Below are positions 1 to 64,000 of a stretch of 64,000 nt of DNA, one piece after another (the stretch's first letter is position 1; the number at the start of each line of letters is the position of its first letter). The position numbers and the translations under genes were made by a program. Below the pieces are notes generated by a model, which was given only the letters and a program-made list of their open reading frames with translations, had not been told where the DNA came from and ran no database searches. The stretch is taken from NCBI GenBank assembly GCA_011109175.1, contig RDEW01000001.1, forward strand, positions 446,395-510,394, written 5' to 3'. The DNA comes from Dicyema japonicum (Eukaryota; Animalia; Dicyemida).

Positions 1-1166
1 CCATCTGTTCAATTCCAGTCTCACTCTGTCCCTCACACAGTTTCAACATTATTTGCCGTGCAGAGGCAAGTCCCTTCGTTTTCTCCTCTAAAGCAGTCTC
101 CACCTGCTGCTTCTCATTCGTCAGTTCCACCACTGCAGTCGTCAATTGAGTCACCTTGGTCTCTGTCAACGACAGCTTCTCCAAAAGCTACAATCAGGCA
201 ACACGTTTACTTGTGCCAAATTACATCCATCTGTCGCCTCCATCTGTCGCTTTAGAGTTTCCATGGTGTTCCTGGTCACCACTAGTTTGCGGTTTGTCTC
301 CGTTATCTCCCCTTGGATCACGGAAATAAGCTTGTCTTTCTCCGCAGCTATCTCATGACCGTTAAACGCCCTGAAATTCCCCCAAATTACATACTCAGAT
401 GCCTTCAACTTCCCCTCCAACTCAGTCACTTCACTCAGTAGTCTATTCACGGCACTCTGAGCCTCCTGTTCTGCATTCTTGGCCACATTTAGCTTCTTTC
501 TTAGCTCCATTTCAACAGCCACGTGATCAGCCGCAGCCTTAGCCATGTTGATCTCTATTCGTTCAATCTCTGACTCCAAAGAGCTGATTCTCCCCCGAAA
601 TGACTCTTCCACCCCCTTAGCAGCCTTTGAGCAAAAGACGAGTTCGTCCTGAGCATTTTCCAGCCTAGCCCGGAGAGATTTTATCTCCATTTTCACTACT
701 GTGAGAAATACTGTCTACTTTTGTTGATCTCAGAGTCTCTCTCTGCCTGTTTGAATACGTGAAACTCATTAAAGACACTCTCAGACAGAATCTAGGTTAA
801 CAAGAAGGACTACCTGTTCCCATTGGTCGGTTGGGAAATGACCCAGGAGAACATTCACGGTAGACTTGATTTGGTCTAGAGAAAAATCAGACTTCTGAAG
901 AATTCGAATGATTCTGTCGAGAGACACTTAAATTTTGATTAAATAATACTTTCTTCAGCGAGCACCTTGGTTTGTGGTGTGGAATTTGTGTTTTGATTGA
1001 TCGTAGAATTTTGGTTTGTTTTTCTTTTTTTCCGCCATTTCGAATTTTGGGTCTTTTTTCCGGCGTTTTGGAACCTCTGTGAAGAGTTTTCAATAGAATA
1101 TCTTAAGTAAGTTTGACCACAACTTGAAGAAGTAATAGTAGGTAGAAACAAGCAGAAATGATCCAA
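1..1166 (-). CDS. Coiled-coil protein of unknown identity, 3' end beyond the window start; start codon uncertain
   Basis: GT-AG introns at 927-949 (23 nt), 792-813 (22), 699-718 (20) and 188-210 (23) join ORFs 939..1166 and 166..696 and the flanking exons into one open frame (EEMSLDRIIRILQKSDF...INKIVKMEIKSLRARLE...AQLLEKLSLTETKV). Heptad-rich composition; no family recognised. Confidence 0.8.
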
Positions 1167-2828
1167 TACCTAAAACAGCGAAAATTAAATTCTGGTCAAT
1201 CTGCATATGACTTGAATATTAAATATCGTAAACTAAAATTGTAACAATGTAGGTTAACCAACAAAAATATTATTTTAAAATTTAATTATTTTTAATTAAA
1301 ATAAATATTATGTCAATTACAATTTTTATTTTAATAATCGTTTTAATCATCATTATATTGAGTCAGTAAATGACCACAACTAATTGATGGTTTGTGGTGA
1401 GTCATATTTGATTACGCTGTTATAAATTTTCAGAAATTTGATAGTCATTTTATCAGCTTTACTTAGATAATTATCTTAAAATTCCTTCGCATGGCACATA
1501 ATAGATGAGGTTGTCTTTAATTCTTATTACCTCTTATAGCACACATCTTGTTGGTCAATGTGAGATTACGGTGGATCATTATTATATCTTGACATTTATA
1601 TGCTTGTCTTATTGATTTACCTAGTTATAATGTGCAATATTGCCCATGGTCTATTTTGCGGCAGAAACCCATTATGGTGGGGAATTAGTTTTAACACGTT
1701 CTTTGTTAATCAATATTGCACATTTACTGGAATATTAAAGACAATGATTAAGCTTAATAGTGACTCATTTGCATTAATGTTTTTATCTTAAGGTTATAAC
1801 AATTGGTCTCAGAGTATATAGACTGCACTAAGATATGGTCAATAGTCTGGAGTACATATCCTTTGAAATGATATTATTACTAAAATAAATAATAAATCTT
1901 AATATGTCACAGATTGTACAATATTAATTATGTTTTCTGCCAATTCAACTAAATGTATATTACTTTGTCCTCTGGGAGCATTCACTTTGGTTACTACTTT
2001 TCTGTTAGAAAATAATGATTAACATGGCATCATGCGGTTGGCCAATCCATAAAAGTGCAGGAAGCATTCAAAATTCAACTAATCCATTTTGCAAGATAGC
2101 CATTTAATAGGATACACGGCGATTATCTTGCTACTTGGTGTTGGCACTGGTCCCAAAACATATTTCCTTGGTCGAAACAAAAACACAAGAAAACTCTCAA
2201 TTAACGTCCCCCTTCACTGGTTATGGTTATAACAAATAAATTTGGTGGTCATTTCACTAATCCTGAATAGTCTCAAATACGAAGATACCCTTCGCCGGTT
2301 AAAAAAAGTGAGAAAGTTTCTATTTGGATATCCAATGAAAATACAAAATGGATAATATGTGTTCCACCTTGTTAATGCCCAACAATAAAAGCCAGAGTTT
2401 AAAGTCTGGAGCTATAAATAGACTCGAATCCTTTCTGCTTGAACGAAAATCATTTCAAAACATAAAATACATTTCTGACAAATTGGTTAAGATTTGAAAA
2501 GTTGTTCGGATCCTCAATTGGAATTTTCTGTCTCTATCATCAGCTTGTTCCCGCGAACTAATAGAGTCTCCCCAAGTGATCAAGTTCTTGAGAGAGGTAA
2601 AATTCTAAAGGACTGTAAAAAGCAGAAGGTTGTAGGCTATATATATAGAGATATTAATTAGAGTGAGAGACAAATGAAAGCTCGATATTCGTCTTTCTCT
2701 TCACAATATTTTACGTCCCCTTTGTGTCCAATCAGCAATCATAGCGTTTTTTAGGAATTCAAAAAATTTGGATTTCACTTATACAGTTTTTTAGTTTATG
2801 TCCTTCACCTATCAGCCGACTTTTTGAA

Positions 2829-4720
2829 TGTTATGTTATCCAAATTAAGTCGTGTCCGACCTTTGGAGATCTCATGAGCCAATTTTCTCCACTCTCCCCG
2901 ATCCGTCGCAATTTGGAGTGGCCTTGATATAGGCATTCCTGTGACGTCTTCTACCGTGGATAGCCACCGAGTCCTCGGTCGACCAGGCCTTCTTTTCTCA
3001 GTAATATTGCTCAGCATAATAGTTCTTTCCACGGAGTCAGAGCGTACAACATGCCCAAAGAACACCAATCTGTGTTTTACGATTCTTCCTTCTAGCGAAA
3101 TGTCCGTCTCCACCTGTTTGATTACATCGGTGTTTGTTATTTTGGAAGTCCAAATAAACACCTCCAGCATTAAAGTTCAAAAGCATCAATTTTTCGTCTA
3201 TCCGCCTATTTCAGTATCCATGATTCTGCGCCGTATAGAAAAAACCGAAAACACGATTGCGTTAACCAGTCTGCATTTGGTCCATAAGCAAAAATTCTAT
3301 TCATTCTCAGAAAGGCGCCCCCTCTCCGTCTCATGGCAATTCGCCTCTTAATTTCCAAGCCTCTGTCACCATTCCGATTAATTAGACATCCCAGAAAGAC
3401 AACATTATCGGAACTCTCTATTGTCTCATTCTCAATTTTTAGTTCCATTATTCCATTATTACCAGTCGTCATAATTTTGGTCTTCTTGATATTTAACAAT
3501 AAACAAAGACGGTGCTCTCTTCTCTGAATCTTAGAATTAACTCCCTGAGGCCATCCTCTGTTTCAGCCAGTAAGGTTGTATCGTCAGCATAGCGCAATGG
3601 AGAATGTCTTTCTCCATAATCCACCGGACATTTGCTATATGGTCACGTGTGCCTCGTCCCTTCCTGAAACCTGCTTGGACATCAGGTAGAATCATTTTGG
3701 CATTTGGCATTAGACGATGTTGTATTATCTTTATAAGTATTTTGCTGACGTGGGGAATTAAGGCTATTGTACGATAGTTTGAACAGTCCTTGCTATCCCC
3801 TTTTTTCGGAATTGGAATAAATATAGATCTTTTCTATTCGCGTAGCCAAATACCAATTTCCCAAATTTTTTGACATAGACTGGTGATAGCTGTCACCGGT
3901 ATAGTAGTCTTCTTCATCCTTCCTAGATGCCATTTTGAATTCAGAGTTAAGTTTTCTTATCTCGTCTATATTCCCAGAGACTTTAGCAGCTTTACAAGCC
4001 TCAGCAATGTTTAGGGTGTTGACAGAGAGCTACTCAGAGCACTTGGCCGGCGTTTTGTATTTGACATGTTTTATTGCAGCCTTCATGATAACTGCATATC
4101 ATTCCATTATTCATCAGACATCTTCCGTTCAAATCCAGTAATCCAATATTGTGCTTAAATTCCATTGCCTATGCTGATGGTATGTTTGAGACATCGAATT
4201 TCTTTACTCGAGAGGTATTCAAATTGTTACTGAATTTCGTCCTAATTTTCGCAACAAGTAGCTGATAGTCTGTTTGCTTCTGGAGATGTTTTGAAGGCTG
4301 TTGTAAAGCTTTTCCAGCGTTTGGCGCACAAAATATAATCAATCTGGTTCTAGACATTCCATTAGGCGAGGTCCAAATATATAATCGTCGTTTGTGCCAT
4401 TTGAACCATGTGTTAGTTATCTGAAATCCATTTTCCTGACAGAATTGGACCAGTCGTTCCCCAGCATCATTTCTTTTCCCAAAACCAAAACTTCCACAAT
4501 ATCCGTATGTGGAATACATTCAACTTTTGAATTGAAATTCTTCATTATGTGGATTATGTCATTTTTTGGTAATGGGAGACACCCCCATTTGCTTACTTCA
4601 CAATCCTCTGATTTATCAACTGACAGCTTTAATGCCACTCCATCCTATATGAGTACAAGGATTGTTTGTCTCCATTCACATTAACAAAGCATTCGATAAA
4701 AACTTGTCATTGGAAAGATT
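2829..4720 (-). mobile_element. RTE-clade non-LTR retrotransposon, degenerate (endonuclease, RT remnant and C-terminus)
   Basis: Endonuclease motif GFGKRNDAGERLVQFCQEN..ITNTWF; RT-region LNIKKTKIM and YADD-like remnant near 3590; C-terminal FFGHVVR...RRPGRPRTRW; 3' tail of TAACA units at ~2829-2839. Confidence 0.9.
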
Positions 4721-4849
4721 TTTGACACAAAATACACCCAAACTTGAAAATATTGTTGGATAATTTTCTCTCTTGAAGAGTTATCTGAGGGCATCTTAAA
4801 TCAAGATAACGACTACTAACAAACTGAGTACCCCATGGTTCTCAACTCT

Positions 4850-5150
4850 TTCCAAATCTTTTCAACCTATTCCTTCATGACCTACCATCTGACATGACGA
4901 GGACTTTTATCATACGCAATTGATTCGATCATCACAACACACAATTCATACTTCTAATGCCCAGATGAAAGTGAATATTATCCAGGATTGGTTGATTCCC
5001 AACCGCCTTACGACTTCAGCCACAATATACTTTATTCACTACAGACTGTCATTCCAGAGAATAACAGGAAATTTTTATTGGCTCTGTTCAGATACCTCAA
5101 TTCTTGGAGTAACATTCGACAGATTGTTAAATTTCAATTTGTTTTTCACG
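4850..5150 (+). mobile_element. Decayed RT fragment of the Ingi/Vingi-like family
   Basis: ILGVTFDRLLNF motif in ORF 4920..5219 and a YA.D-like remnant near 4910. Confidence 0.5.
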
Positions 5151-6462
5151 CCTGAAGGGCCTCCTCGTAACATTAATTGTGGTTTTGTTCTCATTAATCG
5201 ATATTATATATTTTATTAGTCTTCTTTCTATTGTTTGACCTCGTTCTTATTCGAAATTATTTTTTTCTCAAAATCGACTACTATATTTTCATGCCTATTT
5301 TCTATATCGATTAATTGACTCGGTTCTACGATAGCATCCTCCACCCTTAGTTTAACGAACCTGTTCTTGACTCGTTAATATGTAGTTGGACGATTGATAT
5401 TGGTTTTGCTTCCCGTCCTTCCAATTCTGTTTGAAACAAATAATTTTATTATTCCGTGATTAGCATAAACAACATCAAATTTTTAAAGAAATTAATTAAA
5501 TTACTAATCACAGTTAGCTAACAGCAATCTGGGATCATTAGGAAGCACATCCCAAAAACCTACTTTAACGTTGAATTCTAGTGATTCAGGGAAAACAGAG
5601 ATCTCGAACTTGTTTTTTCAGAGATAAATGATGTACACTGCGTATGTGTTTTTGATGCTCATTGGGAGTAACGATTATGAAATGCTGACATAGTCTTGCT
5701 CCAGTATTTTGCTATCTTCCCGTATGTCGTGAGTGAATACGAAATTGTGAAATCTTTCATCCAGATGCGATCAATTGGCAAACATGAGATTTTCCACCGT
5801 ATCCTTTAGGAGGAATAAAGGATCCTAAGGATGCGCCTGTGGTTAGTGGGTTGAGTAGTGGGAAGGCTTATTGCAATAGAGGTCCTCACCAATCCAACTT
5901 TCTGACCAATTAAACAGTTGTCTAATGGTCAATTAACCACTAATGTTTTGAGGCGATCACTGAATAAGCGTTATCGTCTCCCAGTGAGATAGTTAGTTAA
6001 GTAACCCCGGTCTCACTAACTTTTAGGAAAGGCTATTAAGTAGGATACAGCAAATGCCGGTCGCTCGCATAGATCTGTCAACTTTGGCGTGGTAGACGAA
6101 CAGTTTATAAGTTAAGAACATTCAAAAAAGTGATTTATTGTCAACTCTAAGAGGTTGAAAAAGGAACAGAGGACATCTTTTATATCAAACAGTATATGTG
6201 TGTATGTCGGAAAAGGGAGGTGGTGTACAAATCGTAGACGAGCCAGGTTGACAGAATGAATGCCCTGACTTAGGTTTCAGTGTATATGGACAATATGAGT
6301 AGGTTTTAAGTTATATATCTAATCTCCTATTCATTGTATATAGTTCGAGAGGAGATCATTTGCTCATTTAAAAGTGCTCTTGTGTTTGGAATGATGGTCA
6401 TTTACTCATAGATGGAAACCTCTCCTCTTCGTTTTTGATCGAATACGTCACACTCAATATTA

Positions 6463-7270
6463 TTATTATTATTACCCCCAGGATCACTGGGTCAAAGAGA
6501 AAGAAATAAAAGTTCTCATCTAACTAAGTGATCCCAGACCGACAAAGGTGAGGTCGAGAATCCTGAACACCTCTTCTCATTGGACATGGCATCGGCTCAA
6601 AATTTCTGTATGATTGTAGATAATTCGATAGTATTTGGAATAGAGGGCAGCTCGGTAGATTAGCCTCCTTTAATAGTTTCCGTTGTAGTTCGATTAAAAA
6701 GTTTTCAATGGGTTGGATATTGTGCTCTGGTCCAATTAACTTTATTGCAGTCTCCTCGATTGCGGATAATTTCAATGAGAAAGATCGTGACATCTGCATT
6801 TCCCATGAAGGACTTGCATACGTCATCGTTGGTCGGATAAATTGTTTGTATATCGTGGCAAGGATCCCAGTTTGATCTCTAAATATTTTTGAGAGCACTT
6901 TTAAAAATTCTCATTTTTTTCAGAGCAGAAGTTATTTTGTTTTCAACATGTCGGATATAGGTGAGTCCCTGATCAAAGGTTACTCCCAGAATCTTTGGTG
7001 TTTTGTTAATAGAGATAGCTTCGTTCTTCATAAAGACTTTGTTCGATACAGAGCTGTCTCTTATAGGTGGTAAACAGTGTGACAAAGGACTTTGCTGCTG
7101 ATGTGTCGAGTCTCCGCTTCGAGAGCCATAGTTCAAGGTTGTCGAGCATTTGTTGAGCGGACTCACAATAAGAAAAATCCTTCAATTTGTGGTATCTGAA
7201 AGATTTTATAATCAGTGATCCCAGTTACGCCCTGCTGGACGACCTTCTTCTTTCCTTATCCCCTACGTGA
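6463..7270 (-). mobile_element. Ingi/Vingi-like non-LTR element, 3' portion with (TAA)n tail
   Basis: KILGVTFDQGLTYIRHV and YKQFIRPTMTYASPSW motifs; the 3' end is a near copy of 31500-31700; plus strand shows (ATT)n at 6463-6475. Confidence 0.85.
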
Positions 7271-7679
7271 GTTAGTCTAAAACTGAATTAATTAAAATCT
7301 TAATGGTTGAGGGGCTCTCTGTCTTCATTACCTAAGAATTGGATAGATTGGTGCCTGATTCCGAGTTGGCCTGATTTTTTTGATGTTCCCTTTGGTGATG
7401 GTATTCTAATGAGTGCTCTATCTATTAAAGAATCTTAATTCGATTTCCCGGAGACTTAAGCGTATTATGCCTATGTTGAGGTTTTTCGCGGCAATGCTCG
7501 CAGTTTATTCGAAGCTGAAGTCTGATTTGTTTTTGTTGACAGAATTTAATCATGAAATTGAATCTAACATAAATAAAATTAAGTTTAATCTAGGGAACTT
7601 AAATGAACAGGCTATGCTGGGATAACGTGATTAGCTAGTTTGGTCTCGAATTGTTTTATTTTCATCATTTATGACAATA

Positions 7680-9400
7680 GCTATCGAAATGTGCTTTCAT
7701 CTTCGTTAATGCACGTCCGCGTTGCCAGTAAACAGTGTTTATGGTTTCTCCATCCCTTTTGTCGTCTTGCTCGCCATCTTCTGTATCCATCAATCTGCCC
7801 TCGATCACAGCATAATGTGTCATGGAAAGATAAACTCTTGGACGTCCTCTGAATTTAGAAAATTCAGTATGACCTAAAAATTCTTTCATGGCGAAAGAGT
7901 GTTTCTTCACCCATCCGTAGAATATGTCCAAAATGGCACAACGGGCGTCAAGTACGATCAGACTTATTTGGTACACAATTAGTCAGTCTGTATAATTTAT
8001 TGTTTTAGATTTTATTTAGGCAAGAGTATCCAAGAAGTTTTCTCAGTTGGCCTCTGTGAAATGAGTCGAGTTGTTCCATATCTTTCTTGATGTTCCCAGG
8101 TACCTGCATTGTACATGAAAACTGGTCGGAGAAATCCATTATATAAGCGTTACCTCATCTTAGCAGGGATTTGATTATTTCTCACCCAAATGGATTGTAA
8201 TTTTTTAGTGCTAATATCTTTCGCCGTTCTGAATCGCCAAGTAGAGATCTGAGTTTTCGGGTGTTCCTCCACTTATCAACGCGGGTAGGCATTCTTTCAA
8301 TAGTGGTTATTTCAGTTTTATCTTCATTGACTTTGAGAGACCATTTATTCGAGATTGTTTTCGCTTACTCCATAATAACATCTATAAATTCCCGATCTTC
8401 CGCGACGAAATCGACATCATCCGCCTAAATGAGTTCCATAAAGTGGTTGTCTAGACTTCCAATTTGTTATCTTAGATCTCTCAAAGCTACCTCCAGGTAG
8501 ATGATAAATAATACAGGTGATAGAGTGTCCCTTTGTATGGTTCCAAAATTGGTAGAAAATGGTCTAGACTCCTTAGAGCCTGACGAGTAGCTAAGTTTCA
8601 GATAATAGGATATGTATCATGCGCAGTCTGTTTTCTTCTATAACGTCTTTCATCAAAGTAATTTACTCCTGTTGATGCTGTCAAAAGCCTTTCTCATGTC
8701 GATTCCCAGGAAATGAATAGATCGATTGTACTTCTAACATATTGCAATCATCCAGCGATAGCTCCAGGCAACATCACCGTGGATCTTTCATGCCTAAAAC
8801 CACTGACCGCAAGAAAGATATCGACCGATGTTGATATACAGCCTCGAACAATAGTCGATAGAGTTTTTCTTAGATTGGTGACTAGCACAATAGGTCCTAA
8901 GCTTCGGAAGGGTCCCCGTCGTTTGCCCGATTTATGAACGGGTATTAATATCCCGGAACCTATTGGAAGCGGGTAGTGTAACGCAAAAGTCTTGTTCAGT
9001 ATTTGTGCCTAAAAGCTCGCTAGACTACTGGGAGCGTTTTGAGTAATTTCCCTGGGACTCCGTCACATCCTGTAGCTCTGTTATTGTTCATATGGTGGAA
9101 TGCTTCTAGGAACTCAGAATGTGTTACTTCGTTTGACAAGCTCAGTGGATGCCCAATAAATGTAGATGTATAGGTATCATCTGTTTGAAATTGTTTCTAA
9201 AGTTGTCAGCAAATTGTGAGGCTTTTTGTCTCTTAAAGACAGCCTACATCAACTCCGTAACGACCAGATCCTCGCACAGGGTGTTCTGTTTCGAACTCGC
9301 AGATTTTCCTCTAACATTAAGTAAAGCGATAGTAAAAGGCCCTGATCCAATAGAACTAGAGCATGTTTGAGACATAACAAAAAGAGGCACGTGACCACCT
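7680..9400 (-). mobile_element. RTE-X-like non-LTR element, heavily frameshifted
   Basis: Remnants of NNRATGCDGVPGKLLK, LGIDMRKAFDSINR, RDTLSPVLFIIYLE, .ADDVDFV and FRGRPR, collinear with the better preserved copy at 11350-13070. Confidence 0.75.
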
Positions 9401-9546
9401 CAACCAATAATTCAATTAATCTTGAACCTAGATTCGTCACTTATTTATAATTTAAATAAAATCAATTTAAAAATATTTAAATTAATTAATTTTATATTAA
9501 TTGGGTCAGCTAATTTTAAAATAAAATTTATTCGTCGTGTATTCTG

Positions 9547-10321
9547 ATGATGTCCTTTCGTTTATTTGTTTTGATTTTACATTTTACCGCGTCTGCGACT
9601 ATAGAACTAACAGAGGACAACTGGCGACAAATACTTGAGGGAGAGTGGTTCATAAAATTGTACGAACCAAGCTAATATTTACAGATATGCGGATTACTGC
9701 CCAGCCTGTAATTCTCTTTGGTACGACTGGGTTAACCTGGATAAGGTAGGACCCGAATACGACTTTAAAACAGGACAGATTGACATTCAAAACGAATCAA
9801 GTAGTCCTCTCCATCATTCTAGAACTCGTGGTACGATTCATGGTGTCTTCCATCCCAAAAATATACCAGTTTTGTGATTTTCATTAATTTAGTGTTATTG
9901 ACGGCCAATTCAGACTATATTCTGGCCAACGAGACTCTGACTCCATGATTGACTATATCATCACTAAGAAGTGGAAGAATGAGACAAAAGTCGGCTATTT
10001 TATGTCCCCCAACTCTATTTTGTATTTTTAGAATGTTAGTTCTAGTATGGACGTGTTCACGGTGGTGGCTTCTGGAGTTGAAGTCCTAGAGGTATGATAT
10101 TTCTCAGTTTAGAATTTCCATTCTCATTATTTGGCTGATTATTGTCCATTTTATGTATTTTCTTCCGTGGTTACCTTTATGGGGTCCTTTTGCTGTTCCT
10201 GGTGCTCAATAAAGTGGGTTTGTTGTTGACTAGGTCGGTCGACTATTTGGATGAGAAGGAGACTGAGGAAGACGAGGAGGTTATTAATGATGATGGCTTT
10301 GAGATTATTGACAGTGATTGA
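9547..10321 (+). CDS. TMX1: Thioredoxin-related transmembrane protein 1-like, 212 aa, 7 exons
   Basis: Signal peptide, then IELTEDNWRQILEGEWFIKLYADYCPAC (CPAC active site), RFMVSSIPKIYHVIDGQFRLYSGQR, a hydrophobic segment and an acidic tail. Introns 9660-9684, 9801-9822, 9869-9892, 10022-10045, 10092-10112, 10214-10233; spliced length 639 nt. Confidence 0.92.
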
Positions 10322-10504
10322 TTTATTTGTTATGGTTGGTAGTATATAAGTTTTGTTATATGTTGTCTAATCTGTTAGTGAACGATATTTGAAGTATGTT
10401 GGGTGGTTCCCTGTTAATAAAATGTGGTATAACTAGATATTATTTGGGTAGTGCAGATTACAACCTTTCAAAACTATTGTCCACCTTAAAAAATTAAAAT
10501 TAAT

Positions 10505-11350
10505 TCCAAAGACCACTGTTAAACCGAAAAAAGTAACTAAGTGATCTCACGAATTGGATCAAGGCTCTCATCTTTGCTCGGTGTTGATCCCTTGAGCTTA
10601 CACAAGTTCGTTGCGGGCGAGCACTTCCTTTTTGGCATTGGTGTCCATTTTTGTTTTTTTCTATGGGAGTCGGTGATTTGATGATTTCCCCTGTATACCA
10701 TCTCTCAGTTATTTTGAAGGTCTTTTTCCGGGTTGCGGAGATTTTCTGGATGTTCGTATAAGAGGCCAGTGGTCCCCATGAAGTACATGCATATGAAATG
10801 CATGGTTCGATGTACTGTGAGAAGAGCGTTTTAAGTATAGGGTGATGTCCAATTTTCCATAGACCTGTTAGGCATTTCAGAAGGTAGATTTTCTTCTATA
10901 TTTGTTCAGCTCGTTAGTGACGTGTCTTGAAAAGTTCATGTGCGTATCGAAAGTCAGACCCAATATTTTTTGCCATTTGCTGAACGCCAATGCTCGTCCC
11001 TCCACAGTAACTTTTATTGTCCTGTTCGACAATCTTTTGTCTGAGGTATAGAGAGTTGTAACAGATTTTTCGGTATCGATTGACATCCGATTTTCATTGA
11101 ACCACTCGAGTAGTCGATCCATGTGGTGTTGTATTCTTTCCGTCGCTGTTTGGATGTTCTGATCCTGTGAGGATGAGACGATATCATCCGCATAAGCCAG
11201 AAGTAGGTCGTCTTCTCCATTCGGCGTCGGAATGGCATTCGTAAATAAATTGAATAGAAATGGTGATAGCGGCGAACCCTGGGGTACTCCATTCGGTAAT
11301 AAACGGGAGACAAAATGAATGTTTCCAATGCACACTCTACCTCTTCGTCC
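10505..11350 (-). mobile_element. Ingi/Vingi-like non-LTR element, RT to 3' end, 5'-truncated
   Basis: ORF 10877..11335 has GVPQGSPLSPFLFNLF, YADD and KILGLTFDTHMNFSRHV; family 3' motif GAGATCACTTAG. Confidence 0.9.
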
Positions 11351-13070
11351 GCCAGCGTTTGAGGTTTTCAGGGATATCTGATTGATAAATCAATGACATC
11401 CTAGGCATAATAATAATCGATGAAAAGGACAAAGCAGCTACTATATCTGCTTATTACTATCATATGCTCAACTGGGACAACGAAATAGGCTATAAATTTG
11501 GTGCACAAGTCAAGCATGGTTTGGACATCCCAATAAACACACAAGAAACACTGGATGCAATTAAAAAATTGAAAAATGACAGATCGGCAGGACCAGAGAA
11601 TATCCCAGCCGAACTTATAAAGTATGCCCCAGTGAAGTTGGTAACAATCATTACCAATATACTCAACAAAATATTTGAAGAAAACACAACGTTAGACATT
11701 GGCAAGGGTTGGTTAATTCCACTGCAAAAACCGGGAAAATCCAAAGGGCCCCTTTCCAACCTAAGACCAATCATCCTACTAACTACGCTGCGAAAAATCT
11801 TGTCAATTACATTGGAAAGAATCAAAGACAAGGTGGAGTATTTTCTGTCACCAGGACAAAGTGGTTTCCGGTTAGACAGATCCACTGCCGATGTCATTTG
11901 GACACACAGATGGTCAAGTGCTCTATGCCAAAAATATAAAAAGTGCATAGATGTTCTCGGAATAGACATGTCCAGAGCGTTTGACTCAGTTCATAGAGGC
12001 AAACTTCTTGAAGTACTCACAAGCTTCCTAACAACGGATGATGTCAAAATTATACAAAAACTACTGCAGAATACGCAACTAGCAACCAAACTCGGAAAAA
12101 CTACTTCAGAATTCTTTTATACTTCACGTGGAATTCCGCAAGGAGACTCTTTGTCACCAGTTCTATTCATAATCTACCTGGAGGCTGCACTGAGAGATTT
12201 CAGGCCTTTAATTGAGAACAACAAAATAATCGAGTTAATATATGCAGACGATCTTGACTTTGTTTCTGAAGATGTTGAAATTCTTCATCACGTTCTCAAG
12301 AACTTACCAAATGATTTTCTAAATGGTTCTTTGTTGTCAACCAAGACAAAACTGAATATACAAAACTTGTACGAGTTGTACGCACTTACGATGAATCATG
12401 GAAAAGGCATAAAAAAGTTGGTTCACTACTTGGAGACTCAGAAGATGTTACCCACAGAAAAATCCTTTCCACTGCTGCATATAAAAAATTCTTAACTATC
12501 TGGCGTTCTAAGAAGAGCATAACTACGAATACAAAGCTAAAATTGTATAAAACATTCGTGGTTCCAGTCCTGACATACAACTGTGGGACATGGGGGATTA
12601 CGAAACGGGAAATGGACAATCTGGATCAATTTCATAGAAATCAACTAAGAAACATCTTGAGAATACATTTCCCGAAAAAGATATCAAATTCAGAACTGTA
12701 CAAAAGATGTGGCTTAAGGCCATTATCAGAGGAGATTCTCAAGGCTAGGTGGAGACTTTTTGGTCACATCTTACGAATGGATATGTTGACTCCACCAAAC
12801 ATTGCAATGGAGAACTATTTCGCACAACTGAAGGGATCATTCCGTGGCAGGCCTAGAGTGACGTTGCCTTCAGTACTAAATGATGACCTTATCCGAATAA
12901 ACAAAACTCTACGAAATGGTGAAGATCTTGACTCACTACGAGCAATGGCCCGGAACAGGAGAACATGGAAAAGGATGTGTGGGAGGATACTGGACGTGGC
13001 ACAAGGGGAACTTAATTAATCTAATTAATTTTTGATTTCCCGGGAGTGCTTAAAAAAATAAAATAAAAAA
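11350..13070 (+). mobile_element. RTE-X-like non-LTR element, RT and C-terminus, 5'-truncated
   Basis: ORFs 11464..12495 (LRPIILLTTLRKILS, QSGFR, GIDMSRAFDSV, GIPQGDSLSP, YADD) and 12543..13019 (RWRLFGHILR, RGRPRVTLP). Clade assigned by motif recognition only. Confidence 0.9.
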
Positions 13071-13129
13071 ATAGCGGTAAACCTAGATTTCTAGCGTGAG
13101 TTATAGCATGGAAGATTATTTTGTTGCAA

Positions 13130-13690
13130 TGGCTTCTTACAAGGGTTTAGTGAAAGATTGAGTTGAATATCAAACTTTAAAAGATGCTTTGCATAATCAA
13201 TTTCCCGAAAATCTTCCGAGGCACCGAAAATATAGGCTTGTAAAGAAGATAGAGAATTTTTCCATTATCAATGACAGGTATTGTAAATTTGCAATAATTT
13301 TAGACTGTATCTTAAATCAACTGATTCCAAGTTAGTCATATCCCTGGATAATGAAACCAAATGGAGCATGTTGAGAAATCGTTGCACGAGTTTTCACACG
13401 AAGGAGTCAATAAAATTGAGTAGAATGTCGACAAAGATACTTAACTGTAAAGAATGAGATTATCAGAAAAGTCATTCGAAATTGTGAAGTCTGCAAATTT
13501 TCGCGTCCTTTAAAAGTTCGTGATTTTTTATAATTGTAGATTGGAGATAAAAATCACCATGTGTTTGCTTCTCCAAATGAACGTTTTCAGGTAGATCTAA
13601 TAGACCTGAAAAAATTTTCAACATTAAATGAAAATTTCAAATGGATTTTAACGGTCATTGACATATATAGTAGGTTGGTTTTTTTTAATT
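13130..13690 (+). mobile_element. Integrase-type (Ginger/GIN-like) transposase fragment
   Basis: HEFSHEGVNKI...VIRNCEVCK zinc-binding motif followed by PNERFQVDLIDLKKFSTLNENFKWILTVIDIYSR (start of the rve core); interrupted at ~13700 by an RTE-X-like copy; no RT or LTR adjacent. Confidence 0.7.
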
Positions 13691-13699
13691 TATAGATTC

Positions 13700-15168
13700 G
13701 CTTTTGTACGACCACTCTATAATAAGTCTGGTAAAGAAGTATGTGAAAACTTAAGATCTTTGTTCCGCTTGAATGGGCCGGCCCTGACCCCCTTTTTGAA
13801 AAAAATCGCTACACTAATAAATGAATTGTTTTCAACTAACTCAACTTTGCCCCTGGGAACGGGATTACTACAACCTATACAAAAACCCAATAAACCCAAA
13901 GGACCGGTTGAAAACTTACGACCTATTATATTATCAAATTCTCTACGGAAAGTCTTAGCTAACATTGTATTGGAACAAATAAAAGGACCCGCCTATGAAT
14001 ACCTACCCGAAAGTCAAAGTGGGTTCAGAGAAGGAAGATCAACAGCTGATGCAGTCTGGAGTCACAGATAGAGATGTGCAACACATCAAAGATATTGCAA
14101 TGCCACCCACATTCTGGGAATAGATCTATCAAAAGCCTTTGACTCGGTTAACAGCAAAAAATTGATGACAAAGCTGGAAGGGTTTATTGACGAATCGAGT
14201 CTAAGAATGATTCAAATCCTTCTATCTAACACAGAGCTCCTTGTGAGAGTTGGAAAAACCTACTCAAGAAAATTTGAAACAAACACAGGCACTCCTCAAG
14301 GAGACTCCCTCTCTCCGCTGCTATTCACAATATACTTGGAGGCCTCTATGAGGGAACTGAGACCATTATACCAAGGAAAAATAGAAGAAGTGATTTATGC
14401 TGATGATGTCGACCTAATTTCTGAAGACAAAGAACTCCTGGAGCATGTACTAGAAAAAGCACCAAATAGACTTGGGAAATGGTTTCTCACCGTGAACAGG
14501 GAAAAAAACAGAACGGACAGAAATAAGACGAATGAACAACTCACTCGAAGAAAATTGGAGACACATAAATAAACTTGGCTCTCTACTAGGAGATAGCGAA
14601 GACATCATACAGAGAAAAACATTGGTAAATGCGGTATTACACAGGTTGAAAAATCTTTGGCTAAAACGGATAGGGTACAACATAAAACAAAGGATTATGT
14701 TATACGACACATTCATCAAACCAATCCTATTATACAACTCTGGGACTTGGGCCACCTCTAAATAGGAATTGGAAAGGCTAGACTCATTTCACAGGAATCA
14801 TCTAAGAAACATAACTGGAATGTCCTGGCCATCCAAGATGTGTACACCATTAAGCCACGAGATCATTAGCTCTCGTTGGAGACTTTTTAGACATGTCCTG
14901 AGGTTGGACCCGATATCCCCTCCGAATATTGCAATGGAAGATTACTACTCCTCCAATGTAAAACGCTTTTGTGGAAGACCGAGAACTACCCTCTCGGTCG
15001 TTCTACAAAACGATCTGAAAGCCGTGAAGAAAACATTGGCATCTGGTGACGATCTGGATTCACTGAGAGACCTAGCAAAGAACAGAAGAGCTTGGAGCAA
15101 CCTAACTAATTCTCTTATATTTTTGGGCTATAAATATTATGGCTCTCGTGAAAGTGCTAATAATAATA
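13700..15168 (+). mobile_element. RTE-X-like non-LTR element, second copy, with (TAA)n tail
   Basis: ORFs 13658..14071, 14162..14572, 14532..14765 and 14769..15173 carry RT motifs (GTPQGDSLSP, YADD) and GRPRTTL; ends ...GGCTCTCGTGAAAGTGCTAATAATAAT. Confidence 0.9.
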
Positions 15169-15174
15169 TCTGAT

Positions 15175-15853
15175 AGTAATTTTATCAGATTGAAAAAAAA
15201 ACTATATTCATGGATGCTGAAAAATTTTAAATCAATCTCATTGAACTTATTGCTGTGAAAAAGGGATATCTTGCTCTACCTCCTACTCAAGTCAGCGTAG
15301 AAAGGCTGTTTTCTGGGCTAAAATTTATCAAATCAGACCTTCGAACTTCTATGAAGGAAGACCTGGTCGAAGCTATATTATTTCTAATAAATAATAGTTA
15401 AATTTTCTTTTATAAATGTTTTTTTCTGTTATTCTTACAACGTCTAATCGACATTATTGAATCAAGGTAGAGACTGTTCGGCCACGTGCTTAGAATGGAC
15501 ATAAACGCCCCTGCAAATATAATAATGGACAATTACTTTAACAACGAGAACAAACCATCATTCAGAGGAAGACCCAGAGTCACTCTACCTGTGGCTCTGA
15601 ACAAGGATCTTAATGGGATTAGAAGAAATCTTAAATCTGCAGAAGACCTAGAAGATCTAAGAACAGATGCGGAAAGCAGAGGGCGATGGAGACGCCTAGT
15701 GAAGCAGATTGTGAAACGTACGGGATCTTAGTTAATATAACGTTCTTTGGTTCTGTGAAAGTGCTTTAATAATAATTACAACGTCTGAATTGTTTATTTA
15801 ATAACCGGAGTCGGAACGGAGTCGTGCTATATTTTACCGACTCCACAGTCCTG
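15175..15853 (+). mobile_element. hAT DNA transposon 3' end (dimerisation domain and right terminal repeat)
   Basis: LALPPTQVSVERLFSGLKFIKSDLRTSMKEDLVEAILFL ends at stop 15401; terminus CCGACTCCACAGTCCTG (reverse complement CAGGACTGTGGAGTCGG) with subterminal GGAGTCG repeats. Confidence 0.8.
15446..15775 (+). mobile_element. RTE-X-like 3' fragment inserted in the hAT end, 11-bp target-site duplication
   Basis: RLFGHVLRMD...FRGRPRVTLP and (TAA)n tail; TTACAACGTCT at 15435-15445 and 15776-15786. Confidence 0.9.
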
Positions 15854-15854
15854 G

Positions 15855-16220
15855 TTTCATCACTTCTTAAAAGTTTCTTCGCTTCGAGTGTATGGTGCTC
15901 ATACTTTAGGCCTTTTCTGATTAATGTAAGTAGTCCTCCACGTTTCTTAGTGCGGCAAGAGGCGTAGTATCTTTTGCTGATAGCTTCGATTCTTGGATGA
16001 GCACGATGTCAGCTTTAAGTTTAACAATCAGAGTTCTAAGTTCAATAATTTTGCCTTTTATTCAGTTCATATTTAGTTGTATAATGGAGATCCGGTCTAT
16101 GACTTGTGTAGGTTAAAAATCCTAGAAGCTGTCGCCAGACCAGTAATCCTTGGAAATACTTTAGGAGCATTTTGAGCGCCTCCAGAATTGTTGCATCCGG
16201 TGAGCCACATGAGGCCACGC
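15855..16220 (-). mobile_element. Ingi/Vingi-like element 5' end (endonuclease N-terminus)
   Basis: IIQLNMN.IKGKIIELRTLIVKLKADIVLIQESKL...RGGLLTLI; 5' motif CGTGGCCTCATGTGGCTCACC matches CGTGGCGTCATGTGGTTCACC at 31787. Confidence 0.8.
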
Positions 16221-17107
16221 TAAGATTGTGTTTTAATTTTGTTTTATTAATAACCAAATAATTGTAGTTTGTGTTATAATTAATGGGTATCACACTTCAA
16301 ATAACAATAGATAATAATTAGTTCACATTGATTTGAATTTACTATATTAGCCATTCCAATATTAATGCTTCCATCACCACTTAGGAGAAGGGATAATTTA
16401 AGGTCAGACATCAAGAGAATACGATACTGAATTTATGAATGACTGAGAGTCAACAATATAGTTTTATGATCAAATATTTTAATATAAAAATATTTGAATT
16501 CTAGAGTGATCGATTTGTGATCGCATTAATTAAATAACTCAAACAATCCGAAATTTATTTTACGTAAGCCAGAAGATCTCAATGAAACTCTGGCCTTTTA
16601 ATTTCATCGATGAAATGCCCTGGAAATGGAAAAGAAACAAAGTGATCCCAACAAACTGCGGTTTAATACAAGTGAATAATTCCCTCAGAATCCAGCCTAG
16701 CAAGAAGAAAGTCCATTCTAAAATCCGAAGGGGCAATCCAAGTCAAACACGTGGAGGTAATAATAATGATTGTTGAGGCATCATTATAGCTGTTTTCTGA
16801 CATTTAGTGTGTTAGTCTTAAAAAAGTCTCCTTCCCAGACGAGATGACTGAGCAAAAGCCACTCTGTGTTGTCCACGAGATTAGAAAAACAAAGTCATCG
16901 AAATGCAGCTTATTTTAAAATCTATTTTATAACAGTTTAAATATTATATTTTCACGTTTTTATTCTTTTTCTCACGAATCCCCCACTCTTTTCTTCCTTG
17001 ATTCATAAGATAATGGAAACCCAAGATTTTAAACAAGGAGATCGTAAAATGCGGGTTATACTATAATAATAGTTTCACGTGGGAGAATTAAAAGAAATAT
17101 AAAATCG

Positions 17108-20100
17108 TCAATCCATTCTTTGATTCATCGATTGTGGTCGTTCTGGTCTGAATTCGATCCCTCGTTGCCTCATCTCCTGCAGTGCCTTCTCCCTGCAATA
17201 CTTCCTATTACACAAACTTCATAAATCGCTCCAAACTTAATTGCTTTCTCATTTTCTGCAAATCTTCCCCAAGTCCGTCGCATGAGTCCCTTCCTATCTT
17301 CATCTCCCTAACCAAATCCTCACGACTATGAGAGAAAACCTCTACTTTTTAACAGTCAGCTGATTAACTCCTTCCTCTAAATTATGTATTCTCTCCTGCT
17401 TCTCTTCAATCGTTAAGTTTTGCCGGTAAATTTTGTCCCTTGCATTCTGGAGGGCGTCGTTCATGTCCTTCACTCTGATGTTCTCGTACTTCAGTCGACT
17501 TTGAAGTTGTTCAATCTCAGCCACATGCTCCCCCATCACTTCCTCCATCCTGTTCTGAGAACTTTCCCTTACGACAAGCTGTCCTTGTAGTCTATCTCTC
17601 CCAAACTGAGTTTCCCAGCCAAATCAGCTGCATTCTTCAAGTCAGACCGTAAATTATCATTCTCCCGTTCCATCGAGGCTAAACTGGTCTCCAATCTGCC
17701 GACTGAGTGCCTTAGTGTCTCCAATTCAACCTCCTGTTCGGTTATAGTCCTCAGATTCTGCATTAATGAACTGGCAAACTTGCTTGTTGTCAAATAGTGA
17801 TGATTCTATCCGATTCTGATACTCTACGTGGCATTGTTTATACTTCTGAATTTCCCCCACCATCTTATCCCTCTCAGTCCGTAGGTCCTCCACCTTCTCT
17901 ACCAGTTTGCTCTGTTCTGTGCGGAAGGCGTCCAATTGGTCATTTTTAGAGTAGAGGGATTTATTCATTGTCTCTATTTCGCTCTTCATGGATTCCATCT
18001 GTGTTTCCATGAGACCCACGTGCTCATTTGCTTCCCTTTTATCTTTCTCTAACTTCTTGGATCGTTTGATTAAGGCAGAAAGTTCATCCACTATCCTTTC
18101 ATTCTCACATGTAGCCTTCTGGTTGACTATTACAAATCTCTCGTTCTCATTGCAACTCATCTCCAATCGACGCCTCAAACAGTCCATCTCCTGGGAAACG
18201 GACGAAAGAGCCCGCTTAAGTTGTCTTTGAAGTTATACCAAAAGTATTACGATATCTCATTCTCAAGTGAGGACTGACATTTTTCTCCAATTTTTATCTG
18301 TTCTGTCTTTTCATTCACTTCATTAGTCAGTTGGTCGATTATGATTGCCTTTTCATCAATCTCAAGACTCAGTTTATAGTGCTCTTCATCCATTTGGCCA
18401 ATAGTCACCCTCATCTTATCCCCAAATTAGCGAAATCTGCAGAATTTGACGTTTCCCTCTCCAAGTGAACCCGCATTTCCGTTAGATCATCTTCCAACAT
18501 GTTGATTTCATCCTCTTTGGCAGTCAACTTTGTTCTAAGCTCTGATATAAACTGTTCTTGTCTGTTGGTCTCCTCCCTGCCTTCTATATTTACAAATACC
18601 TGAATTTTTCACGTTCCCTCTCAAGCACGTGTCTATCGTCCATTTCTTCCCTGCATCGATTCTCGGCTGTGACAAGCTGGTCGTTCAATCTTTCATTCTC
18701 CTTGTTCACTCTTTCAGTTTTTTCCCGCTCAATCTGTAACTCTACGTTTAGTCCTCGCAATTCTTTGTTGAGAGCCTCGTATTTGTCAGTCAAAGTCTAA
18801 TATACAGCAAAATATAGCCAACCTGAAAGTTAAACGTCAATTCCTTTATTCTTTCTTCATTTACCAGTTTCTAATATAACACACATGGGAACCTCTTCAA
18901 CGAGATCAACATCATGCGCAGCATTTACCCGCTCAACCTAAACTTCATGAGGAAAGAGTACCTTCAGTTCGTATAAACGGCGGTACTCCTCCTTCTCCTT
19001 CATTAAAGTGTCCACGTAAGATTGAATCTAAGAATAAGAAAGACTTAAACATTGAGAACTCGAGTCTCCAAACGACTAAGTAGTCCTTTCAACTCGTCCC
19101 TTTCCTGTCTGATCTGACAATAATCGGAAGAATCATTCGCATGAGATATAGCACGAGGTACATATTCAACCGACTTTTCCCGCTCTCTATGAATTTCATC
19201 TAATAACTGCCGCTCTTTTATTAGTGAAGATAACAAACCTCGACAAGTTTTCTGTTCGAGTCGATTGGAAAGCTGATTTTTGGATTCGTGGCATTTTTGC
19301 AGCATTTTAGACAATTCTACATTCTTTTCTCGTTCAGTGTCCAATTCATTTCTAATTTTATCTCCATTCCTAGCCAGCTCTTGATTTTCCTACAAAATCA
19401 TAAATACTATCAAACTTTAATCAAATCATCAAAGTGTTCCAAATCAATCCCCTCTCCAATCTTTGAGGCTGAACCGACTTAACTTCAGATTCTTCCCGGA
19501 TTCTAGCCGCATTCTTTCCAATCACTCTTTCTCGCTTCTCTGATCGAATAGACTTAATCTCCCGCTCTAGTTCGTGAATCTCGTGTAAGTATTTGTCCAT
19601 CTCAATCTTCCCTGCTGATATCAACTGATCCACCCGTAATTCTAGTTCTCTGTTTTGTTGCTCCAAATATTCAATCTATAATCAAAATCTCACATCACCT
19701 GTGTTGTCTGCTGTTGAATAATCTGGTCATTCGCCATTTTATCGGAGAAGGCAGGTCCAACCCCAAATTTGGTCAAATTTAGTCGCTCAATCTCAAGATC
19801 TCTAGCTTTCACCTTGGACATTAGATTCATCAAACTTGTCTGTCAAAATATTGATTTTCCTGTTCTAATTTATTAGTCTTATTTATCAGTTCAGCATTCT
19901 CAGCACTCAGTTGATCTATTCGAGAATCAGCAATCTGCATTAGATCTACGCCTTCTAGTTGTGGAGGACTACTAATGGTCTCCCAGTCGTCCAGTTTGTA
20001 TGAAATCTCCATCCTTTGTCGACAAAACCCCTTCTTATGCTTTGATGTGTGAACAGCGGCCTGAGAAAATCTCTCCTGGTAGTCCACCAGTTTAGCTAGC

Positions 20101-20562
20101 TTATTTTCACTTTCCTGTTCGATTTGTCTTAGTCTGAGCATGTACTGGTTGTTAAGGAACTTCAAATCTTCATTCTCGTGCTGCAGTTTTCGTAGAATTG
20201 CTCTAAATTCTTAAGTTTCGACTTGTAACAACCTTGTAATTTGTTTTCACAGTTTTCGTTTGCTTTGATGTGTCGATTCTGAAGCTCAGAGTTGGTTTTG
20301 GCTAATCGTTCATTCTCTGCTCTCAAATAGTCTGATGAATTCTCAGATGGGAGTAGATTTTGAGATGTTGGGAGGACCGGTGTGCTTTTAGCAGTCTATT
20401 TGTGAGGAATAAATAAACCCTAAGACTTTCTGTTGTCGCTATTAGGTCCCCGAATAGTTTTTCTACTAATGGGAGAGACTCTAATCCAAGACATTGTCTA
20501 TATCCTAACTGGTCTAACCGTTTTCTTAGGAGGACATAGCGGTCATCGCAACTTGTTGACAT
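17108..20562 (-). CDS. CEP135: Centrosomal protein CEP135/Bld10, ~1017 aa, 18 exons
   Basis: N-terminus RYVLLRKRLDQLGYRQCLGLESLPLVEKLFGDLIATTESLR, internal DLKFLNNQY, C-terminal KQLSLERFMKEKALQEMRQR all match the family. 16 GT-AG introns of 20-26 nt plus one unresolved junction (18415-18440); spliced length 3054 nt if that junction is a 26-nt GC-AG intron. Confidence 0.95.
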
Positions 20563-20719
20563 TTCTGTCTCCTGGATACAATTTTATATTATTTCCTAAT
20601 TTTATATTATTTATTATTAACAATTTTATAAATATAATAAAAAATTTTGTGATGTGGTGCACTTACGTTTCAGCTGGAAATAATTTTGATTCTTGCGAAA
20701 TCAAAAAGCAAGAATAGTA

Positions 20720-23430
20720 TGATGGAGGTAGGACAGTTATCTTTGGGGATGGATGACGCCACGAGAAATATTATTGTCAAAAACCATAATGGTGGTGATC
20801 ATGCAGTCCTAACCAATTTGTATTCCCTTTCGTTTATCATCTAAGATGCTACATGTGTCTCTGAAGCTGGATGGGTGTATGAGATAGTTTATGCTGCGAA
20901 ACAGAAGTTTGGGAGGATCCCTAGAGGCAGATGGAGCCTTATCCTTAATCAGTTCAATGCGAAATTTTCGAAGAGTTCAAATATGTGTCAGCTGAAAAAG
21001 ATGGTCAAACAAATAAAAGGGGATAAGATTGATGGAGTAGCAAAATGGTGTAAATATGGAAATTTCAGAAAGTGTATAGAACTTAAACTCCAAATTAAGG
21101 AAATTAAGTCATTCCCGAGGGATACTCGAAAACCATCATTTAGAAGTATGTCAGAGTTAATATCTAAATCTGCGATTTATTATATTACGAAAGATGACCT
21201 CCTCAAGATATTAATGAGATATCCCATATTATTTATGCAGTGTGCATATATGGTTTTAATTGTGTTGGTTAAATTTCAGAGTACGTGGTTGGAGAACGCT
21301 GAGAAGAAAATCTAAAACTGACGGCAGAACTAGAACCTGTCAATCGTTTTCCAGCCAGGCTCTCCCTGTGTTTGAAAAACAAAAGGTTGTGGATGTTCTT
21401 TGTGCCTATAGATACAAAAGGGAGAGCCAGGACTGATGCTCTACTACGTGACCTGGTCAGAGTTAAGAAAAAGCAAAATAGCTATACATATATGGTTTCG
21501 ATGATGAAGATTGTATGGCGTTCTGGGAACAATTGTGAAAAGAAATGAGATGTCCGTATAGAAAGTGTTGGTAAAGTAATACTGGTGTCGAGGGCATGTT
21601 TGCCAGAGATCACGAATGAAATTATCTTTGATGTTATTAAATGGCTCCCCGATTGGAATGAGTGAGGATGGCAATGGGTCATACAATTTATTAAGAAAAT
21701 GTGATCTTTACATGGTTTATGTACTGAGATTAATTTAATTAATTAATGGGGAATATATGAAAATTGGTCATACTGGAATAACCTATTTAATTCCTTAAAA
21801 GATGATTGTGAGACTCATAAAGACTAACTATAACGTTATGCCAACATTATATTACAAAATGTGCTAAACTCTCAGATTTTGTGGATGTGTTTGGGCTATT
21901 ATCTGACAATCAGCTGGGGACGAGGAAACATTGTCAGGACGCAAAGGAACAAGCCTTTATTAATCAATGCTTAAATAAGGAGTATGGAAACGCACTTTAT
22001 TCTGCTTGGGTTGATGTGAAGAAGGCCTGTAAATCTCTAGTTTGATGGAGGAATTGGCTATGTAAAGTTGGGACGTGGAATTCTGCAATGAGATTCATTA
22101 TCCCACTATTTGTTATAGTAATGGAACACCTGAGTAGGATCCCTAACTCTTTGTTCCCAATACTCCAAATTAATCAGGAGGATAACAATACTTATTCCAC
22201 CAATCATTTGTTTTATTGACGATCTAAAATTATTTGGACTAAAAGATACTGTTATTAAAATAATGGAAGTTGTTCGCGAGTTCTTTCATGTTGCCGACTT
22301 GGAGATAAATTCGGAAGTCAGCTTTTAATGTTAAAACATTATCATGGTGTGAGACTCTGGAAGGAGTGAATGGATATTGATATTTGAGTGTTTTTTGAAG
22401 ATGGGGAAGTAATGTTCTTAAGAATTAAGTTGTTAAGGATGTTTTAAAAAACTAAATTTTGCGAACTTATTTCATGCAATAAATGAATATGCGATTCTCC
22501 ACCTATTATATTGGACTAATTAACCTTATTATTTTGATGAACCGTCAAATACGGAAACTGCTTACGACCCTTAGGTCACCTCAAACCTGCAAATAAAGAG
22601 AGGTTATATTTATCAGGGAGACTTCTGGGAAAGGACTTGATCAGTCACTTTCAAAAGTGAACTGATGCTTTTCCAGTTCCATAAAAAATCAGGAAAAGTA
22701 GTCGGCTATATGTTTGCGGAGGTCGTAGATTACCTTTTGCGAGACAGGAATTTGTTCTTTTCTACGTCGGGGACATTATGTAACCATTGCAAGAAATACA
22801 AGAAGACTGTTGACCACCTGGATGTTAACAGTGATCATGTCCGAAGGCTCAACGAAGTTGCAAAATGCTTACATCTCCATCTATGCAGAGAATATGTAGT
22901 CAAAAAGGCTAGACAGTCGAAGGGACATTCAGTCGATTCTATCAACACAGAATGTTGAGATGAGAGTCTAACTGAAACGAAAGTACAGTTCAACAAACCA
23001 GATATCTTCTTATATAACAAGATCCAGAATTATATAAGTCTAATCCAAATGGGAATTACATCTCAGGGTCGCATAAAACAGGTGGAAGTAGAAAAAGTTG
23101 ACCTCATCGCAAGTGAGATTTCGCTTCTCTACGATTGTCAAGTAAAGAATATCTCACTGGTTTTGCCATGGGATGAAGTTGTTTCGAAATGGTCCAAAAA
23201 TTATATAGATAAACTATCTGTTGAAGGAGCAATGAAAACATACATCCATTAGTTTTGTTGAAAAGACTCTCGAAAGTATGCAAATTGAACAAAAACACGG
23301 GATTAAGGTTTCTGATGAAGAGTACATCTCTGCTACTTCTCAACTTGAGGAATGCCGTGAGGACATCCCACTGAACTCTAATAGAGATATTTCGACTGAT
23401 CCTGAGGTAGAGATTGGGAATAAGGAGTTG
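20720..23430 (+). mobile_element. R4/NeSL-type RLE non-LTR element, near full length but heavily decayed
   Basis: QLGTRKHCQDAKEQAFINQCLNKEYG...AWVDVKKA, FIDDLKLFG, CNHCKKYKKTVDHL zinc knuckle, FNKPDIF...GITSQGRIKQVEVEK; collinear with 34745-38470. Confidence 0.85.
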
Positions 23431-23544
23431 ATTTGACACTCTTCTAAGAGAAAAGGAGGTATTACTAGCAATCTGGATTAAAATCCGCTTAATTGGATAA
23501 TTTACTCGTTTTGATTTGTTAATCGAATGCCGCTTCCCTCTGAT

Positions 23545-23608
23545 GGCGTCATTGGATCCACCATACTGAGGAGATGCTCAATGCTTGGCCTGCATCAAGA
23601 GGATCCAA
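23545..23608 (+). ncRNA. Predicted HDV-like ribozyme at the 5' end of a decayed Ingi/Vingi-like copy
   Basis: P1 GGCGTC/GATGCT, P2 TTGGATCC/GGATCCAA, P3 (A)CC/GG(A), P4 ATGC/GCAT, C23596 followed by AAGA in J4/2. Folded by eye. Confidence 0.65.
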
Positions 23609-24380
23609 CTATTCTTTGCCCAGTGGACAATGACGTTACCTGGAGACAAGTTCTGGAACGCTGGAACGATTCAGGATCAAGTAGTTAGTTTGGTTACCCT
23701 TGGTCTTTGGAATAATTTTAATTTAATATACTTCTTTATTCCTTATGTTGTTATGGAGAACTAAGCACAACGAAAAGAAATGGAAAGCCGCTTTGAACAG
23801 TGCGAATAAAAACAACCTCGTTGTTATGGAGAACTAAGCTTAAGAATATTCCCACTGTAACTACTTCTCCACATGTCAGGAATAAACCCCGACATACTTG
23901 TCGCCATAAGCAACAAACCTTACTCTAGATCTTTGGATGATCAACCAAAACACATGAGAATTAAAAAATGGCCGATCATTAAGTTATTGTAGATCTACAA
24001 TCAATTATGTGAAGAACACATTACCCAGGGAACAGATCTCAATAGCATTTTGGATCACTCACCATCAAGACGATAACCAAAAATAAACAAAATTCCAACA
24101 AAATTAAAATCCTTAATATATCCTCTACTGAAAAAGGATAAACCTTGTTCTTACCAGGCAATATCAATCTTGTTCGGACTGTCACAAAAACTGTAAAAAC
24201 TAGTCATCAACTAGATCACCCCATTCTTACAACTTCCCCTACTCCAAACTGGATTCAGGACACTCTATTCTAATCAAGAATTAATTCAATTTATCTCTGA
24301 CGGATTGAAATACGCAAAGCTACATGAGAGAATTGTGGTGGTCTCTTTAGACATCGAGAAAGTTTTTGACTCGGTTTGTT
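23545..24380 (+). mobile_element. Highly decayed Ingi/Vingi-like element (5' end and RT remnant)
   Basis: 5' ribozyme-like end; IYPLLKKDKP, QTGFR and VVVSLDIEKVFDSV remnants at ~24110-24375. Confidence 0.55.
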
Positions 24381-26194
24381 ATGTAAAAAAAGATTAAGAG
24401 GATGTAAATACTGTCGACTATATTGACTTGTCCAGAAATACAAGAAGGGAGTATGTAATATACTGAAAGAGTATGTTAACCATAATAGTCACAGTTATCT
24501 TCACTGAATGTAATTAACAACTCTTTGTGCAAACGCTGGATTATTAAGTCATTAGAATCATTGTGTTCTCGCATTTTCTCACCTCTTATGTAAGATTTCT
24601 TATGGATAATCAAGATGTCTTTTGAGTCAGCAATTTCATCTTTATTAGGTCGTCGTTATGGACATCACTCATTCTAGTATTTGTTGTCAATATTAAACAT
24701 TTATTTAAATATTAATTTTGTTATAAAAATAAGCTGAAAATGAATTAATAACTGTGAATGTGACAGAGGACATTGGAGAGGATTCAATTGATTCAAGGAA
24801 ATAAAATTGGATACAAATAGATGCGATCGATTTTGATGAGGGGGATACTGTGCTCAAAATCAGAAAATGTGAAATTCTAAATGCCGATTACTTTAAAAAA
24901 TATAAAAATACAAAGGCTAAAAGAAATGGTGAAAATACAAAAACAGTCAAAGGACTACTAAACAATGCTCTCGGGGACGATCATCGACCAAGAAAGGAAT
25001 ACAATCATGACGACCGAAAAAGTAAACATTGTTTCTCAAAATTTCAAATGAATATTCGACATGAAGTCGACAATGTGATCGAACTATATTAATATAGAAA
25101 ACTCTATAGGACCACATCTGCTATTGGAAAATTCGATACGGGAAAATCAGCAGATGGTGAATTATTGAGTTGGCTACATTCATAATTATACCAACGAACT
25201 AGTTAGGTTGGATAAACTATACTTCATTGGAACTTTAATTTCAATACAGAAACCTGACAGGGAAGGTTAAATATTATAGCGACAATACGCAAAATTGATA
25301 TTCTGGCTGTTCTGGACAAAATCCAGGTTAATAAATTCCTATCCTTAAACTAAATTCTGCATTGGAAGGTTGAGCATAGATGAGGTATGGGTACATAGAT
25401 GGTTTATTGGTCTGTAAGTGTAAAACCTCTATTCACAACCTGAGAATAATCCCTTTAGGCGTTTGACACAATAAAATAAAAAGTTGTTTGACAGCTTCAT
25501 GGGTCTTGATTAGACACGTCTATAATCTTTATAAGACGTAGAAGATGAAGAACATGAAAATGCTGGCTATAATTGATATAAATTACAACGGATTATTCAA
25601 TAAGAATATCTTAAAGTATCTATGTTCAAATAATTAGACGATCCTGGTGTTTGTCAGGAGTGAGTTCCCAATCTGCAATTATATTCAATCCTGAATTTGT
25701 GTGTTAACATAATTTAGTGAATAAAAATTCGATGAAATTAGTGAATAAAGGAAACAGAAATTATACAGGTTATCTTTACATTGTTAATCGGTTTTACTAG
25801 TTACCCTCACTAACATGCAGGAGGTTAGATTCTATCAAACATCCACCGAGAGAGTACTGGGCCTTCCACAAGTCCCTGGTGGTCCTGTTTCGAATTGTCT
25901 TTTGGCAGTAGGAGACTTACTCTTATATAATAAGTAGGATTTTAATAATAATTCATGACAAAATAGGACAATTTTTTTAATTGACCTTATTAATAATTCA
26001 TTTAACTGAATTGTCACATATTCCCCCATCAAAGATGGGAATCAATCATAATAATAGAACACTCCTGTAAAAATCGCATACTTGCACATAATAAATCCAA
26101 GTGATAAACCATAGACTAATCAATACTTAACAATTGAACTTAATTATGTTTACCCAATCGAAAAAACACGGAATAAGGAAATTATCAATTCTAA

Positions 26195-27548
26195 CTAAAG
26201 CTCAGGATTAGGTTCCTCAGTGACCTCACCATCTACTTCATTGTCTGAAACATCAGGTTTATCATATTCTTCTTCTTCTTCTTCTGACTCATCGTCTCCC
26301 TCTGTTGGATCTTTCTGACCAGCCAGATCATTAGCTGTGTTGAATTCCTATCAAATTAGGTCATTTATTCACATTATATCTAGGTCTCAATTCTCTAGCA
26401 ATTGAGAGAGCGTATTCAGCGTCATCTGTCACCAGAAAGTTCGAAAACACTGACCCTGACTGCACTTGCCACACTTCCAAAGCTAGTGACCCTAGTCTTT
26501 GCTTCAGAGACTCCTCATCAGCAATAAAGTCATCATTCTTTTTAAAAGGTCTAACCCATGGTCCCTTATAGTCGGGATTTTGAATGTTTCTTGGTTTCCA
26601 AGGTCCCTATTTGTCAACTAAACTCCCCACAATGTATTCTGGGTTTCTCATAGTTGGCCTCTCCCACTCTCCGTCATTTTCATCATCCCAATCCTCTGGT
26701 TTATTTGCATCTGTATCCGGAATGAACTCTTCCTCTACCCAATTATCAGGTTTTGTCGAATCCTTGTCTTCAATCATCTCCTCATCGACCCAATCCTCAG
26801 GCTTTACAGCGTCTTTGTCCTGGAATTCCCATCCATCTCAAACCTCAATAGTCTTTCCATCCATCCCAAAGTCCAAGTCCTCCCAAAGATCCCCACTGAC
26901 ATTTTCAGTTCCATCAACATACACTGAGTACTTTAAGTCCTTCGTAACCACCATCGTGTAAATATGCGACCCAGTTTGATCCTTAAAAATTCAAAATGAC
27001 AATCTTACATAATGTTCAAGTACACTGCGGCGTTCAAGGTTCTTCCCTTGTATCTAAAAATCACGTGGATTTTCTTATTGCCACCACATTTGTCAGGTCC
27101 TAGGGATTAAGGTGAAAACATACCGAACATAAAAATGTAAGGAGAATCAGAGTTGATATTTCGGAGGTCCGATCCTTCAGGGAAGACCTTCAAATAGGTT
27201 CCCCCACAATCAAGAGATTGTTTGTTGTGCACAGCATATTGCAGAACTAGGCCTTTCTCATCGAATTGGAGTGGCTGGTCGAATTTCAAAGAGGCAGTGT
27301 AAAATTTAGAGTCCTCACTCGTTTGGACACCTTCAGTGAGTTTTACCTTTACCAGAATCAGTCATATTATAGGTTTCGGTACCATTGAAAAATACTAATT
27401 TCCCGAAATCTGATTTTGCAGTCGAATAAATCCAATGCTGTTCAAAGTCAGCTAATAATTAATAATTTCTTTAACAATTTGGAGTGTATTCTAGGTAAAC
27501 AACCTCATGAGAGGCGGAAAAAAGGAAGAAGAGAGCGAATAATGTCAT
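26195..27548 (-). CDS. CALR: Calreticulin, ~388-394 aa, 8 exons
   Basis: Signal peptide, KSDFGK, DCGGTYLKVFP, MFGPDKCG..KKIHVIF, KPEDW repeats, GPWKPRNIQNPDYKGPW, LEVWQVQSGSVFSNFLVTDD, acidic tail ending NPEL. Introns 27452-27475, 27331-27352, 27100-27123, 26982-27008/27025 (unresolved), 26820-26843, 26607-26630, 26348-26372. Confidence 0.95.
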
Positions 27549-28379
27549 CTCATGAAACACGTATTATTATCTATTGATTAATAACAAAATAGGTTATCCA
27601 ATCTTTAGTCTTTTTAAATATAATTAAACTAATTTATATTATAATTATTATAATTAAGATTTCATATAGCATCGGTAAAATGTGTCTACTTAGTCGATCG
27701 TTTTTTACCTTTGCTTTGTCTTCATTTGTTTAATTGTGTCATCTCATGTGCTCCTCTTGTCTCTAGTGGTGTGGAAGCACTCGGTCAAAGAGAACTATCC
27801 CCTATTCTACTAGATGGATGGATTACCGCAACAGTGGTTTCGTAATGATTTGTACGCGCTTGGAAGGAATTGTCTCTCAGGTAACTGGATAGACTTGATT
27901 AGTTGTCATCTTCTCGTTGTATCTGTGGTTAACCAAAAATTGCGATATAGAATATATAAATTTATTTCAAACTCAAATACTAATCAAAGTTAGAAGAATC
28001 CAAAAAACTTATTAATTAGTTAGTCTGATTAGTCTATAGTTGAGGGATTCTCCTCAATTGGATGATCATTTATCTTCCATGTGACTGGTGAGTCGAATGA
28101 TACTCCTAGGATCTTATGGATTCACATATAAGGAATAGGAATGTTTCCGAAGAGTATTTCGAGTCCACCTTTAAATATCCTGTCCGTAGTTAATACAGAC
28201 ATCAAATTTGCGGTCACACACCTGGTTGAGGTGTAACTAAACCACCAACACAGTCCTGGAAGAAGATTTTTCTTTTAATTTTTTGAATGACTAGCTTTTC
28301 CAGTTGCTTTGAAATTAAAAAGTAAAAGCAAGAGTGAAGAAACTCAGGCCAGTAATTCTTATGAACAGCATACAGAATG

Positions 28380-28950
28380 TGCTTGCAATTATTACTCTAC
28401 AAAGGATAAAACCTCGTACTGAACAATTTTTATCCGAGTTCCACAGCGGCTTTTGAGAAGGAAGGTCGACTTCTGACATTGTGTGGAGACATAGATGTCG
28501 TTGTTCCACTATTCAAAGGTTTTAAAACGCGACAAACATTCTTGGAATTGATATGTCAAAAGCTTCTGACTCAATCAATCGTCAGAAATTGTTGGATGTC
28601 CTCACAGAATTCCTTGACGAATCTTCTAGCCGGATGGTCAGGGAACCTTTACCAGAAACTTACCTATCGGTCAGGGTACGGGACAAGTGCTCTAAACCAT
28701 TTGAAACAACATCTGGGACACCTCAAGGGGATCCGTTATCTCCCATACTATTTGTCATATTCCTGGAAGCTGCATTGAGGGAGCTAAAACCATATTATGA
28801 AGCAAAAAACCGATGTGATGGCTTATGCGGATGAAGTGGATTTCATTTCTCTCGACATGAATTCTCTGAAAAACCTATCGGAGGGGATGCCAAATAAACT
28901 TGCCGAGTGATTCCTCAATGTAAATGTGGAGAAAGCAGAAAAGTACCTTA
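28380..28950 (+). mobile_element. RTE-X-like RT fragment
   Basis: IDMSKASDSINRQKLLDVL, GTPQGDPLSPILFVIFLEAALREL, MAYADEVDF. Confidence 0.85.
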
Positions 28951-29448
28951 GATTCAACAAAATGATAGTTCAAATCGTTTAAAAGATAAAAATAAAAATC
29001 TCAGAATATCCGAGTTAGTTTTAAAGTTCCAAAATTAAAATTGTGTCATGTAACCTGATATGACCTAATCCTTAATAGGTAGTCAGATTGAACCGACGAA
29101 AGGTCAAATCCAACCTGATAATTATTTTGTGCAGTAAAAAAATTTAACTATGTCAATGGTACCACATTCTCAGCACACAGTAGCTTTCAATGTAGCATTA
29201 CTTTCTGATTCTCAAGAAAACATCATTTGTTATCTTAATGTTCAGTCAATGTATGAAATTAGGATATATTTTGGAGATCATTCATGTAATGGAATACATA
29301 AATGTTCCTGCCCTTTCGTTGGTTTTCATGTAATCGTGGAAAAACTGCATACAATTGTAACTACAGACACATTATAAGACTAGCATTGGAATAGTCATCC
29401 AAGGTACTTCACCCTGGAGAGAAGTTAAATTTGTTGGCTACAATTGTA

Positions 29449-29948
29449 ATAATGGAACTAAAAAATGAGATTAAGAAAATGGAGAGTTGCAATAAAATCC
29501 AGACTGGTTAATGCAATCGTGGTCCCGGTTTTTCTATACGGCGCGGAATCATAGATACTGAAAAAGGCGGATAGACGAAAAATTGATGCTTTTGAACTGT
29601 GGTGCTGGAGGAGGTTACTAAGAATCCCTTAGACTTCCAAAATAACAAACACCGATGAACTCAAACGGTTGGAGACGGACATTTCTCTAAAAGGAAGAAT
29701 CGTAAAACACAGATTGGCGTTTTTGGGCATGTTGTCCGCTCTGATTCCCTGGAAAGAACCATTATGCTGAGCAATATTACTGGAAAGAGAAGACCTGGTC
29801 GACCGAGGACACGGTGGCTATCTAAGTTGGAAGACGTCACGGGAATGCCTATATCAAGGTTACTCCAAATTGCAACGAATCGGGGAGAGTGGAGGAAACT
29901 TGTTCATGAGATCTCCAAAGGTCGGACACGATTTAATTGGGTAACATA
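29449..29948 (+). mobile_element. RTE-clade 3' fragment with 9-bp target-site duplication
   Basis: Same family as 2829-4720 (RRPGRPRTRW); TAACATAAC tail; ACAATTGTA at 29440-29448 and 29949-29957. Confidence 0.9.
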
Positions 29949-31029
29949 ACAATTGTAGGTGGTTTTCTCTACGAACAGATGCAAGTATTTATTAAGTATT
30001 TATTAATTTGCTTGGTAGTGTCTACGGACAAGCGCCAAACTTACGTTCTCAGTTCCTTCTACTGATCCTCTGCAGAAGGTTGAGTAGTTTTCGTTAATAA
30101 ACGTTTCTATCAATTATCCATAGGTTAATCAGTCGTGTGGTTATGCTGGTGACGTACTGATATGTATTCATCTCCTAAAGATAGAAACAACCTTTCGTCC
30201 CTCTTTTTGTCTGAATAGGTGAAATGAATGACTCAGAAGACAAAAACGAAGCGTCGGATACATTATGTTTAAAGTTATAAGAACTTGGGCAATTAATTAT
30301 TAAACGTTTAAATTAATAATTCCCACAATTACGTAACTACGAATCACTCAGGAAAACTACGAATTCGTTTATATTGAGATGGAGACTTCCGAGGTGTTGG
30401 AGACACCTTTCTCTTCAATATCGAACGAACGATCAGTTTTGACCACGTGTCGTAGTTTGGCGACCAATTAGTGAATGTTAGTCTAAATTATGTGAGGATA
30501 AATAAGAATATCAGTGCAAACGTTAAAATTTTATAAATTAACCTCACATAGCTCCGACATAAAAATTATCCTGAAAATTAGGTCAAGTGAAAAGAATTTG
30601 CTAATAAATGATTTCAAGTTAATGAAATCCGATTCCATAAAAAATGAAATTTGTATTAATCAATACATAAGTGTCAGAGATCACTTAGTTTAGGACATTC
30701 ATCACTTTACTGATTAGAGTTCTGAGAAGGGAAACTCCCAAATATTCAAGTGAATGGAAGATTTCAAGGCTAAGGTGAATCTTAAGAGGCTTATAGGACC
30801 AGAGATACACCAGACGTAAGCCGAAGAAAAATAATATCTTGCTAACCTTTGGTCTCCTTTGACTTCTTGGATGATGACATACTTAACATAATCAGGATAT
30901 TTTAGTGCAATCGCGATAGTTCAATAATCGAATTTGACAACCAAGATGGCTATACCAAAGTGTTAATTACATGGTGTTACCTTTGCTCACCTACGATACA
31001 CCTTCCTGCTATTTTAGCGATGAAAGGGA

Positions 31030-31350
31030 TCAGTGGAAATCCTGAATAAAGTTATAAGTACGGCATGTATAAAGAATTTATGGCTAAACACGAAAGTCAT
31101 CAGTAACAAACTAAGGATACTGTTGTATAACTCGGTTGTCAAACCTATACAACGCTGGGACTTGGGTACCTCACCATAGGAAGGGAAGAAACTGGACTCT
31201 CCAAAAAATCACTTGAAAAAGAGAGAGATCAGGCCTGTCGACCAGGTGTAAGCCAATAAGCCTGAGATAATAGAGTTTCTTTGAAGACTATTGGGCACAA
31301 TCTGAGAATGAAGTTGACATCCTCATCGAGGTAGGCCAAGAATGACTCTG
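31030..31350 (+). mobile_element. RTE-X-like C-terminal remnant
   Basis: KNLWLNTKVISNKLRILLYNSVVKP resembles the region at 14650-14750. Confidence 0.5.
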
Positions 31351-31499
31351 CGGTCGTCGTCATACAAAAGGACTTGATAACCTTTAAAAAAAAATTGAAA
31401 ACCGCGATTTTAGCGGAAAAGTCGATATTCGGAGTCTTCACAAAATCCCTGGAATCCACCCAACCATTAATTAGCTTAGTGACTTCCTCAATTGCCTTC

Positions 31500-31700
31500 T
31501 TCCATACACTATCGAAATATCTACAATCATACAGAAATTTTGAGCCGATGCCACGTCCAATGAGAAGAGCTGTTCAGGATTCTCGACCCCGCCGAACTCG
31601 TCCTTTCCTTTGTCGTCTGGATCACTTAGTTAGTTGAGAACTTTTTATTTCTGTCTCTTTGACCCAGTGATCCTGGAGGTAATAATGACAATAATAAATT
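31500..31700 (+). mobile_element. Ingi/Vingi-like 3' terminal fragment
   Basis: Near copy of the reverse complement of 6465-6640 (YLQSYRNFEPMP.PMRR.VQDSRP), with a TAATAA-type tail. Confidence 0.85.
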
Positions 31701-31789
31701 ATTATTTATTTATTATTTAATAACCCCGAAAAGGGAACACCAAGAAAGAAGGAGTAATCCAACTAATTAAGTGAGTTGAATTTTCTCGT

Positions 31790-31851
31790 GGCGTCATGTG
31801 GTTCACCTTTTGTGGTGGCGCTCAGTGTAATAATACACCAAAAAGAACCAT
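31790..31851 (+). ncRNA. Predicted HDV-like self-cleaving ribozyme at the element 5' end
   Basis: P1 31790-95/31817-22 with a first G-U wobble, P2 31798-804/31845-51, P3 ACC/GGT around L3 TTTTGT, P4 GTGTA/TACAC, candidate catalytic C31839. P1.1 is non-canonical. Confidence 0.7.
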
Positions 31852-31947
31852 TTGCTCTTCCCCATCCAGACTCTTATGCCTGGATGGTATACCTCAACTG
31901 GAAACTCGAGATGTTGTTTGCTCCCCTGGATTCTATTGCTTTCTGGA

Positions 31948-31971
31948 GATATTGAACAAAACCCCGGACCA
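31948..31971 (+). other. 2A-like StopGo (ribosome-skipping) motif DIEQNPG-P
   Basis: Exact D(V/I)ExNPGP consensus preceded by ILLLSG, in frame with the endonuclease domain. Confidence 0.85.
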
Positions 31972-34744
31972 AAACCCCTTGTTATTATGCAACTCAATGC
32001 TAACGGAATAAAAACAAAGATTCTGGAGTTACGATCTTTATTAACGAAGCACAAGATTGACATCTGCCTTATCTAGGAGTCAAAACTTTTTACAAAGAAT
32101 ACAACCCCACTTTTTCCTTGATACATCTCTATCAGAAAAGGCCGTATCGGACGTGGTGGCGGATTACTCTTATTAATAAAAACGGTTTATCTTCGACTAT
32201 GTAGCTCGCAAGTGGATGATTTAATTTTACACGACAAGACCGCGGAACAAATTTCTATTGATCTTATTAATAGGTCAGAACATCTTATTCTAATCAACTT
32301 TTACATTCCACCGCCGGGATCCTGTCCTAATAACTATGTTCCGAAGCTCGACAAACTACAAGAAATTCGAAATGTGTTACTATGTGGGGATTTCAATGAC
32401 AAACATCCGCATTGGCTTAGTACTCAGTCGGCAGACAAGAGGGGGAGTCTAATTATCGACTCTCTCAAAAAAATGGTGATTCTGAATCACCCGAATATGT
32501 TCACAAGGACATCTATCCGAAGAAATGACAACCCAACCTCCCCCGACATATCCATTGCTTCCTCTAGGATTGTCCCGAAGATTTCATGGAACGTCTCCTA
32601 GGATTTTTATAGTGATCATAATCCAATCATATTAAAACTGAGCCGATTCAATAACTCGCGTAGAATTAAAGCAACCTTCAAGGTCTACAAGAAAGCTGAC
32701 TGGTCGAATTTCAAGCTCTTCATTGACAATAACCTAATACACTTTGATCCCACCTCATTTTGCTCCATCGACAAAGCAGTGGACCATCTAAACCATGTAA
32801 TCCTTCAAGCTGAAAAGTTGTTTGTACCACGTGCAGTTTACAAATCCTACAAGCCTACTCTGGACTCGGAGACTCGTCTCCTCATCAAACAAAGAAACTC
32901 CCTGAAGATGAATCATCTGCAAACCTCTTCTGATTTGCAAAATATAAAATGCTTAAATCAGAGAAAAGAAAGATAGGGCGTGGAAGCGCCTATTATCATC
33001 TATTGGACATATGAAATCCACGAGTCTTTTATGGAAAACTATTCGTCGAATCAAGCTAAACTTATCAGATGAATCAGAATCTTTTTCTGCTCCAAATACT
33101 GTGCAAGCTAACAACCTAATGAAATATTACGCATCCATAAGCCACAAGGACTTCTCGAAATCCATTCTTGTCACTTTCGGAATTTAGTGCCTAAACCAAC
33201 TTCATGGATCAATCTGTTTACGCATGCCGAGGTCACACAGGCTATAAGATCGATGAAGAGATCTTTTACGTGTGGACCTGACGGCATCCCGGGAATTTTG
33301 TTAAAACACCTTGGTAATGCTGCAATCAATTCAATTACGTCAATTTTTAATTTGTCTTCTAACATGAACGTCATCCCATGCAAATGGAAAAACTCACTTA
33401 TAATACCGATCCTTAAACCAGGAAAACCGAAAACCTTACCTTCTTCCTACCGTCCAATTTCATTAACGTGCGCATTATCGCGCCTAATGGAGAAACTCGT
33501 ACTCTGGAAAATTAAACCCCATTTGCCCGACTGCCACTTTCAACATGGTTTCAAATGTGAGCGTTCAACTACGACACATTTGACTTCACTGTCTCAATTT
33601 ATATCAGAAGGGTTCAACGTAGCGAAACGCCATCTACGGACAATAATGGTTTCCTGGATATCCAGAAGGCGTTCGATTCTGTCTCGAGAATATTACTCAC
33701 GAAGAAGGTTTTTGACACCACCATTCAGACGGATTTGAAAGATGGATAGCCAATTTTCTCTCCGGAAGAAGAGGACGTGTCTGTATAGGCCACGCAAGAT
33801 CGAGGTCCCGTCTCCTACCAAATGGCGTCCCTCAAGGATCGCCCCTTCTCCGGCATTATTCAACTTGTTCCTCAACGATTTACCCTGCCCTGGAGGACCA
33901 GATTCAATGCTTCTCACTTATGCTGACGACCTAATCATCGCTAGCAGGAACAAATACGTGGGTACAGCAAAATCAGAGCTTCAGTCACATATTGACGACC
34001 TGGGAGCCTGGTTGAAGTTGAATCGTCTCTCCGTATCCAGGGACAAATCAACATATACAATCTTCACCACGGACAGAAAAGAAAAACATACACTTGATTT
34101 GAACATTTTGGAGACTCCTTACCACTACAGACTCGTCCAACTATCCTGGGAGTGACATTTGACCTTTGATGTCATTTTCTCAACATGTGAAGAACGTTAT
34201 GACAAAGGGTCTCAGGAAACTTAATATAATCAAACCGCTCTTGAAGTCAAACCTTCACAGGAATGCGCCCTCGTCGTGTTCAATCAACTCCTAAAACCGA
34301 CGATTGAGTACGCCTGTGCCTCATGGGCCTATGGAGCTTCGATATCAAATTCACTCAAGATCAATACCCTAATTGGAAAACTAGCACGTCAAACGAATCT
34401 ACCCCCGATCTTTTCCCTCCAATGCTTGACCACGCCGCAATCAAAAATAATGGCTCCGGCTTCATCTGTCTGTGTGGCCAAGAAACAAGTCGTTTCTTCC
34501 ATTCAAGGCTAAAGGCTTCAAATACTCGAAATTTGGGGAAAAACCCCACTCCTCTTCAAACCCTAATGAAAGATGATCGTCGTTTATTCAGGAAAGCCGT
34601 GGGTACTCTGGAGGAACACAGGAAAAACCTCTCGATCCTGTTGAGGCGTACCGGATCACAATAATAAATGCCTCCTTCAGACCATCCGTGACCGCTATTA
34701 TAATTTAAAAATAATAATTAAATATAAATTTAAAGCCACTTTAT

Positions 34745-37700
34745 TTAACCAACAATAAAAAGTTAATATTTAATAATCAACAACCTTCCTCGCCTGCCTG
34801 TTAGCCAGCCTCCTCAAGCAGGTTCGATACTGGTTGCAGAAACAACTCCAGAGCGCCTTGTCCAATTGAACTCTCTGCCTATATGGCCTCTCCGGGCTCT
34901 GCCTACTATACTCCAGTGTCAGGCTCTCTAGGGTCCGCTTTAATACAGTGGACTGTAGATAGGCCTGGAGCTTCCTATCTACCCCTAACTGCTTCAGATA
35001 ACCCTTGTAGTACTTTGTTGCAATTCCTTCCCACGTCATTATTATATGAATAACGAGGACCTTGCAACCAAGCATCTGCCCCATCTCGTTTGCAAGCAAG
35101 TCATACTTCCTTTTTTTCTCCACCTCCACAGTCTGCAAACGGTCTTGAGACGTAATGCCAACCTCTATGATAAGGACTTGGCCAGACTCCTTATCGTGTA
35201 CCACAATGTCTGGTTTATTGTGCTTGACTAGCACCGAGGTACGGATAACACTGTCTACCTTAATTTGGACCCTGGTGTTCTCTACTACAGATTGCACCTT
35301 ATGAGTCCGCAACTTTCTGGTGTGGCGAATACCATACTTATTGCATAGTAGAAGATGAAGACTCCTTACTACCTCGTTATGCCTCTACACATAGTCGTGG
35401 CAGAGCATGGATCCACATCGAGTGGCTAAATGATCAACCGACATGCTCCTTGACTTACAGTGGGGACATGTATTTGTTGATCGACCCCAAAAAATATTGC
35501 GGTCTTGCATATACGTGTACAACGCCTCCGATCGAGGTGAGTTGTCACCGTATTTTAGCCATATTGTCGACGACTTAAGGTCGACATGTGGGTTGTCCAA
35601 TGCTCTGAAGAGGACCTTATGAAGGCTTTTTAAGTTGATCTTTTCCATCAAATTATTATATTGTAATTCGATCAACGCCTTCACATTTACTAGCCCACCA
35701 TCATCAACACCATACTTAGCAGACAAAAAAGGTCTGATAGTGCCTAGGTGGGTTGCCCGTGTTTTCTCGGTCGTTATTATGGCGTGCTTCCTAGCAGACA
35801 CACTTGACCCAGCTATCAGGGTGTCGTGCATTCGCATTAGGATACGCTCACTTAGTTGGACTACTCCACACAGTCCACGGCCGAATTTATCACGGGGTAA
35901 ATATAGTCTCTCCTTATTGGCTGCCAACACATGGACATGGTTCTCTCTGAGTACTCCACGGATCATAACATCCATCTCATCATACTCTTTGGGCTCAAAC
36001 TCCACAACACCTATGTAGTAGTTTAGCAGCGAGACAGCATACTCATTTAATGCTAGGAACAAATTCCTTGCATTTAGAGACGTCTTACACAATAACGCTG
36101 CTCTTTTACGGATGCCTTCAGTAATTTGTCGCTTTGTCTCAGGCATTATAAGGGACTTTGGAGATTCGGTAACACCCAGATACTTATATCCTTCGTGTTC
36201 CTCTAGGACTCTTACTAACTCGCTACATACTTGCGTGTTAGTCGCAGACTTTGAATAAATCAAATCTAGCCTATACTCTCAAAGAATTCCCTGGCACAGA
36301 CTCCCATGGAGTAGAGCTCCTCGGCTGTTTGAGCATACATCTTCAGGTCATCGATAAAAAGAAGGTGATTTGTGCTAAAGCAACCCCTTCACAATGAACT
36401 GGTATTTGCTCAAACCGGTCATTGAGGCGGATACTCAATGGCTCCAAACAGATAATAAAGAGAAGCGGAGACATTATCCCCCTGAAAGATCCCCCTCTTA
36501 AGTTTTACCTCGCCTATCCGGTACCTATTATAGTTCAGATGAATTACTCCACCTATTCATCACAGCCACTACAAAGCTGATGAACCACACAGGCATACAC
36601 AGGCTGTGTAGGCACTCGACAAGGTAAGAATGATCAACTGAATCGTAAGCCTTCTTCACATCCACCCACATAGACAAATGTGAGTTTCCGTGAGACATAG
36701 AAAGGCATTTGTTGATCAAAGCCTGCTCTTTTGCCCCCTGACAATTTCGCACAGTACCCAACTAATTCTCGGAGAATCCCATTTGCTTCTACAAAGCTCC
36801 TGACCTCATTAGCCACCAATTTGGTCATCAGTTTATACAGGGTTGGCATGCAGGTTATCGGTCGATAATCTGCAGCAGATTGGGGTTGTCCAGCTTTGGG
36901 ATCAAAATAAGTTGTCCCTGTGCATGCCCAATCAGGAATCGTTTCCGGTTAGTGATGCTTTCTGTAATACACGACACATAGACTCGTGCGATGAAATGCA
37001 TCTTTTGATAAAGAAATTATAAACTTTATCGTCCCCGGTCGTTTTCCAATCAGGGAGATGTCTCACTACCGCCTCAAACTTCTTGCGGAAATCGAAAATT
37101 CCGCACAATTCCGCCAAGAAAAGAGCGGCGCTGTACGGGACATTCCACGCATTACCTCTGCGTGGTTTAGCCTCCCACATACTACCCATGGTGGCTTAGT
37201 GGTTAGGTGTCGGGCTTAAGTGGCTTAGGTTACGGGTTCGAATTTCGCTGCTGTTCACCTGGTGGAAGGTTCCACGCATCTACGATGCAGAAATGGTTTG
37301 ACGAGTGACGCCGTCATCAGTGAATACTCACTGCGGAACTGGATTGTCTAGAAAGGACACTCACACAAGAAAAAGAAAAAAGAAGTGAAGATCATTTCTT
37401 GGTTCTACGATTAGTTAAAATTAACTGTTCTTTACTTAAATGTGTGTCCTGCCTATGTGGAGCTATAAAATACTATGGCTCTCGTGAAAAGGCTTTATTA
37501 TTATATTATACTACCCCATGTGGAAAGCATTTCCGCGTCCTGCTGGGAACATACACTATGGCCATTTTCGTGTAGGCGGCGGTAAAACAATCTGCGATTA
37601 AACTTAAACAGATATTTTATCTCCTTCTCTTACACCGACTTTCATGTTTTTAGAGTTTCTTCTTATACACCATTATTGCCCCCTCTAATCCCACTTTGCC

Positions 37701-38470
37701 CTCCTCAACTCTTTGAGGTCCCGTTTGGGAACACGGAGTTTACTAATTAGCCTTTTACTAGAGGCGGTGCTTTTCTTCTAACCCCTCTCGCCACACTACT
37801 TATGTGCCCCTCCAGTGCTTCCAGCTCAGTCTGTCTCCAAGCAATCTTGGCACAGATCTGTTCCCTCCATTTACTGGGTAGTCTGGTGATCTGTGCTGCA
37901 TACAGCACTAGGGAGATGTCACCCAGTGACCCTACTGGCTTAGCCTCCATCGCATAAGCCACAGCCTTATTGATACAGGTTAACACTACTCCGTTAACTT
38001 TACAATGAGGGATCTTGCGGGTAAATCTACGGTCCTCAAGTGGGACATCTGCAGCTGCAGCGAGATTCCGCGCAAAGACCTCATAAACATGCTTGAGCTG
38101 CAACGTATCACAGCTCTGGTGCTCGTGCTCTCTTTGACAGTTGTGGTCATCTGGTCCCCGCCCATTTGAACCAGTACCCTCTTTGCCTACAGCCATTTTA
38201 TTGAGTTCACTCACAGATATAGCAGTACTGAATCTGCCACTGCAGAGTTTCGCCAAGTATGGCCAACCATTCCAGGGCATTCGGGATAGCCTGCTACGTA
38301 CCTGCAGGACTACCTGCCTCACCCATTCTTTTGGGTCAGCTGCCACAACGCTTTCGGATATGGCAAGAGTAATATTCATACCATCAGGTAACGCAAGTGA
38401 CCTTTCTCTTTTTTTCCTTTCAACATTTTTACCAACTTTGAGAGTTTTAACGCCACCGAAATATAAATTA
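34745..38470 (-). mobile_element. R4/NeSL-type RLE non-LTR retrotransposon, near full length, interrupted by a SINE
   Basis: GAKEQALINKCL, WVDVKKAYDSV, FQGDNVSASL, HLLFIDDLK, RLYLPRDKFGRGL, CPHC..VDHLATRC zinc knuckle, HNKPDIVVHDK...IEVGITSQD..EKKRKY restriction-like endonuclease. Confidence 0.93.
37190..37507 (+). mobile_element. tRNA-derived SINE, ~320 bp, copy 1
   Basis: A box TGGCTTAGTGG, B box GGTTCGAAT (37235), (TTA)n tail; flanked by ATACTACCC(C)ATG at 37179-37190 and 37508-37520; splits the RLE element ORF. Confidence 0.9.
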
Positions 38471-38879
38471 ATAAATTAATTAAAGTTACTTTGTGAGTAT
38501 CACGTGACTTATCAAATAATGACTATATTAGGATTACTTCCTTTGAACAATTTGAGTCTGTAATAAACGATCAATACATGTGAGTTCAATTATAATACTA
38601 GTGATCTTGTCATTATCTTCTTTACGTCCCCATAACTGGCCAGTGTCAGCAAATGAGGGATATTTTAACTGAACTAGACGAAGACAAGGTGATGTACAAC
38701 AGAGTCATCCTTGAAGTAGTCATCTGGTATCATTTCAGGTCCCTTCGGAGGAAATGATTCCTTTGTCTCAGAAATACTAAGTGAAGGTGGCCCCAACAGT
38801 GATATATGTCAGAGTTTGGGAATTTTGTTATTAAAGGGTGGATTTGAATTTGACAGAGTGGAAGGTTTCGATACCTTCG

Positions 38880-40920
38880 ACTGACTCCGTCTTCTCCCAC
38901 TCCCGTCTTTCCAAACTATCACGTCATCAGGCGCGACCGCCCAGCTGGGCGGGGTGGAGGACTGCTTACCCTTATCAAAAAAGAAATTCCGTACGCAAAC
39001 GAAACTTTTGTCAACCTCAAGTCTCCGACGTATATATTGGTATTTCAGTCAAGACAAGCATCGGAAACATAAACATATTGAATGTGTATGTGCCACCGCC
39101 CAACTCTTGCCCCAAGGAATTCAGGTTCTCCCTGTCAGACATCGACAAATCAAAAAATATGTTACTTTGTGGAGACCTAAACGCAAAGCATCCGACATGG
39201 TTCAAGAACCAACCATGCGATGTCAGAGGAAACCAATTGTTATCGAATCTGGATGACCTGATAATATTAAACAACCCTACATTCAATACAAGGATTCCCT
39301 ATAGAGCGAATGACATGACATCGTCCCCCGATCTTACTCTTGCCTCACCAAACATCGCAACATTAACAAAATGGACAGTACTATACGAGACCAGCAGTGA
39401 CCATAATCCCGTTATGATTACGTTTGAAGGAAGAGTGTCAATTGTAAAGAAACCTGTTTTATTTACCGACTACAAAAATGTCGACTGGAAAAAGTTCTCA
39501 AATTTTGTCGACTATTATCTACTTGACTTTCATTTATCCAATTTCAACTCCATCGATAAAGCACTACACTATTTTATTCCCTGTGGTCCGGACGGAATCC
39601 CTGCAATAGTTCTGAAAAACATAGGCCCCTATGCTATCATGGACCTCACAAAATTTTTCAACTTTTCAATCAACGAAAATTGTATTCCTTCCATATGGAA
39701 GCTATCAAACATACGACCTATTATGAAACCCGGGGGACCAAAGGGATCACCAGCCTCATACAGACCAATATCTCTCCTATGTGTTACATCAAAAGCTGAT
39801 TCTTGAACTAATCAAACCATACCTTCCTGATGCACCTTTTCAACACGGATTCAGAAAAAACTCCACAGAAACGCATCTTACATGCCTTACAAATTTCATC
39901 AAGGATGGACTAAAGCGCAAACCTCATCAGAAGTCTTTGTTATGCTCCATCGATATAGAAAAGGCTTTTGATACTTTCCCAAGAAAGTTTTTGATAAGGA
40001 AGATCTTTACGTCAAAAATTCCAAACAACCTGAAAATCTGGATCGCTAATTTCCTAAATGGAAGAAGAGGAAGAGTAACTGCTTGAAAAACTAGATCAGT
40101 GACCAAGTTCCTTCCAAATAAGATCCCTCAAGGATCTCCACTTTCACCACACCTATTCAACCTATTCCTCCCTTACCAGTGACGATACTCTGGTTTGACA
40201 TATGCGGATGATATAATCGTCGCAGTCAAAGAACAGTGCGTTAATACTGCTGTTTACCGGATACAAGCTTCATTGGAAGATCTGAACTGTTGGCTCGTTA
40301 AGAACATTCTACATACAAGTCTCGAAAAGTCTTATACAATAATTTTCACAACAAACAGAAGATTGACAAACTCCGCTTCATGTGTAGCCATAAATGGAAA
40401 CTCAATCCCCACGACCAACTCGGTCAAGATACTGGGCGTAACTTACGACCCACTCTTGACCTTCAGCAAACACATCGACAACGTCATCTCTTGGGCACAA
40501 CGAAAGCTAAATTTTGTTAAAACACTCCTTGGACAATATAATGAGTGTTTCAACTCAAATTTGGACTCGCTCTACGTGCAGTATATTCAACCGTCTCTAA
40601 CTTACGGGTGTGCAGCATGGGGAACCAACCTATCAAACAGGAATAAAGAAAAAATCAATACCTTCCAAAAAATAAGGCTTTGCAAAGGTTTTCTTGGACA
40701 CCTCTAAACCCTATACCCTTTGAGGAATTAGTGAGGAAAACCGGAGCCTTACTACCCTCCAAAAAAGTTAGAAAACCCCGCCCAATCCGGAAATGCGTTG
40801 GAACCCAGGAAGAACATCGAGCAAGAATGAGATGGCTACTCGAGGCGGCCGGAATCACCTGACGGCTATGTAGTTAATTAATTAATTTGTCGGTGATTTT
40901 TGGTTTTTAATAATAATAAT
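38880..40920 (+). mobile_element. Ingi/Vingi-like element, 5'-truncated with an internal deletion, (TAA)n tail
   Basis: ILNVYVPPP, LCGDLNAKHPTW, TSSPDLTLAS, SSDHNPV, SYRPISLL, QHGFRK, SIDIEKAFD, YADD, KILGVTYD. Confidence 0.9.
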
Positions 40921-41399
40921 TTGAACCGAATAATCTTTATCATAAACAATCTTGTATAATTAATTGAGAAAATCTTTATTATAAACAATCTTTTAAAAGC
41001 CCCACTTCATGGCTATTCTTTCTCACAATAGCGTGCCAACTCGCTCGAATAGCCGACGTTCACTGAAATCGTCAGAACGGAATGAAATCTGACTACCAAG
41101 TCGAACAATAAATTCCTTTTCGAAAATCTCATGGTAACGCAAGTATCCTCAGCAAGTGGAATAAATTAATTCATCTGGTACGTCAGCATACTTATCTTAG
41201 CACATGAAGAATTTAAGATCAGAAAAAAGCACGATTCAAACCAGAATACTTCGACCAGGTTGAAAGCAATGTGGAATTAAACAAACAGCGAATCACAACA
41301 GAACTAACCACAACAGTCCGGTTCTAGAATGATTATTAACTGTTTTTATTTGGATTAAAATATATTTAATACAAATATAAATGAATAAAATTTCATTTA

Positions 41400-41780
41400 G
41401 AATTCAAATCCATATTCATGGCTTTGTGGAACCCTTCCATAACATACTTTCTAGTCTCTTCATTAGCCATGAGTCGCTCAGTCTCAGATTGTATGTCCTT
41501 CTTCCCAATTACAAACTCTTTTTTATTATTTGGAGACAGTTGCCTCCATATTTTCTTTTTCTCCTTATGTAATACGACACAGACTCTTCCGCCAGATAAG
41601 AACTCGGAATAAAGTGAGAAATACCTTTATTGAACTTTTATTGGGTTCTACAGCACGTGAAAGCAAAATCTTTAGACTGTGGGAGTCCAATGACACTTCC
41701 ACTAGGTCGGGCTTGTTGTGGGTTAAAGATATTTTGTTTGAGTCATATTCGAAGTCTGGTTTAATGTAAATTTTTATCTG
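41400..41780 (-). mobile_element. RLE endonuclease domain fragment (R4/Dong-like)
   Basis: Minus-strand IYIKPDFEYDSNKISLTHNKPDLV; remainder decayed. Confidence 0.55.
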
Positions 41781-42199
41781 GTCTTCTGTTTGATCCCAAA
41801 CTTAAAAATAAGCAATATTATACAGTAAGATTTTATAGGATTATGCATTTTGGATTAGTTCACGCAACACGAAACAAAGCAATACAGGTTTTTAAGTTTT
41901 GATAATTTATTTAAAATTAATTTTAATATGTTTTTAATTATTTTAATTTTATTACAAATTGATGAGATTTTGTCCTAATAAGATGAACAACACGCATAAA
42001 GTTTCTTGAAGTTTGCAGCAACTTTTTTTTACTTTAGGAAAGAGATTAAGAAGAGAGACAGTCGAATTAAAGCAAAAAACGACATTTTCCTCTTTAACAT
42101 ATCTGAAAAATCCTCGGGTGATTTTTGACATGCAAATGTTATTTACGCCTTATGTTAAAAGTTGTAGCCAGACACGAAACGAGGACTAAATGTCTCTCG

Positions 42200-42750
42200 T
42201 GGATGTGAACCTTCCTATGAAGAGTCTTCAGATCTTAGAGCTTAGCAGTTTCATTTTTATCCTAGACAAGTCATAGTTTAGCACAGTTGGTAAGGTTGTT
42301 CCCGTCTCTCTCAATAATTTTAAGTAATTGTGGCCGTGAAGTAATTCTCCATCTTATAGTTGGCGGTAGTTGAAGTATCCAACCGTAGAACATTTCCATA
42401 GAGTTTTAACCGGTCTTAGAGGATTATCTCCGACAGTTTTCTGACCTTGTTGAGGAGATCTATTTGTTAAATTCCTTCTTGTCCTCAATGACAATTTGTA
42501 GTCATGGCCAGTTGAGTACCAACTATCTCTAGGAGAAAACATTGTACGTTAGAATCCAAATGCTTCGAATCCTTAATCCGTATGAACCAATGGAGGCGCA
42601 TCGGACAAAATGAAATCTCTGCTTGAGCAAGTTGGGATCACGTTTGTAGTTAGTTTGATGTTATCGTGGTCTTGGAAATTTCCTTTGACTGATCTTTACG
42701 AATACTGACCTTAAGTGCTTCCCTATTAGATTCATGAAAGTGACAGCTAT
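42200..42750 (-). mobile_element. RTE-X-like C-terminal remnant
   Basis: LYGNVLRLD, MENYF and TTLPTVLNYDL, collinear with 12750-12950. Confidence 0.65.
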
Positions 42751-43322
42751 TTTACGCGTACTACTTAATATCCGATGATCTCCTACAAGTTAGTAAAGTG
42801 TAGGTTACGTATCTAACGATCTTTTTTATTATCGTTGGTTTTTTTTCATTTTACGAGACTGAAAGTAAATAATTTCAGTAAAAATCTGTTGCGCTAAGTG
42901 TCCTCATTTTAGTTGGATATGACTCGTTTCCTTTCTTAGAAAACATTGAATTTTAAAAAATAATTTCAGGTGTCGAATCCTCCTTGCCTAAATTGGGGGA
43001 ACTTTGATAAGTCTGTCTTTATGAGTAACTGGACAGTTTGGATCTCATTTTTGATTATTTCCGAATTCAGGTACTTCCCTAATTCACGGAACACTTTCTT
43101 TCGGAATTAGATTTAATGAAATAATCGTTTGTGGAGTCTCGTGGGTGGTGGTTGTAGATTCTTTATAAAACTATCAAAATACGTTTAGAATAAACTTCTT
43201 TGAAATTCACATGAAAATATTCTGTAGCTCAGAGGTCAACACTTCAGAGGTTGCGTTACCAAGATTATAGAAGACTTGATCCAAAATCATCGAAAATATC
43301 GGTAACTTTGTGAAGAAAGCTT

Positions 43323-43642
43323 AATAATAACAGCCTATTCACGAGAGCCATAATATTTATAGCTCCGCATAGGCAGGACACACACTTTATTTAAGTAAAG
43401 AACAGTTAATTTTAACTAATCGTAAAACCAAGGAATGATCTTTACTTCTTTTTTTCTTTTTCTTGTGTGTGGGTCCTTTCTAGACAATCCAGTTCCGCAG
43501 TGAGTATCCACTGATGACGGCGTCACTCGTCAAACCCTTTTAGCATCGTAAATGCGTGGAACCTTCCACCAGGTGAACAACAGCAAGAATCGAACCCGTA
43601 ACCTAAGTCACTTTAGCCCGACACCTAACCACTATGTCACCC
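43323..43642 (-). mobile_element. tRNA-derived SINE, copy 2, 18-bp target-site duplication
   Basis: Full-length reverse-complement match to 37190-37507; B box GGTTCGATTC; ACTTTGTGAAGAAAGCTT at 43305-43322 and 43643-43660. Confidence 0.93.
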
Positions 43643-44049
43643 ACTTTGTGAAGAAAGCTTTTTTAGAATAAATGATAATTGTTTCCGCGATGGAAGCCAA
43701 GAGACTAAAACGTCAGGAGCAAGTGCTCAGAACGAGTTATTCTAGGGTCCTCATTGTTTCTCTGTCGAGGGTAGTCTCCGAAAGATATCCATCTAGAAGA
43801 TCTTCTAACCAAAGATATCCAAGGCTTTAGTAGAGATGTGGTCATGTAATGCTTTAACTTGATCTTATCGAGAAGTGGCTGAGGATTTTCAGCCAATTCA
43901 CGAAACAAGTTAGTTATGGTCAAAATTATCTTTCTGCAGTTTTTTGTGTGAGTTAGAAAGGATGGTCTGGTTCCGTGTTTCGTTTAAAATTTTGAGATTA
44001 CTCATCATGAGGTTATCTTAAACGATGAGAATGGTGAATTCCCAGTGGA

Positions 44050-44500
44050 GGTGGTCGGATGGTGTGAATTAGTTGCATCCAGTAATCATTCGAAGAGTTC
44101 CATTTGGATACTTTGAAGTTTTTGGATGTTGCAGGCTTAGAGGAATGAGATCCAGGAGGGCTCATGTAGTTCAAGATGGTTCTGATATATCGTTTGTAGA
44201 TTATTCTGAAGGTTTACTTGTCCTGGCTGAGATAGAACCGGCCACCTCGCAAGTCTAAGGAATTGAAAGGGGAGGAGAGGTGATTGGTTAATAACTAAGA
44301 CTATGGAATCCAAGTGTGTATGAAGACGGGCTGGGGAAAAGTTAATGTTTCTATCCCTAGACGCGAAGATCAAGTAATCCGCATATACCAGCGTATCTTT
44401 CAGTTGGGGTATGCTACTCAGGTGGAGTTGAATAAAGCCAGAGAGAGGGCAGACCCTTGAGGGATACCGTGTGGGAAAATAGAGAAAGAGATTTCTTTGA
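44050..44500 (-). mobile_element. Ingi/Vingi-like RT fragment
   Basis: FPHGIPQGSALSLALFN and .YADYLIFASRDRN remnants. Confidence 0.65.
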
Positions 44501-44899
44501 CATAATAATAAAATTCTAGACTATTTGTTCAGATAAAATCAACTTTTTTTTTAATAAAAATATATAATTTAAGCATGTTTGTGAGTTTAAACGATTAAAA
44601 AACAGAATTGTCAATAATAAGATGATTGAATAAAGAAAAACAATCAAATCTATTTAATATGTAGCAATTCGTTGCAGTAACATGTTTTTAAAACGACGTG
44701 CCTACTCAACCAACAAAGTTAAAATTTTATAGTTCGTTATAAAACATTTTTCATTAAGGATTGTTGCATTCTTGTATTCACACAAAAGCTAAATATTAAA
44801 AATGATGCTCACTTTCAGTTATTAATTTTTTTTATCTTTCACTCTTTTTTTTTTTTTAAACAAAAATTTATTAACAATAAAATATTATTTATTAACTAT

Positions 44900-45635
44900 G
44901 GGGGAGAGCGGCTGCTGACATCACAGAGTAAGCGTTTCCGCGAACAACTGCGATACCAATTCTTTGCCTCAGCCAGACCGCTTCCCGCACGTCTTTCTTG
45001 CGGTGGGCCAACTTTCCCCGATTTCCTTTAGGAAAGAGGCTGTAATACTTCCAGCCGCACCAGACGTCTCGATTGCTACCGGTACAAAACGGTAGCGGTC
45101 TTCAATTTCGCCATATTTTTTAATTTTGATTTTCTCGGCCAGATCGGCTGCCGATCCAGCAGACTGCGCCGAGCTGAGCATCATCGAGTTCGAGAAAGAG
45201 TCCACAACAGTGCAGTCCCATACGAGCGATTTTCCCTCAGTGAACGGAAAGATAGTTAATCCATCCGGTCTTTTCCCATCTCCGCGGTCCAATCCCACAG
45301 GTTCCAATACTGCCGGGAAGCCTGCCGCTTCAAGAGCTCGAAAGACAATGTTGTTCATAGCAGCATGGCGGGGTGCTCTGCCCGCACTCCTTTTGCACGA
45401 GAGCGGGTGCAGCCCTTTGGCATCGACGATCCCTCCACAGCGACATTGGTGTTCGACGCAAACATCAGCTCCCAGGCGTTGTGCGATTCCAATCCGGAAT
45501 ACAGTCATCGTCCAATAGGGTCCCCATGGAGGAAGACGGGAGTGCATCCAGCCACGCTCCGCTCCATGGTTGGCGGCGGACACGAGGCATGCAAGACGAT
45601 GCTGGTTGGCCTCAGACTCTTTCACTCTAAATAAA
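44900..45635 (-). mobile_element. CRE-clade RLE non-LTR element, 3' portion
   Basis: ORF 44969..45625: CRCG...GLHPLSCKRSAGRAPRHAAMN, GDGKRPDGLTIFPF, WDCTVVDSF, EKIKIKKY; terminal GIAVVRGNA. Confidence 0.88.
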
Positions 45636-45989
45636 GAATCCCAAAATCACAGAAACTGATTGTGACAAACTTCAGGAGGAAAATCCGGCCGAAACTACGG
45701 AAACATACAAAAAGGTAGTGTTTTTCAATTTGCAGCGTTTGGATGAGTTCAATTTATCACGTATAAAACTACAACAAAAAATAGAAGAATTGAATTTAAC
45801 CAAGAAATTATATAGTTGAATGACTAACAATTATATCGACTTTAAATGGGATTTTGGAAACAAAAAGAAAACTACAAAGTCCCTCTAATTGGCCAACATT
45901 TAAATTAGACAATTCTCAAATTGGCTACAAATTAGTTAAAAAACATAAATTTATTTGTACTAATCTTTTTCAATTAATTAAAAAAAGCA

Positions 45990-46320
45990 GTAACAGCGCT
46001 TCCGTGGAGTTATTGAGAAAGAAGCACCCTGCTCCACCACCGAACAAGCGGAACTTGACAATGGTCCCGGAACTTGACAATGGTCCCTCGTCCTTGGGAG
46101 GAATTCGCTGATCAAATCACTTTCAGGATTCCACGGATTTTCAGGGATATCAATATTAGTTCGACATTACAAATGATGCTGCTCATCCGAGATACGAGAC
46201 CTTGTACCTCCTTCCCGCAATTACGGCATCTGGCTCGACTCCCGCTCTTTCCAGGAATAATACGTTTATCGAAGTGAACCCACAAGGCATCACGCTTTCT
46301 TCTAGACATTAAAAATTTAA
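45990..46320 (-). mobile_element. hAT-type transposase N-terminus (BED-like finger) fragment
   Basis: MSRRKRDALWVHFDKR...RARCRNCGKEVQGLVSRM; 19-bp tandem duplication at 46050-46087. Confidence 0.6.
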
Positions 46321-46599
46321 ATAATTTTTTTGATTTTTTAATAATTTAAATCATTGATTTTTTTGATTAAAATCAAATGATCCGTCTCGCGCCTACAGTT
46401 CCACAGCATTGGAAGCAAACTCGCCTCAAAAAGGTGCGAGCCACGGGAGGGACTCTGGTTGAGGCAGAGGCTCTAAATGGCGATTATCAGAGGAAACGCC
46501 TTCGCCATTCTGTCGCCCTAATTATTGTCTAAATTAATTTATTTGTTGTTAATAAAATGGCTGACATTAAAAAAATTAAAATTTTAAACTAAAAATTTT

Positions 46600-46930
46600 A
46601 CCATGTGTTCGAAAACTTCTCGTTGCAAGGTTTGATTGTTACCAAAAACTCGAAATTTTTAGATATAAAGATGAGAATAATACTACATCGTGCCAAACAA
46701 TCGCTCACAGATTTTCTGATTTATTTAATATTCGAATTTCAAGAAAAACAGTGATTCCCGAGAGTCCATATTAAAGATGCTTTGTTAAATGATGCACTAA
46801 TATCAAATAAAGCACAAAATAATACTGAAAAGTTATCAATTTGTCATTTCAAGAATTCAAAAGGAATTCTTAAAAAGAAATTAAAAACATTTCTTACAAG
46901 ATTCAAAAAGACATGGTTTTCGAATGCATA
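46600..46930 (+). mobile_element. Possible pogo/Tigger-like transposase remnant
   Basis: CQTIAHRFSDLFNIRISRKTV and HFKNSKG..KK...RFKK resemble CENP-B-type helix-turn-helix segments; very decayed. Confidence 0.35.
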
Positions 46931-47499
46931 AATTACACGGGGAAATGATAACTAACAGGATTTGTACATCGATCGGGTTTCAATTGTTATGTACAAATAT
47001 GTCTCTTTATTATTTCCAATCAAAGAAAGAATAAAAATTAACCTGCACCATCTTAACGCTTGGATAATAGACAACCGGCTCATGGTGAATGCAGAAAAGT
47101 CATCCACGTCCTTTTTTACCTCTGACAAAATATTCTGTATCTACATTTGTTCTCTTCCAAGAATATGTCCTAACCTCAGGACTGAACAGAAGCAACAATC
47201 CAGCTACTTCATTCTTTCATAGTAATTTGATTGTTTTGGAGTTATCTTGAATTAAATAATATAAAAGATAATCTGTAACCTAGTCATGCATTTGACTTGT
47301 TATCTCAGCTTGTCTTTCTCTACAAGCATCCCCCATATAGCACATGCGTCATCTTTTCCATGAATATTGTATTGAACAGGGAGAACTTAATTATATGAAC
47401 CGAAAGAAGCGTAATAATTTGAGTATCTGCAAAAAAGGGGACATCAGAGAGGCCTTAAAATAATCCCAAATATAGAACATCTCGTAAACCTCCACCAAA

Positions 47500-48250
47500 G
47501 TCAAGGGTCTTTTAATAAAAATTACTCTTTCAAGCTCCTATATCGTCAGCCAACATTCTCATAGAGTCTTCCGCGGTTTCAAATTCCTTTCAGCGTTTAG
47601 GTCATTATTCAGTACATCTGGAAGAGTTAATCTTTGTCTTCCACGAACACATCCATGTAAAGAAAACTAATCTATACAAAACAAATCCAACGCATCTCCC
47701 TTACCTAGTAACTACCGTATAGCTATGAAAAAGACCAAATTTGTTGTTTGGGGTGAAAAATTTCATCAAATATTTATCGACGTTTAAGACAAAGATAGAA
47801 TCTGATTCTTTAATAAATTTAATTAAAAGTTTTGATTCGATTTTCAGGGTCATCAATCTCTCTATCACATCTGATTGTTGTTTCATGAGTTCAAGAGATT
47901 GTGAAATGATTCCTATTTCATCCCAAGACCTCTGAGAAAGTTCCTATGTTAAGGAGAACTATTCCAACTTCTCCCATTGTGTTTTCAAGTGTATATCTGT
48001 GATGATAGCCAACACATGAAGCACACGGAGAAAGAAAATCAAGGAGCGAAATGTCGGCCGCAAATCTGAGACAAAAGTCACCCTGAGGATACTTCTTCCA
48101 GCCTATATTGTTGAGTCTGACATTGAGAGTAAAGACTTTAGTGTTGAATCGTTGGTGCTTAAGATATCCCAATGCCTAAAGGCTGGCAAGAATCTCAGAA
48201 CGAAAAGTAACTTGGGGTTAAAAGAAAGAAGAATGACACCTGTGAATCAA
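47500..48250 (-). mobile_element. RTE-X-like remnant
   Basis: VRGRQR.TLPDVLNNDL at the 3' end and a ST..V..HRY-like RT segment. Confidence 0.5.
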
Positions 48251-48639
48251 GATCCTCAGCCTAGTAGAGTCCTTCGAGAAAAGATCACTCCTAAGACCCC
48301 AGTCATTAAAATAAACTTAAAGGAAAGACGATTCACCAACGTCAGTTATATTTGCATCAGTAAACTGATCTTTATTTTTATTTATTAACAGGCTTACAAT
48401 CTTTGATAAGCCCAGCACAAACAGTAATAACTAATTAATCAAAAAGTCTACTGGAGGGTTTTCCACAGCTGCAAGAAATGGAAGTCTTTCTTTGTTGATT
48501 CCGGATGGACTGTTTCTGTAGAAGTGGAAACTGAATGCACTTAACTAGTTGTTTACTTTAACTTCTTTCTCGGTGTATCTGGGGTTAATAAATCAATTAA
48601 ATTATATTTAATCAAAAAAGGAACCCAAGAGAGAACGTC

Positions 48640-49600
48640 TGCCTGTGCCAACAAATTCCATCCTTCAATAGTTCATCACATTAGAGCTATCCTCTTGTAA
48701 TTTTCATCACACGTCCTACCATCGCGGACATCCCTTCATTCTTCGGCGGAGGTTTTCATAATAGTAATTTACACAGGTTGAGATGGTCAGAGAGAAAGCA
48801 GGAAAGATCTCTTTCAGCAACTGTGTAGTGCCAGAAGTACTTTTTGCCTCACGGACGGGATCTGATTGACGAGAATCGACCTTCGATGAAAAATCCATCT
48901 TTCTAAATTCGAACCCACGACTGTCAGATCCATGTCATCAGACGTTATGTTCATCCAAGGTCTAAGATGATTGATAACGAATTACAGATTTCGTCCGACC
49001 TCACCCGTAGCATTCAAGATGAGATATTTGATGTGACAGAGACGGAGTACATCAAATCCGTCGTTGCTGCGACTAAGTAGAATTCGGCCTTCGTTACGAG
49101 AAATCCAAGTTTCCAGAGATTGAACAATAGCCCGCAGGTCTTCTGATGCACCTTGATGTTTAGGCATCAACAAGCAAAAAGTATTCAAGTGATGGCAAAA
49201 CTATCATTATAGGTAAGAAGTCGGAGGGCGGTCCTCATGTCACAGTTTTAAGCCAATTCGTTCCTTGAGACCTGATTCCGGTCCGACTGAGCTTTTGGAG
49301 GGCAAGGTATATCCGAAATCACACGCTTGTCAGAAGAAATCTGCAAATGGAACTTTTATGATGTACCAGATTGATTTTCCAGACTGATCTAGCTCTTGTA
49401 GCCTCCAAGAAAATATGAGACAAAAAAACATCAACTACTGTCTATCTCAAAATAACAAGAGAAGATCGTTAATAAAACGGCTGAGGCTGGAAGAGGCCTC
49501 TTGTATTTCTGATGTGTGCTCATTTCTATGGAGGTGATTGAGTCTGGGCCCTTGGAGTTTAGTTGCGGGACATTGAGATTGGTTCTCTGATTTCATCCCA
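48640..49600 (-). mobile_element. Ingi/Vingi-like endonuclease-domain remnant
   Basis: QLNSKG, DLNT...KH and GSD..G segments in the same order as in the 31790 element. Confidence 0.5.
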
Positions 49601-49829
49601 GGTAAATCTAGTCATATAATTTTTCGGTTTAATCCTCTGGTAGTAATTTTGGTTGGATATAGAAGATAATATTTCATTAAAGAGAATGAGGACTTTGGAT
49701 GAGTTTCTTTTGACATTATAGATTCTAGAGATATCAGCATTATCCTCGTAAGACTATTACTTTTTTAATCATTTTTTTATTTTTGTGTTTAAAAGAAAAA
49801 AAGAATTTTGCCCATTGTGGCGAATAATT

Positions 49830-50100
49830 TATCTTCTCCAAGATTGGTGCAATTACCGATGAAATAATCTCTTTGGAAGGCACGTGTCGTGATATTCTAT
49901 TAAAAGCTTTGCATATATCGATAGAGGTGGTTTATGGTTATTAAATTCATTGATAAAATTATTTTAGTCAGGTGGGGGTAGTTGAATGTTGTGGAAGAAA
50001 TCCATGTTGTGATTTTGATAGATTGATAAATTGGTAGATGTGGTTAAGCACAAATTTTGGATATGACAAAAAGAAGAAAAATAGGACAAAAAGATCTTGG
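49830..50100 (-). mobile_element. Non-LTR RT fragment
   Basis: LSKSQHGFLPQHSTT and SIDICKAFN. Confidence 0.6.
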
Positions 50101-50439
50101 ATCACGTGAACTTGTTCAATTTCAGAATAGGAATGATTGTTGACTATTTCCATAAGACGGGGATAAATACTTAGTCTAGAGAAGCAGTGAAAACTTTTTC
50201 GAGACCGCTTAGCCCTTTTGGGCAGAGGTAACTAAAAATTCAATTCAGTCCTTTAGATGACTTGTTTGTCATTTTTATTAACATCACACTTCCATTATAG
50301 TTATTTTAAGTTGGTATATTAATTTGATCTCCTGGTGTTGTGTGCTTTTGTGGTGCGTAATTGTATCGTAAATTGATAATTACCTCGGACCTGAACTAAG
50401 AATTACCACTGAACCTCATCATGGAGCGACGTAACATCA

Positions 50440-51500
50440 TGGAGCAACACACATTATACTAAAGAGACTGGATATGACATGCTCTTCATGTGGTTGTGGA
50501 AATGCACGCAAATATGGGCTTTTATGCTGTCTTGTGGGGACTTTTCCACCTCGGATGTGTAAAGATGTCTCAGCAAACAGAATGCTCGCTCTACCTCAAT
50601 GATGTGGACTTCTCTTCTTGTCGGATCTAAGGAAAGCCATGAAGACTCCAATCAAAATCCAAAAACCCGTCCGGATCCCTACAGCTACATGTTTGGCCTC
50701 TGCAATTGAAGATGCTTTCACGTCCTACGACCAAGAGGCCTGGCTAAAATTCCTCAGTTTCGTCCCACTGGTACTCGGAATTCTATTTATCGATTCAAAA
50801 AAAGATCAACGGAACACAAGAGAAAGAACGACACTCGGGAACTCCCTTTCCTCGAAAATGAAGAACATCCAGGTTTTCAATACACATTGTCTCACCAAGA
50901 GGGAAGATGTCCTGAAACCAAAACACCCTGATGCCAATCCTCCGTTTTTTGAGTGGCCCGGACAAACTCCGAGAAAGAGTAAATCGTAAGCTTTTTGAAG
51001 GCGACGTCCGAGCGCCGTTGCGCGTGTTGCCAGCGACTATATAGTCTTGACCTGCGACGCCTGAAGTGCTCGAACAGCTCAGACAAAAAACATCCATTCC
51101 CCCGGCAGATTACCGCCCATTCGTGCTCCCGGGAAATGTGCCAAGGACGACCGTCACAGGAGGCGAAGTGTGTTGTGGCATTTCGTCGTTTGCTGTGAGT
51201 AGCAATGAAGGTCTTGATGGCCCGGTCACATCAAGGATCTCACGACTGGGGCTACTGCAGAAGCTTGCTGCAACCTTGTTAATCAATTACAAAACTGGTT
51301 ATACTTATTTTGAACGAAAATATTCCCCCTCAGCAAGGGAGCTTCTTTTCAGCGCATATCTACTGGCCTTCAAAAAACCCGAAGTTGGGGTCCGCCCTAT
51401 TTCAGAAAGCTGACAGCCAAAATCACATGCAGTATTGTCTGTCTAAGAATATCTGAAAAATTATCCTCCTCCAACTAGGGAGTCGGTTTAAAGAACGGAC
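50440..51500 (+). mobile_element. CRE-clade element, N-terminal part to RT start, decayed
   Basis: Cys-rich finger remnant, RIP...LASAIEDAF...WLKFLSF, GLDG, FSAYLLAFKKPEVGVRPI. Confidence 0.7.
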
Positions 51501-52544
51501 TCTCGTTTCGATTATGAATTTGTTCGGAATCAGACAGACACGTGGCAGTGTGTGTCCCATGCTCTTCTATGGATGAATCGCAGATTGTGACGCACGGAGG
51601 AAACCAGATGACTCCTAGAACGCGATAAAAATTAAGAAATGACACTGGTTTATTGTTTGCTTAATGAGAATGAGACATCATCACAAACTATGGACTTCTT
51701 TTGACAAAACTGAACTCAGTGGTCCCCGTCGGATCGTTTATTTCTTCACGAGCTACGAATACCTAGGTATAGAATATCCCTAAGAAGGGAAGTCTATTTT
51801 AAATCAAAAAAATTATAGGCCGATTAGCTTTATTTGTAATATTTCAAACTTGAAATATAGAAAAAATGATTTCGATTGATTATCAAAATATATTTAAGAC
51901 GAACAGTTTCTTCTGGAGGATCAGTGATGTTACCACTGTTATGAAGGGATGCACTATAAAACTGGAGGAGCATTCGTTCAGTTTTGTGACTGAAAGATTC
52001 GACACCCTTCAAATTCATCTCTTGGGAGATAAAGTCTTTGTTTAACGCAAGTGCATGTAGTTGTCCCTAAGAATTTGGCTGATATTTTGTCGACATGTTA
52101 AAATTTTTCAATTCAATGTTGAAAGTGCATATTGCTATAAAAAAGTTTACCGAGTTTAAATTTTTGATTGGCGCAAATGTTTTTTCTTAGATCTTCATAA
52201 TTTCTCTAAAAAATTTTTATTCTAAAACTGTAATTATTCGATCTTGTTACTTTCGTAATACATTTTACTTTAGTCTCTAATGAATTGATGGGTAAATGTC
52301 GGTAAAAGAGAGTTGTTTGTTATGAGTTCTATGTGACAAATAAAAATTATGTTGTAGTGAATAACTCCAGATGACAGTCTTTATTAAAGCTTTGTTGATT
52401 TGGATTTTTAGAAGGTAAAAGTTATGATGGATGAAGGGAATAATAATAAGTTTAATATTGAACTTTAATGTTATGACGATATAAATGAATTATTACAAAA
52501 ATATAATGCGTTAAGTATATTATTCAGTAATTAAAAGTATTGGC

Positions 52545-54497
52545 ATGTGGGGTATAATATTGATTGTGGGTTCAATGATTAAAATCTTAAATAATGGTTA
52601 CGATTTAATTATTTTAGTTGTTTGCTTCGATCATAGTGGCAAAGAAAAACTTAATGTTACTTGTAATAATGTGTAAATAATTCAGGTTTCAACGAAACTT
52701 TGAAATCCGTTTTATTATATGGGAAGAATATTGATGGACTGAAAGAAATTTTGTTGTCAGAGGTTGAATGATAAATTATTAGTAGAATTTAAAAAATGTA
52801 AAAAATCAACAAATTGGTTTAAAAACAAGTAATTTTTTGAATGACCACAATAACATCAATTTATACAAAGCCAATTGTATTTTACTGCATTTTTATGAAA
52901 TAACTGAAAGGTTTATAGTCGAATTCAAAGAATCTGTGAAATCATTTATGAATAATGAAATCCTATCAAAGGAATGTTTACTCAATATTTATGGTATTTG
53001 TTTTATGTATTATTAGATATATTTCAATCCGTCAATGTAATTGTCTAATTTACTTTAGTTTACTAATTCTGTCAAGATGATTGATCATAACATTGAGTCT
53101 GCCAAGAAAATACCCGATGACCACAAAATACAGTAGTTTTAATGTAATTTAGTTTATTTAATACTTTGACGAACATTAATGATGAAATACTAAATTTTGA
53201 ATATAGGGGAGATTCACTAACGATTGTTGATTTCGTTACTACAGATTCTTCAGTGGAAACATCAGTCTATGGAAATGTTATAAAAATAGAGTATTATACT
53301 AAAATAACATCACACGGTTGATCATATCATCTAATATTAGTGAGAGTTGTCACTGTACAATCTCAGGATGACATTTTCAAACAACTCTCACAACCGAAAA
53401 ATAAAGTAGATAATATTATAACCGACGTTACCTCCCTTAGTCTTAATACTTCCGCATTAATTACAATAAAATTTGCAATTCGACAAAAAAATAAAAGAGT
53501 ACATTACCTAACTTATATTAGGACAAACTCCAATGTATTTCTATTGGGCACATTGGAGATGATGTAATAGACGAAGGACTGCCAACTTTAAAGGATGGAA
53601 TGGCCACTTGTGTGTTTGACCATAACACTTCATTTGCTGTTTTATTTGTAAGACTTTATGTTACAAAAGAATCCTGATTTCGAATACAGTATCGACCACC
53701 CAGTGTCGTATGTTGTAATTATTGGAATGTCAATATCCTCAATCTCGATTATAATCTCAATTCTAATGTTTTTAAGACAACTCAAGTTTATCAAATTTTA
53801 AATTTTCAGAGTTCTAGTAAAATCAAATTTTCAGGTCATTTTGTTAAATCTTGAAATTTCCATGCTGCTGTTTTACATAACTTTTAGTTTGGGAATAATT
53901 TATCCCAAAAAGAAATCATATTTGGAGTGTTCATTTGTAGGAATGTTACTCCACTTTGAAATTCTGTCACAATTTATGTGGATGCTGACCGAGTCGGTCG
54001 TTCATTATCTAAAATTTGCAAAAGTCTTGGGAACTTGTAGTCATTTCATAGCAAAGTCGATGCTACTGAGTTGGGGTTGATTATTTTGTTTATTTTCTGG
54101 ATTGCCACTGCTCGTTAGTCTGTCAATATTACTTGTTAATAAAAGTAATTACCATTCGAATGGAAGATGCTTAATTTCAGGAATTGAGTTGAAATTGACG
54201 TTGATAGCCCCAGTTGTCGTCATCGTTCTTATCAATGTTGTTTTGTTTGCACTCATCTTTAAAACTTTAAAAAGTATAAAACATATTTCAAAAACCAAAT
54301 CAATTGAAAATAGAATTTTGATCTTTCTTTTTATATTTTCAGGTTTTTGTCGATTAATTTAAGGAATTCCCTGGATTCTTATCTTTTTTACCAAATTTGA
54401 CGAATCCAAAGTAGTTGATTATATTTTAAATATATTTATTTGTCCTCAAGGAATATTCGCTCTAATTCTAAACTTTTGTAATCGTCCTTCTAAATGA
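52545..54497 (+). CDS. Compact adhesion-type (class B2) GPCR with GAIN/GPS and 7TM, ~560 aa
   Basis: GPS-like CVFDHNTSFAVL; TM motifs C.FVGMLLHF.ILSQFMWMLTES, SWGLP, IAPVVVIVLIN, GIPW, PQGIF. 12 introns of 20-24 nt give 1683 nt; first intron optional and intron 54076-54099 ends in TG. 5' exons are less certain than the 7TM part. Confidence 0.85.
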
Positions 54498-55319
54498 CTT
54501 ACAATTTCATTTCTTATTATTTAATTACTAATAATAGTTGTAAAGGTCATCAAACAGCCAAACACGTTGAAAGGCTATTTCTGCGAATGTGACAATGGGA
54601 ACTTTTTGCGTATAATAATAAATTAAAAATAATCCTCATGTTCTATAGGGGCACAAAGATCCTATTATTGCTAACAACCAACTATTAATGTTCTGTTCAA
54701 TACGAATAATGCAATGACGGAATACTGTGTCATTCTGCCGCTCCTTTGAAATAAATCCATAATAAATATTAATAACAAAAATTTTCATTTGCGATCATCA
54801 CGATCATAAAAGATTTGAGTAAACCAGAATGGATCGAACTCTTCTATAATTCGCAAGAACAGAACAGAAGACAAGATATATTTTTTCAATAGGATGTATT
54901 TTACATCAGTTGTAGCGAGTCTCGATTGACATGACTTTAATTTTACAAAATTTATCTGATCGGCCTAAACTTTTATTTTTTAACAAACACAATAAAACAC
55001 GAAACAGCAATTCATTTCTATATTTATATATGACAGGTTATAGAAAATGTAAACAATTATAATATATACTTGTGGTTAATATGTTGGTTAAGGATAATAA
55101 TTGCAATATTAAATCAATAATAGCTTAATTGTTGAAAAGTCATTTTACATCTGTTAACAAGATAACTAAAATATATTTTCTGCAATCTAAAAACCAAAGG
55201 TACAAGAAAGTATTTGTAATAAGCCATTTGAACTTGTAAAATATTGATTGTTATGTCATAATATTATTTCCAATACTTTATTGACACGAACATCTCCAAA
55301 TCAATCAGGTCAAGAAAGT

Positions 55320-55520
55320 TATAATAACACCAGCTCTTAAGAAATTCATAATACCTACGAATAAGAACACGTGCTTTATTTTAGAGTAAAGAACAATTAT
55401 CTCAACTAATCGTTGAAAAGGATCCAATGAATATTGTTTATTTTTTTGTCTCTGTAGACAATTCGGTTCAGCAGTGAGATGTTCACTGATGACAGAGTCA
55501 TTCGTTAAAATGAGTGGAAA
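55320..55520 (-). mobile_element. tRNA-derived SINE, copy 3, truncated and decayed
   Basis: Aligns by eye to 43323-43530 (TAAAGAACA, AACTAATCGT, TAGACAAT, GCAGTGAG, CACTGATGAC). Confidence 0.7.
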
Positions 55521-55761
55521 CTTCTATATTATATATAAAATATTCCATCACATCACGATACCTAATCTAGATACAACTACCATTAAATTTTAATTAAAAA
55601 ATAAATAATACTTAAATTTTCAGATTTTATATTAATTTTATTTAAATTAATAATATTTTTGTTGGTTAACCTAAAAATAAATAGCTTTTCAAACATGGTT
55701 TAATAGGCCGGTTATTTGTCACTGATAATCAGAATTATTTACTGTTTTTGTTGTAATAAAA

Positions 55762-56583
55762 ATGCTCAGTGATTCCAGCGAGTAAGCATATGATGATTTA
55801 TAACAATATTTTATTAAAAATATTTAAAATGTGAATAAACATGATTTTAGTTCAATTCAGCAGCCAATAAGAGAACTTTCAATCTTCGAACAGTACACAA
55901 TCGACTTTAATTCTATTTTTGGAGGTAATTTAACTTAGATTTAGTTTATATTTTGTTTCTCAATCTAAACTTACATAGATAAACGTTTATCGGAAAAAAA
56001 TGATGAAAAATTGGACCAGTCTTATCAAAACTTAAACAAAACTATAATGATGTTATTGGAATCTAAGCCGGAGGTATGATCGCGTACCAATTAAATATGC
56101 TTATTAGTACTGTGCTGTTCATTTCCGGTTAATTATAATCCGATTTTCTTTACTTTATCAACTTACAATTATGGTAGAAATTTGATGGAAATCAATATTC
56201 AGATCAGAATTGTTCTAATACTCACGTTTCCAATGATAGTGACGTCATTGATGACGATATTGTACCTCGTATTCTCCCTTTGTAATTCTTTTGCCTGATG
56301 TGATAGATACAGCTATATACATTTGGAGTTTTCGGTCTACTGCGTTAGTTCGACACTCAAAAGAAGACATTCACATTCTTCCTCACAAAAGAATAGGTCC
56401 AATTCTAAGTCTTCGGTATTACCTTTCTCCCACTAATAGCTAAAAGGTCAAATCCCCAAAACAGAATCTTTGAAGAATAATAGAATGCTGGGAAAATGCC
56501 GAAAAGTCTATGGAGTAGGGAGAAGGGATGCCTGGTGTAATCAGTGCAAGTGGAAGAAGGCGTGCTCACGTTTTGATCAATAA
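55762..56583 (+). CDS. Small C-clamp protein related to ZNF395/ZNF704/SLC2A4RG, ~181 aa in the best model
   Basis: Last exon encodes [27 protein letters not shown] (C-x12-C-x2-C-x5-C). Model introns 55782-55850, 55925-55978, 56074-56177, 56282-56306, 56416-56439. C-terminal exon solid, upstream exons tentative. Confidence 0.75.
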
Positions 56584-57068
56584 TATTATTTTACAAAAAT
56601 ATTTAGATTTAATTATTTTACAAGATTAAGTGTAATATTGTATTAAAGTTAGTTAAATCGGATTAATGCGTACTATTTGTTCTAATTACATTGATTACGT
56701 CAAACCAATGATGAATTCTTTTATCGATTAATAATGAAACTATAAGAAAATTAACTCTTTTTAGCAGCACCGAATATACCCCATGAACTTAAATACGCCT
56801 CTAATGTTCAAGTAATGTCTTAAGGGATTCATAAACTTGACCACCAAATCTAAAATCAAATTTTCATTTTTGGATTAACAAATTTTTGGAATTCAGCATA
56901 TTTCTTAGACGAGTAAGCCAAGTGGGTAATTATTAGAATATTGAGGTGTGACGTACATCATTTCTTTTGTTTTTATTTTTTCGTAGGTAACGTCAGAAAT
57001 ATTGTAGAAACCTTATTCAGGGGATGAAAATATGTAAAATTGTAAGATTATTGAAAATTAGTAAAATG

Positions 57069-57398
57069 GCAACACAGAAAACGTCACCCTGACCGAACAC
57101 AGTAAGGATTGGCAGATTAATAACTTTTTCTTTATACTGTGGGTACAGGCTCCGTTGTTGGTTGGTGGAGTGATCTCTCTGGTTAATTCCGATAACGGAC
57201 GAGACTAAACCTACCTACTAGTTGTTCAACTTCTTAGAGAGATCAGTGTTTAAAACACTTGAATGTGAGCAATAACAGGTCTGTGATTGCCCTTTGACGT
57301 TCGGGGCTGCACGCAGCTAAGAAAGCATTAGATGTCTTGTTTGGAAAAGTAAGCTAAACCTTAAAATTTTTTTGTGACGGGAATCAAGGCTTGTAATT
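57069..57398 (+). pseudogene. 18S rRNA fragment (3' half), decayed and dispersed
   Basis: GGATTGGCAGATT, GTTGGTGGAGTGAT, CTGGTTAATTCCGATAACG, AACTTCTTAGAG, GAGCAATAACAGGTCTGTGAT and GGGGCTGCACGC appear in SSU rRNA order; no further rDNA on either side. Confidence 0.9.
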
Positions 57399-58655
57399 TC
57401 ACGCGACTTGTTGTGGTATTGAAAAAGATTAACTCTACGTAATCCTTCTGAACAAATATATGAGTTAATTTCAAACGTGACACACGAAGACTTCTGATCA
57501 GGATTCCCAAAGATGGCCGTTTATCTGTCGCGAACTGTCTATACGAGTGTATTGAAGGGCAGTCTCTTCGGCCGACTCTAAGGATTGGGTAAGATTATTT
57601 TACTTCGCTCCAAACACAAAATGCATACTCAATAAGAGGGGGAAAGAAGAGAAATCACTCAAGTCAATAGTAAAAGAAAATATCCACACATTATCCACTA
57701 AGAACTTATTTGTTGACTCTTAATGCACAGGTACAGATTCCAAAACTATGAGAAGCAAACATCGATTGTCTCGGACAAACAAAGATTACGAAATGCAATA
57801 CGTCGAAAGCTTTCTGTAGATGGAATCTGTGCGGCCGTACACTTACTATAGTGAAACAGGACTTGTTGATATTGACCCGGATATATGAAATTTAAATATG
57901 AGGATCTCAGATATGAGAGATTTAATAAAAGTTGAACTACTCAAGCTTTTATATCTACTCCGATGTTCACCCTGCTACGAACAATACGACACTCTACTTT
58001 CAATATACAAATCTCTCAAGCAAACTGTTGAGTCACTAATTAACGTCCGCTTCGACGAACTTGGTTGGAAACAATGTAAGCTTCCCTCTGGATTTGTGGT
58101 GTCGGTCTGAGATCGGCGCTGGAGGTTGCGTACCCGACATATCTATCGTCTCTCTCAAGCTGCAGCCATTTGACACGGCAAGTCCTTCATAACACTATTG
58201 GACTTCGCTGGAATGAGTCATTTGACGAAGCTTGTAGGAAATTGAACGGGTCCGGACTCAAAATCCCCGAAGACACAACAAAGAAAAGTAATTGGGATAA
58301 CATTGTCTGCTCCAAAATTTTGGAAGACCTTAAAAAAGAAGCAAATCAACATCGTCTGGCTTGTTTGGTGTCAGCTTCAAGTAGAGGGAGTGGAACATGG
58401 CTTGGTGCAATACCTTGCCCAAACCTCAGGACCTTTCTGGACGACGATTCTTTGAGGATTGGAATCTGAGAAAGGCTGGGACTAGACGTTTGCCAGGAGC
58501 ACCGATGCCGATGCGGGAAAACAGTCGATGCGAAGGGATTGCACCCGCTGTCCTGCAGAAGAAGCGCCGGAAGGGGACCACGTCATGCTGCTCTGAACGA
58601 TGTGATCGTCAGAACTCTGAAGGCTACAGTCTTCTCAGCACAGCTTGAACCAGTT
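57399..58655 (+). mobile_element. CRE-clade element, 5'-truncated and internally deleted
   Basis: [83 protein letters not shown]. Confidence 0.85.
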
Positions 58656-59150
58656 TTGAGGTCACTCGACGAAAAACCAAGCCAACAGCAATAAGGCGAA
58701 CTCCCCCCTCTTATCGAATGCGATTAACTTTGCGGAGAACATGACGTGTCGAATTGCTTCTGGAAAGCATCCTGTTGATTAGTTTGGTGATAGCTAACAC
58801 AAGCCGGACGCCAGAGTTGCTCGTTTTTTGAGCAATGAAGTCTTTGAAGTGTCCCGGGCGGAGCCCATCTAGTCCTCAAGTGCTGTTCGCGAAAAAAGAG
58901 AGAATTACATTTTTACGTCCTCTTCAGAAACAAGTAGATTTGGTAATTGTCCAAGGCAAGGTGAGATCTGCTAGTCATTTGGAGGACTAGGGTTTCACTC
59001 AACGAGCCGCGTAGAAGTGTTCGGATAATTCTGATCTGCAAGAATCTTTACGGCCGCACAGATTCCATCTACAGAAAGCTTTCGAGTTATTGCATTTCGT
59101 AATCTTTGTTTGTTCGAGACAATCGATGTTTGTTTCTCATAGTTTTAAAC
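58655..59150 (-). mobile_element. CRE-clade fragment inverted relative to its neighbour
   Basis: [33 protein letters not shown]; 59049-59146 is the reverse complement of 57742-57839. Confidence 0.8.
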
Positions 59151-59249
59151 AACTATAACCAATCCCACCGATTTCTTTGTGTCTTCCTAACCATGCGCTG
59201 ACTTACTTCAACTTTTTCCAATGAAAAATGTATTTTAATGCTTATCATC

Positions 59250-60170
59250 CTGCATGGTTTTCCTTCAAGAAACCTAATTAACATGGAATGCAAATTCTGC
59301 ATGGAGGACTTAGTTATTCTGAATAATCATGTTCTCATACTCGTTGTGCTCTACGTTTAGATCATCCTAATACTTCCCCTGGTATTTCCCTCTGTTCTCA
59401 AAGTATCGCTCTCGACGCTCAATGGGATGTCCTTTATGATCTCCCAACTAACCACAACCCGAATTACTTCAACCATCAACCTACGAAGAGGGGGATCACA
59501 AAGACGAATATAAACTATAAACTTAGAAAGTGAAATTCTTACAGAAACGAGTGTATTCAAAGACTTTTTTGTGCTTTTTTCCGTTCTTTTGATTCTGCTG
59601 TCGAGTTCTTCACAAAATGTACTGTAATTGCTGCAGACAAAAATTTTATTCCTCGTGGTTTCATAGCTAATAGCGGCCTAATATTTCCTCCTGAATTTAT
59701 TAATATTTTTAAAGAACGCAGGAAAATCGAATATCTCATGCCGTTTGAAATTATGGTTTCCTTGGTCGTTCGTTTATCATGTCAAACTACTCTCATACCG
59801 ATACCTTCCAGACGTCGTTCCTCAAGGTTCGGTACTATCTCCAACCTTGTTTAATTTTCATATAGCAAGCTTGTTTAATTCTCAACAAACCAGGACACAC
59901 ATCTTTCTTATGCCAATGATATCATAACTGTCTCTCGCCACCGCGACGTAACCGTTGCTTTCATGGTCCTGCAAAACATATGTGACAAAATTTATTTTTG
60001 AATATACCAAAATCCCCTCACCCCTTCAAACAAAAAGTCACCAATAACGCTTTTCACTACAGACCGTCGTCAATTCAGCTTGAAACCAACGTTATTTATG
60101 AACAACGTTCTCCTTTCTGTGGTTAAAAACTCTGAAATTGTGGGATATATACTATGGAGAGATTGTAGGA
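59250..60170 (+). mobile_element. Ingi/Vingi-like element, decayed
   Basis: NAYHPAW, TSPGISL, VPQGSVLSPTLFNFHI and YANDII remnants. Confidence 0.65.
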
Positions 60171-61089
60171 TATACAGTGGAGTAAAGGTTGTATTTTAAT
60201 CTAAATCTTTTAAAGTTTGACGATCAAGGTCGGGATCAATAAATTTTTCGAATCGTAAACTTAAAAGTGAAAAAAATCTTAAGAAATTAAGAGTTGCTAA
60301 TTCTTGAAAATCTAAAAAAGTGACTAATTCCTAAATTTTTAGTAAAATTAAAAAAAATCAAATTTGTGTACGATCTGAAAGTCTTTTACTTTTTACGTGA
60401 AGGAATTCTGGGACGCCTGTCTCAGCGATGTACTTCCTACATGTTGGAAAGAGGGGGTTGATAACTTAATATGTACCCTCAGGGTTAACATGAAACGTAT
60501 TTTAGCATCCTATTGCACTCTATATAAACTTATCGGTGATCCTGCCGAGTTGAGTTTACACTTTAATCAAAAGAACGAACGGTGTAACATAAATCAACTT
60601 TGCGAAATACAGATGGGTTAAATAGAACCCTCAATGATCCATCCTTTTCTTTACAGCAAATATGCGAGAAATATGTATTAACGGAAATTTACGGTAAAAA
60701 CCAAGACACTAGCAAAAATTAATTAGAGTAATTTAGATTTTCGAGAAGATAGTAAATTCGTTAATTATCTATGTTTTTCGTGTTATCAGACAAAAAATGA
60801 CAGTGGCAGTGTGATAGTCAAATCCACAGCTAAATAAGGTGAATGACAGTATATCAACTACGTTATCTGGTCCTAATTGAAGTATAATAATGTAGTTTCT
60901 ACAATCTTTGATGGGGGCTACCCATGGTTCTAATTAATGGAGACATAAGAATTTGCATAGTTTTAAAACTTTTAAGTGGTACATCCAGGAAAGAAAAAGA
61001 AATTGAGTTATCTTTTATAGAACTTACAATCTGCCTGTAAAAAATTTTTGTTTCCAAAGATAATTGATTTCAAATTTCTTCAAACATAA

Positions 61090-61660
61090 AAGCCGCTTGT
61101 TGTCCATTGCTGCACAACCGTTTCACCACGGAATCGAGACTCAATCCGAGGCAGGAAAATAAGATTGAGTTGACAAAAGCACGGCAGCTTGCGAGGGACG
61201 ACAGGTAGCATGGAGTGACCAAATGGCAGAAGAAATCACACCAAACCTTATAGGAAGCTTTTTTTGGGACCAGCCAGTGCTGTAAAATCTGATATTGAGG
61301 ATTTCTTCAGTCATCTGATGAGATCTTCCAGAGTTTAAAGTCTTTCTTGCATGAGTCGGAACGAGACATGAGTCGGAAAGAGTAGACCTTTCTCCTCATA
61401 AACTTTTCCACCCAGGACAAGAATAGAAGTCATCCAAGGAGAACCGTACCTCGCATCAGAAAAGAAGGACTCAGGCTTTTTCGACAATAGAAAACTCGTC
61501 TGGCTTGAAAGCTAACATTTATGATTTCTCTTCCGCATATTAACTTGCAGATCGAGTTCTCACAACGGGAATAGCGATTTCCAGAGAGTCGATAATCGAG
61601 GCATCTCCACCAATCGTTCCGTCGTCGGCGTACCAAATATTAAGAGAGGCCGATATCTTT
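61090..61660 (-). mobile_element. CRE-clade RT fragment
   Basis: WYADDGTIGG, LPIRFG and YLSSLASC remnants. Confidence 0.7.
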
Positions 61661-61779
61661 TGAATAAAGTGGTAAATGGAGTGTATTAAGTTGTTTAACA
61701 CCAAGCAGATTCGACAATGTGATCTCCAAAGACAAGGGAACTCTCAAATCCAAATTTATTAATGAATTTAGTTAATTAT

Positions 61780-63833
61780 TTATTCTATTATTGTTGATAT
61801 GTCAAGATCACTCAAAGTCGATAAATTTGTTTTGTATTTATTTCTATTGAATTTTTCTAAATTTCGCTGTCCAAACTCAATGCTATAGTGCCTTCTCACT
61901 TTCTAATAATAAATCACAAGCAAACCGGCCCTTTTATTTTATTTCTGAGGAGGATTTTGTATTTAAGGTTATCCTCCTCATTTTCCTCCATTTCAATTAC
62001 CTCCCTATTCCTATTGTGAATCATAAAATATGCTTTTTTATGTTGTATCTACCAATATTGTCAATTCGAGAATTTTTCAAATATATGACTGCGTCCTGTA
62101 GGTCCATCCTGTAGTTGGTCTTGAAGAGATATTTCTCACGTGTCAAGGGAGCCTCTCGTTGGAAGTAAGGAGCAATGTAATAGTAGTTGATGAACTCAAA
62201 TCTGCAGTAAATGATATTTATACTTGTCCTTTAAATAGTTATTCCCCTTCTCCCCCGTGATTCCCTCAATGGCAGCCATCATGTGATCAGTCACTCTCAA
62301 ATTGAGCTCCTCAAACATTGACATGGTCATTTCCTTACGTTTAACCACGTGGAGAAAGTTAACCAGAGGTTTTATGGTGATCCCCTGAACTGAATACAAC
62401 TCCAACCTGTAAAAAGACGGTAAAGTAAATGAGACATAGCGTAGCACTAAGCATTGAGCGTTTGCTGACTATAATGTCTTCATTGAGGAGTGAGACGAGA
62501 CTGAAGGCCACAGCACCTCGGAGTCCTCCATAGGCCATAATGAACTGCTCATTAACTTTGATTTTGGAGACTCTAAAGTGGTTAATGATCATAGTGAGGA
62601 TGATCACCCCCAGAGACCGATACAGGAGGCAGAAGACAATCACAAAGACAATAAAGTAAGCGTCCCACTGAAGAGTTTCATTGGCAGTGGAAATCCCCAG
62701 GAAGACGAAAATGATGGTTTCTGAGAGATTGCTCAGGACTTTACTGAAATATTTAACAGTGACCAGGGAAGTCTCAGCAATATTCTCATTAACGTGTATT
62801 TTCATAGTCATGGCAGCAAAGACAATCCTAATAATTAAAATTGTCAATTTACGCTAAAATCCCAGAAAGACGGATTGTATCTGCCAGGAGGTAGCACAGA
62901 TATGGGAGAAGGATCACTATAACTGGTTCGATTATCAATATCTTTGAGGTATATTTAGTGAGGAAGGCAGTGAGCATCCCAAAGATTACTCCAAACACAA
63001 TTCCGAATATACTGGTCGTAAAGAACGAACCAATTCCGCTGATAATGTCAACGGCAATGATTTTTTTGATCACAGTAAAGTCATTGAATATGTTATAGAG
63101 CACCTGAATTGGTATTAAACGCAGAAAACCACGGAAATTGCGTCATTTAGAAGAGATTCTCCAAATACAATAATGTAGAGGTCCTCGTTAACGTGGACTT
63201 CCTCAAAAATTGCTAAAACCGCGACGGGGTCCACAGCGGAGATGATTGAGCCAAACAGAAAGGCGTCAAGGAATGGAAGAGGGTATTTGAATAGTCCAAG
63301 CTTATATATCCCATAGAGAGATCCCCCTGAGGATGTTGATAGAGGACAAACCAATTGTAAAAGCGTTGAACAGAGTAGCGATGATGGCGTAGGTTAGAAT
63401 AGTTCCAATATTACGGAAAACGCGTCAACCGCATAAAAAAACCCGGCATCGAAGGCAATAGCTGGGAGAAGAAAAAGAAAAAACGTATCAGCGCTGAAAA
63501 TGTGATGAATCCCCACTTCAGCATTTTTAGACAAGAGAAAGAAGAGTCCAATAATGAGGCCAAGGATGAGGAGGAGGGAACTCTCAGGGACTGCATTTGG
63601 CAGTTTGGGGATAATGTGGAATACTAAATTATTAATATTGGTTAATTGAATGATAATTGTCAATCAAAGTACCTATTCTGGCCATACTAGTGACGAATAT
63701 CCAAATCCCAATTATAAATGTCACTGATTTCTGAAAAATTCCAGTGGAAGATTTGAAATCGTTTGTCGGTGTCATCATTGGTACAAATTATTGCAGAAAA
63801 GAGAACATTTGCAATTAACACTATTATTAACAT
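61780..63833 (-). CDS. Sodium/hydrogen exchanger (SLC9A, plasma-membrane NHE-type), ~614 aa, with apparent frameshifts
   Basis: [96 protein letters not shown]. Introns 63624-63672, 63327-63351, 63104-63129, 62828-62852, 62385-62406, 62202-62223, 62033-62052, 61903-61925. Frame breaks near 63715 and 63420. Confidence 0.93.
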
Positions 63834-64000
63834 TAAGTTAAATATGAATTTATTAATTTTATTATCAATAATACATTTTTTAATTTAATAATAAATTAAT
63901 AATTTATTAATTAAAGAGTCAAAAATTATTTATTTTATTCGCCCATCTAACTCAATATTATCTTTTGTGTCCAACCTCTATGGCCTGTATAGGTTGTTCA

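What the first reader, a model, noticed from the sequence alone, without database searches (positions are those of the whole stretch)
31790..31851. HDV-like ribozyme variant with non-canonical P1.1
Seen: all four helices (P1 6 bp with G-U at the cut site, P2 7 bp, P3 3 bp, P4 5 bp) occur in nested double-pseudoknot order with C31839 in J4/2. L3 is TTTTGT and the linker is CA instead of the usual C-rich L3 and GG, so P1.1 is at best a single U-A pair. Standard descriptors requiring C-G in P1.1 would probably miss it.
Basis: partly seen in the sequence, partly recalled or inferred. Interest (0 to 1): 0.8.

Follow-up and report, generated by a model that had tools for sequence, protein, structure and literature searches.

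The report
HDV-type ribozyme fold heading a LINE
A 62-base stretch in front of a jumping gene (a LINE retrotransposon, probably from a cephalopod) folds like the hepatitis-delta self-cutting RNA and is kept by selection, but one core contact is weakened and inserted copies keep the bases that cutting would remove, so whether it still cuts is open.

Summary

The fold alone is no better than chance: 1 hit against 0.57 expected per shuffled window. Three other lines of evidence show it is real:
- It lies 24 nt upstream of the AUG of a 2A-APE-RT LINE on the same strand.
- A second copy (23545-23608) has 15 helix substitutions, 6 of them compensatory doubles and only one breaking a pair (neutral simulation P = 1.5e-5).
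- Seven more distant 2A-LINEs carry HDV-like folds at the same place, with L3 fitting U.(C/U)(A/U)CG., and an Octopus sinensis LINE carries a near-copy of this one.

The inner P1.1 pair is present and covaries in all 8 relatives. It is mismatched only in the two window copies. A shifted 2-bp P1.1 (UG of L3 with CA) is possible.

Laid contigs and other copies begin 3 to at least 33 nt upstream of G31790, never listed at it. Cleavage therefore does not define the 5' end of inserted copies.

Verdict: a diverged HDV-like ribozyme module, with about even odds that it still cleaves. Earlier notes of this scan described the same module elsewhere in this genome.

The parts
31775..31789 (+). Leader remnant upstream of the proposed cut site (GTTGAATTTTCTCGT). 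The -1 base is U.
   Evidence: The last 8 nt recur identically before GGCGTCAT at 20753-20768 on the minus strand. Contigs of other runs begin at 31779, 31781 and 31787-89. The unrelated repeat to the left ends at 31774.
31790..31851 (+). HDV-type double-pseudoknot module: P1 31790-95/31817-22, J1/2 31796-97, P2 31798-804/31845-51, P3 31805-07/31814-16, L3 31808-13, J1/4 CA 31823-24, P4 31825-29/31834-38, J4/2 31839-44.
   Evidence: The only descriptor hit in the window.
31839..31839 (+). Candidate catalytic cytosine (C75 equivalent), first base of J4/2.
   Evidence: A C directly after P4, followed by A-rich sequence, in 7 of the 10 compared sequences; in L004 and L012 one base precedes the C, and L002 has CCGAAAA. 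C>A in only 2 of the X1 contigs laid.
31811..31812 (+). UG of L3 that could pair with CA 31823-24 (shifted P1.1: U31811-A31824, G31812-C31823).
   Evidence: The same UG/CA is present in copy 2. The octopus copy has UC/GG (C-G plus U.G). This rests on one covarying event and is a hypothesis.
31876..31971 (+). AUG and 2A (StopGo) peptide, ...LLLSGDIEQNPGP, at the start of the LINE ORF.
   Evidence: Translation. 35 of the 150 APE homologues contain an NPGP motif, nearly all within the first ~110 residues.
31972..32640 (+). APE endonuclease domain, decayed (3 stops).
   Evidence: Pfam PF14529, E = 2e-9. phmmer hits.
33187..34155 (+). Reverse transcriptase domain, split by a stop codon at 33736-33738.
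   Evidence: Pfam PF00078, E = 3.7e-10 and 3e-4.
34600..34720 (+). 3' tail of the element (...ACCTCTCGATCC..GGCGTACCGGATCAC...) followed by an A/T-rich end. The exact end is not fixed.
   Evidence: The reverse complement of 34626-34655 is the usual continuation of the abundant repeat at 31726-31774.
23545..23608 (+). Second copy of the module, from a different subfamily, followed by an RT fragment (about 24000-24400). The APE domain is deleted.
16130..16216 (-). Degenerate copy (GGCCTCATGTGGCTCACC...) with a 33-nt A-rich leader. No P2 3' strand was found. Probably a short non-coding derivative.
   Evidence: Its leader matches 25 of 33 bases of the consensus upstream of 15 X1 contigs.
20753..20768 (-). 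16-nt fragment, TTTCTCGTGGCGTCAT, identical to 31782-31797 and followed by unrelated sequence.

Best explanation
The stretch is the HDV-ribozyme-type module in the 5' UTR of a very high-copy, single-ORF LINE (AUG, 2A peptide, APE endonuclease, reverse transcriptase). Its closest protein relative is in Octopus sinensis. It descends from the clearer HDV-like ribozyme folds that sit at the same place in related 2A-LINEs. I think it most likely still cuts itself 5' of G31790, but slowly or partially because the inner P1.1 pair is lost. Cutting would remove the leader or any read-through host RNA and leave a 5'-OH RNA whose folded end lies 24 nt before the AUG; that RNA would serve mainly as message. 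The RNAs that become new copies are mostly uncut, since copies keep the leader. Shown here: the fold, selection on it, its position, homology by position, and retention of the leader. Inferred: cleavage, its rate, and the split of roles between cut and uncut RNA.
For: The geometry and core bases are present: G.U at the cut site, U at -1, a C right after P4 followed by A's, U first in L3 and G next to last in L3. The module lies on the same strand as a Pfam-confirmed APE/RT ORF with a 2A start, 24 nt before its AUG. Copy 1 and copy 2 differ at 15 of 40 helix bases, with 6 compensatory doubles and 1 broken pair; a neutral simulation gives P = 1.5e-5. Between the window element and the octopus element, whose APE domains are 47% identical, the only nucleotide-level similarity is 31772-31870. 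There P2 is identical and P4 is compensated. Seven further relatives (L002-L005, L010-L012) have the same helix order, an L3 of U.(C/U)(A/U)CG., and a C with an A-rich run in J4/2. Within the family only the P4 loop varies inside the module. An HDV-like ribozyme with a one-pair P1.1 is active in L1Tc (PMC3185411).
Against: No cleavage data exist. The inner P1.1 pair, present and covarying in all 8 relatives (C-G, U-A, U.G), is U.C here and A.C in copy 2. P1 is 6 bp. Contigs of other copies start at 31787 (X1 15, X3 13, X5 2), 31788, 31789, 31781 and 31779; none is listed as starting at 31790. Leaders of 8 to 33 nt recur upstream of G+1. In Drosophila R2, where the ribozyme is efficient, upstream bases are not propagated (PMC3774820). 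There is no Rfam match. Thermodynamic folding without pseudoknots is unremarkable (z = -0.44).
Confidence: 0.5

Rival explanations
1. It is a former ribozyme: a conserved HDV-shaped pseudoknot that no longer cuts. It would be kept for another job in the LINE RNA, such as helping translation start at the nearby AUG, binding the element's own protein, or stabilising the 5' end.
For: The inner P1.1 pair is lost only in this family. The leader upstream of the cut site is retained in copies and in the abundant short derivative. No copy starts are listed at 31790. The helices are still under selection, so a function remains.
Against: The bases needed only for catalysis are still kept in both window subfamilies even though the helices changed: the C after P4, G.U at the cut site, U at -1, and the L3 U and G. 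A one-pair P1.1 supports activity in L1TcRz. A shifted two-pair P1.1 (UG/CA) is available.
Confidence: 0.38
2. The conservation reflects a DNA-level internal promoter at the LINE 5' end (as Pr77 is in L1Tc), not an RNA structure.
For: The block conserved with the octopus element also covers flanks that are not in helices (31772-31789 and 31852-31870). In L1Tc, the promoter and the ribozyme overlap (PMC3383444 abstract).
Against: A promoter does not explain 6 compensatory double changes with pairing kept in 19 of 20 pairs. It also does not explain entirely different helix sequences with the same architecture in ten elements. It could coexist with the RNA fold.
Confidence: 0.05
3. It is a chance match to a permissive descriptor.
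For: The descriptor without P1.1 is expected 0.57 times per shuffled window and was seen once. There is no Rfam hit.
Against: The position, strand, covariation, conservation across species and recurrence in relatives all argue against it.
Confidence: 0.02

Closest known systems
L1TcRz, the HDV-like ribozyme of the L1Tc/NARTc LINE of Trypanosoma cruzi (Ingi clade)
   Same: It is an HDV-like fold in the first ~80 nt of a single-ORF APE-RT LINE whose ORF begins with a 2A peptide. Its P1.1 is reduced to one pair. Short non-coding derivatives keep the module (PMC3185411, PMC3383444, PMC3708506).
   Different: L1TcRz cuts at +1 of the element and has been shown active. Here the proposed cut site lies 9 to 33 nt or more inside the repeated unit, activity is untested, and the host is an animal, probably a cephalopod.
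R2 ribozymes of insects and other animals
   Same: They are HDV-like folds at the 5' end of a non-LTR element, with P1, P2 and P4 free to covary while L3, P3 and P1.1 stay conserved (PMC3774820).
   Different: R2 is site-specific and co-transcribed with 28S rRNA, and its upstream bases are not propagated. This element is dispersed, its upstream bases are propagated, and it has an APE rather than a REL endonuclease.
CPEB3 ribozyme (mammalian HDV-like ribozyme)
   Same: From my own knowledge, not tested here: its L3 reads UUCACGU, the same pattern as L3 of the relatives L003-L005 and L011-L012, and it has a weak P1.1 with one Watson-Crick pair and a U.U mismatch, as in L004 and L012.
   Different: CPEB3 keeps the inner C-G pair next to the cut site, whereas the window family lacks exactly that pair. 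CPEB3 is intronic and single-copy.

Membership tests
HDV-like self-cleaving ribozymes | Nested double-pseudoknot order P1-P2-P3-P3'-P1'-P4-P4'-P2', with P3' directly abutting P1' | tested here: met
HDV-like self-cleaving ribozymes | Unpaired catalytic C at the start of J4/2, followed by purines | tested here: met
   C31839 followed by AAAAA. A C with an A-rich run lies in J4/2 of all ten compared sequences, directly after P4 in seven. It is almost invariant in the family.
HDV-like self-cleaving ribozymes | G at +1 in a G.U wobble closing P1 | tested here: met
   G31790.T31822. The same holds in copy 2 and L011. Other relatives have G-C, C-G or A-U.
HDV-like self-cleaving ribozymes | P1.1: two pairs between L3 positions 2-3 and the P1'/P4 linker, the inner one stacking under the cut site | tested here: not met
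   Only the outer U31809-A31824 pairs; the inner U31810/C31823 is a mismatch. The inner pair is present in 8 of 8 relatives. A shifted UG/CA pairing is possible but unproven.
HDV-like self-cleaving ribozymes | L3 with a 5' U and a G near its 3' end (U20 and G25 equivalents) | tested here: met
   T31808 and G31812. Each is present in 9 of 10 sequences compared.
HDV-like self-cleaving ribozymes | P1 of about 7 bp | tested here: inconclusive
   There are 6 clear pairs. A seventh, A31796-T31816, is possible only by taking T31816 away from P3.
HDV-like self-cleaving ribozymes | Helices supported by compensatory change | tested here: met
   Copy 1 against copy 2: 6 double changes and 1 broken pair, P = 1.5e-5. 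There are 2 to 6 standard pair types at every helix position across ten sequences (the distant ones were found with a pairing descriptor, so they are biased).
HDV-like self-cleaving ribozymes | Site-specific self-cleavage giving a 5'-OH at G+1 | not testable with these tools
   The runs available are assembled contigs and carry no read starts.
HDV-like self-cleaving ribozymes | Match to a curated covariance model (Rfam HDV or CPEB3 families) | tested here: not met
   No hit at E up to 10. The clearer relatives do not hit either, so this says little.
5'-end-defining ribozymes of non-LTR retrotransposons (R2 and L1Tc type) | In the 5' UTR, on the same strand, upstream of the element's ORF | tested here: met
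5'-end-defining ribozymes of non-LTR retrotransposons (R2 and L1Tc type) | The cut site coincides with the 5' end of inserted copies, and upstream bases are not inherited | tested here: not met
   Contig alignments begin at 31779-31789, most at 31787. A 33-nt leader is shared by copy 4 and the X1 consensus. A 16-mer spanning the cut site is repeated at 20753-68.

The most novel reading that the evidence does not exclude
The family has rebuilt the ribozyme core. P1.1 would be re-registered to the 3' side of L3 (U31811-A31824 and G31812-C31823, compensated to C-G plus U.G in the octopus copy), and the module works from inside the transcript behind a heritable leader. Uncut RNA would then be the template for new copies, and cut, uncapped RNA would be the message. 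That would be both a new core variant of the HDV fold and a new division of labour for a LINE ribozyme.
Probability: 0.15. Interest if true: 0.65.

Novelty: new variant of a known kind. Interest (0 to 1): 0.45.

Why it matters
HDV-like ribozymes at LINE 5' ends are established for R2, R4, R1, RTE, LOA and Ingi/L1Tc (list in PMC5786205). I found no paper linking them to octopus, and the 2A-in-LINE survey does not mention ribozymes.

The data suggest that a ribozyme-plus-2A head is a common feature of a widespread group of single-ORF APE-RT LINEs, not a peculiarity of trypanosomes. They also provide a natural series of P1.1 states at one homologous site: C-G/G-C, C-G/U-A, U-A alone, and none in the canonical register. 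Such a series is useful for asking how much P1.1 the fold needs.

Retention of the leader raises a concrete, testable question: is cleavage partial by design, or has it been lost?

Tried and rejected
- Rfam at gathering score and at E up to 10, on the window and on eight related loci: no HDV or CPEB3 hit.
- Nested-only folding energy: uninformative.
- MAFFT alignments of the distant relatives misplace the helices, so I did not run the count of structure pairs or build a covariance model. I parsed the helices by script instead.
- Target-site duplications for copy 1: ambiguous in A/T-rich flanks. The left flank is another repeat.
- Searches from the octopus protein P0001 (its N-terminal 70 residues, then the whole protein) for more close copies: nothing from the N-terminal region and only two distant proteins (32-33% identity) from the whole protein.
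- Pattern scan of metagenome contigs for the conserved core: 0 hits.
- Runs X1-X4 are kept only as assembled contigs of unknown kind, so RNA 5' ends could not be read.
- I suspected shared leaders among the distant relatives (L003 and L004). A shuffle-controlled alignment did not support this, and I dropped the claim.
- L006 and L007-L009 gave no convincing fold.
- The LINE clade (Ingi/Vingi-like or CR1-like) was not determined, because no reference set was available.

Full report
**1. What is in the sequence**

- P1: GGCGTC 31790-95 with GGCGCT 31817-22, with G31790.T31822 at the proposed cut site.
- J1/2: AT.
- P2: GTGGTTC 31798-804 with GAACCAT 31845-51.
- P3: ACC 31805-07 with GGT 31814-16.
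- L3: TTTTGT.
- Linker: CA 31823-24.
- P4: GTGTA/TACAC with loop ATAA.
- J4/2: C31839 followed by AAAAA.

In the canonical register, P1.1 has one pair (U31809-A31824) and one mismatch (U31810/C31823).

**2. Is it more than chance?**

As a bare pattern it is not. A descriptor that requires these helices, G.U at the cut site and a C after P4, but no P1.1, hits once in both strands of the window. It hits 0.57 times on average in 200 dinucleotide shuffles. Rfam gives no HDV-type match. Pseudoknot-free folding energy is ordinary. The case rests on context and comparison.

**3. Context**

The module lies 24 nt upstream of an AUG at 31876. That AUG opens a 32-residue 2A peptide (...LLLSGDIEQNPGP). 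It is followed by an APE endonuclease (PF14529, E = 2e-9) and a reverse transcriptase (PF00078, E = 3.7e-10), all on the + strand and decayed by stop codons. The element ends near 34720.

In the 450 nt upstream of the 2A codons, none of 60 shuffles reaches the observed descriptor score.

Contigs of public runs show that the family is very abundant and young: 2663 contigs were laid from run X1, and 512 of them are at least 99% alike.

**4. Other copies in the window**

That copy shares these unpaired or anchoring bases with copy 1:
- GGCGTC plus AT
- ACC
- the CA linker
- a C followed by an A-rich J4/2
- UG in L3

P2 (TGGATCC/GGATCCA) and P4 (ATGC/GCAT) are different sequences that still pair, and two changes in the 3' strand of P1 keep pairing.

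Of 40 helix bases, 15 differ. These make 6 compensatory double changes and break only one pair. Random substitution of 15 bases does as well in 1.5e-5 of 200,000 trials. This comparison was anchored on conserved unpaired bases, not on a pairing descriptor.

Two further pieces exist:
- A degenerate copy on the minus strand, with G+1 at 16216.
- A 16-nt fragment at 20753-68.

**5. Relatives elsewhere**

A phmmer search with the APE piece found 435 proteins with E up to 0.001. The best hit is an Octopus sinensis protein at 47% identity. Of the top 150 hits, 35 contain an NPGP motif, nearly all within the first ~110 residues.

In the octopus locus (L001), the only nucleotide-level similarity to the window element is 31772-31870, which is the module and its immediate flanks. 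P2 is identical and P4 is compensated (ATAC/GTAT).

Seven more distant 2A-LINE loci (L002-L005 and L010-L012) carry folds of the same architecture upstream of the 2A codons, with unrelated helix sequences. Features the descriptor did not ask for are shared among them:
- L3 reads U.(C/U)(A/U)CG. in all seven.
- J4/2 contains a C next to an A-rich run (CAAAU or CAAAC in three).
- The middle P3 pair and the innermost P2 pair are each C-G in 9 of the 10 compared sequences.

Each locus taken alone is only weakly significant, and the pairs in these seven were selected by the descriptor. The shared unpaired signature is therefore the independent evidence. Rfam does not detect these either, so its silence on the window copy carries little weight.

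**6. P1.1**

I scored the inner pair as L3 position 3 with linker position 1, and the outer pair as L3 position 2 with linker position 2.

| Pair | Eight relatives | Window copy 1 | Window copy 2 |
|---|---|---|---|
| Inner | present in all 8; covaries (C-G x3, U-A x4, U.G x1) | U.C mismatch | A.C mismatch |
| Outer | paired in 4 of 8 | U-A | U-A |

A weak P1.1 is not new in itself. L1TcRz has a single pair and cleaves in vitro (PMC3185411). Here, however, the pair that is lost is the one next to the cut site.

An alternative I noticed is that CA can pair with UG at L3 positions 4-5 (U31811-A31824 and G31812-C31823). The same UG/CA is kept in copy 2 although the rest of its L3 differs. The octopus copy has UC/GG at these places (C-G plus U.G). 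That is one covarying event in a copy that also has a broken first P1 pair, so it remains a hypothesis.

**7. Where copies begin**

If self-cleavage defined the RNA that is copied, inserted copies should begin at G31790 and have unrelated flanks, as described for Drosophila R2 (PMC3774820). They do not.
- Contig alignments start at 31787 (15 in X1, 13 in X3, 2 in X5), and at 31788, 31789, 31781 and 31779. None is listed as starting at 31790.
- The consensus of what lies upstream of 31787 in X1 matches 25 of the 33 nt upstream of the copy at 16216. A leader of at least 33 nt therefore belongs to that abundant subfamily.
- Copy 1 and the fragment at 20753-68 share 8 nt upstream of G+1.
- The alignment with the octopus element runs about 18 nt upstream, which is weak evidence.
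- To the left of 31775 lies a different, even more abundant repeat. It is an antisense copy of the LINE/SINE 3' tail.

The proposed cut site is therefore internal to the repeated unit.

**8. Mechanism**

What is shown:
- A conserved RNA fold of HDV type sits in the 5' UTR of an active-looking LINE family.
- The bases needed for catalysis are retained.
- The inner P1.1 pair is lost.
- The leader is inherited.

My best reading (0.5) is a weakened ribozyme. It cuts part of the transcripts, whether leader-containing or read-through, and leaves a 5'-OH RNA with the fold at its end, 24 nt before the AUG. New copies come mainly from uncut RNA.

The main rival (0.38) is a former ribozyme kept as a structural element. 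A DNA promoter as the only explanation (0.05) and a chance match (0.02) are poorly supported.

**9. Comparison and novelty**

The closest known system is L1TcRz with its 2A-APE-RT ORF and its NARTc derivatives. R2 ribozymes and CPEB3 are close in fold.

[quoted passage not shown] 2A peptides in animal LINEs are known (PMC3708506). I found no paper tying HDV-like ribozymes to octopus.

I rate this a new variant of a known kind. Several earlier notes of this scan describe the same module, and the same leader paradox, on other pieces of this genome.

Noticed in passing
window 57061-57455 (+): A fragment of eukaryotic 18S rRNA (model positions 1178-1606, 146 bits) sits alone in the window. It could be an rDNA pseudogene piece or a target remnant of a site-specific element.
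   Followed up: no
window 31726-31774 and 31621-31683: Two stretches just upstream have summed contig depths about 4 times that of the LINE (about 0.8-1.0 million against about 0.23 million in X1). The first normally continues with the reverse complement of the LINE 3' tail (34626-34655), so it is an antisense, 5'-truncated tail of the LINE or its SINE partner.
   Followed up: partly
window 16050-16250 (-): A short element: an A-rich leader of at least 33 nt, a degenerate HDV-like head (enlarged L3, no P2 3' strand found), then about 100 nt ending in a tail with GACCGGATC, like the LINE 3' tail.
   Followed up: partly
window 20753-20768 (-): A 16-nt exact repeat of 31782-31797, spanning the proposed cut site, followed by unrelated sequence with a hairpin (attcttgc...gcaagaat). 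Its origin is unclear.
   Followed up: no
L003 351-416, L011 90-169, L010 163-229: Clean HDV-like ribozyme candidates with a paired inner P1.1 (both pairs in L003 and L011), upstream of intact 1061-1128-residue 2A-APE-RT ORFs in unidentified eukaryotes. They would be good positive controls for cleavage assays.
   Followed up: partly
window 34770-36263 (-) and 37747-38379 (-): A GC-richer block (0.41-0.44) with minus-strand ORFs of 180-292 residues right after the LINE, possibly another mobile element.
   Followed up: no
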